A program made the position numbers and the translations under genes. From the NCBI GenBank assembly GCA_964035545.1, contig OZ037765.1, positions 31,929,504 to 31,993,503 on the forward strand: DNA of 64,000 nt. The letters run 5' to 3'. The notes below the pieces were generated by a model. It searched no databases. It saw only the letters and a list, made by a program, of their open reading frames with translations, and was not told where the DNA came from. This document shows positions 1 to 64,000 of the stretch, in pieces (position 1 is the first letter of the stretch; each line of letters starts with the position of its first letter). This stretch comes from Bugula neritina (lineage: Eukaryota > Animalia > Bryozoa).

Positions 1-74
1 CAATAAAAATATTATAAAAGAAATAAAAACAAATACAAGAATAAGCATATTGTGTAAAATTCTAAAAAATTCAC

Positions 75-3000
75 CAGAGTTTGATTGTTTTCTTTAATTT
101 TCTGGGCTTTGGCAATTTTGCTGAGAAGGCGTCGGTTTCTCTCAGCATGGAGTTCCTTCTTCTGCCTCTCGTATAATAGCTGAGTGTGGAGGAGCAGTAG
201 CTGTACCCTGGCAATGCTGGCATCATCAGTTGCCAGTGAACCTGATCACAACACAGATAGGTAAACTTCACACAGGATTTAGTAATCAGATACAACAGCA
301 TATTGTATGCAGCACAACTAGGACAACATCAAGTAAAACAGAGATTCTATAAAAAAATTACAAATAAAGTAGCTGTCTTTAAAAAGATAAAAATAAGATT
401 TCATCAAAAACATTTTGTGGTGGAAACTGATAATTATCAAAAGCTACAGACTCGCATACCACCAAAATGTGACCAGTTAACGAAAGGGCTGGATACAGAG
501 CCCGACTCCTGCAGCTGAATTTGCAAGGTAGAGCCGAGTCTAAGTTTCTCATTCAGAAGTGCCAAATGTTGGTCAAGCGCAGATGCTGGGCCTTGAACTA
601 CTTGAGTTTGGCTGCACTGGAGGCCTAGAAATTAAAACAAGTACGAGAAATTAGTAATAATTAGGTTTTTATGGCAATAACAAAGTATAGTTTATCGTTT
701 TTGTGAGTACCAGATGCAGTGTTAGATTCTCACAGATACCAAGTCTCTCATGAAAGCCAACAACATTTTAATCACTCCACAGAAACTGGGAATTACTGAG
801 AATGCAAAGCAATGCTAGGATACGTGAACTATTATTTAGTATTATTTTCAGCACCTGAAGAGGAAAGTGGCTGGCTATAAACAGAATGCAAGTCAGCGAG
901 ATCATCGGGCAGCTTGTGGCTCAAGGTCAAGGAAACAGAGGGTGTAGTGAGGGTGGTGGTACTGTGCCCCACAAAGTCTGTAGACGCTACATCTGGCTGA
1001 TCAGTTTTGGCAGCAGAGAGGGGAGATTTTGATTCGGTCTTTCCATTAGAAGACGCGGTCTATATCACACAAGTGCGTGTAGAGAGGATAAACACATGTC
1101 AGCAATAAACACTCAATATAAAACGTCTGCAACACTTGAACAAGCATATGCTGCAGTTGAACATAAGTCCATAGGCTTGCAATAAATACATCTGAAGCAA
1201 CCTTAAAAGTTAGTAATAATAATTTAACCAAAAATCAGGTTTCAACTAAAAATAAAATAGAGTAGCACTTCCTGTTTAAAAACCATCGGAGTTTATCAAA
1301 AGTTTTCAAATTGATAATTGAAAGGACAATTCCCAGACTTCTATTTTGCACTTATAAATAATCATATTTATAAAACAAAGTATACATTTATCAAGAGTAA
1401 GTCACTATGTCTCTTACCTGTATAGACGCACAGCGTTCTGTGCTAACATCATTGTTATCCTGAGATTCCTCGTGTATATCTTCAGTAAAGGTTGGGCAGG
1501 AGCCGGAGCGCTTCAACTTACCCTTGCTAATCTTATCTGCCTCATTCTCAGGCTGAGTCATACTAGTGAATCGGATACGGTTAACTGACTTCATGAACTC
1601 CGCCACAGAGTTTACCGTCTGCATGTCCGGCGGCTGAGTGTTGATAGACTCCACTTCCTCGTCTTCCGAGTCTACAGGAAATACCACCATATTGACCCGA
1701 GAAACTGCCATGGTGTATGACTACAGTTCACCAATCATCAGCTTCCCATGTATTGATATCAATTCACTGCAGCCAGTTTGGTGGAAGATATGCTCAGTGC
1801 ATTACTTTGGCGTTATGATCTTGTGTAGTTGCCTTCTCTTTTGTGGGAGAAGCATATTAGGAAATATTAGCTACGTATATTTAGCTCAAGGCTGCATTCT
1901 TCATAAAAAAACCAATTTATTTTTTCAAAATTGACTGTGAATTAGTGTATGAATTTATACTATACAATTAGGCATCACAATATATTAATACACCATGTTA
2001 CACTACTCTGCTTATAGTATTAGTAGAAAGTAGTTATACTAGTTAGTAAGTAGGAACGCATTCTTCTGTCGCGTAGAAACAAGATGAAGGTTTTCTACCT
2101 CTTTAGTGTAGAAACTGCTGAGCTTGAACTGATCTGGTGAATTTTAATGAACTAATTGTTCTAAGATTTAGTTAGAGGTAAACAAGGCAAATTTGCTCAG
2201 AGTGACTAAGATCAAACATTGATGTGTTTCCATGTCTTGAAGTGGCTGCAGTCAAACTAATATCCATACATAGTAAACCGGAATGAATCATCTTGAGATT
2301 CAACCAGGTATACGAGAATGCTACTTCTAACCTGTACTGACAACCGATAATAACCTAAATTGTTGCTATGGAGACAATAAACTTGCTAGTATTCCTGAAG
2401 GGCGAGATTGAAATGTGCTAAGATTATATATATATTAGGGTTGTTGCACAGCATTTCAACACAAATTGGCAGAACATAAATTTGGTACGACTCAAAACAG
2501 CTCCAAAAAATGCTTCAATGGCCAAATTTTAATTCATTTACATTTTACAAATTTTTTTCAAGATTCCAATTCTTTTGTGGGGACAAAGTGTATGCAATAG
2601 TTGAAACTAAAACCAGTATATATGTTGAACCTAAAAGACACATAACTATTATTAACGACATTATATTTCCAATTAGGCAACAGAAATATGATGCTAGACA
2701 TGTACTATTGCTGGTATCAGTGTCGTGTGTGGAACCAGTGTCTGATATCTTCTCCAGAAGGTGCGGCAGGTTGCTGACGGAGAGAGTGGTGGTGGTGTTG
2801 ACAGAGGAGTTCTCGGAGCCCACAGAAGTTATCTTTGGTATGTCAGTAGGAGGTTCAGACGTGAACTCCTTCCTTAGAGGGGACGGGGGGATGGACCCCT
2901 CAGTACTGATTCCAGAGAGAGACCTTTTGGTCCCACTCGCATGTCTAAATATACATAGAGAAGTGATGAGTAGAATTAGTAGGATTAGTATTTCCAATAG

Positions 3001-6000
3001 TACCATGACCATCCTAGCATTACTATTACTGCTACTGCTACTGCTGCTGCTGCTGCTACCACTGCTACTACTGCAGGGTTCACTACTACTGCTGCTGCAG
3101 TAATAGCAGCTACTATTGTGGCTGCTATTACTAGCAGTAAAAGTAGTAGCTGTAGTATTGGGGGTAGTGGTAGTGGTAGTAGAAGCAATAGTAGTGATTG
3201 TATAAGTACAAGTGGTCAAAACAGATTAATTTCTGTTGACAGTAACTATTAACAGAGAGTTTGTAACAAACCTGGACCTACAAAGACCTCCGCCACTTTC
3301 AATCAGGGGTGTAGTAGGGGTATTTTTAGGAGTGTACTGGGTAGGAGTGTTGTGACTAGTATTTTGAGGGGTCTTGGTTTGCCCAATATCTAAAAATACA
3401 CGCAGGAATATAGTGTAGAGTAATGTGACAAATGTAACATTGCATGTAACACAGATATAGGAAGGGTGTATGGCGGAGCAGTTACTAACAAAACGAGCAA
3501 GCCCCTCTAACATAGTGAGTCCATTACGACTGACAGCACTTTTTTGCCAAAATTAGCTGTTGGAAAGCTTCGGCCCCAAAATTGCTTAAACACAAAAAAA
3601 TCTGAATGCACCGCCTTTAAACAGTTGATCTGAAATTATTTTATGTCAAGATTCTCAAAAAAAAAAGTATTTAAGCCAGCAGCGACAGGGTTTCAACAGT
3701 GACCTATAAAATAGTGGCATCTGTCTAGAGACTAGAAAAACTTCAATTTTATATGCTGAGGTAATACATGGTAAGTTGAAGTTGAATTAAAGTACTATTA
3801 TAATTAATATAAAACAACAAACTCATGTAAAGTAAACATAAAAAGTAACATATATAAATATAAATACAATAATCATTTTACTGGAAGCATTGAGAGCAAT
3901 ACCAAATATCAGAATGAACACCACATGTTATTGCAATCACTTACTACTTTGAGGGGTGCCATTGTTTGGGGTTACAAATGTAAATGTTGTAGTATTAGTA
4001 ACAATGGAGCTTGGAGTCATAGGATCAACAGGTGGGGGCGTGCTTAACCCCAACCTATCGGAGGGGCTAAAGAATGTGGATGAATTTGCTGCCACCGAAA
4101 TCAAAGAGTCTTTAGCCATTTCAAGAGAGGCTGCAACTATAAGACAATACAATATAATTTAAGACAATACAATATAATATAATATAAGGCAAGATATTAT
4201 AATACAATACAATTTAATACAAGACAACATAATATAAAGGAAGACAATATAATACATTACAATGCAATACAAACTAATACAGAATAATATAATTTAGAAT
4301 ACAAAATAGTAAATCATATCATAATACATGAAAAAATTAATATAATACAAAACAATACAATATAAAATAATACAAGATAACACAATATAGATAGGATATA
4401 ATTGTTGCACTGAGCCAGGCAGTACACTATATATTATTAAGGTTATTATTGCTGCTACAGCTGCCCTACTATTATGGTTCATAGTATTATCTACTAACTA
4501 GTACTATTTTGGTGAAGGCCTGCTGTCGTGGTTATTGTAAATAAAGAGCTGTAGAATGCATCACAATGTAATTCATTTTTCACTAATGTTTTTGCTTTAC
4601 TTTAAACCAGAACATCAGGAGAAACCTCCCAACACTGGAGAACTAAGCATGAAACTCAACAAATGTGAAAAGCAAGCTTTACTATAAACAGAAAAAAAAA
4701 ACTCAGTTTCTGTTTATACACTGCATTTCTATGGCATGAGCATTACGTGAATAGATGCCCGTATGGAATAATTTGCGCTTGCTGTTCGCATTAACTTATG
4801 GTTGCGGTTTTGCGGCGATGCAACTATTTCCATGACATGAATGCGAATCATGGAAATGTAGTGATGGTAAACTAGCTGATATAGAGATACAATGACATGT
4901 AATATACAATTACACAGTTCCCTACTTTCATCTGACAGGGGGATATTGTCCTGAATAGTATCTTCCTCTATTGACACTTGCTCTGTCAGCGAGGCAGCAG
5001 AGGGCTTGCTAGGGTAATCCTGCAAGCACAATAAACTACGTTATATCACAGTTTATTATATAACATTATATAACGGAAGGCGTACATCTGGTGAATTGGC
5101 TTATCAGCGTCAGGTAGGAGCTGTCAATACAGGTAAGAAGTACGCATAGGATCAGAGAAAACATGTATTTCAGAAAAAAGCTCCAAGAAAAGATGCTACA
5201 CTTTCATGCAATTAAACATCATAGAAGAAAATGAAAGAATGAAGAGCTAAAAAGATCAGTAATCTGGAATACATAATAAGTTGGTACGTAACTCCAACCC
5301 TCCCACATCTGACCTTCCAGAAGGATAGATCTAAGACAAACCAACACATACTAGATTTTTTGACCACATTTACTGCTCAGAGCTGTGTCAGGGCCAAGAG
5401 TAGCTAAATCTAATCATATTTTTAAGGAGTAAAATCAAGTATGAATCATTCCATAGATCTCTGGCACAACACTTGTTGCTCTGTCATTGTGCTGCAGCCA
5501 AACTGATTCATTCAACAGAAATGGTGCTCAAAAAACACCATTACAGAGAATTACTTGCCATATTTACCTTCCAGTGTTTTTCCAAATGAATCCAAGTCAA
5601 AAATAAATGAGTGCAAGTCATATATAAATACAGTTGCGATACGCAAACAGGCTGTACTTGAAGTTATCCTACCACGTCTGGGACTCGATGGCAAGTAATA
5701 TTGAGTTCCACACCTGTGACGATTCGGTAGCGTCCAAAGAGAGGCTGGCACACTCCGCCACGATATCATGTGTAGCCTTCGACTTCCACTGATCTCCACG
5801 GTATTCTGCATCCTTGGAAGTTGTCACCAGTCCCGGATTAAACTTTATTGTAGAGAGCATTGGCTAAAACACGGAATAATTTTATGACAGAGACATTAAA
5901 TCTTTTAGGTGATGCAACACTGAATAAGCATTGGCACAAAACCCGATGTGCCGCACAAATAGCAAGCCTACTTTGATAGCTTTGTTGAAGAAGTCGGGAG

Positions 6001-8991
6001 ATAGTTTGTGTTTAGAGTAGAGATCTTGTAAAGCAGATATGTAGTGCCAGGGATACATGCCGTAGAGTCTAGTGAACATGGCGTAGACTCCAACATTCAA
6101 GTGTAGAAGATAAACATCAGGCACGCCATCTGTAGAGTAGTACAATACAAATAGCATCAAAACAAAGTTTGACCAAACTAATGGCTATGACATCATATTT
6201 TTCTCCTTTTATCTTTTGTTCCCGATTAAAATCATAGCGACACAACTCCAGTCATGAGTATCAAAAGGTATTATAGATTATTTTCCATCTGCATTACCCA
6301 GAAGTGCCCTAAACTTAATATTCAACAGGAAAATTAACTGCAAGACTGCTCAACATCATCAAAAGACTGTTTTAACACTAAACTAACTTCCCATTTAAAA
6401 CAGATAACTAAAGTAGTAGGGTATGCCCTTGAGTTGAGGCCTAACTGTCTACATTTGATTATATAAATCGACGTAGTAATCATAGCTGGTTTTATTAGTA
6501 CTAGTACTCGTGATTATTCACCTATTAGTCATTCACCTACTAATCATATACCTATTAGTCATTTAACTACTAGTCATTTAACTTAGCTTATATCTATTTA
6601 CTGACCAGCTTTGGTCATGTAACCAAATAGAAATAATTTCCGCTAACTGCAGATATTTGACACACTCGCCTATTTCACCAGCATATTAAATAAATGCTAC
6701 AGTTTCTACTAAATGTACAATCATCCTACTGTTATCTCTGATAATATAGCTTTAGAGCTACTGTCACCCTTGCCAATGTAGCCTTAGAGATATTGTTACC
6801 CTTGTCAACGTAGCCACCCACCTTTGTTGACAAAAGAGAAGTGAGTTATACGTAGAAGAGCTTCAAACATATCGTCAAAGTACTTCACCATGCCGTCGGG
6901 AATAACAGGAAGTAGCATGGTGACGATGTAAACAGCATCCAATAAAAGTGGCACCTGGTTTTCTTGCTTCATGCATCTATAAATGGCATAGCAGTACGAA
7001 AACAGGAGAACACAACATTGAATATAAAGACAATGATATAATATAAGACTAAGAATAGGTTTAAAAATTATTATTATTTTAACATTATATTTTTATAAAT
7101 TCGCTATATTGATTAAAATAAATGTATGCTCTAATCACTAAGGCAATAAACCAAGCAAATATGCAACAGGTCATTGATTATCCAATCGCAGAGCTTTTTT
7201 GCTCATAAAAATAACAAAATGTAAAAATATCTAATCAGATTGTATTCTTTAAAAACCAGGCTTTTTACCATGAAAAGAAAAACTATGTTGAATTGTAACG
7301 TCAGACTTTATCTGGTTTACTTGTATCGCGGGCGCTGCAGTCTATACACGAGTTTATTAGCTGCATTACCTGATAATATCTTTGAAGAGTGGCTCCTGGA
7401 CAATCTTGTACAGCCACACGGGTTTACGACTCACAATATACAACAACAGTTTAACAGTGGACTTCCTACTGTGCAGATCCTCATAGGTTGAGTGTAACTT
7501 TCTGAATACCACCTACAGCGTGCCCGACAGCGTTATATCATCATGCTATGCCAGCAGTGTTCAGAGGTTGTAAAACTTTATAAGAGCCTCAGCTACGGCA
7601 TGTTCTTGACCTCATAGAAGGTCTCACAGTCTTAAAAGATTTTTCATCAAACAATAATGGGAAAACTCTGTTCAACTGCCTGTTCTGCTATCACAAATGA
7701 CCTTATAGTTAAAGTTATAATTTACAAAATGCATGGCTATTCACTTAGCCATTTGCTTTATAGACATAGAACTTTTTTATAGATTGTGGCTCAAATCGTT
7801 TGTTTTAGTTTGATGGGCCAGAGAGACCCCTACTTTCATTACTTATTTCACCACTTGGCACAACAAAGTATCTCACAAAAACTGAAACAAATAACAATAC
7901 AAATAAACATTGACCTTTCAACAACTCTGGGTTATTCTTTTCCGCCAACACTCAAGTGTAGCACAACTCACCTTGTCGTGGTCGTTGTGGCTTTTAACAA
8001 TCAGCTCGGCAGCTTTCTGTGACTGAGTGCTCATGTAGTACGTGATAAGACTCTCCACCACCCATGAGTCTCTTTCTAGAAAGATAAAAAAAGATAAACT
8101 CGCTCTACACCTGAGAGCTACAGTATCAAGTTTCCGAGTTGCTGACCTAAAATCTGAAGAATGAAAGCACTAAATTAATACTTTGCAGTCAATTTTACCA
8201 CCAACTATTAACATGTGGTGCAACAACAGCATTTCTCGTTGTTAATCTTTTGACTACAACAGAGTATCATTAAGATAATAGCTCATAGTCTGCTAATTGC
8301 CATAAATTCCTGCATTAGATTTTCGATATTGCAAAAAATGTTTTCACAAAATCAAGTTAATATTGAATTCAGCAGTCTGTAGCTCATTTGCTTGTTTCAA
8401 CAAGTAACACATCTGCGGTGTCACTTTTATGTGTATTAAACAGTTTTCATGAACATATTTTTTCCTTACAAACACAATAATTTGCACCCAACAAATATTC
8501 AAAGTAAAGATATAAATGCATGTAATGCTAAATTTGTATGTATAACATAATTAATCACGTAATAAAAGATAATATTGAGGTTACAAAAGAGCCTGCAAAA
8601 TCTATGTAATAGCATAATTTTTAAAAATTCCTACATTATAATGCTTTGTTCAATAGAGCCATGTCATATTTTATACCAATAATCATGAAATTTCTGAGAT
8701 CAAAATGTAGCAATTTCAGATTAAGATAAAATTAAGAGAAAAAGGTAACTCACACTCCATGTTGAAAAATTTAATAAATTCAATAAATAAACTGGTAATT
8801 TTTTATATCATTCTACATTTGCAACAGCTGAAAAAAAACTTTTAATATATCTTATAACAAAAATGATAATAAAACTAAATTTTACTGAATGACTTACCAT
8901 AGAGTTTTAGACTGTTTACAAAATCTGTGACAGCTCGAATATCTTTACTATCTAAAAGTTGAAACGCAGTTGAAAGTTCTCTTCTTTCCAT
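75..8991 (-). CDS. TSC1: Hamartin (TSC1), multi-exon, 3' end beyond the left edge of the window
   Basis: Manually spliced GT-AG exons: 8898-8991 (MERRELSTAFQLLDS..), 7972-8075 (..WVVESLITYYMST..HDK), ~7370-7512, ~6822-6976 (..IVTMLLPVIP..), ~5971-6129 (VYLLHLNVGVYAMFTRLYGMYPWHY), ~5712-5863 (PMLSTIKFNPGLVTTSKDAE..WKSKATHDIVAECASLSLD), several Ser/Pro-rich middle exons, 460-624 (..VNWSHFGG) and 75-241 (QLLLLHTQLLYERQKKELHAERNRRLL). These match hamartin motifs (LYGMYP, HDVVIECAKISLD, VDWTHFGG, LLLHNQLLYER..RNRRLL). Confidence 0.95.
3018..3195. repeat. (CTG/CTA/GTA)n trinucleotide low-complexity tract in a TSC1 intron
   Basis: Runs such as ctgctgctgctgctgctacc and gtagtggtagtggtagtag. Confidence 0.8.
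4140..4400. repeat. Degenerate (ACAAT/ATAAT)n pentamer microsatellite
   Basis: Repeated aatacaatataat / aagacaatac units. Confidence 0.75.
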
Positions 8992-9070
8992 CTTTATATT
9001 AAATTATCTACAAAAATATTTAATTTGCATCAATATCAACATAATATGATAATATTTATTGCATGATACT

Positions 9071-9299
9071 GGAGTTGCCAAGACCACTGCTTTACTCGCA
9101 GTTGAAAGATGGAAAAATTGAGGGCGGCCTAGACTCAGATTTCAAGATGTTGCTAAGAGGAATATGAAATGGAGATCCATCAACTTGAGTTCCTGGCAAT
9201 AGGCGGCTGACAACAGAGTTGCGTGGAGGGCTGTAACTAAATTCAAGCCAAATCCATGAAACAGTCAGAGTCGTATCGACTGACTGCAAGAGAGAGAGA
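9071..9299 (+). mobile_element. 3' terminal fragment of an RTE-like non-LTR retrotransposon (degraded)
   Basis: Translates, with one frameshift and one stop, to LPRPLLYSQLKDGK../GRPRLRFQDVAKRNMKWRSINLSSWQ*AADNRVAWRA, the typical C-terminal tail of RTE-clade ORFs. Ends in a (GA)n tail. Confidence 0.75.
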
Positions 9300-9359
9300 C
9301 TATATTAAAGCTGTAAGGTCAACTCAAATCTCCACGTATTAATGAGGCTTACTTTTACT

Positions 9360-10290
9360 CTTAGCCATTATGATTATGACTATACCAACAGCAGTATTCT
9401 ATTACATTTAGTGTCAGTGTCAGTGTCAGTGTGAGAGTGTAAGGCCTGTGAATGCCATTGCGACTGTGTAGTTGTAAATTTATTTTAGATTCTCATCACT
9501 GTGACTATTGCTATGACTATGGCTATGCCTACAATACAGTCTAGAATCACCATGACCATGTCCATTGAATTTGATATATCCATGCTGATAATGATATACT
9601 CATAGTGATACTCATACTGATAGTCCTTATTCATTCACATTAAGTTTCAGTTTCATATTGATAATCATAATAAATTATTGACGGTGCCTAACAATTGATA
9701 ATCATAACCATGTTAAACTAACATATTCTCAAAATAAAAAATAAACACGATCTACATCATCATTATGATAGTGATTATGATTTTGATCATACTCATAGCC
9801 CTTTTACCCAGTTTTAGTTTTATTGTTTCAAATACAATGTTGTAATACTAATACTAATACTAATAGTATTACTAATACTAATAGTAATAGTAATACTAAT
9901 ACTAATAGTAATTATATTTAATTTTGTTTCAATCCTCTCATAGTCATTATGATGATCAGTAGGACTATCAGTATCAGTATGAGTATGAGATAATGAGCAT
10001 CACAGAGAGCATCACTATCAGTATCAGTATCACCAACATAAGCCTAAGGCTGTCTACTAACTCTAAGAGTAAGTCTTAATCTAAGGCATACTCATACTCA
10101 TACTGATAGTGATACTGTAACTGATAGTGATTCAGATTGGCTGATACTGATACTCACAATGATACTAATATTCATATTATTAAAGTTGATCACAGAAATT
10201 GTAACTAATGTTAAGAATAAGATTAAGTGATAGTGATGCTATAACTATCGTCTATTGCTATTAGTGCATTAGTATGGGTATAACTACAAG
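9360..10290. repeat. Period-3 (A-N-T)n low-complexity tract upstream of the TSC1 ATG
   Basis: For example gatactcatagtgatactcatactgatagt and aatactaatactaatagtattactaat. Confidence 0.7.
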
Positions 10291-10883
10291 GTAAATTTCT
10301 AAATTTAACAACCTGTACAAAACTCTACAGGAAACGAAGAAAACTTTGTAAGAATATTTCAAGTTGATAACGCCACAAACTTTTATAGCCTTTTTCTACT
10401 GGGCATCAATAAAGGAGTATCGAGGACGATCGAGAAGCAAATGTTCTTTGAAATAGCATTTGTTGCCCTTCCAAATCTTCTACTTTGAGGACCAACTAAC
10501 CGCGAATTTAACATGAAGAATTTAGGTTATACAATTGATATGAGAAGATAACTCTTACAAACCTCTCTAATCATCCCAACTAATTCGTATAAACTATGAA
10601 GTGTGTTTCACCACTGATAACCATATCAAACCATATTGATCCTCTGGTGGTGCACTTTACTAGAATGAAGGGACATTAAAAATACCACTGATGCCTCAGG
10701 AGCATCTCATCTGCAGATTTATTATTTTTTCAGGAGATATCCCAATTTGTCTTGGAAGTAGCATTACTACACAGAGGTAGATCTACAGTAGCAGGTACTA
10801 GTTCTATGTTATATAGTTGCAGATAGATTGCAATACAAATTACAATGGTAGCATTAGCATAGACATTCATTTACTGGGCACTT

Positions 10884-10894
10884 ATATATATATA

Positions 10895-10938
<44 letters not shown>
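10884..10938. repeat. (TA)n(CA)n microsatellite
   Basis: Directly visible. Confidence 0.9.
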
Positions 10939-12099
10939 CAAGAATCATAAGAATTGAGCCAAAGAATGAATGGATAAGTTGCTGAGATGCAACACACAGC
11001 ACAAGTTCTTGGTCGTTTATAGGATTCTACAGGTGGCATTTATGCTTTTGATTTCATACTGTGAAAAAAGCCACATAGTCTGAAAATAAGTGTAACATAT
11101 TTTATGCTTGTAGCACAATCAATAGAATGCTGTATTATTCTACCTACTATAGCATTCAAATATGAAGCTCAAGTTATAAAAAAAAACAAAAAAGTATTTT
11201 AGAAACAGGCAAAATTGTTACCACAGAGATATGAAACATAAATGGCTATATCACAGTGGTTATTTTATTTTTAAAAAAATATGTGAATCATAACTTAGTT
11301 CACAAAAGCATAAATAAAACTAACAAAATAAAAAATAGGATGGCTAATAGGTCTATTTAAGTGTAATAGCAGACTATGAGTGTAAGTCACTCGCACTGAG
11401 AGCACTACAATGATAAAACTAACATTTGTTTAGAAAATTGTGCTTACAAATGCCAACCTCAAATAACTTACTCATAAAATATAAAAAATATATCTTTCAA
11501 CTCTGGTTACAATACACATCATTTACCCATGCACATGTATCCTACATATATTGTATAGGTAGCAATAACATATTGAACATGCAGCAAACCTGTGTAACAT
11601 ACACATAGCATAAAATAATACTGGAAAAGTAAAAGCTGCATCTAGTTAGACTTCTTTCTTATTGGCTAATATGATTAGAACAGCCAATCAGTACAAAGTT
11701 ACAACATTACAATGAAATGAAATATTATTATAAACTGATTATTTCAAAACAATTCACAGCAGCTATTGCTGGGTTCAACAGGTTATAGAATTTAGATAGA
11801 AGATGCGTAATGTATGTAATGTACTGTGGCTCAATAGAGAAACCCATGATAAACATTAACAATATAATATAATAAACTTAAAATTTATATCATCTTATAA
11901 ATAATATTATTTAATTAAACTCATTACAATCTGGTAAAAATATAGTGGCCTGTGGCTATGATTTTATAGCTGAAACATTCGTGTAATGAAACTAAAAAGT
12001 AACCATAGTCAGTGTTTTTCTTGAACACTACAGAGTCAGCTCAACAAATCACAGCTTTGCATAAAACCCCACAGCTTAGCAGTTGGCAACTCATGGTTG

Positions 12100-14044
12100 T
12101 TAAGAAGCCCTTTCTCGGTTAGATTGGAAGGCAACAGTGTCAATGATGTGAGCAGTTTCCCAGGTGCTCACAGGTGCCATATGCTCAACTTCAGTAGTGG
12201 CACATATCACCTGATCAACAGGACTGACAGGTGTCATATGCTCAACTTCAGTAGTGACACATGTCACCTGATCAACTGGACTGACAGGTGCCTGTTGCTG
12301 CGACACTTCATGATCTACAGACTGTGCGATGGCATTATTCTCACCAGCACCAATTAGGCCAACTTGAGAACCGGAGTTGTCTATATTGTTGACAGGGTCA
12401 GCAGTGTTTGTGTTAGTGGCAGCAAATAATGGAAGTAGAGGTTTCTTTGGAGGTGGCTTAGGTATTTCACAACCTCTACTTTCTAGGAACTTTCTAGTCT
12501 TTGGTCTTCTTTCAGTGCACTGGTAAGCGGTACGGCCATGTTTGTCCTTGGCATTTATATCAACACCGAGAGAGAGTAGATACTCACACAATTTCACATT
12601 CCCGTAGAATGCAGCATAATGTAAAGGCAATTTTCCATATTCTCGATCAGGTATATTAATGTCAGTGGAGTTACCAGCCTCGAGTAAGATGTCTAGGATC
12701 TTCCGAGAATCGTCAAAGTCACCATAAGTAGCTACGCAGGCGTGTATAGGAAGCACTCCCCACTCGTCCCCTCTATATATATCCGCACCAAAGTCAAGCA
12801 GTACTTTCACACAGTCTATGGAAACCCGCTTGCAAGCCTTATGCAGCAAAGTTGTCCCGCAGTCACCTGTGCACCAGAAAGTAGAGTGAATACTTTATAA
12901 GAGACAACTTATGAGAACTTTAACATGGCAAAAACTTTATCTATATTAAGCAGCATGAAAAACACTCATCAAACTTTTCCCAATATGTAAAAAGTAGGTG
13001 CATACACATAGGTTAATAGCAATACAAAAACTTATGGTCCAATAATCGGACATAGTGTACTGTGATTAGCGATTGAGTGATAATTTCAAATTAATTGTGC
13101 AAATTTTATGTGCTCGAAGATTTGCTTAAGTAGCCCAACAAACAAAATCTTGCAGTAAAACATTTTGGAAAGTCTATTAATGATGTATTTTAGCTTGCCC
13201 ATTCAAGATAGGACAACTTCATTTAGATGATTAAACTTTAATGTGATGCATGCTACCACAATATAAGGGAGCAAAAATAATTGAAAGGTTGAACCATTGC
13301 ATAAAAACCCATGATAAACCCATAACAAGCAAATGCCATTCTTCTTTAGAAAATTCCCTTCCCCTCAATAATTTAATGTGATGATAAGCAAAGGAGTGAA
13401 TACAACTTGTTTCTGTCAAATTTTTGTTTAATCAAGCTGAAAAACATATTACTAACATTTTGAAAAAAACAATGGTTTAGCATAAATTACAAATGAAATT
13501 GTTTGGTCCAACAGAAATATAGCTCATCAACTAACTTTTTAGGCTACATTGGGCAGCAGAAAAATAAGACTAAATCTTATTGAAATAAACACAAAATTTA
13601 CCTCAAAAACTTTCTTACTAATTAAACTACACATAAATATTTTAATTTTAAATCACTTATAGGTTTAACTTGCCGAAAAGGTATTTTCATTTGTCACTAA
13701 AAATTTGTAGTATAAAAGTTTGAACATTTGTGCCTCTTCTCTAGAAGCTTGCCTTACGTATTCAGTAATTGATAATGTGCAGTTCATCAGCACAAACCTG
13801 TTTCATTAGGGTTTCCCCCAAACTCTAACAAGGTTCTCAGACACTCGGGTTCATTCCTATAAATACAGAACTTAAGGGGGGTTGTGTACACCGGACTCAA
13901 CTCCATGCAGTTGTCGTCAGGTATGAACTGCTTCTGAAGGAGAAGAGGGATGGCTATCTGGTAGCGATTAAGAACCTCCAACAGTGCATCTGTGTCGCCA
14001 GCTATGATAGGGGACTGTAGCACTGACATGCTGTTCCCACACAT
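12100..14044 (-). CDS. Ankyrin repeat-containing protein (two coding exons, 13798-14044 and 12100-12866)
   Basis: A phase-1 GT-AG intron joins ..TPLKFCIYRNEPECLRTLLEFGGNPNET|G to DCGTTLLHKAC... Ankyrin motifs include GVLPIHAC and YGKLPLHYAAFYGNVKLCEYLLSLGVDINAKDKHGRTA. Start codon uncertain (14044 or MSVLQ). Confidence 0.88.
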
Positions 14045-14799
14045 CTAGTAACATCACAATAAGTTGCTACACTCTCAGGCAATATAAATATTGGACACTC
14101 AGTCTTTTTACAGAGTATCTTCACTGCAAAACAGCTTACTATTTTAGTTGGGTAAATTGGCAATGGTAAAAGATGTCCAACAAAAGTACATGCAGTGTTC
14201 CTTATTAGGAGCCTTGACCTAAAGGTTAGAGCGTTTAACTTCCCCCCCCCCCCGTTTTTAAGTATGAATAAACCATGATGATTGACCATGTGTCTGTTCT
14301 AGCAGATTAATGTGTATTCTAGAACATGTCGGAGCTAATGCACATACTAGTGAATCATACTAGCGCACACAACTTGCCATACTACAGTTCCATATGATAT
14401 TTGTCTGATTGCCTTTAGAACTTCATTAGGTTACAACATATGCTATAATTGGCAACATTTTTACAACTGGTAAATCAGTAGTACTTGTTTTAGGCTCAAA
14501 AACTTTATCTGTCATAAATTTTCGTATTGTTCAACTGCACAAAAATCAACTCACAGAGACTAACACTTATCACAATGAGAGTAAACTTGCAGATTATAAA
14601 CAAGTAACTTACACCGTGGAGTTGCAACTCAATCAGCATAGTTATGTACAACAATAAAGCGGCACTGAATTCCGGAAAAGCCAAAAGTAACTGAGACAAT
14701 TGCAGATTTTACACGGTCAACAAATATATGGTTTTCATAGTAAATAATTGATAAAAAAGAAATTAAGAAAATCAAAACAATTTAATTTCAACGATAATG

Positions 14800-15810
14800 C
14801 TAATAATTCTCATCCTGGTAATGTTATAATATAAAACTAAATATTAATGATGACAATAAAATTTCAAGTTACAACAATAAAATTATAGTCTACTCAATTG
14901 AGGGTTACTATTGGGCTTGGCAGACAAGTAGTCAAAGTTATTGTTAGTAGTACTAGTAGTACTATTACTAGTAGTTACTTAAAGTTGTACTTAATCGTAA
15001 TTGGTGAAAATGCCATTATGAATTAGATTATCATTTTATGATTATGATAAACTTAAAGTGGTTAATGATTACTATTACTATTGTCAATTACTATAACTAT
15101 AAGTATAACTACAACATTAACTATTGCATTTGGGTTTGCTGCAACTGTATTACATTTACTATTACCAATAGTAATAGTAGAAGAGCTACTACTATTTTTA
15201 CTTTTCGTATTAATACTTTTACATGTAGTTATAGTAATAGTATTACTATTAGTATTAGTTATACTTGTCACATTTAAAATTACTTATTTTTATTAATTTT
15301 AAGTTACTATTACTATTGTATTACTATTAGTATTAGTACTACTATTAGTATTAGACTTAGTTATACTTATACTGTTATAGCTGCCTTATACTTAAACTTA
15401 TGGTATTAGTATCACTATTTACTATTAGTATTAGTATTACTATTACTATTAGCATAATTATAATCATAATGATAAAGTTAAATCAAAATAAAAATATCCA
15501 TATTGATAAATGATAATCATAACACATAATCATAACATCACAGACACAATCATAATCACTGATATTGATAATGATTAAATTTAAATTTAATGATATAATA
15601 ATAACTATTATTAATATTATTATTTATTAATTAATGATTAATATTATTAATATTAATAATACTAATAGTTAATACAATTATTACAATATTAATATAATCT
15701 AATAATAATATAAATATAATAAATATTGATGATAAATAATATATTATTACTAATACTAATAGTAATAGCGATAGTAATATTATTTGATAATACAAAGATT
15801 AATGAGTAAT
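14800..15810. repeat. Period-3 (A-N-T)n / (TATTAG,TATTAC)n tract
   Basis: For example actattagtattagtattactattactatt and aatcataacataatcataac. Confidence 0.75.
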
Positions 15811-17645
15811 ATTAATATTTAAAATTTGCTCAAGCAATGCATACAGTTTCTCAATCTTGTTATTAGTTGACTGTATGTTAAATCATGCTGTGTGTTAATA
15901 GTTAGTAGTTAATGTTACAACAGCATGTTGTAACATTAACTATTTGTTATTATAACAATAGTTCTGGTAATAGTTCTAATTTAGTAATTATACATTTGAG
16001 TCTAACAAATCGGAAGAAATTTGTGGATCATTTGTTTTGACAAAAACATTACAACTGGAATCGGTTTTTGTTGCCAGTCGACTATATTTTCTAAAACGAG
16101 TTTGTACCATGTCACTTGGAAAATTAATATTCTATTGATGTCTACGTCTTGGTAAATTCAACTCTCAGGGTTTTCAGTCTAATAATATTAGTAAAAGTTG
16201 TTAGATGCAGTACCAAGTTGAAGTTGAGAGTATAATCGGGTGATGTATATTTATTCACGTTGTTGTCTGAAGTCCAAACCCCAACTCTAAAAATGAAACT
16301 CCTGCGCTACTGCACTCAATCACTTCCAGCTTAGTGCTCCCTCAAGTGGTTTTTAATGTTTGTTTGTAGTTGACCTTTTAACAATCGCCTGATGCAACAC
16401 AGCGTACGGGGTTAAAAAAAGTAGTGAAGGTGGTTCAAGCGAGAGTTGATGACGTTAAAATCAGACTAATGCGTATAAAGATTGCGTTTTATCACTCCAA
16501 CTAATGTGCTGCATCTAACGATCTCTAAACCTCTAAGCAAGATAAAACTAAAGTTTAATTTTAAATTCATAATACATACTTGGTCTTGTACTACTCTACT
16601 AGTAGCAGTGATTTTCCTTTCATGTTTCAGACTAAATTTTATTGACTTTGATTCCGTAGTATTTTAGCTTATAGAAAAGACAGCTGGGTCTAACTAACTC
16701 TTAATCTTTAATTCTTTGTCTCATTCCCAGCCTAGCTCCACAAATTTCAAAGGTACTGATATTCAATTTCAATTTCACTTTGATTTAATTCTAAGTTTTC
16801 GAATCAAGATCGCAGACGCGTAGACATTCTGAGACTGATTCACTCATTTTGATTTAGTTGAGTTTCAGTGATCAAAGACATTTTGATATTCAGATTGATC
16901 TAAATTGTTAATATAGGGCAAACTGAAACTCAAAGCTAAAATTCAAATTATGTTTATATACTTAAGACTAAGTTTGAGTTTTGAAAGCTCAAATATTCAT
17001 GTTCACGTTGGCATAAATTCCGAGGTCAATTTTTACTACTGAGTTTAATTATAAACTGAAAGTGAAAGTAAGTTAGTAAAACTAAAGTTACTCGTATTCA
17101 CTTACAGTTGCTGTAAGACAAATTAATTAAACGGTTAGCAGGTAATACTAATTGTAAGTATAAGTCAATAAAATTAAATATTTATTATAAATATTTAATT
17201 TATTAGCAATATGAATATGAATATACATTTTGTATTCATACTGCTAATAACTAAATAAGTGAATGTACTAGCTATAAAAGTATAAATATAAGTTTTTTGT
17301 TAGTATAAGTAATGCTACAAATACAATATTTACTTTTACTTTTAGTAATTGTATCATTATCATGGTATAACTATATGTATCACCCTAAGGTCTATACTCT
17401 TTAGGCTATAATGTTAACTATAATTATAAGGCTAATACTAATAGTAGTTTAGTAAGTGATTAAAATGAGGTTGATTAACTTGAAGATAAATATTTTTATT
17501 AAAATTTATCATTGATGTACAAGTTAAAATTGTGATTATAAACAATAAGACATTTAGGAGTCTTCTTTGTTATATTTTAATTTTTATGTATTTACTTTTA
17601 GTTCTTTAGATCTGTCCAGGTTACCTTCTAATAACCACCATCACC

Positions 17646-18480
17646 ATGGCTTCTGTGTCATGTGGAGAAAGAAAAAGGGGGCCAGATGCTTGTACAGATA
17701 TGATTGACTTGCCAATAGCTAAAAGAATCAAACATTTAACATTAGAGTGAGTTTTTCTAATTTTCCTTTGTGTCATCTACTAGCAATTATATATTAACAG
17801 ATGTATGTTACACTGGCTAGTGTAATCTAACTTCAAATTTGTGTGACTAAGTTTCTTTTTCTGCATACAGTATTAGCAATTTAACTTTTATTTGAATTTT
17901 TACATAAAAGCAGCAGAAAGATAAGTCAATGTCTAGCGTTTATTTCCACTATTGACCAAAAACATTGAAATAAATCAGAATCTTATGAACAAGCAGGTTA
18001 AATTTTTTTCTCTAGACTCATTGTTTAGGTCAATCTTTTAAAAAAAAATTTTTTAATTGGTATTTTTGGTTAAAAACATTGCTTGGTAAAATTAGTTTTC
18101 TTTGGTAAGTGTCATCTGTAACTACCTATTTTTGCCTGTAGATTGCACAATCACAATGGTATGGATGCCAATAATCGAAAGTATTGAAACCTCACTGCTT
18201 CTAAACAAGTAAATAAAAATCATCAATTCAATTTTCCTAACTATATTGGTGTAATTTTGTTGATTTCAGAGGTGAAGAAATGGAAATGGGCGCAGAGTCA
18301 CAATGCTGCCACCACAACACTCATCAGTCAGCGTTGGCATCAACGGACAGACAATCTTTTAGCACTGCTCACAAATATTCCCCAGAATTGGATCGTTTGC
18401 AAAATCCCTTCTACTATGATGTCAACAAAGTGTTGTTTGAGGCCCACATGTACAAATTACAAAGGACTCAAGAGTTGTAA
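17646..18480 (+). CDS. Small FAM104/VCF (p97/VCP nuclear cofactor)-like protein, ~103 aa, exons 17646-17746 and 18270-18480
   Basis: accATGg start. A GA|gtgagt..ttcag|A junction keeps the frame. N-terminal basic motifs RKR..PIAKRIKHL; C-terminal helix NPFYYDVNKVLFEAHMYKLQR resembles the FAM104 YFHINQTLREAHFHSLQ helix. The family name is from memory. Confidence 0.7.
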
Positions 18481-18807
18481 CTGAGTTGCTCAACTTTCGA
18501 AAACTTTACTAGTCACAGCATATTTTACTTCCATGAAATAATCATGTGTTACCTTCCAGTTAATGTAATTATTATATGTATTACTCTGCTGATTGGTTAC
18601 ATAGTCAAATTAATAGGTGTTTATGCAAAGCATATCATTGTTGCAGATCTGGCCGAAGTGTGTCTCACCAACATTATTTATATTTGTATTTATTGAAATC
18701 TGGTAAAAATACACTTCAAGCTCAAGAAACAAAATATGAATGTTATGGCACGCATTCTCTAATAAGAACAAATCAAAACTGGTTACAAGTTTTGTAAAAT
18801 ATAATTT

Positions 18808-21081
18808 TCAGTCACATAATGTGCGCAAGGTAATTTCACTTTTGTGTGCCGAGTCTCCAATAGATGATTCACCAGAATCTAAAAATAGATCTCTAGATGG
18901 GTCAAGTTTAGATGAAGGGGTGTTTCTTTTGGGTAAAAAAGGAGTGCTGGTCAACGTCAAAACATCCTCATTTAAAGAGCAATCTTTCAATGTTTCATCC
19001 AAGAAGGTAACCTGTGCGCCTGCACTATCAATTGAGCTGCACACTGTAGGTGAAATAGAGGGAACTTTTGTCATATATGACTTATCAATCCTAGCTTTGA
19101 ACCTGACAGGTGCTGAAGGTGTGTTATCTAAACTACCCAATTCTCGCACACGTTTGACAGTTAGAACAGGTGGCTGTTTTTGAGGTGAAACACTATTTTC
19201 TATGATAAGCGATTCATTAAATTCCTGCAGAAGACTTTCATGCCACACATCAAGATTATTTGATGTCTCAGTAGAAATGCTGCTGGTGGTACTTTTATCA
19301 CCTGAACTTGAAGAAGTACTTGTGGTGATAACAGACTTGGTGTGGTTTTCTGAACTAGTAGAAATAGGACTAATGGAAGACATGCAGGTCGTTAATGAAG
19401 ATATCGTCACAGAACCAGTCGAGACAGTAGCAATGCTTTCTCTAGTAGCCTGCTCAGTACTACAGCTACCATGCATAGTACTATAATTAGTGTGTGTGCT
19501 AGTATGCGTGAAACTACTAGCAGTACTCGAAATAGTGGGTGTGTCACTACAAAGAGTGAATGTAGTACCGTAGTTACTAGATGTACATGGTAGTCTGCTG
19601 CAATTGTTAACTCGATTGCCAAATTTTAATTTCGTGTTGAAATCAGTTATACCTAACTCGAAATGAGGCTGCAGCTGTTTTATCAAAGTCTGTTCTGAAT
19701 CAAACTCTTGAACCATAAAGTCTTTCCCATACATAGTGGGTAAGGTTGTGTTCATGCCAAATCTCTTTGTAATGTTCACACTAAAAAGTTTACCCAAAAG
19801 ACAGCGAAGTAGCACTTGATAAATCTTCTTGGCTGCCATTGTATCCGGGTGCAACTCTTTTATTCTGCAGAAAGAAAAATAGAGCTTTAATAGAAAATAT
19901 TAATATTTTCGAAAACATTTAGTTAAAATAATGATCACTAAAAACATAAATATACCACTAACTATACTATTATAAAAACATTAAACCGTCCAACTCATTA
20001 TTTTCATATAGCCTTACTATATTTCTATGTTTACAAATGATAACTTTGACTTTAAAAGGTACCACTAACTTATTATAGTTCAAGTATGTTCTATATATAA
20101 CAGACAGTTGCTGATTTGATTGAAAAAGAAAACACTGAGATCACACCTAGTCATAACATCACTTACTGTTTATATTGATGAGCCGAACAGCCAATAACCG
20201 ATTCCAAAGATTTACCAAACACCATGAGCCGATATATCTGGCGAGACGTAAGGTCACACACTTTCATACTCAGTTTATATTTCAGTAAATGGTTGGCTGG
20301 TTGACAAGAGTCCTGACATTTATCACAGTAGAGCCTATAAGCAGAATTTCTTAACAGGATAATCTCATATCTTAAAAATGTGCGAACGTGAAATGCTGAA
20401 AGGCTAACTATTAGGTTTTTAAATAAACGAATTGAGATATCCATTTATCAAGTGCTAGCCTTTGGAGTGTAGATGCAACATTGAACCGCTTTAAAAACTT
20501 GCTATTTCCATTTAAATTTTGAGCTGAGACACAATAAGATTACTTCCCAAATTATTTTTTCTCGTGAACTATTCATTTCAGAGTGTAGAATTTTTGAAAC
20601 ACATTTTAGCTTTTTAACAAAACTTTTACCAAAATTTCAATCAACACATCCAAACTTCTAACAATGGATGTTAAACAGAAAAATTACTAGTGTAGATTGT
20701 TATATTAAATATATACAAGACTGTACATTGTATAAGGTCTTAGTGTTGTCGATATCGACTTTCTAACTTCAATACACAACATGCATTTAATCAGAGCAGA
20801 TAATTGTAAATGCAATAAGCAATCACATTAGGATTATTAGGATATTGGTGAGCACAACTCCTTAACATAATATACACTGAGTGTCAGAAGTATAAAAAAG
20901 GGTTTTATTGACTAGGGAAACAATATTAATTTCATAAAATGTAAATCTTCTCTAAATAGTACCTTGTATTCTTATAATTGCCAAACTTTGTGAAGGTCTT
21001 TTTTACCATTTTACACATACATTGTGGGCAACTCCAGAATGTCATTTCACTCACATACATCAAGTCCAACACCTGATACAT
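18808..21081 (-). CDS. DDIAS: DNA damage-induced apoptosis suppressor (DDIAS/Noxin)-like OB-fold zinc-ribbon protein
   Basis: Exons ~20963-21081, ~20166-20334 and 18808-~19865 join in frame: SCPQC..K..YCDKC..KYKLSMKVCD..LMVFGKSLESVIGCSA..RCLLGKLF, then a long Ser/Thr-rich tail. This resembles the DDIAS N-terminus (YPSCQKC..CPKC..YRYKLSLKV..VFGSCLD). True start uncertain. Confidence 0.75.
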
Positions 21082-22123
21082 GGTAGAAATCGTATCTCAA
21101 CATTCCTAGAATAAACAATTTAGGTGTATCAAAAAATTGTTTCATTTGATCCTGCAAGGAGTGTGGCACAAAAAGCAGTTATGGTCACTAACGTTGGTAA
21201 ATTTAAATAATTTCTAGTCACAGTATGTAAAACTAGCATCCAGTTAAAGGTATGCATCAAGGTTCAATAACTGTTCGCAATATTTTTCAAGACTAACAAA
21301 TGCAGAGAGAAATGGTTGGTACATTGTTTAGTAGCCTCTACAATGAGTTTACCACGTCAGCATTTGAACATTAATGTATTATGAGTTATAATTTATGGTA
21401 TGATATAAACTTGGGCAGATTGCCAGTTTGCCCAAGTTTAATCTTTTACACAATGGCATTTAAAGCTAGACATTTTTGTCTTTAAAGGAGCAGATGTGAC
21501 ACTTCAAGTATGCCAGAATAAGTATTGCAACAACTCCAGTAGTTGCAAACGATTTTATTGTACTACATTTAATTATATCATAATCATAATGGTAACACCA
21601 ACAGCTCTAAACTAAACAAACCGATTTCTCACCTTTATCCGCCATTTCCTGATCGGGTGGCTGATACTAAATAAACCGATATACAATAATAACAAACTTA
21701 TGAACAGCTAAATAATAATCACTGCAATTATAAACATTCATTTAAGGTAATAACTTGAAATTAATTACATAAAACCAAGAACTAAAAATTGCCTGATTTT
21801 GAGGTACAGATTTGACCATAACTTGCAACTAAATTCTAACTATAGTGATCGTTGTACTTGGGTTATAGTAATAGTCGGACTTAATGTTATAACCATATTT
21901 TTTAAATGCGACACTGGTAGTATGACAAATTCAAATTTAAATTGCCATTATCATTATGGTTATCACAGTAGGTTGATAATTTATTTTTATTGAAAAAAAT
22001 ATTACTCATTAAATTAAGTAAATGGTTATGGTAATAATATTGTACTAAATCTGGGAATAGTACTTTTATTATTATTTGTATTTTTAATCACGTACAGCTG
22101 TGATGTATTTTCTTTTTATAAGA

Positions 22124-22280
22124 CTCCGACTTTGGGAATATCCGAATTAGGCACACGATCAAGTTCGAGTGCCCGCTCCAACCAATTCGGATGCCGACTT
22201 TAAATCAGGCATTCCATACGGACGGTTCAGACACCCAAATGCCAGTCGTGTGCCCGAATTTGGCCTGAAGTCAGACCTCC
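22124..22280. mobile_element. Short imperfect inverted repeat (MITE-like remnant)
   Basis: aattaggcacacga at ~22146 is the near reverse complement of tcgtgtgcccgaatt at ~22246; the flanking arms tccgacttt / gaagtcaga also pair. CpG-rich relative to the flanks. Confidence 0.5.
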
Positions 22281-22635
22281 GTTTCGGAAGATGCTTTTTC
22301 ACATATAAGTGGGAATTTTTAGCCTTTAGTCAGTATGCACCAGGAGGGGCTAATGATTACTACTTTTACCAACTACTACTTATCAACATTGGCTGTACAG
22401 GACTGTGCCTGGGTTTTTTTTTATAGCAGCCACTATAATAAACAATTCACTAACCGGAAACTCGTCTCATCTCTTATTAAAAAGAGTGTTTATTCACACC
22501 AGTTGTTTGGTTTCATTGATAAACTCATAAGTTTTCACAATATTCTAATTAGTATTTATATTATTATTATTAAGTTTAATTATTCCCTAAAACTTATGAG
22601 TTAGGGCAATACTTGTAACTTATTAATTATTATAA

Positions 22636-23064
22636 TGTAGGGGCTGTGGAAATTATACCCCCCAGTACCCCCTACCTAAGTACTTGTATTATATTATAAA
22701 GCATAAAGTTCCAAGGGACTACAACTTCATTAGCGATGCCGCAACTCCATACAGCACCGCGTCACTCTACGGCAATACCGCCGGAACCCTATACTAATCA
22801 ATCAGGACCAACCTTTTGAATATAAACAGTGCCTTCCGGCGCCCAGTCTCAGTCAGCGGATAACTGTCAGTTAGATAAGATAACCTCATATATTTGTTTT
22901 CTACATTATACTCTTTTGCTACTTTCTATGACTCTGATTGTATGTAATTAGAATTCAAATACAGTTCTTTCTAAAACCTCAACTATTTCGGTTCTTCACA
23001 TAACCACATAGTTGGACATGCAGTAATAACTCGGCATACAATAAACCCCCCCCCCCCTCCTACA
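22636..23064. mobile_element. Possible solo LTR or other small insertion
   Basis: Begins TGTAGG and ends CCTACA (TG..CA, 6-bp inverted termini), about 430 bp, with a central TATAAA. Interrupts the (ANT)n tract. No clean TSD. Confidence 0.35.
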
Positions 23065-23779
23065 TAGTAGTGCACAAAACTACAACAATAATCACTATTA
23101 CTTTTAGTATTAGGCACAATCAGTGAATCTGAAATAAATTCAGAAGAGATAGCCATAGTGTTACACTTACTGTTAATAGTTAGACTTAGAGTTAGTATAA
23201 CTACATATGGCTATGCAACTATTCTATGGCTGGGCCTGGTATGACTTATGGGAGCATTATAATTATAATAATGACTAATATGAGTATATATCATATCTGA
23301 TTCATATTGCCATTAGATTGGTACACAATGACAATTGGCATTCTAAAATAAAAAAGTCAACTAAAACTTAAAGGTTATACTTATAGCCAAGTTTTACTTT
23401 TAGTTAGTTTTAATTTCCAACACTAGATCAGTAACTAGTAATAGTAGGATTGTGGCTTCAAAAGGAAACTGAAAGTAAATGCAATTCTCATTGTCTAACC
23501 TTCAATTTCAATTTTGAGTTTTACCATAACCTAAAAGTAAAAGTAAAACTAAAACTAAAAGTAGGCCTAAATCTGAAATCAGTATTATTAATTTTAGTCT
23601 TTAAGTTTAAGTGATTATGATCATCATAATTATAATCATTGTCATAAATGATAATGACATAATGATAATATAAATGTCAATAATGCTAAGTTTAATCTTT
23701 AATCGTTAACAGCTATCATAATCTTAAAGTTAATGATAATAATTATAATATCATAATGATAATCATAATGATAACCATA

Positions 23780-23880
23780 ATTGAAATCGTCACCGAAGCA
23801 TCATTTTCAAACACGCCGCGGTGTTGACGTTTACTAAAGCATTGTGGGAGTTTCGCTAGTATTGGACAACTCAAAAATTC
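23780..23880. promoter_or_regulatory. Candidate CpG-containing promoter core (likely for the DDIAS-like gene)
   Basis: Local CpG cluster, a TGACGT half-site and gcattgtggga (ZNF143/SBS-like motif) at 23839-23849, adjoining an (ANT)n tract. Inference only. Confidence 0.35.
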
Positions 23881-25122
23881 TTGAGATATCTACATAAAAT
23901 CGAAACTCTATTCGCCCAACTGCCACAAGCCTCCTTTATAATATTGTACTAATAACAATACTAAAATATTATATTAGCAAGTAAACTTGTTTAATATTAG
24001 TAAACTAACTTGTGTAGTGTGCATGAGTTGAAAGCTTCAACTTTGTTAGCAATGAAAAATATTATTTGCGTAAAATATATAAGACACTGACAGCTGTATA
24101 CACTATATGCATAGCATATTACCAAGGAATAAGCATTATTTCCCAATTCACCATAGATAGAGAAAAGGGCAACAATTTATAAATCATCATGCCTATATTA
24201 TGTAAGTTTGCTTTATTAATTAATTTTAATAAAGTCCTATTGTGGCAATAAAAGCATATTGAAGTCAATTTCGATTCTAACGGCATAGAAAAGTTGTGAG
24301 CTGCTAGAATTTGATTTTAACTTTAAAGAAATTTATTCAACAAAAACAAATGAACAGAGTAAAATAACTTTCAAATATTTTTGAATATTATTTGAGATCA
24401 AAATTTCAAAATATAATAATATTATAGACTGAGTGAAAAAGGTAAAATTTTCAAAGTTTTATGGTGCAGTGGCAAAATTTAGTGAAACTAACATAGATAT
24501 GTGAAAACAGCTGGCATCCACAAACTACACAAAAAGGCTAAAAAACTTAATAAATACAATAAATAATTACATCTATAGTTCATATACAAAACTTTTCATA
24601 GTATATAATATATATTAAAAATTCAACATGGATTTTCAATAAATGATGGTGTTTGCAAAAAAATATGAAAACTGAATTAATCATACAGAATTGCATGTGT
24701 ATCGACATTTTAGAAACTACAACAGTGTTGTGTTATGTTATGAAATCTGATAAGAATAAAGAAAGGGATTCTGTATTTTTAATTATCACCAACATATACA
24801 TAAACTTTTCCTTTACAGAAGATCATAAAAGCTCATAAAATTAGTAGAATTTTTACGAGACATATTAAAATTGAAAAATATCAACACTAGTCAAACTAGA
24901 ATATATTGTGTTAAGATTAACCTTTAACAAAAACCATAATATTAAAATAAATGCACAAAATATTAAAACTAATAAATAAGTGAAATGCCGAAATGAGTAG
25001 CTTGTATGATTGTATATCCTACCTGTTAGTGGTTGAGCTTATTAACAGAATTTAAAGCCAGCATAAACACATACAAACTAGTACCGGTACAGGGCAGACA
25101 ACTCCACAGACAGTAGAGTATT

Positions 25123-28100
25123 TTATTCTTTCGTGGAGAGTTTTTCAAAATCTGTTCCAAGACTGTTGAGGTACTGCCTAGAATAGAGTATTGGGACAGA
25201 GTAAAATATATTATATTTTAGCTACAGTAACTCAGCACAAGGGGCAAAATAAGACAGTTACAAATATAAAAAAAATCATCCGTTAAGTTGCTTACAATTC
25301 GCAATACTTTTGTAAAAATTTAGCAACTTAACAAATCTACCAAATATAATAGTATTTGCACCAGAAATGTTAACTCTATGTAGAAGTCCATAAATAAGTA
25401 TGAGGTTATATGCATTAGAATAATTTAATAAAATACTTTTAGATAGTTTTTTTTTCTATATATAACGTGTGGTTTACAGTTGGAACATTCTTTTGGTTAA
25501 AGTCAATAAGTCCCAATCTTTTCAACAACATATATAATTTAATATAGGAAAAAATGCCAACTTAATCTGTACATTTTAGATTTGTCTGCCCATTAATTAT
25601 CAACATAGAAAAACTACAGATTTTCATGTAATTGTTGAATTTAAACTTCATATCTCACAGCTTTATTTTATTATCATCATTATCATTATCATAATTATTA
25701 ATCAGAAAACTGTTGCAGCTTTCAGAAGGTCCACAATACTAAAAACACAGGAATTGCTGATCCTCAAATGACAAAAGGTGATCAGAAATCATTTTAGGAA
25801 AGGCAACTTTTGAAGTTCTAGTATTGCAAACTTGGTGAGAAAAGGTGGTCAATCAATGAGGACAGACAAATGCCATTATTAGTTATTGTATCACCAGAAT
25901 TATTTTATATACCAATGAGAAGATAACTAACACAAATGCATCATTGGTTGGTACAACAATGACCATAATGACTAACTGAATAACATTTTTTGAATAAATT
26001 AACTTATTGATACTAATACGGCAATAATTTTTAAAACCCAACAGTGAATAATGATTTTATTCAGAATAAACAATGCTCAATATGAAAGAGCTTACTTCAA
26101 TGACTGGCATTGAGAATGTTCGGAATGTGTTTCATCTGTAAAGTATTCGTCTTGAGCGGGCAGTGTGTGTGCCTCCTTTGCCTTGGTTATGATATTATCT
26201 AGCTCCTGTATTAACAAAGAAATTAGGCTAAATTGTGCATCATCTCCAATAATCTCATGTTTATGTAGGTAAACTTCAGCTTGAGAGATAAATGTAAGGT
26301 AAAGTAACAAATGCACATATAGTATTGTGGTGAATGGTGAGAAATCGCTTAAAGCAGCATCCAGTTGGATGGGGTTTGAAGAAGAGGTGTAAGGGACTTG
26401 GCGTTTTGAGTTGGGACACCAATGTGTATACAAATACTGTACTCGGTCACCCTCACTTCAGTGCTGCTTCTAGCACTTCTTGACTGGTGTCGGTGTCACC
26501 AATATTTTCATGAGTACAAGACTCATTATATTATTAGTAAGCAGTCGAGAGAATGCTATTACTTCATATTAGCTAGTTAACCACAAGCTTTATTTAACAC
26601 AACCACAAGCATCATATGCAATAAGTAAGGTTGGAGTTATCTTTTCTACCTCAGCTTCGGAGTCATCTTCAAAATCATCTTCATAATATGACAATGTACC
26701 AATGTTAACATCAACTTCTGTCTCAGCAGCAGCACCACGTGTATCGCTGACTTGATCCTCTACATTATTACTCTGTTTACTTGGAGTTGTCACCTCTGAA
26801 ATTGTATCTGCACAGATCTCTTCAGGAATCTCTGCTTCTTTAAAGTTATAAGAGATAACATGAGAAGGTTGTGAAGCCAACTCCAACTCTACATACTTAT
26901 ACTAATTTTCTAACATTGTATAGCTATATTTTAATGTATCAGCATTCCTTATGGTCAACACTTTATGATGAGTGAAACTAAAGCAATATAACATGTATTG
27001 TGTATTATTATTATTATTATTATTACAGAGCATATAATGAAAACATTCTCATTAACACACAAACAGCATTGACCCACCTTCGCTAATATTACTAACTAAA
27101 TCCGAAGATGCCCCAGAGCTATCAAAATCATCCGAATAATTTGGAGACACTAAAGTTTTGTCTTCCTGACCACTAGAATTATTTACATCTAAAACATAAT
27201 AACATTATATATTAATATAATGTGCTCGTGTATGTACGTGCGAACACAGTATAATATATTCTCCAATTATTCAGGAATACTGTTGAATGACTTGAGAACT
27301 GGAACAAAAGCATAGATACTGTTGGTATTTGAAAATTCTAAGAATGAGTAAAGTTGTACACCATGAAGCTGCCATCTGCCACACTTTTGTATCATTAGAG
27401 AAGTTTACATAATCTACAACTGGTGTACGAGAATGAATTGCGTATTACAGGAGAGCAAAGGAAAATGCATAATGAAAGGCAAAGGCAAAGACATTATGAA
27501 AATTTACATTGAAGTTCCTGAATATTTTACCTTTCTATATCAAAGAATTATAAGTTTTACACAACGCTAAGTTAATTAGAATCGGGTAAGAGAAAATCTT
27601 TATTAAGCACATTCAGTCAATCAGATAAAGTTACAACTTAATGTTCCATAAAGGAAATTAAATAGATTAGAAAAGTAGACGGTTGACAACTTAAAGCATT
27701 TTAATCTGCCAATTTAAATGCAAAATACTTTCTGGGCCAACTTCTTGGCCAACACTGAACTTGTTTTTCAAAGAAAATAATTTTATAAACCATGTGGTAT
27801 TTCGCATTAATTAAAATAGGACCATAAGGAATTAAGCCCAAGGTATTTATATCTATTTTAAAAGTGCATTTTACCACACACATAAGGCTGAAGCAATAAA
27901 CAAATAACAAGTTTGCTTGTATAATCAATTTTATAAAACATTTTTCCAACTTACGCAAAAATAAATTTGATTTCCTTCAAAGTGCCAGTAAATCAAAAAC
28001 CAGAAAATCCAAATGGTTTTGTCAAGAGATTAAAAAGCAGTCAGAAAATTCAGGAAAAATCTGGTAATCAGTACATATTAGAAAAAAAAGATAATTCCCA

Positions 28101-31100
28101 CATTATAAATCAATTTAATTTCTTCCACTGAAGAGGAATAGCTGTGGGCCAACTGCCTTGGAACAGTAGACCTGTACTATAACTAGTTAGCTTATATCTT
28201 ATACCACAGTGCAGTTGGTTGTTCATCACTGAGAGCTAAACGTATAGCAGGAATTGCATATTTATATCAAAAACATCCCCTCACTATACAGTCTTTCAAG
28301 TAGAAAACATAACTTTTCAATGAGGAGCAATACACTCATCACATCAAGTGTAACCTTTCCAATCTGTGGACCATAAACAGAGCAGAGATGAGTGTCAAAC
28401 AAAAAGTACCACTTATACATTTGGCAATATCCTTAGATTAGGGATCAGCTGCGGTCTAGAGGTAAGAGTGTTGGCTTGGTAAACATGAGGTCATGGGTTC
28501 CGTCCCAGTAAAGGTCATTAGTGATGCTAGGAAGAGCATTCGGGCATAATTGCGTCTTTGCCACAATAGAAAACAAGTCCTTAGCTTGTTTAAAAAACTT
28601 TCATGAGAGATTCTCACAGAGATAGTAACTATAAAACAGTGGCAGTCTTTTAGATTATCTAATTTAAGAGAAACAGTATATAATCGATTGCATGACTAGG
28701 TAAAGCAAAGAACATGAAGCTTACGTAATAGACTAGTTTGAGTTGGCATTTGTGAGTTAACAGTGTGATGGGTATCCGGATGGGCGGAGTTTGCAGGGTG
28801 GGCGGAGTCGGCAAGGTGGGCGGAGTCAGCAGGGTGGGCGGAGTCAGCAGAACAATTAGAATTCGTGGGTTGTAGAGATCTCCTAAGGGGAGGTAAACTG
28901 GACATCAGCTTCGAATGGATCACAGGTGTGCTTTTCCTCACAGTAGCCGACAAATCAGCTTCCCGTCTAAAGTCAGAGAAAACTTAGTGTTGACCTAAAG
29001 AGAACTTTTTCGTCACTAGAAAATTGATTTAGAAGTCTTGTGCATTTGGCTGTAGCTACAGTTTAAACAGTTGGTTTTGTTTCATTTAAAGAAACTCTAG
29101 CCTAGCCTGTTTGACCAAAACTGAAACTGGTTTTACAAATTAGAAGACTTTATTTAAAGCACTACTGTTGCAGGGCTTTTGGTCAGAAAAAGAAGAAATG
29201 CTATTTACTTTTGGATTATTCATTATATACTATCTATATCAAAATGCCCATACAATATAGAGTATACTACAACTACTGTAATACTTTGAACTAGAGAGCC
29301 TAGCTATTCACATTTCTAAGAATGTTAAAGATGGCTATATGTCTATATAACTGTTTGTATAACAAGGGTGTGAATAATGAAGTCACATATTAAATAAGGA
29401 TGTGGCCTAGGAAATAAGATGGTGGCTGAGTAAGTGCAAGCATGTCATGATCCACCAAGCCAGTCAACCTAATCTAGAAGTGCTGCCAGAGAGGTAGCCT
29501 ACCAAAACTGCTGCCGCAACTACTTATAACTCCCTAGTTTATCTTGGCAGCATGCTGTAAGGCTACTGATCCATGCATTCACAAAATAAGAACTATCTAT
29601 AATTCTATGCAGTAACAATAAGTAAGATATTCACTGAAATATTATATAGAATAGCTCACTAAATATGAACGAACACAAGAATTCAAATGGTAACTTTTCG
29701 AAATAGTTTACAGATTGCATCAGCATGCACCCACACAACACCTACACCTTGTGTCATGTACATGATGTAGATCGCGTATAGGTTAGCTAGGGTATGCATG
29801 TATATGAAACATGTACGAAGTTTGACCCAAAAGCTTTATTTTGCACTTTTTAAAGTGAAAAAAATTCACGGGAAATTTTTTTTACCCCTTCTTTAAGTCT
29901 ATAGCATCCTAATATGATTAATGAGGTGAATATTTATGGGGTTGCTAGAGGGTGAGCTATGCCATCCAAACTGAATAAATCAATCCTACTTGTAGATTTT
30001 GGACAGATAACGCCAGGTGCCTGGCAATAAACTCAATTAATGCAGCAAAGCGTATTCATAAAATCCAGGTAGGAGCAAAAAACTATTTTTTGGCAAAGTT
30101 TTACGTTGTTAAGGAGGTTGTCTGCTTATTTATTTTGCAGTTCTGTCTTTTGCGAAACTATCAACAATTAAAAAACAAATTGTTTTATAAGCAGCTTGGA
30201 GTTTGGGGTGACTGAGTGCAGTAGTTTGGGGTTTGGAGTTGGGGGCTCAACATTCCAGCCTAAACCCATAGCTTTAAACTCGAGAACCCCAAACTACGGT
30301 ACTCAGTCACCCCTAACTTGGAGCTGCTGATAGAAAAACCGAGTTTATTAATACGTGAAAGTATCTAAACACGAGACTTGGTATCTACCTTGACTTGGTA
30401 CTTTTATTAAAAGTAGGAGAGTTATGTCCACTTGACACGCCGGTCTTGGCTTTGAGAGTTATGATCTTTTGTTTCAGGAGGTATTCCCGGTCTTGTATAA
30501 AAGTTTCTAAGTAGTTTCTGACTGAAGTCATGTTGAGTATTGCACTGGCACTGCAACAGTTCATTTTATATTAAACAATATTTTAACAAATCCCAAATCC
30601 AGTAACTGTGAGATAAAAAAAACTATCGACTCATAAAGGTGGGACTACTCCAAAGTCAAGACTAACCAAGTTTTTCTTTATGGAACTCTATTTTGAACTC
30701 TAGATATCTAAACTTGTTATACTATAAGTAACAAGTAAAACATAGTTGGTACCAGGAGAGTATACTAAAATAGCTGAGTGATTCACTGACATCCAGGTTT
30801 CCACATCTAAACTAACAAAATAATGGAGGTAGGTGCTGGTAATGGAAAAAGTCTCTGTTTTAGTTGACCAGAAGAACATATATTTTTCGAAAGGCTCAAC
30901 ACTTCTCCTAAGCAAAAATTTATAAGAGCAATTGAAGAACTTGGGCTATAAAAACCTTCCTATTAATGCACTGAACTGACACGTGAGAAGTCTGTTTAAT
31001 AAAAGAGAGCAAAGCAGAGTACAATTACATAGGGCCACATATCAACCCCAACATGGCAGACCTTTGCAAAACCACAGGCACATTCCGGCAAATGGGAGTT

Positions 31101-34100
31101 ATACATTTACTGCATAAACAAAAGGCCATCAGCATGCTATCCTGAAGGTTTTAATTAATGTGATAATAAATATTGGTTGCAGTGAATTCATTTTCATTCT
31201 ATAAATTTGCTCAAAAATATCAAGTAATATGCATAATAGTCTAGCAAAATGAGCCAAAAAATAACAATTTGTATTATATTGCCTTCACATCTCATTTAAT
31301 TTATACAAAGGGCCATTTATCTTTCTGCACCATACTGTAGCTTAGGATGCCCACAAGGGATATATAAAACTAACTACAAACTAAGTTGTGATGATAATAT
31401 AATACAAGTATACGCCATGTGCATTCCAATAAATCATATTTATGGGATTCCACCTACGCATACTACTGAACTGTTGATCCCACACAGAGGGAATTAGCTG
31501 AATTAATGGCAGGATGAACAGATGAAGTAGGAAAAAATTGTTCAAGTTCAATAATGCTGGCAAAATGAATAGTTATTTATAAGTTATTTACTCTGTGGGG
31601 GCCGTCATGGATAGGCACCATGCCAGGGCAGATGGGATTTTAATTCAAGTCAACAAATTGTATAGTTTAATACACTGCTGAACTAAATAATGTTGGCCAA
31701 CATAATGATGTATGCAAAGTACAATTTAAGTCAGTCGTAAAACATATTTTACCATTCAACTGCGCAATAATTCTGACAGATTATGAAACATCTTTAAACT
31801 TTCGGCCTATCAACTTGAAAAACACCAACCTGGGTCTTGCATCAGGTTCCTTTACCAAGATGGCTGCTATAAGACGTTTAATTTCCCCCGAGAAGTGATC
31901 GGGTAGAGAGGCGTACTCGGCCTTAGTAATTTTGTAGAAGAGACTGATAAGGTTGTTGCCATCAAAGGCAGGTTTAAGGGCACACAACTCAAAGAGAAGA
32001 CAACCCAGTGCCTAAAAAAGATTTTCACAGACTGATGAGGGTTTAAATGAGAAAGTGATTTCACTTAATAACAAAGCTGCTTAATAAATCTTTGTTTCAC
32101 AGCTGAAAAATAAAATTATTTCATACATTATTTTTGCCAAAATATTAACAATGTTATATGACTCATAATAGCACTGGCACACCATTATGAGCAGTAAATT
32201 TCAACTATACAACAAGTTTTGCCCATTAGGATTACACTTCTGAAAAACAATGTTTTAAAATCATATAAACTACGAAATTACAATATTAAACATAATTACG
32301 AATAATAATTACCCGTAATTATGTTTTAAACAGAAAACACCATTCAATGTCTCCCATGCATGTAGCGAAATGTCATTAAACTTAAAACAATTCTTAAACT
32401 TTCAGTTTTAAAAGATGCCAGTTTTTTAAACCGTAACACATGCAATAAAATTATTTCAATAACAAAGTACGATAATTAAAACATCCCCAAAATAAGTGTA
32501 CCCAGATATCGGACTTGGAGCTGTACGGAATATCCTGGCAGAGTTCAGGACTCAGGTAGCAGGGGGTTCCTACACACGTCACCGCAGCATCCAGAGTGTT
32601 ATCCAGAACTTTGGCAATACCAAAATCACCTGAAAGATAACATACATCTAAATCCTTACAAAAGGTAAATGACTATATTAGTCGTAGCCACAAGGTAAAT
32701 CGTGGCTACGACTAATATATTCCATCATACTGCTAATTTACTCAATTGCAAATTTATTAGTTTATCGATTGATTATGCAAATTACCTAACTCCATCATAC
32801 ACCCACGGATGATGCTACATTTTATTCAAATAACACAAAATATCAATTATTATTTAGCTCTGAAATAAAAAATTACATTCACATTTTTAAACATAAATCA
32901 CATAAATGAAATTATGAAACTCAGTTTATTAAAAAAATGTTTTCTTAAACAAAAATAAAATCCTATGAGCTAATATGAAAGTAAACAATTCCACAACTTA
33001 GGTGAAGTCATATAAGTCAAAAAGCCTACATAGAGTGTTTTTGTTACAGGCATAGTCAAAGTGATGGCGGGTTACATCACTATGGCAGGTAGATGGCTTT
33101 ATGTAAACCTCAATTAATTCCAACACTCAGAACGAATATCATGACACTTGGTGTATTGTGGAAGTCATCAAAATTGCGCATAATAGCAGGCAGACTATAG
33201 CCAGTTCATCAAACATACACAGAGTGTAAATGCATATGGACAAAGAAGCTAACTTTTAGTAGATGGTTGCTAAGGAAAGATTGCACCGCCCTTGCTTTAT
33301 GGACTTTAAACTAAACTAAGCGAGTGGGTTGCGGTCACGGAACCTAACTTTAACGATTCTCCATTGTGATAAACAAAGTGCTTGGCTCTCAGCTTTATAA
33401 TAGAAAAGCTTTGATATACCATGTGGGTTCCCTCATATAAAACACAAAAATTCTCTTATAGGAAAAAATGTACATATCTTTTGAGCTCGAGCTTCTAACT
33501 TTGGGTTTTGCATCTTGGTTTGGAGCTCGATTGCTCATTTCACAAACAGATAATTTGTCATGCTACTAAATCACACTTTGACTTTACTCATGTTAACTGT
33601 TGTAGACTGAGTAACTAGTCTTCTGAGTGGGGCACATTAAAGCCAAACTCACTCACTCGGACTCACAGTCAAAAGTCCCATTACTACTGACCTAGTTTGA
33701 CTCCGTCTGACTTTGTCATGAACACATTTTGTGCCTTTAAGTCTCGGTGAAGTATCTTGTGAGAGTGTATGTATTGCACGGCCATTGCTATTTGAATAAA
33801 CCACTACAACCATAACAGCAGAAATAAATTTCAGCTGCCATATGCCGTACATAGTTTAAGAGTGACAAGCTTAGAAAGTGAATATACATCGTGGGTTGTT
33901 ACATACCTCCATAATGGTGTGCTCTTTGAAGTAGTTCTGAGTCTAAAGAAAGACAACACTGGGATTTAGTAATGGTGAACATTCAATTTGTTAAAAAACA
34001 GTCATAATTAAAATAAACACAACATGGCTGATTTTTGACCGACTGATGACCTTTTAACAGAACGGAATCAACACCAATACTTGCTAAAGATATATATTTA

Positions 34101-35605
34101 ATTTTGGATGATGACATCAGATTGTGTGCCAATACAATTTTAGACCTGCCAGAAATGGTAAATATGCAGCAGTATAGTCAACATCATAGCATTGATGGTA
34201 TTTATAACACTATAACACTATAACACTATAAGCATAACAATAACCAGTTTTAAAGCTTTTAAAATGGGAAATTAATTTTTCAAACCAACACCGACAATGA
34301 CTGGCTAGCAGATATGCATCTTGTAATTTATGACATTGAAAACCTGGATAAAGCACTGGGGTGTTTGCGGATGTGAAGTTGACAGGGGTGGAATTTATTG
34401 ACAGACCTAGCTTCACATATCACACCACCATGCATAACGGTCACAGCTTGCTTCCATTCTAAACAGACACATTAAACAGTCGTCAAGAGATCTCAACACT
34501 GCTACAGAAAGGGCCAGAAGTTTAGAGTGAGTCAAATCCATGAATACGAATGTTTTGTGTCAACTACAGAAATGTATGTGCTGAGCATGTTCAAGGTCAA
34601 AGGTCAAGGTCAAAACCCTATATTACAGGTCAAGGACTGGCTGTAGCCTGAAAACATAATGCAGACGTCTACAAACCTTTTTCATGCTAATAATTTTATC
34701 ATCTAAAGTTCCTCCATCGCAGTAATCCTGGACGATATGCATGAAACTTAGGTCATCAGCGTCAGCAAAAAAAGAGTCGTGGTATGCAACTATATGTGGA
34801 TGTTTGAGCTGAGCTAATATCCTGTAAATATACATACAGGGCTTAAGATTATAAGAGATTATGTGAGATTATTTCTATTAATCAATCAGAGAAGATGACA
34901 TGTATTACTTGTGTTGACTTTAAGGTGAAAGATGACCACTGTTAAAACTTTCTGAAGTCCGCTCAGCTTATTTTATAAATGATTCTCCTAATCTCCCTGA
35001 AAAGCCTCTTTGGTAACTTACCGAGCCTCCCTCAAAAGGGCCTCTCTTGTCCTAGTGCGTTTCTGAGCATCAAGCTGCACTTTCTTCAAAGCATAATGTC
35101 TACAAACACAGCGTATTGCTATTTGTGTTATTTAAAATAACTATTATATCAATAGACATATATCATACGCAAAAGGTCGCGCGCTTTAAATGATAAAACA
35201 CAACAGGATACTAGCTTCTGATGTGACTTTTAGTCTGTCATTTGCTCTAGAAAATATTTCCTAAAGTGAGAATTTGCCTACTTGCTCATTAAAATTCCAC
35301 GTTAGAAAATTCAGTGAAACAAACACGTTTCGCTCTCTATGACAATAAATATAAGAAACCAAGTTTTGCCAACCAATGTACTTGGCTAAAAAATATCAAT
35401 CATTTTGATCATCATAACAAGAGTCACAGCTTCCACATCCAAGTGCATTCAAAAATTTTATGTAAGTTCTGTTCCAGAGAGCCGTAAACCAGTTACCAAG
35501 CTATGAGCTCTTGCAGTTTTACCTCGAGTTTTTGATATCTCGGACTAGATACACTGCCCCACAAGCTCCCGATCCAACTTTTGTTATAACTTCATAATTA
35601 TCCAT
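25123..35605 (-). CDS. NIMA-related (NEK family) serine/threonine kinase, multi-exon
   Basis: Exons: 35523-35605 (MDNYEVITKVGSGACGAVYLV), ~35022-35099 (YALKKV..LREAR), ~34677-34821 (LKHPHIV..QDYCDGGTL), 33907-33942, 33692-33803 (WFIQIAMAVQYIHSHKILHRDLKAQNVFM..VKLG), ~32502-32629 (DFGIAK..GTPCYLSPELCQDIPYSSKSDIW), ~31830-32011 (ALGCLLFELC..RP), ~30389-30551, then acidic/Ser-rich tail exons (~28724-28967, ~27079-27188, ~26649-26888, ~26096-26208) and a probable last exon ending at 25123. Tail exons are less certain. Confidence 0.93.
28441..28635 (+). mobile_element. tRNA-derived SINE
   Basis: A-box-like ggtctagaggt and B-box-like ggttccgtccc, then gtgatgctaggaagagcattc..aagtccttagc..ttctcacagagatagtaactataaa. 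A homologous copy lies inverted at 59202-59396. Confidence 0.75.
28775..28850. repeat. 18-bp coding tandem repeat (ADSAHP-like x4) in the NEK tail exon
   Basis: gggtgggcggagtc units; translation ADSAHPADSAHLADSAHPANSAHP. Confidence 0.8.
30183..30338. mobile_element. Palindromic MITE in a NEK intron
   Basis: Left arm gcagcttggagtttggggtgactgagtgcagtagtttgggg; the right arm reverse-complements to gcagctccaagttaggggtgactgagtaccgtagtttgggg. Confidence 0.7.
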
Positions 35606-37147
35606 AGTCAATTGTCATCAACTTTTGTATTTCATGATTTCTAAAATAAAATGCAGAAAAATGAACATTTTAAACAAGGGAAATATATCAATATTTCAAC
35701 TATATATAATATTTATAACCCACTTTTACAACTTAATCTTTTTTAAAATTGAAAAATTGGCATCTTTATCCTATACCTCCAAAACACTTGAAAATAAAAA
35801 ATTCGGCCAATGGCTATGATAACACTCTAAGCCATAAGATCTTAGGCTATCTTAGACTATCATGGACTATAATAATTTCATAATAGATACCCTGGAAATA
35901 TTCACCATTACTAAAAATAAATTGCATTATTTAGTGAAAATGAAGCACTCCATGTAAGAGCTATTAATTATTCTCCACCAAGTTTTAAAAATTGCATTAC
36001 CATATATCTTCCTCTATTTGCATATGAAAATTGATTAGAATATTTGCTACTCATTCCTTTGCTATTTGTCTGATCAGTTAAACACTATTATAACCATGCG
36101 GGCCATTTTATCCTACAGTTACAGTAATACAAAACTGTAACATTTTTCTTTACTACACAGAAAACTGTAAATAGTGTTTTAGAATGACAACACACTTTCA
36201 CACTGTTTCTAAAATATAGTATATTTGAGTTAACCTATAACTGCTGTAGCATTATTTAGTTGGATTTGGATTGAAACACCTTGGAGTTTCCCATTTTCAC
36301 ACAGAGTGGTCAGAAACCACAGTCAACACATATGCAGGTACCATTCCTTTGTGCACTCAAGCGATATCGCAAAACTCGCCAATATAAACTAGTGGCATTT
36401 CAATGCATTTGACTAATAATCTGCATGAATTAAAAATTCCATGGTTGCAAATAGGTTACGCCTGAAGTAACTTAATATGACCATGTCTAGAATAACTTGG
36501 GAGAAAAACTTTCCTAAAATATAAACTGATTAAACTAAAAATATGTTTGAACAAATGAATATTTTGAGTCATGAAAAGTTAAATTATAAAATCATATTGC
36601 GTAAAAAAGTGTTAGTATTATCAACAAAATTCTTAAATCAGACAAGAGCTAACCTAAAAACTAATTAATCAGTGAAAAGTTCCAGAAAGTCACAGACTGA
36701 TTTATGACATGCATGAAACCTGCACCTGGCAGGGATAACTGTCTGATGCAACGCTTTATGAGTTTTAGTAATTGTTAGCTACTAGTAAAATGAGATAAGA
36801 GTCTTAATTATCATCCTACCCAACATGTAGTTGAATCTTAATTTTATATATTTGATATTATTTTTATGTGATTGTACCTTTATAGTCTACTCTCTTTTAA
36901 ATTACACAAATTATTTTAATAGCTAGAAATGCAGGAGTAAATAATTTTAGCCAATTGTGAAACAACCCTGTAAGTTATCAGTATAAATTATTAGTTATTT
37001 GAAGCAAATCTGTCTAATGTGTCAAGAATAATTGCCTCATAAAAAACACAAGCCAATGAATATAGTCTATGCAAAACGAGGAAGAGCTATATCCGAAATA
37101 TAAGTGCATAAGACTTCCCGGATAAGCAGAAAGTCGGTCAAACATGA

Positions 37148-37226
37148 ATGATGTCATTGAGTACGCGCTATATCAGTGATGTCACCGAGAACGCGCTTTA
37201 TTAGTGATGTCACTCAATACGCGCTA
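37148..37226. repeat. 28-bp tandem repeat x3
   Basis: tgatgtca..g/a..acgcgct..at.ag repeated three times with no unique spacers. Confidence 0.7.
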
Positions 37227-38423
37227 CACCCTATATAATATGTGATAAATCAGTATGTAATTGAAAAGACACATTCTTGCAAAAAAAACTAACAATGAAT
37301 TACCTCAAATACTTTATGTTCTTCTAAATGATTGACATCTACTCTCAGCACACATTACTTACACCTATGCATAGGGTATCAAGCTTTGACGCAAAATGAG
37401 ATAGATTTTTCACCCCACCCTTTTTAGGGTCACCTTTTGGAATAGGAACACAAGACCGTACATAAAAAAGTAAATTATTCTATTGTAACAAACATAATAT
37501 TTCATCAAATTATATTTTGACCAAACATCTTTCATGAAAAACATCAAATCGATTTGGTATAACATTTTTGATCAGCAAAATGATCGGCCTTTTTTCGTAT
37601 TTTCTTTTTCAGTAAGCTCAAGGTTTACAAATGCATTGCGCAGTTATTGAAATTTTTTCCGAAAGTTTTGTTTGCTGTTTCAGTTTTTGAATATTTTATA
37701 ATAAGTATATATTCACAACGTGCAAATCCATAAGTAAGTTAGAATAGTGATAAAGTTTGAAAGTTTGAAAGTGATAAAAAAAATTATTAAGGAAATAGCA
37801 AATTTTTAGCAGACTAGGATTAACTGAGTAACAAGGAACTTGGTGCATAATTTTTCTTTTCCATCCAAATACCTCAAATCTCAATGAACATAGTAGTGAC
37901 TAAAAGTTTTTTTATATGAACAAGGATTTTTCTCAAAATTGTGTTCTATTATTGCTATGAATATGATTACCTTAGTATGACACAACTTTAACTACACAAA
38001 TTGTGATTATTTGGCTGCGCTTTATCACAAATAAAATAATCCAAGTCAATAACAATGTTAGCCATTTTAATGTTCATACTTGCATATCAATAACGACACA
38101 AGTTTAAAAATGAAGTTAAATATTACAAGTAATAAATTTAAAAATAAGTAAATTAGTAATGTAAATAGTAATATTCTAAGACTAACTAAAATCAAATTCA
38201 AATAGTTCATTTTGCTTTTTATTGATTGCCGATCAGTAAATATGAATATCAACATAAACATTTTGATTACAAACTGTATTGATAATATTAATAGTAATGA
38301 AATTTTTTTTAAAAGGAGAAAATTTAAAATGACTATAACTATAGGGTAAAGTTGAAATTTCAAAAAGCAATTTTGTCTTATTGAATTTAAATTAAATTTA
38401 ATACCTAATACTAATAGTAATGG

Positions 38424-38776
38424 TGTAGTGAGTCATGCAAAGTACAAATACGGGAATCGCCCTCTTTCCGTGCTGGGAATACTAAGACCCTTATGTAGCA
38501 ACCAATTAGCAGCACCGGAAGATATGCTTCCGACTCACGTGACACTTCCCGGGCTATTGACAATTGATCACGTTGTTGTAAGCGGAGGCTTGAAGTAGAA
38601 GCATGTGTTAGTAGTTGACTGATGTATAGGATAATTTGATGTGATGTTTACTTTATGTTTTATTGTGGATAATAAATATAATTACTCGACAGCTACTCTA
38701 GTAATTGCTAGTAGAATAGCCAACTAAGTATACGCAAGTAGATAACTCACGCACAGTAATTGCACGAATTACTACA
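38424..38776 (+). repeat. 5' LTR
   Basis: TGTAGT...ACTACA termini; contains AATAAA; direct repeat of 43430-43782 with about 3 substitutions seen by eye. Confidence 0.95.
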
Positions 38777-38777
38777 G

Positions 38778-38795
38778 TGGTGGCAGCGGTGGGAT
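38778..38795 (+). promoter_or_regulatory. Primer binding site (tRNA-Leu)
   Basis: TGGTGGCAGCGGTGGGAT, 1 nt after the 5' LTR, complementary to the ..ATCCCACCGCTGCCACCA 3' end of metazoan tRNA-Leu (AAG/TAG types). Confidence 0.85.
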
Positions 38796-38811
38796 CTTGC
38801 GTATAGCAGTC

Positions 38812-39758
38812 ATGGCAGAAGACGGCACGGAGCTACCCATTCCACTGAACGAAGGTGAGAGAGATAATGTTAATATACCCGTGGAACCAGTAGTGTTAGA
38901 GGAAGTGAGAATTCCTAGAGAGCATGGTGAAGACAGATACCGGCTGAAGGCGCCCACCTTCACAGGCGAAGAAGCAGTGGAGCAGTTTATCCAAGAATTC
39001 CAAGATGTGATGGAAGTTGCACAGTGGCCACCAAGGGTGGCGTTGCTCAAGCTCAGGATGGCGCTGACGGACAAGGCTAAGCCGTACGGAGCGGGACCTG
39101 ACATAGACGGAATCTTTGCTTCTCTGCGGGCCCGCTTTGGCATCTCCCCATAGATGCGCGGGCCCGTCTACAAAGGCTGCGGCGTGATCCTCACACGTCG
39201 CTACAGGAGCACGCTGCCACGGTGTACCCACTAGCGCAGATCGCGTTCCGCGATCTGCCTCCAGTACACCGTGAGAGGTATACTTATGATGCCTTCGTGC
39301 AGTCCATCAACGACTTAGGGCTCCACCATCAATTCCAAGCGAGGGGAGTCACCACGGTCGAAGATGCACTTGCGGTGGGAGAAGCCTACCTCATGGCGAC
39401 TCATATGCACCGCAACCGCGTGGCCTCCCGCCAGGTGGCAACGGAGCACACTACTGCTCATACAGAACCAAACGCGGAACCCTCCGCGGTGGTTAATGTG
39501 AACCAGATGTCACTAGCATCAAAAGTCGCGCAGATGACTGACATGCTAGATAAACTGGTCGCCGCATTAGCTCCCCCAAGCCAGGTAGATGCCGCCCGTG
39601 AGCCTTGCGGGCCGCAGGTACAATCACCAGGCATGGGGCATAACTTCTGCTGGGGATGCGGAAGGCCAGGACATTTCCAGAGGAACTGCCCTCAACTCCA
39701 ACAAGGGTTAAACTACCACGGCCCGCAGATGTTCCCACCTCCTGCGGGCCGTCTGTAA
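38812..39758 (+). pseudogene. gag: gag with a single-base frameshift near 39148
   Basis: LKAPTFTGEEAVEQFIQEF..W..L..AL capsid-like motif. The frame stops at 39153 but continues in the -1 frame (IDARARLQRLRRDP..SLQEHA..). Zinc knuckle CWGCGRPGHFQRNC. Confidence 0.85.
39707..39752 (+). promoter_or_regulatory. Candidate gag-pol -1 ribosomal frameshift signal
   Basis: G_TTA_AAC in the gag frame followed by an 11-bp stem (acggcccgcag / ctgcgggccgt). pol is in the -1 frame. Confidence 0.7.
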
Positions 39759-41719
39759 ATCACCCAGGGAGGCCCGCGCGTCTGCCGCCCCGCTGGGCGC
39801 CGCGCGGAGATGCTGTGAAGTGGCGACCCCCGCGGCAAGTAGGCTCAAGCCACTCGCCGCCTGGGTCCTCTACGCCACTCCAACACCAACACGGATCCGG
39901 CAGACGGTTGATCTCAGAGCCTGCGAGGGAAACGGTACAGGCGCCGCAAGGCGTACCGCCCCAACCTCGGCAGCTGGTCAATAGTCGTCGCCAACCGTGG
40001 ACCCCTCGACCCACAGCGAGGGAGGTGCAACCACGGCACACACAGCTGCAGCCACACGGAAGTAGCTACTTCCTGCCAGGAAAGCTAGCCGGCAAGCCTG
40101 CCAACTTCCTCCTGGACTCAGGCTGCACCACCAACCTCCTTAGCCGTCAATTCTTTGACACCCTCAGCGCTAAGGTCAAGGACGGGTTGGCACCGTATGA
40201 GGGGGATCATGGCACCCTGGCAGACGGGTCGTGCATTCCCTTCTACGGCATTATTGAGCTGACTGGTTACATCCGTAACCAGGCCATCCAAGAGACGTTT
40301 AACGTCGGGCAGCTCAACGAGGACGCTATCCTCGGGATGCCATTCTTACAACGACACGGATGTCGCATCGATTTCAGTAAATCTGCGATGATCATGGGCG
40401 ACAGGGAGCTCGCTTGTGTCGATAAGTTTGGTCGTCCTCTAGCGGGAGCAGTGCAGGTAGTACGGAGCTGTACTATACCAGGCCACTCCCGGGCTACCGT
40501 CCGCTGCAGAGTAGACGGTGGCCAAACCTCTAAGTTGGGAGTTGTCGAAAGTACGCACTCAAGAATCCAACTTGCCCATAGCTTTAGCCGGCTTACGGGA
40601 CAAGGAGAGATCTCAGTGCAGTGCGTCAACCCCTCCTCAGAGACAGTAGACCTACCACCCAGGTCCATGCTGGGCCGCTTCCATCCTGTCCAGGAGGAAG
40701 CCATTGGACCGTCGTCGGGAGCTACGACGGAAGGTCCTCAGCAGAGCCCGTCTCAAGGGCGGAGGACCGTCCCAACCCACGCCTCCCATCCTCCAAGGAC
40801 GCGTGGCTACACAGGCAACGGAAAGCGCCAGGCTATAGCTAGGTTGCCACATGGGTACAGTGAGGCGTTCCGCCACACAGACCACGACGCCCGCCTAAGT
40901 AGAGCAGGCCGTCGTGAGGTATCACGGGCGGCGAAGACCGCCCCTGCTCAGCAACTCCAACAGAGGGCTGACACGCCCCCGGAGGCTGTCCAGAGCCTCC
41001 GCGCCAAACCTGTATGGGCTGGTAACGTTAGGGAGCTGCCGAAGCTCCAGGAAAGCCTTCCTGGGGTGGTAGCCGACGTGTACCGAGCGAAACAGGAAGG
41101 GCGACGACCCAGTAGTAGACAACGGCGACAGGGATGCGCCGAGTTACGGCTGTACTGTCAACGTTGGAACTCTCTGCGGGTCGGGCCAGATGGTCTGCTG
41201 ACCATGACCTTGGCCGCCAACAACAGACAACCAGCCAGGAAGAGGATCGTCTGCCCAGCTGCCATCCGCCGGGAGTTGATACAAGACACCCACGAGAAGA
41301 CTCACGGAGGAGTCCAAGGGGTGGTCACCAAGCTACAACTCCGGTGGTACTGGCCCAACATGGAGCGGGATATCCGGCGCAGAGTGAGACGGTGCGAAGT
41401 CTGCCAGACCAACAAGCATAGCCGTCTCCCTGGTGAAGCGGGGCGGCAGACGCATTGTGCGAGAAGGTCTTGGCAAGCGGAGACTGTCGTCCTGGCCGGA
41501 AACACCTCCATGACACCTCAGGAAGACTTGGCGAGGCGAGAAAGGCCACTTCCGTCCTTGAAAGTGCGCCCACCGCCCCCAACGTCAAGCCTGCCATCAC
41601 CACCACTTCCGGAATCAGAAACGGGTCCGGAAGTGCAAAAACCCCCCGTGGGAGGGGCTCCGCAAGGAGATACCAGCGTAGGAACAACCGTCACAAACAG
41701 GCTGGAAAACCACCCGTGA
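39707..41719 (+). CDS. pol: Internally deleted pol: aspartic protease plus integrase HHCC zinc-binding domain only
   Basis: FLLDSGCTTNLL..AILGMPFL protease and THEKTHGG..WYWPNM..CEVCQ HHCC domain. No YxDD, RNase H or DDE motifs in the 687-aa frame. Confidence 0.88.
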   Translation, partial: VKLPRPADVPTSCGPSVNHPGRPARLPPRWAPRGDAVKWRPPRQVGSSHSPPGSSTPLQHQHGSGRRLISEPARETVQAPQGVPPQPRQLVNSRRQPWTPRPTAREVQPRHTQLQPHGSSYFLPGKLAGKPANFLLDSGCTTNLLSRQFFDTLSAKVKDGLAPYEGDHGTLADGSCIPFYGIIELTGYIRNQAIQETFNVGQLNEDAILGMPFLQRHGCRIDFSKSAMIMGDRELACVDKFGRPLAGAVQVVRSCTIPGHSRATVRCRVDGGQTSKLGVVESTHSRIQLAHSFSRLTGQGEISVQCVNPSSETVDLPPRSMLGRFHPVQEEAIGPSSGATTEGPQQSPSQGRRTVPTHASHPPRTRGYTGNGKRQAIARLPHGYSEAFRHTDHDARLSRAGRREVSRAAKTAPAQQLQQRADTPPEAVQSLRAKPVWAGNVRELPKLQESLPGVVADVYRAKQEGRRPSSRQRRQGCAELRLYCQRWNSLRVGPDGLLTMTLAANNRQPARKRIVCPAAIRRELIQDTHEKTHGGVQGVVTKLQLRWYWPNMERDIRRRVRRCEVCQTNKHSRLPGEAGRQTHCARRSWQAETVVLAGNTSMTPQEDLARRERPLPSLKVRPPPPTSSLPSPPLPESETGPEVQKPPVGGAPQGDTSVGTTVTNRLENHP

Positions 41720-42074
41720 GACATAACAATCCACGGGTGAGCACACCGCCTCCCACAGTGACGACGCCTCCAGGACCACACACTAGGCAAACCCCAGCGT
41801 GTCTCAGAGACTGTGTACGTGACCGCGGTACAAGCGGCAGTAACGAAAGTCTAGCGAGGTCTCGCATGGGAAAACAGGCAAAGAGACGTGGGAGTTGTGA
41901 ACACCACGGAAATCTCAACTTTTGCCTCGGCGGAATCTCACACGAGATTCATCCGCTGGAAGTGAAAAGCCCTAGTCACGTTTCACAACCACGCTGTCCG
42001 GTCTTTTCCTATGTTGATGCAGTCAAGAGTAGACGTGCCACTAAACAGTAATCATTTACCGCTCTCATTCCAAA

Positions 42075-43132
42075 ATGTCTTACTATTCTGGATTGAAGGG
42101 TGAGTTAATTATGTTTTTGGTACGATAACTAGACTGCATCAGTCAGCTTTAGCTACACTAGCTAGCGAGCTGGAGATTCGATAATGATAAACAGTGGTGG
42201 GAATACACGTCGACTTTGATTTTAAATAATCTGCCATAGCGAGTGTGTTCTCCATCAACTATTCATTAGCCTGAATCTCACGAGTGTAACTGAACAGAGT
42301 ACCGGTCAGGCTGTACACGCCGACGGTACCTCAGTGTATAATCTTTAACACTGCTACTCTTTCAGATCACACTCGAGTGACCACCTCCCGGTCACGGGAC
42401 CAGCCAACCTCTCTACCTATGGAAGAAGAACCTGTAATGGAGAACGGCTTACCCGTGGTGCTTCGTCGACGACACCGTTGGGTGTCACCCACGACGGAAA
42501 GGAGAATTGAGGAAGCCTGGGGACCCAGCGGACCCCACCGGACCTGCCAGGTCTGCTTCGAGGAGTGCCTGTCACACCGCTCCCTGCGTCTGCATGTAGA
42601 CGCCCATTTTCTACTCCATTTCTGCCCATGCGGGTTCCACGATGTATACCCGTATCCTGTGATAGTCCACAAGTTGAGCTGCTTCGCCGGAGAGGGCCAT
42701 ATTGTTGATGAGGACAGTTTCCCCCTGTACCTAGACACCATCAAGCCAGTCATCAAGAAGGCTATCACCCTGGCCGCACTAGCGTCAGGGTTCCAAGTAC
42801 TGCTGTTATCCGCCCGCCATAAGTCCCCTATGGTTCAGGGCCCGTCTCCTACCCTCGTCAACCCTAGCAACACCCCCGAATTAGAAGGAACAACAATACC
42901 CCCAATAACAGAGACTACTACAACACCACCAAGGCCTAGCCGGCTGGCTGATGTAGAAGAGCGGCTTGTAAAACTACAAGCCGAGTTTACACAACTGGCC
43001 CCTGACCTGCTGGATACGACGACAGGTCTATACCAGCTGAAGGACTCAGTGGGGCGACTGAAGAGGCGGCTACGTGCCCGAAAGGCTCGACACAGAGCAC
43101 GCTCGCTACAAGAGTCAGAGTCCACCCAATGA
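42075..43132 (+). CDS. Spliced accessory ORF3 (~263 aa): C2H2 + C2HC zinc fingers, leucine zipper, Arg-rich tail; exons 42075-42099 and 42366-43132
   Basis: caaaATG TCT TAC TAT TCT GGA TTG AAG G|GTGAGT ... ctttaac..ctactctttCAG|AT CAC ACT CGA GTG joins in frame with the 251-codon ORF. Motifs C-x2-C-x12-H-x3-H and C-x-C-x12-H-x3-C. Confidence 0.8.
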
Positions 43133-43408
43133 GTATGCCTGGGGTAGGCACCTTTCGTTGAGCTGTATTTCGTCTGGAAAGTGACGAGTGCTCCGACATT
43201 GGCCCGCGTGCTGGTAAGCACCCTCTCTCTTTATAGCTGACTAGATGTGTGTGTTCGATCACCCTGTTTACTTCTGTATATAAATGTTGTCGTACTCAAC
43301 TATTTCTCTTCTTCCTTTTTGTGTGTTTACTTATGTATGTTTTTCTTTTTGGATTATTGTATTGTTTTTCTTTATGTGTTTTTTTGTATTGTGTTATCAG
43401 AAAGTAGG

Positions 43409-43429
43409 GCTTTCTGCTGGGGGGGGCGG
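43409..43429 (+). promoter_or_regulatory. Polypurine tract
   Basis: A G8 run plus cgg immediately precedes the 3' LTR. Confidence 0.8.
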
Positions 43430-43782
43430 TGTAGTGAGTCATGCAAAGTACAAATACGGGAATCGCCCGCTCTCCGTGCTGGGAATACTAAGACCCTTAT
43501 GTAGCAACCAATTAGCAGCACCGGAAGATATGCTTCCGACTCACGTGACACTTCCCGGGCTATTGACAATTGATCACGTTGTTGTAAGCGGAGGCTTGAA
43601 GTAGAAGCATGTGTTAGTAGTTGACTGATGTATAGGATAATTTGATGTGATGTTTACTTTATGTTTTATTGTGGATAATAAATATAATTACTCGACAGCT
43701 ACCCTAGTAATTGCTAGTAGAATAGCCAACTAAGTATACGCAAGTAGATAACTCACGCACAGTAATTGCACGAATTACTACA
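43430..43782 (+). repeat. 3' LTR
   Basis: Near-identical direct repeat of 38424-38776. Confidence 0.95.
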
Positions 43783-44199
43783 ATACTTAACCTAAAAGTA
43801 AAACTGTAAGTTGCCAGTAGCAGTCTTGAGCAAGTAAGTAATACTAACTAAAAATTCAAGTGCAAGACTAATTCAAAGTGAAAGCATAAACTTAGAGTTA
43901 AAGACAGTTCGAGTTCAACTTCAAGTTTAAGTTCCAGTTAAATTTTAATATTAATACTAATACTAAGCCTAATACTAATAGTAATAGTTATAGTTCATAC
44001 TTTAAGTTTATTTATATTAGTTGGTTTGTAATGGCCACAAATGCATTTTTGTGTGTAGCAGTATTATAGCTCATAGAATGTTAAGCAATAAGCTAACGCA
44101 CATAATTCAAACAATATTTTCAAACATTTGTTTAATATGATAGAGTCAGCTATTGGTAAACATTACAGAAAACATCAAAACTTATTTTTGCTTCAAAAC

Positions 44200-44345
44200 C
44201 GCTCAGTCTCTTAAGACGCCATTTATAAACAACTTTCCGTGATTGCTGATGATTGGTCATTCATTGCTTTGCTGGCAAATCGAACGCCAGCTATCATATC
44301 TATAATTTTGGTTGCCATCTTTGGAGAAAAATTCGCGCAGCTGAT
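44200..44345. promoter_or_regulatory. Candidate promoter core upstream of SF3A2 (possibly bidirectional)
   Basis: Local CpG cluster, YY1-like cgccattt and gccatctt, an ETS-like ttccg and an ATTGG (CCAAT) box. Bracketed by (ANT)n tracts. Inference only. Confidence 0.4.
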
Positions 44346-44499
44346 CCCATTCATAATTTCATATCACTCATTATCATAAAATTTTCAATTATAATAATAT
44401 TTGGATAGTATTAAAATTAATTCTTTTCTTAAGCTTGATTTTTACCTTTGCCGTGCCTTATTTCTTCAATCAACCTCAACTTGTATACTCATATCAGAC

Positions 44500-45170
44500 T
44501 CAGTCATATCATTACTGATTACTATTAGTATTACTATTAGATTTAGTATTACTATTAGTATTAGTATTAGTATTACTATTAGTATTACTATCACTATGTC
44601 TATTACTTTTGCTATTAGTATTACAGTAATACTATTAGTGTTAGTATTACTATTAGTATTACTATTAGTATAAGTATTAGTAATACTAATAGTAATACTA
44701 ATACTAATAGTTATACTTATACTTATAGTAATACTAATAGTATTACTATTAGTATTACTATAAGTATAACTATTAGTATTAGTATTACTATTACTATTTG
44801 TATTAGTATTACCTTATTAGTTATTAGTATTACTATTAGTATTAGTACTATTATTACTATTAGTATTAGTATAACTTATAATATAAGTATTAGTGTTACT
44901 ATTACTGTATTAGTATTACTATTAGTATTACTATTACTATTACTGTCATAGTATTGCTCTATTAGTATTAGTATTACTATTACTAATACTATTGGTATTA
45001 CTAAATACTATTAGTATTACTGTTAGTATTACTATTAGTATTAGTAGTATTACTATTACTGTTACTATTAGTAGTAATACTATTACTATTACTATTAGTA
45101 TTAGTAGTAATACTATTAGACTTAGTATTAGTATAACTATAAGTATTAGTATTACCGTTACGATTATCAA
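44500..45170. repeat. (TATTAG/TATTAC)n degenerate hexamer/trimer satellite
   Basis: Directly visible; the purest part of a wider (ANT)n tract spanning ~44360-46170. Confidence 0.9.
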
Positions 45171-46955
45171 ATATTAATTATTATTATCACGTTGAATTGA
45201 TTATAATTATATTGATAATAATAATTGAATGACATTGAGTTTGACAGTTATGTTTATTTATATTAATATTGATAATAATCATAATGAATAATATCAATCT
45301 TTTTATCATCAGATCATAATGATCCCCATAGTCATTTTGATTTCTTTTTATATCATAATCCATTATTTATTCATTATCATTGAGTTTGACATTATTATAA
45401 TGATTAAATTTATGATTTATAATTATCGTTATGTCTATCAGAAACTTAAAGTTCAAGTGATTATTCTTAGCCTTATGATTATCATAATCATTATTCAATC
45501 CCATGATCATTCTCATGGTATTAAATTTCAATTCCGGCTAAGAGTAAGACTAATAGTAATACTTATTTATATTACTCATAGTAAATGTAATACTTATAGT
45601 TATATAGTATATACTAAATATGTGATCCTCATATTCCTAACTTATACTTTACTAAATAATAAGTATTATGAATCCTGATGATAATACTATAGATTTGCTC
45701 TTAGATTAACACCAAAAGTTAGAGTAACACTAACTGTAAGTAGAGTCTATAAGATTAAGTGTAACTCAATATATTTAAGTCATGTGACTAAATCAAGTCG
45801 TTAAGTGATAACTATTAGTGTTACTAGGCCTATTACTATTAGTATTAGTATTACTAAAATTAAAATATTAATTTAGTTTTATCTTTTCGGCATCAATATC
45901 GACTATCGTTATTGTATTAGTTTTACTCATAGTTATACTTATTAGTTATTCTTAATAATAATTTAGCTAACGTGAAAAAGATTTAGAATGTAGATTATCT
46001 AACCTTCAAGTTTAAGTATCTGACTTAAAATTATCTTCAATGGTTACAGTTACCCATAAACTTATCTAAATACTTGATCTAATTATGGCATTAATATTGC
46101 AGTTACAGATAGTGAGTTACTGATGCTGACAGAGTTACATTTACTTTTAGACTTATTTAGTAACTACGTTGCTGTTAGTCATAATGATTGTGTTATACAC
46201 ACCTGGTTCTTGTCTTAGATTTGAGTTTTGTCTTTGAGGTTTGCAATCACATTTAACACAGCTTATTTTTAAAACTTTCTAGTTTTACTGTAACATTTCT
46301 CTTCATTTTTCTTTTAAAGCTAGTTAGTTGTTGTTGTTCGCCTTTTAATATTAATCGGCTGGTATTTATTATTTTATAATTTTAGCATTAGTAATAAAAA
46401 TGCATGCCCTTTTAAGATCTATTACCCTACCTCACTGTTTTTAGTTATACATACTTTAACAGTAAACTAATGCTATATTTCATCTTAGAACTAAATACAT
46501 TATTCGAATGGAGTTGCCATTCATGGAGGAAAACAGTGTCATTCAAATGAAACCACCATCCATACTAGCTAAAATCCCATTGGAATTTGCCTTTGTTTGG
46601 ATTATAGATTTTTATTCTAGACACGTGTACAGATTTAGATATAGATATAATGTAGATGTAGATATGTATTTACATATTGTTTACTTGAGTAACTAACAAC
46701 ATACTGCATTCGCTATGTGTTTGTATCTGTGCAGAAGTTTGTAGTCAAGAAATTTAAATGGTTTGTCTACCAGTCATGTCTTTTATTCTGTGTTTACAGG
46801 CTGTATGTTTCATATATTTATAAGATTTGCTAAACCAGCATACAGTCCAGCAATGAAACTCTTGAAAAATTTACACTTTTTAATACAGCCTATTTCGAAA
46901 TCCAGGCTCATATTTAGTTTCATCTGATTGTAGGGCTGGTGGTTGGAGTCTCGCA

Positions 46956-47912
46956 ATGGATTTTCAGAACCGTGCAGGTGGAAAGACCGGTACAGGAGGT
47001 GTGGCCTCTGCTTCTGATGCTAACAGAGAGCGCCGGGAGCGACTGCGTCAACTTGCTCTTGAAACGATTGACATTAATAAAGATCCATATTTTATGAAAA
47101 ATCATTTGGGTTCTTATGAATGTAAACTGTGTTTGACATTGCATAACAATGAAGGGAGCTACCTAGCACATACGCAGGGGAAGAAGCATCAGGCTAATCT
47201 TGGTCGGCGAGCTGCTAAAGATGCCATGACGGCGCCAGCTCAACCTGCCCCGGAGAAAATTAAAATCGATCCGAAAAAGTTTGTCAAGATTGGTCGTCCT
47301 GGCTACAAAGTAACCAAGCAGAGGGATCCGGCCACAACCCAACAGAGTCTGCTGTTCCAGGTGGACTACCCGGAGATAGTGGAGGGTGTGATACCCAGAC
47401 ATCGGTTTATGGCGGCATACGAGCAGAAAATGGAGCCCCCAGACAGGCAATGGCAGTATCTGTTGTTTGCTGCCGAGCCTTATGAGACCATTGCATTCAA
47501 GGTGCCTAGCAGAGAGGTGGACAAAGACCCCCATAAGCTCTGGACGCATTGGAACAAGGAAACCAAGCAATTCTTCTTGCAGTTTGCTTACAAAGTAGAA
47601 TCACAGAAGTCTGAAGAAGAAGCTCGAACCGTTCCACCTTCCTCATTACCAGCAGCCAACATGGCAAGACCTCCACCACCTCCCATACCTGGGATGAGAC
47701 CACCACCTCCAATGGAGGGCATCCGTGGACCACCTCCACCAATGATGAGAGGTCCTCCACCACCCATGGGGATGCCTCCTCGCCCTCCGCCAATGGGGAT
47801 GCCCCCTCCTCCTCGTGGACCCATGCCTCTTCAAATGGCCTCAAGAATGTCAATGCCTCCTCCACCACCATCTCGTCTCCCTGCGCCTCCACCTCCCCCA
47901 GTAGTCAGCTGA
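46956..47912 (+). CDS. SF3A2: Splicing factor 3A subunit 2 (SAP62/Prp11)
   Basis: MDFQNRAGGKTG..RERRERLRQLALETIDINKDPYFMKNHLGSYECKLCLTLHNNEGSYLAHTQGKKHQ (matrin-type zinc finger), FVKIGRPGYKVTKQ, AAEPYETIAFKVP and a Pro-rich C-terminus. Single coding exon. Confidence 0.98.
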   Translation: MDFQNRAGGKTGTGGVASASDANRERRERLRQLALETIDINKDPYFMKNHLGSYECKLCLTLHNNEGSYLAHTQGKKHQANLGRRAAKDAMTAPAQPAPEKIKIDPKKFVKIGRPGYKVTKQRDPATTQQSLLFQVDYPEIVEGVIPRHRFMAAYEQKMEPPDRQWQYLLFAAEPYETIAFKVPSREVDKDPHKLWTHWNKETKQFFLQFAYKVESQKSEEEARTVPPSSLPAANMARPPPPPIPGMRPPPPMEGIRGPPPPMMRGPPPPMGMPPRPPPMGMPPPPRGPMPLQMASRMSMPPPPPSRLPAPPPPPVVS

Positions 47913-49241
47913 AGTGTTCCCACTTTACTTTGATATTCATAATGTAGCCGAACTTTTTATTGTATTTGTACATGTATAAGAATTCAACGGCTGCCATGCC
48001 TTTTCTTGTAAATGATTCTTCATATTTACTAATAAATTTAACATTGCTCTTACTACTGGTCTAATATTTTGTTTGCAACAGGTTACAGTATTCTTTTCTT
48101 TTTTCCTATATATCAATATGCAGTTTTAATATAGCAATGTAAATGGGAATTCGCCAAAAATACAGTCTGTTCTAGAAGTGTAAGTTTCTCTGGTACTTTA
48201 TGCCAACTATAGGAATCTCTTGTCTTAACTTACCTTGCATTTACAAGTGAGTTCTTGAATTTCATTCCTATTACATAATCATCACAGAATATTAATGCAT
48301 TCGAATGGGCATCCGTTTTCATGGTGTTTTTGTGACTGGAACATCCAACCTGTTGATGCATGCCATTTGTTGGATATGCCATTATAAATCATGTGGAAAT
48401 GCAATTAAATATTCAGATGGTTCAACTTGCACACCCTGACAAAATAGAATGCCATCTTATACAGCAGCAGTTGCATGCTGTTACAAATGGGGGAAACTTG
48501 CAAAATTGCTGTTTCTGAAAAACTGCTTTTTGCACCTATCATGTGAAAATGTGTGAAGTGCAATACCTACACATTAACTTGAAACACTTGAAAATATCAA
48601 GTGTGTATCATGCAATACTGTATTATATAATATATCATTAGCTAGTTTTAACCCGCATCATTATAGCGACTAATTTGTGATGATATTTGGAATTACCTGT
48701 AAGCTAATATGTCATTTAGTTTAGTAATTGTACATATTAGGCTAAGTGTTATGGTGACTTTAGTTTTACATAGTTTAAAAAAAAACTGCTATACAAGTTA
48801 AATTCTTGAAAGGTAATGATTTTGTTTTGAAGGTATCAGAGAAAATGTCTGAAATATTCATATTGCATGCACGATAACAATCTAGTTATAAGGTTATTGG
48901 TACCTAAAACTGAATAACCTGGTGAATATTTATGCTGTTAGTATAGACTATAGATAGAACAATAGTCCTGGTGATTCATGAAAGTCTTATTCAAAGTTTC
49001 ATTATTTTTGCTAGTCAAACAAGCTTGATTGATTGAACTTGGTTTAACAATGCTGCACTATAACTAGTATGATACTTTCAGCATTTCAAATTTTTCTATA
49101 AACTAGGAAAGAAGATAGGCAAGTTGAGATGTTAGGACATATATTATTATGAATGCATTTAAAAAATATAACATTGAAAACAAAAGATTAGGTAAGAAAT
49201 ATATATTTTAAAATGTTGGACTTTGAACAACTATACTAAAC

Positions 49242-50174
49242 CTAATGGTGCTTCAGGAATTCATTGGGACTTTTGCAGACTTTTCCACAAACATTGCAGG
49301 CAAGAGGGTTTGCTATACCATGACATAACATGTGCTCCCTAAGTTGAACTGAGTCAGTAAAATAAACTTGGCAATATTTACATGGCCATAGCTGGTTGAT
49401 GCCGGAGTCATGGAGTTGATGTAGGGCCACAGGCTCAATTGGATGGGCTGGTATCAATCTATATTCACTCTGATGTTGTAAAGAAAAACTTTGTGATTCA
49501 TTTTCCATAGAAAGTGAAATTGGTGAATTGTCTATTGGTGACATTTCTAAGCATTTTTCGTATTCTGTTGTGATAGGTAAGTAAAACTGGAAACCAGTTT
49601 TTATGAACTTCTTAATCTGGGCTTGTCCAACTTGACTGTTTGTGTTATTGTCAAACTGAAATTGCCTGACCGATAAATCTAATGGTTCATCTTCAGTTAA
49701 AACTGATCTAGTCATTGATGCAGAAGGTGAAAAAGTCAGACCTCTAGAAGAATTCATTAGGTTTTCTTGAGAAGTTGGGTTCCTGGCTTTTGACAAACTG
49801 TTTTCTTTGCATTTCCTAATGTGCATCTGATGACACTTTTTCCTAACAAACGTCTGAAGACAAGTTTCACACTGATACGGTTTCTCACCAGTATGCAGTC
49901 GGATGTGCTCATTGTAACTGGTTCTTCGGAGGAAGCCCCTCAGGCAGAATTTGCAGGTGTAAGGACGATGATTTGAATGACCTTTCTTATGGCGATTCAA
50001 GTTTCCTATCATAGTGAAACTAGCATTACATATTTCACATATAAACTTCTTCTCAGCTGTAGCACTCTTTGGCTGTTGGTTGTCTGCTATGTTCTCACTC
50101 ATGTCCTCTGCACCAACCTTGTTCTCTTCAGACAGACTTGTACTCATCATCATGTCTTCTAGTCTGTTAATCAT
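49242..50174 (-). CDS. Ikaros/Pegasus/Hunchback-type C2H2 zinc-finger transcription factor
   Basis: Three N-terminal fingers (HTGEKPY linker), a PLDLS CtBP-binding motif and a C-terminal pair CKYCQVYFTD..HMLCHG..PLACNVCG..EF..H resembling the Ikaros/Hunchback dimerisation fingers. Single exon. Confidence 0.85.
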   Translation of the reverse strand: MINRLEDMMMSTSLSEENKVGAEDMSENIADNQQPKSATAEKKFICEICNASFTMIGNLNRHKKGHSNHRPYTCKFCLRGFLRRTSYNEHIRLHTGEKPYQCETCLQTFVRKKCHQMHIRKCKENSLSKARNPTSQENLMNSSRGLTFSPSASMTRSVLTEDEPLDLSVRQFQFDNNTNSQVGQAQIKKFIKTGFQFYLPITTEYEKCLEMSPIDNSPISLSMENESQSFSLQHQSEYRLIPAHPIEPVALHQLHDSGINQLWPCKYCQVYFTDSVQLREHMLCHGIANPLACNVCGKVCKSPNEFLKHH

Positions 50175-52191
50175 TGTAAGTACAGTTTCCAGATCTCTTC
50201 ACTCTGCCATCCGCACACTGAAATAGCAACTCCGGCAGTATTCTTTTGCGAGCGGGTACAAATTCCGGATAACTTATGCTAGCATGAATGACCTTCTCTT
50301 TCATAGTCTAATAGAAAGCAGATTTTGCTAGGGCAAAGCACCACTCCCAACTTCTCTATTATTGGTCAAACTCGACTAATCAGACGCCTTCTCCTTGTTG
50401 GTAGGTTTAATTTTCACAGCTCTTATATTACTCGTTGACTTTTTATATATATATCTATGTATATTTCTCAATTGTAAGTGCGCAAAGATAAAAATTTACT
50501 TTGTAAATCGGTTTGACCTGCGTCAAAAAATTATTAAAAACCATCTCATTGGCTAAAACCGACCAGTATCATTAAAGTATTTTTTCTGACTAGTAAGTAC
50601 ACCAATTTACATACCCGCCCACAGGATGTTTAATAACGAAACTCTAGGCTATTATAAATATCCATGCAGTCATCTTCCCTCCCGTATTGTGTTGAATGGT
50701 TTTGTGTGATATGAAGCTACGCTTTATATAACTGTTTTTTGTATCATTTTATGCCACGTGGAGAGGAAATTAGCTCACATAGCAATTTTGTATCTATTTT
50801 TACGCGACCATTTGAGTTTTGCTCAGCGACGAATGAAATTTGACACTTTTTTTCTTCCTTTACAAATATAAGCGCATTGGAGTGTACATCTTTTAGGATT
50901 TTAATAACTTTAATTATTATGAAGAACAATAAAGTGTGTGTCATCTAATAACTGTTAAATCGTGTAAGTGCAACAAAAATTATATAATATTGAAAAAAAA
51001 TAAATATATTTACTATTTAGTTTAAGATTTTGCTTCATTCAGTTTATCTTACATAATGTTTGACACTTTTATGATAATTGGGCATGAATGTGTTTTTTTT
51101 ATGAGTCATGCATTACAACTATTGTTTTAATGTCAGCTCCTAATTGCGGAAAGAAATTTCAAAACACTTTTCAGTCATAAATTCACTACTTTTAATAATT
51201 TCTGTAGCTTTGAAAAATCTACTCAAAACACACAAATTCTGGAGTCTTTTGAATATAACTGTTAAGTTGTAAAGGTTATTCATGGGCTTTATTTCAAAAA
51301 TAACTTGAAATAGTAAGTATAGTTGTAGTTTTACCACACCCCATAAAGACTGTCAAGGTTTTCCTTCTGCCAAAAGTGCCTTAATTTAAAATTTCAAGTT
51401 GTAAGCTAAACAAACATATTTTGTCGTTGTGTATATCTACTTTTCACTGGCCAATAACCATTATCAGTCATCATTGAGTTTTAAAAGTTGGTCAACTGAA
51501 CTTACGAAAACTTAAGCTTTTTCTTGCAGCAACTATAGCAGCTTCTGCCTCTTTTAATGGAGCTTATTTTTGGCTTAGATCGAGCTGTCTGTTCTCACTA
51601 ATCGATTTAGCACGATACCATTAAATCATTTAGAATCTAGGTTCACTTAACCTGTTTTAACCGATTCAAACAGATGATATTCTCCAACAGAACTCTGTTA
51701 TTATTTCCATTTATGTAGAAGAACTGGACAAACAATGGAAACATAGTGACAGAACCTAATACAAATATACTAAAGTAATCATTAAATTATTCACATCTGC
51801 TATTTATTGATATACCTATTTTCATACCATATGTATAGATGATGAAATATGCCATAATGAACAGCGGTCTGCATTAGTCTACTGAATAAACATTTGAAAC
51901 ATTATATTATAACCTGATCTTTAAATCATTGCTATTCTGTATTCTTTACAGATCTTTCTACAATATCACTTTGAAATAATTCATTAATAAAGACATCTAT
52001 AATGTTAACTTTTTAAAAAGTCTTAACATTTTCAATAATTCATTCCATTTGGAAACGTTATCCTTGCTTTGAATCCCCCAATTTGCTACAATGTATAAAA
52101 AGTATATACATCTACTGTATTTTATGCAGAACAATATAACATAATGAGTCAATCTTTCAACTTTCAGCAAATTATAATAAAAATTCAATAA

Positions 52192-53040
52192 CCTCCTTTA
52201 ATAAGCAAGTAATTATTGCAACAAAACGTGAAGCAGAAGTAATTTAACTTTCTTATCACTAAAACTACCCATTCATAGCTTCTTTTGATATGGTATCTTT
52301 TCACGAAGCAAAACAAAGAATATGAATCAGCTATGGTCAAAATGCATGAAAATATGACTACAATTATTTGTAGGCTCATATTATAAGAACAAATGTAAAG
52401 TTTAGTTACTCGCTTGTTCCTATCTATTGACCCTCACTGTCCATTTTTAGGAAGAATTTTGACAGCTCAATACCCTTATATTTGACGGGTTGTCCTTATT
52501 GAATCGACTTAGCCAGGGCATTTATTATTCATAAGCTAAGACAACGTCAAAGTTTTCTTTTATGTATATAATATACTAACCCATGAAGATGCCTAAATAC
52601 CGTGTGGTGTAGAAATTCTGAAGCCATATAAAAATAGAAGCTTATGAATTTCGTAAGATATGCATACTTAGTCCTTCAGGTCTTAAACCTTGCCTTGAAT
52701 TTATATATGAATTTCATTACCATTTATACGATGGTCAAACAGTTGTAGTGATTTATAATACATAAGTCTTCCTACAGCTGGACATAAGGGGGTCAATAGA
52801 TAGGAACATGCCAGTAAATAGTTGCTATGGTTGTTCTCATACAATACTGCATGTAAATAACTATTATTATTCAAATTTTCAGGCATTTTACCACAGTTGA
52901 TTCACATCCTTTGTTTTGTTTAGTAATAAGATACCAGAGCAAATGGAGTTATAAATATTTGAGTAATTTTAATAAGAAACACTAAAATATTTTTGCTACT
53001 TGTTTTGCTAAAATATTTAGTTTATTGAAACAGGATAAGC
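52192..53040. mobile_element. Foldback/MITE element with long degenerate inverted arms (copy A)
   Basis: tgttcctatctattgaccc (~52415) is inverted relative to gggtcaatagataggaaca (~52790). The arms extend outward (aagcaaaacaaagaatatgaatcagctatggtcaaaatgc vs gcattttaccacagttgattcacatcctttgttttgttt). Confidence 0.75.
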
Positions 53041-53939
53041 AATTTATATAATCTGCAGAAAGTTAGGAGACTGACCTATTATGTTCTACTATTCTGCATA
53101 AAATATAATAGATACATATAATTTTAGTAGCAAATGAGGGAAAACTATTATATAATCAGTTAGGTATGATTGGATTCAAAAATTTATCAACACAATTAGA
53201 TTGTTTTATAATGTAATGAATTGTTAAAAATTAGTTAGAGTGTAAAAAAGATTTATATAACTTGAAACTTTGTAACACATTTTTAAAGTGCTTTTATTAA
53301 ACTTGCATCAATTGTAAATGGCTGCATTTTTTTAAAGTCATATATAAAGATATGTGAACAATAAAGTTTTAATTATTCAATTATAAGTTTAAAATATGAT
53401 ATTTCAAATACTATAATTTATTCCATAATTTGAAAAGTTCAACACGCTGTTCATCGTAACATACTTCATTATTTATACACATCTGGCATAAATATAGGTA
53501 TCTCAATAAAACGCAGATGTATAGTTTAATGGATATGTTAATATAGCTGTATATGAGGCTAACCAGAAGAGCCTGCCACTATGTTTCATTGTTTATACAG
53601 TTCTGCTATATAATTGCATGGAGACAGTAACTCAGTTCTGTTTGAGTGTATATTAATTGTCTTGAATAACTTTTTTGAAACCCACTTTTATAACTACACC
53701 CAAGTAGCTTTTGTAATATATACGAAGTAGTTTCATTTTGTTTGTTAGTATGAATACATATTTACTATGTTTTATACAACATAATCGAATCTCAGTCTTT
53801 TAAATTTCTGTAAAAATTCACAAATAAAAAATAGTCTGCCTGTTTTATTAATAAGCAACGGATTATTTCTGCAAAGCATGAAACAGAATTACCCCTGTTT
53901 TCTTATCACTAAAAATATCATTACATAATAACTTTATTG

Positions 53940-54110
53940 CTGATGCTTCCTCTCTCTTCTTTCTCCCCTCTATTCCGTTTCCTCTCTATAATGTGCCCCT
54001 TCCCACTCTTTCTCCCCTTTCCCTTTCTCGCTACTCCCCCATCCTCTTCTCTTGTTACACTCCCTTCTCTCCCTCCCCTGCACCCCTTCCTCTCTCTACC
54101 CCTGTCCCCT
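53940..54110. repeat. Polypyrimidine (C/T) low-complexity tract
   Basis: Directly visible. Confidence 0.8.
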
Positions 54111-54268
54111 ACCAAACAAAGCAACTTGCTGCAAATAATATATGTTGAAAACACATGAGAAAGAAGCTATTTATAACCCTATATTATGAAGAGTATCATA
54201 AGCACTGATTAATCTATGTGGTGTGGGTGTAGGCAACACCTGATGCTAGCTTCACATTTTATAGGAAT

Positions 54269-54830
54269 ATGTTCCCATCTATTGACCCTTCTCTGTCCAT
54301 TTTTAGAAAGAAATTTGACAGCTCAGTACCCTTATATTTGATGGGTTGTCCTCATTGAATCGACTTAGCCAGGGCATTTATTATTCATAAGCTGAGACAA
54401 CGTCAAAGTTTTTTTTTATATATATAATATACTAGCCCATGAAGATGCCTAAATACCATGTAGTGTAGAGATTCTGAAGCCATATAAAAATAGAAGCTTA
54501 TGAATTTCGTAAGATATGCATACTTAGTCCTTCAGGTCTTAAACCTTGCCTTGAATTTATATATGAATTTCATTACCATTTATAAGATGTTTAAATAGCT
54601 ATAGTGATTTATAATACATAAGTCTTCCTACAGCTGGACATAAGGAGGTCAATAGATAGGAACATGCCAGTAAATAGTTGCTATGGTTGTTCTCATACAA
54701 GGTACTGTAAATAACTATTATTATTCAAATTTTCAGACATTTTACTATATGCATACTTAGTCCTTCAGCTCTTAAACCTTGCCTTGAATTTATATATAGA
54801 CTTTACTACTATGATTTATAATACATATTG
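54269..54830. mobile_element. Foldback/MITE family copy B
   Basis: Highly similar direct copy of ~52415-52890, plus a short internal duplication at ~54748-54830. Confidence 0.8.
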
Positions 54831-55757
54831 TATAGCTCAGTATAATACACTAGCTCAGTGTACAATACTGTTATAGCATATTATAGTGAACAGGAATAAC
54901 TGCAGTTTGTTTTGTATAGTTAGAGTTTCTTTTTATCTCATAATCATCATGTTGAGTTACATTTGTAATATTTAATCGGAGTGTTGTTGACTTGTGATGA
55001 AAATCTGTTTGAACAAATAGTACGACACATTTGTCTAATGTATGATTTAAGTTTACCAGGCACTCTATCACATCGCATCCAATTTACAGTCTGCGGAGCA
55101 AAGTTGCACTTAGGAAGAATACCTTCACAAAATCATTCATCTATAGTGTAAATAACTTTTTTGTAACAAAATAATATGTTGAATTTGTAAAAAAATTTAT
55201 ATTTATCTTTATATGTATTTAAAAACTAAGTGAAAACTACAGACTGCTGTAAAATTTTCCCATGAAACCATTAACATAAACAAGATGTCACTTTCGAAAC
55301 AACATAGCATTTAACTTGACTTGTGGCACTATGGGTACAGAGGCAAGCTTTCAATAAAAAGGCTCATTTCTTATTTGATTGTATTACTATCTAATATGTA
55401 CCAGAATAAAGAAATGTATAGACCTGGTAAGTGAATCATCAGTAAAATCTTCCAGAAATCCGGAACCAAATGTCTAACACTCTCTCAGCTAGACCCTAGC
55501 TGTTATGACATTTATATTACAACATGTTCTATATCAAGAGTCAATAATCAGCTCTGCTTTGTGTGATGTAATCAGAATGACGTCTTAGGTCCATCTACTC
55601 TGCAGCTTCAACGTTTCTATGCTGTAAAAACATTTGCCAATACGTGGGAGACTGAAACGGAACGTTGTGGTCAAGGATTTCTTAAACCCTAATTAAAGTA
55701 TTGAGTTCAGAATTTTTTTTTCCTTCTCATACTAATGTATATGTCTTAATTAATCGA

Positions 55758-55923
<166 letters not shown>

Positions 55924-55964
55924 TGTAGTTTAAACTTTATTCTGTTGACTACATAAAGAATATT

Positions 55965-56400
55965 TTGAAGTCTTCCCAACTCATGAATAATAAATGTCCT
56001 GACTAATTCGATTCAACAAGGACATCCCATGCATCAACTAAAAGAGTATTAAGCTGTCCAAATTCTTCCTACAGCCAGACATAAGAGGGTCAATAGATAG
56101 GAACAAGCCAGTAATTAGTTTCCATAATTCTTCTTTATAATATATGGGACTATAAATAGTTATTATTCTATTCTTAATGCATTTTTACCATATTTTATTC
56201 ACATCCTTGGTTTTGCATGTCTATTGTGGTAAGGTACCAAATCAACTTTGGTAGTTCAACAGTAATTAGTTACTTATTGAAGTAACTTCTTATGTTTGAT
56301 TGTGCTGTATGAAATAGAATTGATATATAATTTTAGTAGCAAATGAGGGAAAACTATTATGTAATCAGCTAGGTGTAATGAGATTAAAAAATCTACTCAA
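55965..56400. mobile_element. Foldback/MITE family copy C (right arm)
   Basis: ttcctacagccagacataagagggtcaatagataggaaca; shares ataattttagtagcaaatgagggaaaactattat with ~53118. Confidence 0.7.
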
Positions 56401-56843
56401 AACAAATATATTGCCTTCATAGGATATAAACTATTTGAAAGGTAAAACCCTTCTAATCATTGAAGTTAAAAGGTTAGTCTTCTATAAACTCTCTCATCTT
56501 CTAACTCTCTGTAGAAGTTCACAGATATACCTATAAGAAAACGCTCCGCCTGCTTCAATAAGCAGCTAATTCTTGTAAAGCGTAGCAGAAACATTTCAGC
56601 TTTTCTTATCCCTAAAAAGCACATGTACATCCATAGCTTCTTCTGCTTTAATCTCCCCCATTAAGAAAAGCTAAGGGAGTGACTAAACTGCTAAAATGCA
56701 TATGAGAGATGCTATTAATAATTATTTATTACCTTATAAAAGGATTGTATTAACATCACGTGTTCACTACACCCACACCATGCTCCCATAGGCCGGGTGG
56801 GTGTTGGCAAAACGTGATGTTAACCTCATATTATATAGGAAAT

Positions 56844-57360
56844 TATTCCTATCTATTGACCCTTCCCTGCCCAATTTTTATGAAAGATTTTGACAGCTTA
56901 ATACTCTTTTAATTGATGAGTTGACCTCAAGTTGAATCGAGTTAGCCAGAAAATTTATTATTCGTAAGTTGAGACAAGTCAAAGTATTTCTAACGTATAT
57001 AATAATCATTCTAGCCCACTAATGGAGATACTTACATGCAAGCCATATAAACTTTGAGACTTACGTATCCATTTAGGAGCAGTAGTGGAGAAATTGAGAT
57101 GCCTAAGTTCTTTAGATTTCTTTATAAATTTTAGTTTGGGGCGCAAGTTGAAATTCTTGTGAGAACATATCTTCTTTTGCTACATTTCTAATCTAGAACA
57201 CAGGCTTTTTTCAATTTCTCCGTTACTGCACCTACCTCTATTGATTTTGTAAAGTGACGTAAATATTTAGTCCTTCAGCTCTTAAACTTTGCCATGTGTT
57301 TATATAAAAATTTCATTACCATTTATAAGATAATTAAATACTTGTCTTGATTTACAATAC
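56844..57360. mobile_element. Foldback/MITE family copy D (interrupted)
   Basis: ttcctatctattgaccc..ttgacagctta..ttgaatcgagttagcca, resuming at ttagtccttcagctcttaaac after an unrelated insert. Confidence 0.7.
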
Positions 57361-59201
57361 ATATCTCAATGTGATATTCAACAGTGTGCTCCAACAGTTT
57401 ATATAGTTGTTATAGCATACTAGGATAAAGTGTAGTTGTAGTTAAACCTTCATTGTATTGGCAATATCATCACTTAGGTCTTAGAGGTATGGAAACGTGT
57501 TACACTCTTCTCAATTTTCAGCACATCAACTTCCTTTGTGATTGGTTTGTTTGCTTACAAAAGTGTGGGAATATAATATTTATCTATTTAGAATGTAAAA
57601 GTTTTAACCTAACCTTTCAATTGTGGTATGGGAAACCTCACGTAAAGGACTAACCAAGCGGAATCAATAAATGACTTAAATCATTCAAACAAATTTATTT
57701 TCCTTACATTCAATTATAAAATAATTAGGTCAATATATACGATTATCTATTAAAGATCACATACAATTTAGTACAAGTTGGTTGGTGCTTATATGCATCT
57801 AGCAGTCTCAATTACAATGTCATTAAACTGTAGCATTGGGTCTCGCCATTTTAAAAATAGTATCTATGTTTAGGAAACAATAGTAAATTTTGAATAACTA
57901 TGCATGTGTAATAATAGAAAGTATGTATCATAATTTTTTTTAACAATAGGTCTTGAATATCGTTACCATTGAACTTATAGTTGATTGCTATAATATCAAA
58001 TTTGGCAGCAAGTTATCCACATTGTCTGTACATGTCGGCCATGTTTATGATTTTATCAGATAAGATCATTCCCTTCAACTAAAATTAGCAAGCCTGTAGA
58101 GTTATACTTCACATCCTTTTGGCTTAAGTCCAGTTGCTGACTAATTCCAGCAGCTTTTGGCAACATAAGTATAGTCTTTGCTCATTTACCCAATAACATT
58201 TCCAAGCCCAGAGAAGGCGCACTGTTGAGTTTTATCTTTATTATAACCTTTAAAAGCCTTTACCAACGGTGAAACCTAAATTAAATAAAATTAACTATAA
58301 TATGGTAATTAATGAATAAATGACATTAATAAAAAAGCATCATACAAGAAATATCATTATATTTAAATTGAAGCTACAGCACTATAAATTATATCAAAAA
58401 GAAACAAAAATCTGAAATATAAAACAGCTACCTTGTAAATCTCTATGTCTAGTAGTGATGTCTTATTATATGGTAACTATACTATATATAGTATAGTATA
58501 TAGTATAGTATATATAATATATATAGTAAGTATTCCGCCTGATATCTTATATACAGACGAAATTGTAGCATAACCCTGTATGACTGTAGAAATAGCCTAA
58601 AAATTAAGAGTATTAATTTATTACGCAACATAGGCTATAGGCTATAGGCTATATAGCTTAATGTCTAGCAATCCTTGGTAAAATAGCCTGCTAGCTCATC
58701 TTAAGCTGAGTCATTCTAGTTGGTTTTATAACTAGATTAATATTAATATGAATTGTCAGCTGACTGGCCAAAAACCCTGACCGAGATAAGGTGTGGTTTA
58801 TAAACCTAGTCTAGTGTAAAAAGCTGTACAGGGAACTCAAATCAAAATAAGCTCAATCATGTTCTTATGTTTTATGGTATTATCAACTTTACTATATAAT
58901 ATATAAGATTATTTTTTCTGTCAAATCTTGCTAATAATTTCAATGTCTTCAGTAATAACGAATTTCAGTGAGCTGGTACTTAGCTATATTCTTTTAAAAT
59001 TTTCGATTTACTAATTATAGCCAACGCAGTGTTTTTATACTGTGAAGATATCTTTCGATACTGAGAGGTGGAAACAGAGCGAGAATACTAACACACTGTT
59101 CAACTTCACTGCACAAAGTATTCCTCGCAGCTGCATAAGTGTCATGGGATTTCGATCTAGTATTTACAGGTATCTTAATTCATAATAAACTCATATGCAT
59201 G

Positions 59202-59396
59202 TTTATAGTCACCATCCCTGTGAGAAAACCCCTGATCGAAAAGGGCTAAGGACTTATTAAGATGAGGCACAGGAACACATATGACTGAATGCTATTCCTA
59301 ACATCACCAATGGCCTTTGTCAGGGCTCAAACCCATGACTTTGTGCTTACTATAATATAAGGCAAACGCTCTAACCCCTAGACCACATCTGCTCTC
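59202..59396 (-). mobile_element. tRNA-derived SINE, same family as 28441-28635
   Basis: Reverse complement reads tggtctaggggttagagcg..gtcatgggtttgagccc..gtgatgttaggaatagcattc..aagtccttagc..ttctcacagggatggtgactataaa. Confidence 0.75.
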
Positions 59397-60247
59397 TTAA
59401 TTAATTCATAATGAACGATTCAATAAATTTCAAATTTTCATGATTATATAAAAATGTTACAGAGAAATCTGCTAATATTATTAGACTGTGTAAAGTCTCT
59501 ATATTCTGTGTAAAGTCTCTATATTACTATATTACGTGAACAAAGTGTATTGAAAGAGGAAGGAGTTATACTCATTTATATTTGATAGACCTCATGCATG
59601 CAGCGTTAGGCAATTTCAAGTTAGAGCAAATTAGAGCCAAAGTGGTATAGTCAAATTATATGAATTATTCTTGTGCGTCTCATTTTATCAAAACATGTTT
59701 GATTTGCTACCATTTTAAAAATAATTTCTGCTTTCCAGTTAACAATATATTTTGTATTTCATCACTTGCTAACGCTGACCCATAATGTCAAAGCTAGAAT
59801 TATATCATGCAAGGTCAATTCAGCACTTGCCTGATATGGCACGTGCTGAAAGTTATATTTATACGCTGCAATCATCATAGAAAGTATCAGTTAAAGCATT
59901 TGGTAGACATCAAATTGATAGACATTCTGAGCTGATGCTGGTGCTATAGAAGAGCAGACAACTTTGAATAACATTTTGGGATGGCAGTTGTGTAATATTA
60001 ATACATTTACCCTTACTATAGAAAGTTATAGTGTCTATATTATATCTATTGTTGTTATTCTAAAGTTAAATTATAAAAACATATTTAATTGAAATTATAG
60101 ACCAAAAGTGCTACTCCTGAAAATATAGCATTAAATAAACGTTTATTATGCACTTATAGGCAGTGATAAAGGCTGAATGTATGGTTTGTGGTCATAAATT
60201 TCTTTATCAAAATATGACCTAGCATATAGTATCTTATTCCTAGGAAT

Positions 60248-61998
<1,751 letters not shown>

Positions 61999-63414
61999 TA
62001 TACGCACGTTAGTGTGTGTGTACAAACTATGTTACTGCAGAATTCTAGTTACCAGTCATCAGGTAGTCCTCAAGCCTTTTCTGGTAAAATCTAGCTAAAT
62101 ACTACATGTTTAAAGGTTTAATTGACTTAGATTTTATTTAAAATGAATTATCTATAAACTTGTTTGGTAGCATAAACTAATTACTAATTAATATCAGTAA
62201 TATTTACTTGCATAGATACAGTGGAAGGTTCAAAGTCAGGAAGACTTGGTGTGTTATACTGATCCCGGATATATTTCTATAGAATATTTAATTCTAAACC
62301 TGCACAGGATAGTTAAGGGCATCCTCACTAAGAATATCATAAATTTCTCTCAAAATGTAGTTCAGGTTCTTGAATAATTTTGCTCTGCGGGTGGCATGCG
62401 TCTTGCCTACTTGCATTTGCTTAGCCTAAGATTAAACTACAACCAATAAGCAGCAACCTTCATTAGGGCTGTGTTATCTATCAACATTCCATTATGGGTG
62501 CTACATAAACATAGTACAAAGCGAGCTTTCATTATAGTCTGCTAGCTAGCAAGCCTGTAATTAGTATGTACGCGCCAATATCTTCTCATCCCTACGTGCT
62601 CATTGAAGCGTGAAGTGCTGCCGCTGCTAGTTTCTTATGAAAAAATATGGCATTTTCAGTGTATAAATCACCAATTTATGAGCAATCTAGCAGAGTTATT
62701 GGAAAAAGAAAAAAATTGCACTGGAGAAATATCTCAGGATTCTAGCAGTGCAATTTCTATTCAGATATCGTCTTTTGCTGCTGAGATATTTTACTGGCAC
62801 TGAAAAGTCAGCTTTTTTGGCAAAATTGGCCAAAATTGGGCAGTTTTTTGTCTATAACTTGGCAAAAAAAATGAAAATTGAAATTTCCAAAAAAGCTGCA
62901 CTGGAGAAAAAGAAGATCTACAACATAGTTTTTAAATTTTGACTCTAGCACAATTAGGTGAGATTTTATTTTACTGGCACTGAATTCTTATATGATTACA
63001 ATGCAAACCTCAGCAAGGCAGTTGCAGCTGAAAGGTTGCCCTTAACTATCCTGTGTGAATAAACATTGTGCTTGACTCATGATGAATATGCACACCACTA
63101 CGCCTACACCCACCCGGATTTGAAAGTTTTAGCAATAATATGCCAGCAAACTCATCACAACATATGTAGTATTGAAATCTTCTTGCTTACTACCGCAACA
63201 CTGCTTTGACGTTGTTTTGAATTATCAATAATAAAACTTATACATAATTTGAATATAAGAGAAACACATTAATTTTGAGAAAGATAAAACTGTCAAAAAT
63301 ACTCCTACGCATTGAAAGAAAAAATTTAGTAGGAGGGAACTATCCATATATATACATTGTGACATGAGCATCATGCGTAGCTCCTATATACCCGCAACAA
63401 AGCAATGATAATTA

Positions 63415-63620
63415 TATTCCTTATAAACTGTAATATAACTAGTTATCAATAGCCTCTTTCATGTGCATTTCATAGTTTATTCACATCTTTTGTTTTGCTT
63501 GACGATGGGGCACCAGATCAAAAGAAGCTATGAATATATGAGTAGCTTTAGTGATAAGAAAAGCTGAAAAATTTCTTCTTCACATTTTGCTAACATAATT
63601 AGTTGTTATTAACAACAGGC
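63415..63620. mobile_element. Foldback/MITE family outer-arm fragment (copy E)
   Basis: ttcacatcttttgttttgctt..tcaaaagaagctatgaat..gtagctttagtgataagaaa is the reverse complement of the ~52245-52330 arm. Confidence 0.65.
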
Positions 63621-64000
63621 AGGCTATTTTCTATGATTAAAAAATTTTACAAAAATTAGGAGAGCATGTATTTTGTTAACTTGTTTTACTTTAAGTTTAC
63701 TCGATGCAGTAAATTCATGAATTTATGAGAAATGTGGTTAAACTATAATATTTTTTTTTTCTATACATCCAGTTGTCCAGGTATAGGTTTAAAAATTTGT
63801 GGTGAAAAACTAAAAATAAATTTTCTATTTGAATTTGGATTAGTGTAACAAATAATCATATTTAGTTAGTGGTCAACAATGGCTAGTATTTAACATGTTG
63901 TTCAACATCAAGTTATAGAAACTAATGGCTGCATTATACAAGACAATTTTTAGGATTATTTAAGTAGACTATTATAAATGAGATTTACAGATAACTGCCT

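Follow-up and report, generated by a model that had tools for sequence, protein, structure and literature searches.

Does the envelope position of a Gypsy-type retrotransposon in the bryozoan Bugula neritina hold a spliced gene for something other than an envelope, and if so, what might its product do for the element? The question is raised by a 5.36 kb element in the window, the 64,000-nucleotide stretch of DNA analysed here, where it forms a GC-rich island within an AT-rich, animal-type genome. The element, all of whose features lie on the + strand, has the hallmarks of Ty3/Gypsy LTR elements, namely two TG...CA LTRs, a primer-binding site and a polypurine tract. The 5' LTR (TGT...ACA, 38424..38776) and the 3' LTR (43430..43782, with AATAAA at 43677) differ at only 3 of 352 compared positions, and the insertion is therefore young. 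One base past the 5' LTR lies the primer-binding site (38778..38795), a TGG-starting 18-mer that we take to be tRNA-Leu-like, and just before the 3' LTR is the G-rich polypurine tract (43419..43429), preceded by a very T-rich stretch of the 3' untranslated part (43290-43400). No target-site duplication of 4-6 nt was found at either junction (38404-38430, 43776-43802) of these 99% identical LTRs; the two bases preceding the 5' LTR are the final two bases of the polypurine tract.

Gag (38812..39758) ends in a CCHC knuckle (zf-CCHC, E 2.4e-4) and is frameshifted near 39150. What the original prediction called pol is indeed pol-derived, but it is a deleted remnant: the 691-codon frame (39644..41719) contains only an aspartic protease and an integrase zinc-binding domain, and a domain search found no reverse transcriptase, RNase H or integrase core within it. 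The domain order in the element is thus CCHC knuckle, protease and integrase zinc-binding domain; in P0255, a related polyprotein of Gypsy order whose Pol part is 35% identical to the remnant over 164 aa, RNase H precedes integrase. [quoted passage not shown]

The third gene of the element is a real gene, and its frame is intact. It comprises a coding exon of 25 nt that brings an ATG of its own (42075..42099), a 266-nt GT-AG intron (42100..42365) and a main coding exon (42366..43132). Every signal originally described here was found, from caaaATG at 42075 and the donor AGG|GTGAGT at 42100 to CTTTAAC, a pyrimidine tract and a CAG reaching 42365, and the phases match across the join to give a product of 263 aa with the N-terminus MSYYSGLKDHTR. 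The frame itself had been miscounted at 251 codons; it runs for 254 whole codons past the acceptor and 280 from stop to stop. Nor can the 25-nt exon be the first exon of an RNA started in the LTR, because it sits 3.6 kb into the element. A chance ORF was rejected, the frame staying open in 0 of 2000 dinucleotide shuffles. Insect errantiviruses (Env ORF3) and retroviruses place env in the same slot and express it by a subgenomic splice whose donor lies close to the start of gag and whose acceptor follows pol. The third protein differs from these in showing no apparent signal peptide, no clear membrane helix (best 19-residue hydropathy 1.55, by which measure 3 of 50 close homologs exceed 1.6) and no fusion-protein match; Env was rejected on these grounds, as the original prediction held.

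How, then, might the gene be expressed from an LTR-started transcript? By a crude count of consensus matches, the donors at 42100 and 38855 tie for best of the 197 GT sites between 38777 and 42365; of 147 YAG sites there, the acceptor ending at 42365 ties for second. The donor at 38855 (AAG|GTGAGA) lies 43 nt into gag, has a phase identical to that of 42100, and defines an alternative upstream exon (38812..38854) of 14 Gag codons plus one base. The 42100/42365 pair of the proposed splicing scheme therefore stands, but this second same-phase donor had been missed. Since other in-phase AGs exist (42299, 42377, 42425 and 42428, all four of which yield long products), the choice of 42365 as the acceptor needs outside evidence.

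Such evidence comes from homologs and from a sequencing run, X1. One of the 120 listed close homologs, P0012 (a lone record on a 5320-nt contig, read as protein), opens with 14 Gag-like residues, 12 of them identical to the Gag start of the window, which run straight into DHTR, exactly as a 38854/42366 join would have it; residues 1-48 of P0012, used as a search query, matched nothing except P0012 itself. A D-H/Y-T-R start is visible in 29 of the 120 close homologs, and in 28 of these 29 it is preceded by FS, LS or LL, compatible with the imprint of a translated pyrimidine tract and AG. Homolog P0002 translates through the entire intron and begins with VS, which fits GTGAGT. In X1, a 117-nt contig (depth 843, which is not a copy number) carries the joined form and omits exactly 42100-42365, GT to AG, with 89 nt on its exon-2 side and 28 nt, under the 31-nt threshold, on its exon-1 side. 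By a hand estimate that assumes uniform breakpoints (8 joints in 561 nt), an exact match to both predicted intron ends would arise by chance about once in 10,000. The contigs of X1 are long and their depths even (~40-105), which makes it look like genomic DNA; if it is DNA, the skip represents copies derived from spliced RNA. An intron-less form of the kind sought is thus seen, and the conservation across homologs, the X1 contig and the Gag-joined P0012 together lend support to the splice sites.

X1 contributes several further observations. No variant row falls in 42062-42203, though this is not proof of identity, and the gag-donor joint is not among the 15 of 49 X1 joints listed. Seven further joints begin or finish inside the intron (42100-42371), some of them losing the branch-like site, and coverage is thin at 42283-42358, the 3' portion of the intron being variable. 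One diverged contig (42050-42080) differs upstream of the internal ATG, which it apparently keeps; an acceptor-like AG immediately precedes that ATG, a hint that some subfamilies have the 25-nt exon as an internal one. In the window, an AG ending at 42022 is a candidate upstream acceptor for this exon.

Overall, we believe that the third gene is likely made from spliced RNA, and that two splices with a common acceptor are indirectly supported: an env-like subgenomic splice from the gag start, which would give 269 aa, and a short form of 263 aa from the internal ATG. At the same time, the claim that regulated splicing is implied goes further than necessary, because plain incomplete splicing accounts equally well for the coexistence of intron-less and intron-bearing forms.

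The protein itself has the parts that had been described, C-x2-C-x12-H-x3-H, C-x-C-x12-H-x3-C, a Pro/Thr linker, the heptads L-L-F-L-L-V-L and an Arg-rich tail. The two ligand sets had been seen as zinc fingers; what had been overlooked is that the model predicts them as one compact domain (42443..42836) with flanking helices and strands, rather than as a classical tandem array. Residues 27-157 alone, modelled with the family alignment, give a single domain with pLDDT 94 and pTM 0.87. Finger 1 shares its spacing with Kruppel-type C2H2 fingers and weakly matches classical DNA-binding ones (SALL3, E 7e-6; Kaiso, Z 4.0, rmsd 3.6, 59 residues). The likeness ends there, for the second finger has C-x-C in place of C-x2-4-C and ends in H...C(H), the inter-finger linker is a hydrophobic five-residue F-x-x-x-F and not of the TGEKP type, and both fingers belong to one predicted globule. 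In the finger 1 helix, positions +2 and +5 are basic in 75-87% of sequences and +6 is hydrophobic.

Searches for a known fold returned little. The whole model retrieved generic coiled coils only (Z up to 6.4), and Foldseek matched the domain model to nothing in PDB or BFVD at E 0.001; in VIA the best hit of the domain model had Z 4.2 with none at Z 5, an absence that is no proof of a new fold. There is no Pfam family for the third protein of the window, and the ESM Atlas gave weak leads only, without a usable match.

Beyond the domain, the Pro/Thr linker (42837..42926) is variable and predicted to be disordered (pLDDT <50), and it is followed by a predicted coiled coil ending in the Arg-rich tail (42944..43102). 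In 43 of 56 further homologs (tails of at least 60 aa, near-duplicates included), the C-terminal heptads score above 19 or more of 20 shuffles. Clusters of K/R outside the domain occur in 42 of 60 close homologs, against 5.6 in shuffles, and in 19 of 57 distant ones, against 7.1. The position of the basic cluster shifts, such that distant relatives have it before the coil and do not keep the Arg tail after it. A leucine-rich export signal was sought and gave four loose pattern matches, each inside the folded domain and none outside, and a SUMO motif showed no enrichment among homologs.

The family is far wider than a single locus. We found 130 close homologs, the 120 listed being 51-90% identical, and a profile search returned 135 representatives (50% clustering), 63 of them at E 1e-10. 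Among 45 close sequences, mean pairwise identity reaches 69% for the zinc domain and 80% for the coil and Arg tail and falls to 29% for the linker; because the domain and coil are conserved while the linker is not, the protein appears to be under selection. Of the zinc ligands, seven are retained by 88-94 of 95 near and far aligned sequences, and the eighth by 63. Coding variants in X1 (9 of 19 synonymous) are too few and too selected for dN/dS. The description of a conserved non-Env accessory protein, borne by the element and equipped with zinc ligands, a coiled coil and a basic patch, therefore holds, with the addition of a wide family that had been overlooked and that answers the concern that the gene might be confined to this copy. 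Capture of a host gene by one copy was rejected, given the many element homologs and the domain after integrase in distant Gypsy polyproteins, where it is ~20-25% identical. This makes the domain a long-standing passenger of the Gypsy lineage rather than a one-copy capture. Neither close nor middle alignments detected relatives of the locus in metagenome or viral contigs, and no 1023-2920-aa protein with the domain emerged from 6123 candidates in a weak search that missed P0255 too.

The same zinc domain occurs in bryozoan proteins annotated as host gene models. Organism names were available for 5 of 30 clusters looked up, and all were bryozoan: Watersipora subatra (XP_067940963/4, XP_067944745) and B. 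neritina (KAF6040922/3, KAF6037488). Such models, among them P0248, P0252, P0260, P0182 and P0273, carry one or two copies of the domain (20-33% identity), mostly with a C-terminal coiled coil. Two of the Bugula locus tags adjoin, and P0182, P0252 and P0260 apparently have an extra N-terminal region in common, as judged by eye. The double-zinc domain may therefore also serve in host roles, and domestication or a donor family are possible origins of these models. A quick, unrooted domain tree of 98 rows (10 of the 120 close homologs kept, 10 near-duplicate cluster members dropped) left 45 of 93 branches open; the named bryozoan rows were unclustered (122 of 500 shuffles were equally low), and the tree does not decide direction, such that the bryozoan genes could be donors, domesticates or mis-annotated elements.

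What might such a protein do? The nearest precedent is Cer1, a Gypsy/Ty3 element of C. elegans, in which the env slot holds an ORF that does not encode Env, CERV, spliced onto exons derived from Gag; CERV has a zipper and a Cys finger along with a basic nuclear signal, and export of the genomic RNA depends on it (PMC10309623, PMC3315495). PMC10309623 describes CERV as a nematode-only protein of 517 aa and five exons, with a C4 loop, a ring-forming M domain and a G-protein-like domain, and notes that the function of most extra env-slot ORFs of LTR retrotransposons is unknown. The third gene resembles CERV in that it, too, occupies the env slot of a Gypsy element without encoding Env; it may further resemble CERV in being spliced to the Gag N-terminus, a join that one homolog record (P0012) shows. 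It differs in that it would take only 14 Gag residues and adds a second, internal ATG exon, and that its protein has ~265 aa, a C2H2 + C2HC double-zinc domain and a C-terminal coil. Its relatives include bryozoans, with no nematode name among the 30 clusters looked up, and its function is predicted by analogy, whereas that of CERV has been shown. In length, ligand pattern and predicted architecture, the third protein differs from CERV.

Rev, as PMC10309623 describes it, is the comparable RNA-export protein of complex retroviruses. The third protein shares with Rev, Rex and Rec a probable origin in spliced RNA, an Arg-rich and (by prediction) oligomerising character and a predicted structured region in the intron, and an Arg-rich motif of the Rev/Rex type is present. 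Rev has no zinc domain and carries a leucine-rich CRM1 export signal; the third protein, in contrast, has a zinc domain, and no leucine-rich signal was found outside it.

Taking these comparisons together, we tentatively favour, at a little short of an even chance, a nuclear, self-associating RNA-binding regulator that, like CERV or Rev, would control the export or splicing of element RNA. We favour this role because the gene repeats the layout of CERV point by point with different parts, and finger 1 does not belong to a classical DNA-reading array. Against it stands the absence of any sequence or fold link in our searches to CERV, Rev or Rex. The pathway can be pictured as follows. Default splicing of LTR transcripts would yield the third protein, starting either in Gag or at the internal ATG, and the protein would oligomerise via its coiled coil. 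It could then use the basic face of finger 1, along with the Arg tail, to bind structured element RNA, and the bound protein would shift the balance towards full-length RNA, allowing unspliced genomic RNA to escape splicing and leave the nucleus. With two strong donors and a strong acceptor, the full-length RNA does have strong splice sites to be skipped, and because the protein would act in trans, a defective copy such as this one could still supply it.

Candidate RNA targets are present in the element. The intron (42100-42365) is predicted to fold into long stems, with z -3.8 and better than 200 of 200 shuffles, and a cluster of stable predicted hairpins lies inside gag (39110..39330; -99.5 kcal/mol, z -7.3, matched by 0 of 200 shuffles), three to four in number, one of them with palindromic arms. 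Across the gag-pol remnant overall, 7 of 38 folding windows fall under z -3, against 0 of 22 in two nearby host genes used as a control. Pairing is kept at 6 of 9 paired sites among X1 intron variants, with no compensatory change among them, and a check of Rfam for a structured response element gave no match. The folded intron and the gag hairpins are candidate cis elements, and the latter might be a packaging, dimer or response element.

The strongest alternative, which we consider unlikely though a serious contender, is that the protein works at the level of DNA or chromatin, binding the LTR or the silencing machinery to activate or protect transcription of the family, in the manner of Tat/Tas-like or anti-silencing factors. 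C2H2 fingers bind DNA more commonly than RNA, the SALL3 and Kaiso matches of finger 1 point the same way, a zinc domain with coiled coil and basic cluster is a frequent transcription-factor layout, and the domain is present in annotated bryozoan genes. In addition, a motif resembling HP1-binding boxes, [PL]xVx[LIVM]x[RKQA][ILMV], is carried by 8 of the 57 distant homologs, where shuffles give 1.1. This pattern was chosen post hoc, however, and is missing from all 60 close homologs, and strict PxVxL is not enriched in the distant set (9 of 57 against 5.1 expected, shuffle maximum 12). Six distant homologs (P0146, P0148, P0151, P0162, P0165 and P0170) combine a P/LxVxL-like motif with a KRRR-type cluster in the linker, a combination not seen in the close family. 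The missing TGEKP-type linker and the hydrophobic +6 also speak against DNA reading, and a DNA-level role leaves the strong splice sites and the folded intron unexplained.

Considerably less probable is a helper role in the particle or in integration, with the domain acting as an integrase-chromatin tether or Gag partner, whether made as an extension of Pol or as a spliced protein of its own. The end of Pol is where chromoviruses carry their chromodomain, and the domain follows integrase in frame in a member of 2 of the 30 clusters looked up: in P0255 after RNase H-integrase-SH3, and in P0265 after the integrase tail. The Gag N-terminus of the Gag-joined form would also suit a Gag partner. In both polyproteins, however, several hundred low-complexity residues part the domain from integrase, other members of the two clusters begin at their own Met, and in the family of the window the domain has a gene to itself, placed after an acceptor. 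In Cer1, too, the env-slot exon is in the polyprotein frame, according to PMC10309623. Finally, a captured host zinc-finger exon of no benefit to the element, or splice signals that are incidental, is very improbable: host-like bryozoan gene models do have the domain, and the intact frame proves little because the copy is young, but three things argue against it: domain-wise conservation among the 130 close homologs, the place of the domain after integrase in distant elements, and the acceptor being hit exactly by two independent joins.

Returning to the RNA regulator, the idea of a 'complex' retrotransposon is not new, its novelty having been overstated, because the CERV design was already published (PMC10309623, PMC3315495). 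What appears to be new is the family of proteins with its predicted fold, as well as the arrangement of two donors and the occurrence across elements and bryozoan gene models. No description of the family was found in the literature searched, whose scope lay outside Repbase-type annotations, subscription journals and supplements, and a term search of two mollusc/annelid LTR surveys (PMC6238403, PMC8556966) did not find 'additional ORF', 'third ORF', 'envelope' or 'zinc finger'. The family would stand beside CERV as a second, apparently unrelated and more widespread candidate for a non-Env regulator in the env slot, one whose small zinc domain is confidently modelled without a solved-fold match, whose splice junctions are defined and for which RNA targets can be proposed. 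It thereby makes testable the repeated evolution of Rev-like control in envelope-less retrotransposons, and the takeover or donation of the domain by hosts. In its boldest form, which we consider doubtful, a marine-invertebrate Gypsy lineage would have followed a 'complex' plan over hundreds of millions of years, with a Rev-like regulator that arose separately from CERV and from retroviral Rev and is based on a novel double-zinc fold, two alternative splices, a folded-intron target and exchange with hosts in the form of the bryozoan genes.

The surroundings of the element in the window include two host genes, one encoding the splicing factor SF3A2 in a single open frame (46884-47912, +; Pfam E 1.7e-39) and the other a multi-finger C2H2 protein (49242-50198, -). 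Several dispersed repeats of 57-300 nt and 82-99% identity lie at 52431-57363 and are possibly small non-autonomous elements. The stretch at 59500-62500 has extreme strand skew (GC skew -0.92, AT skew +0.8) and is probably an A/C-rich simple repeat.
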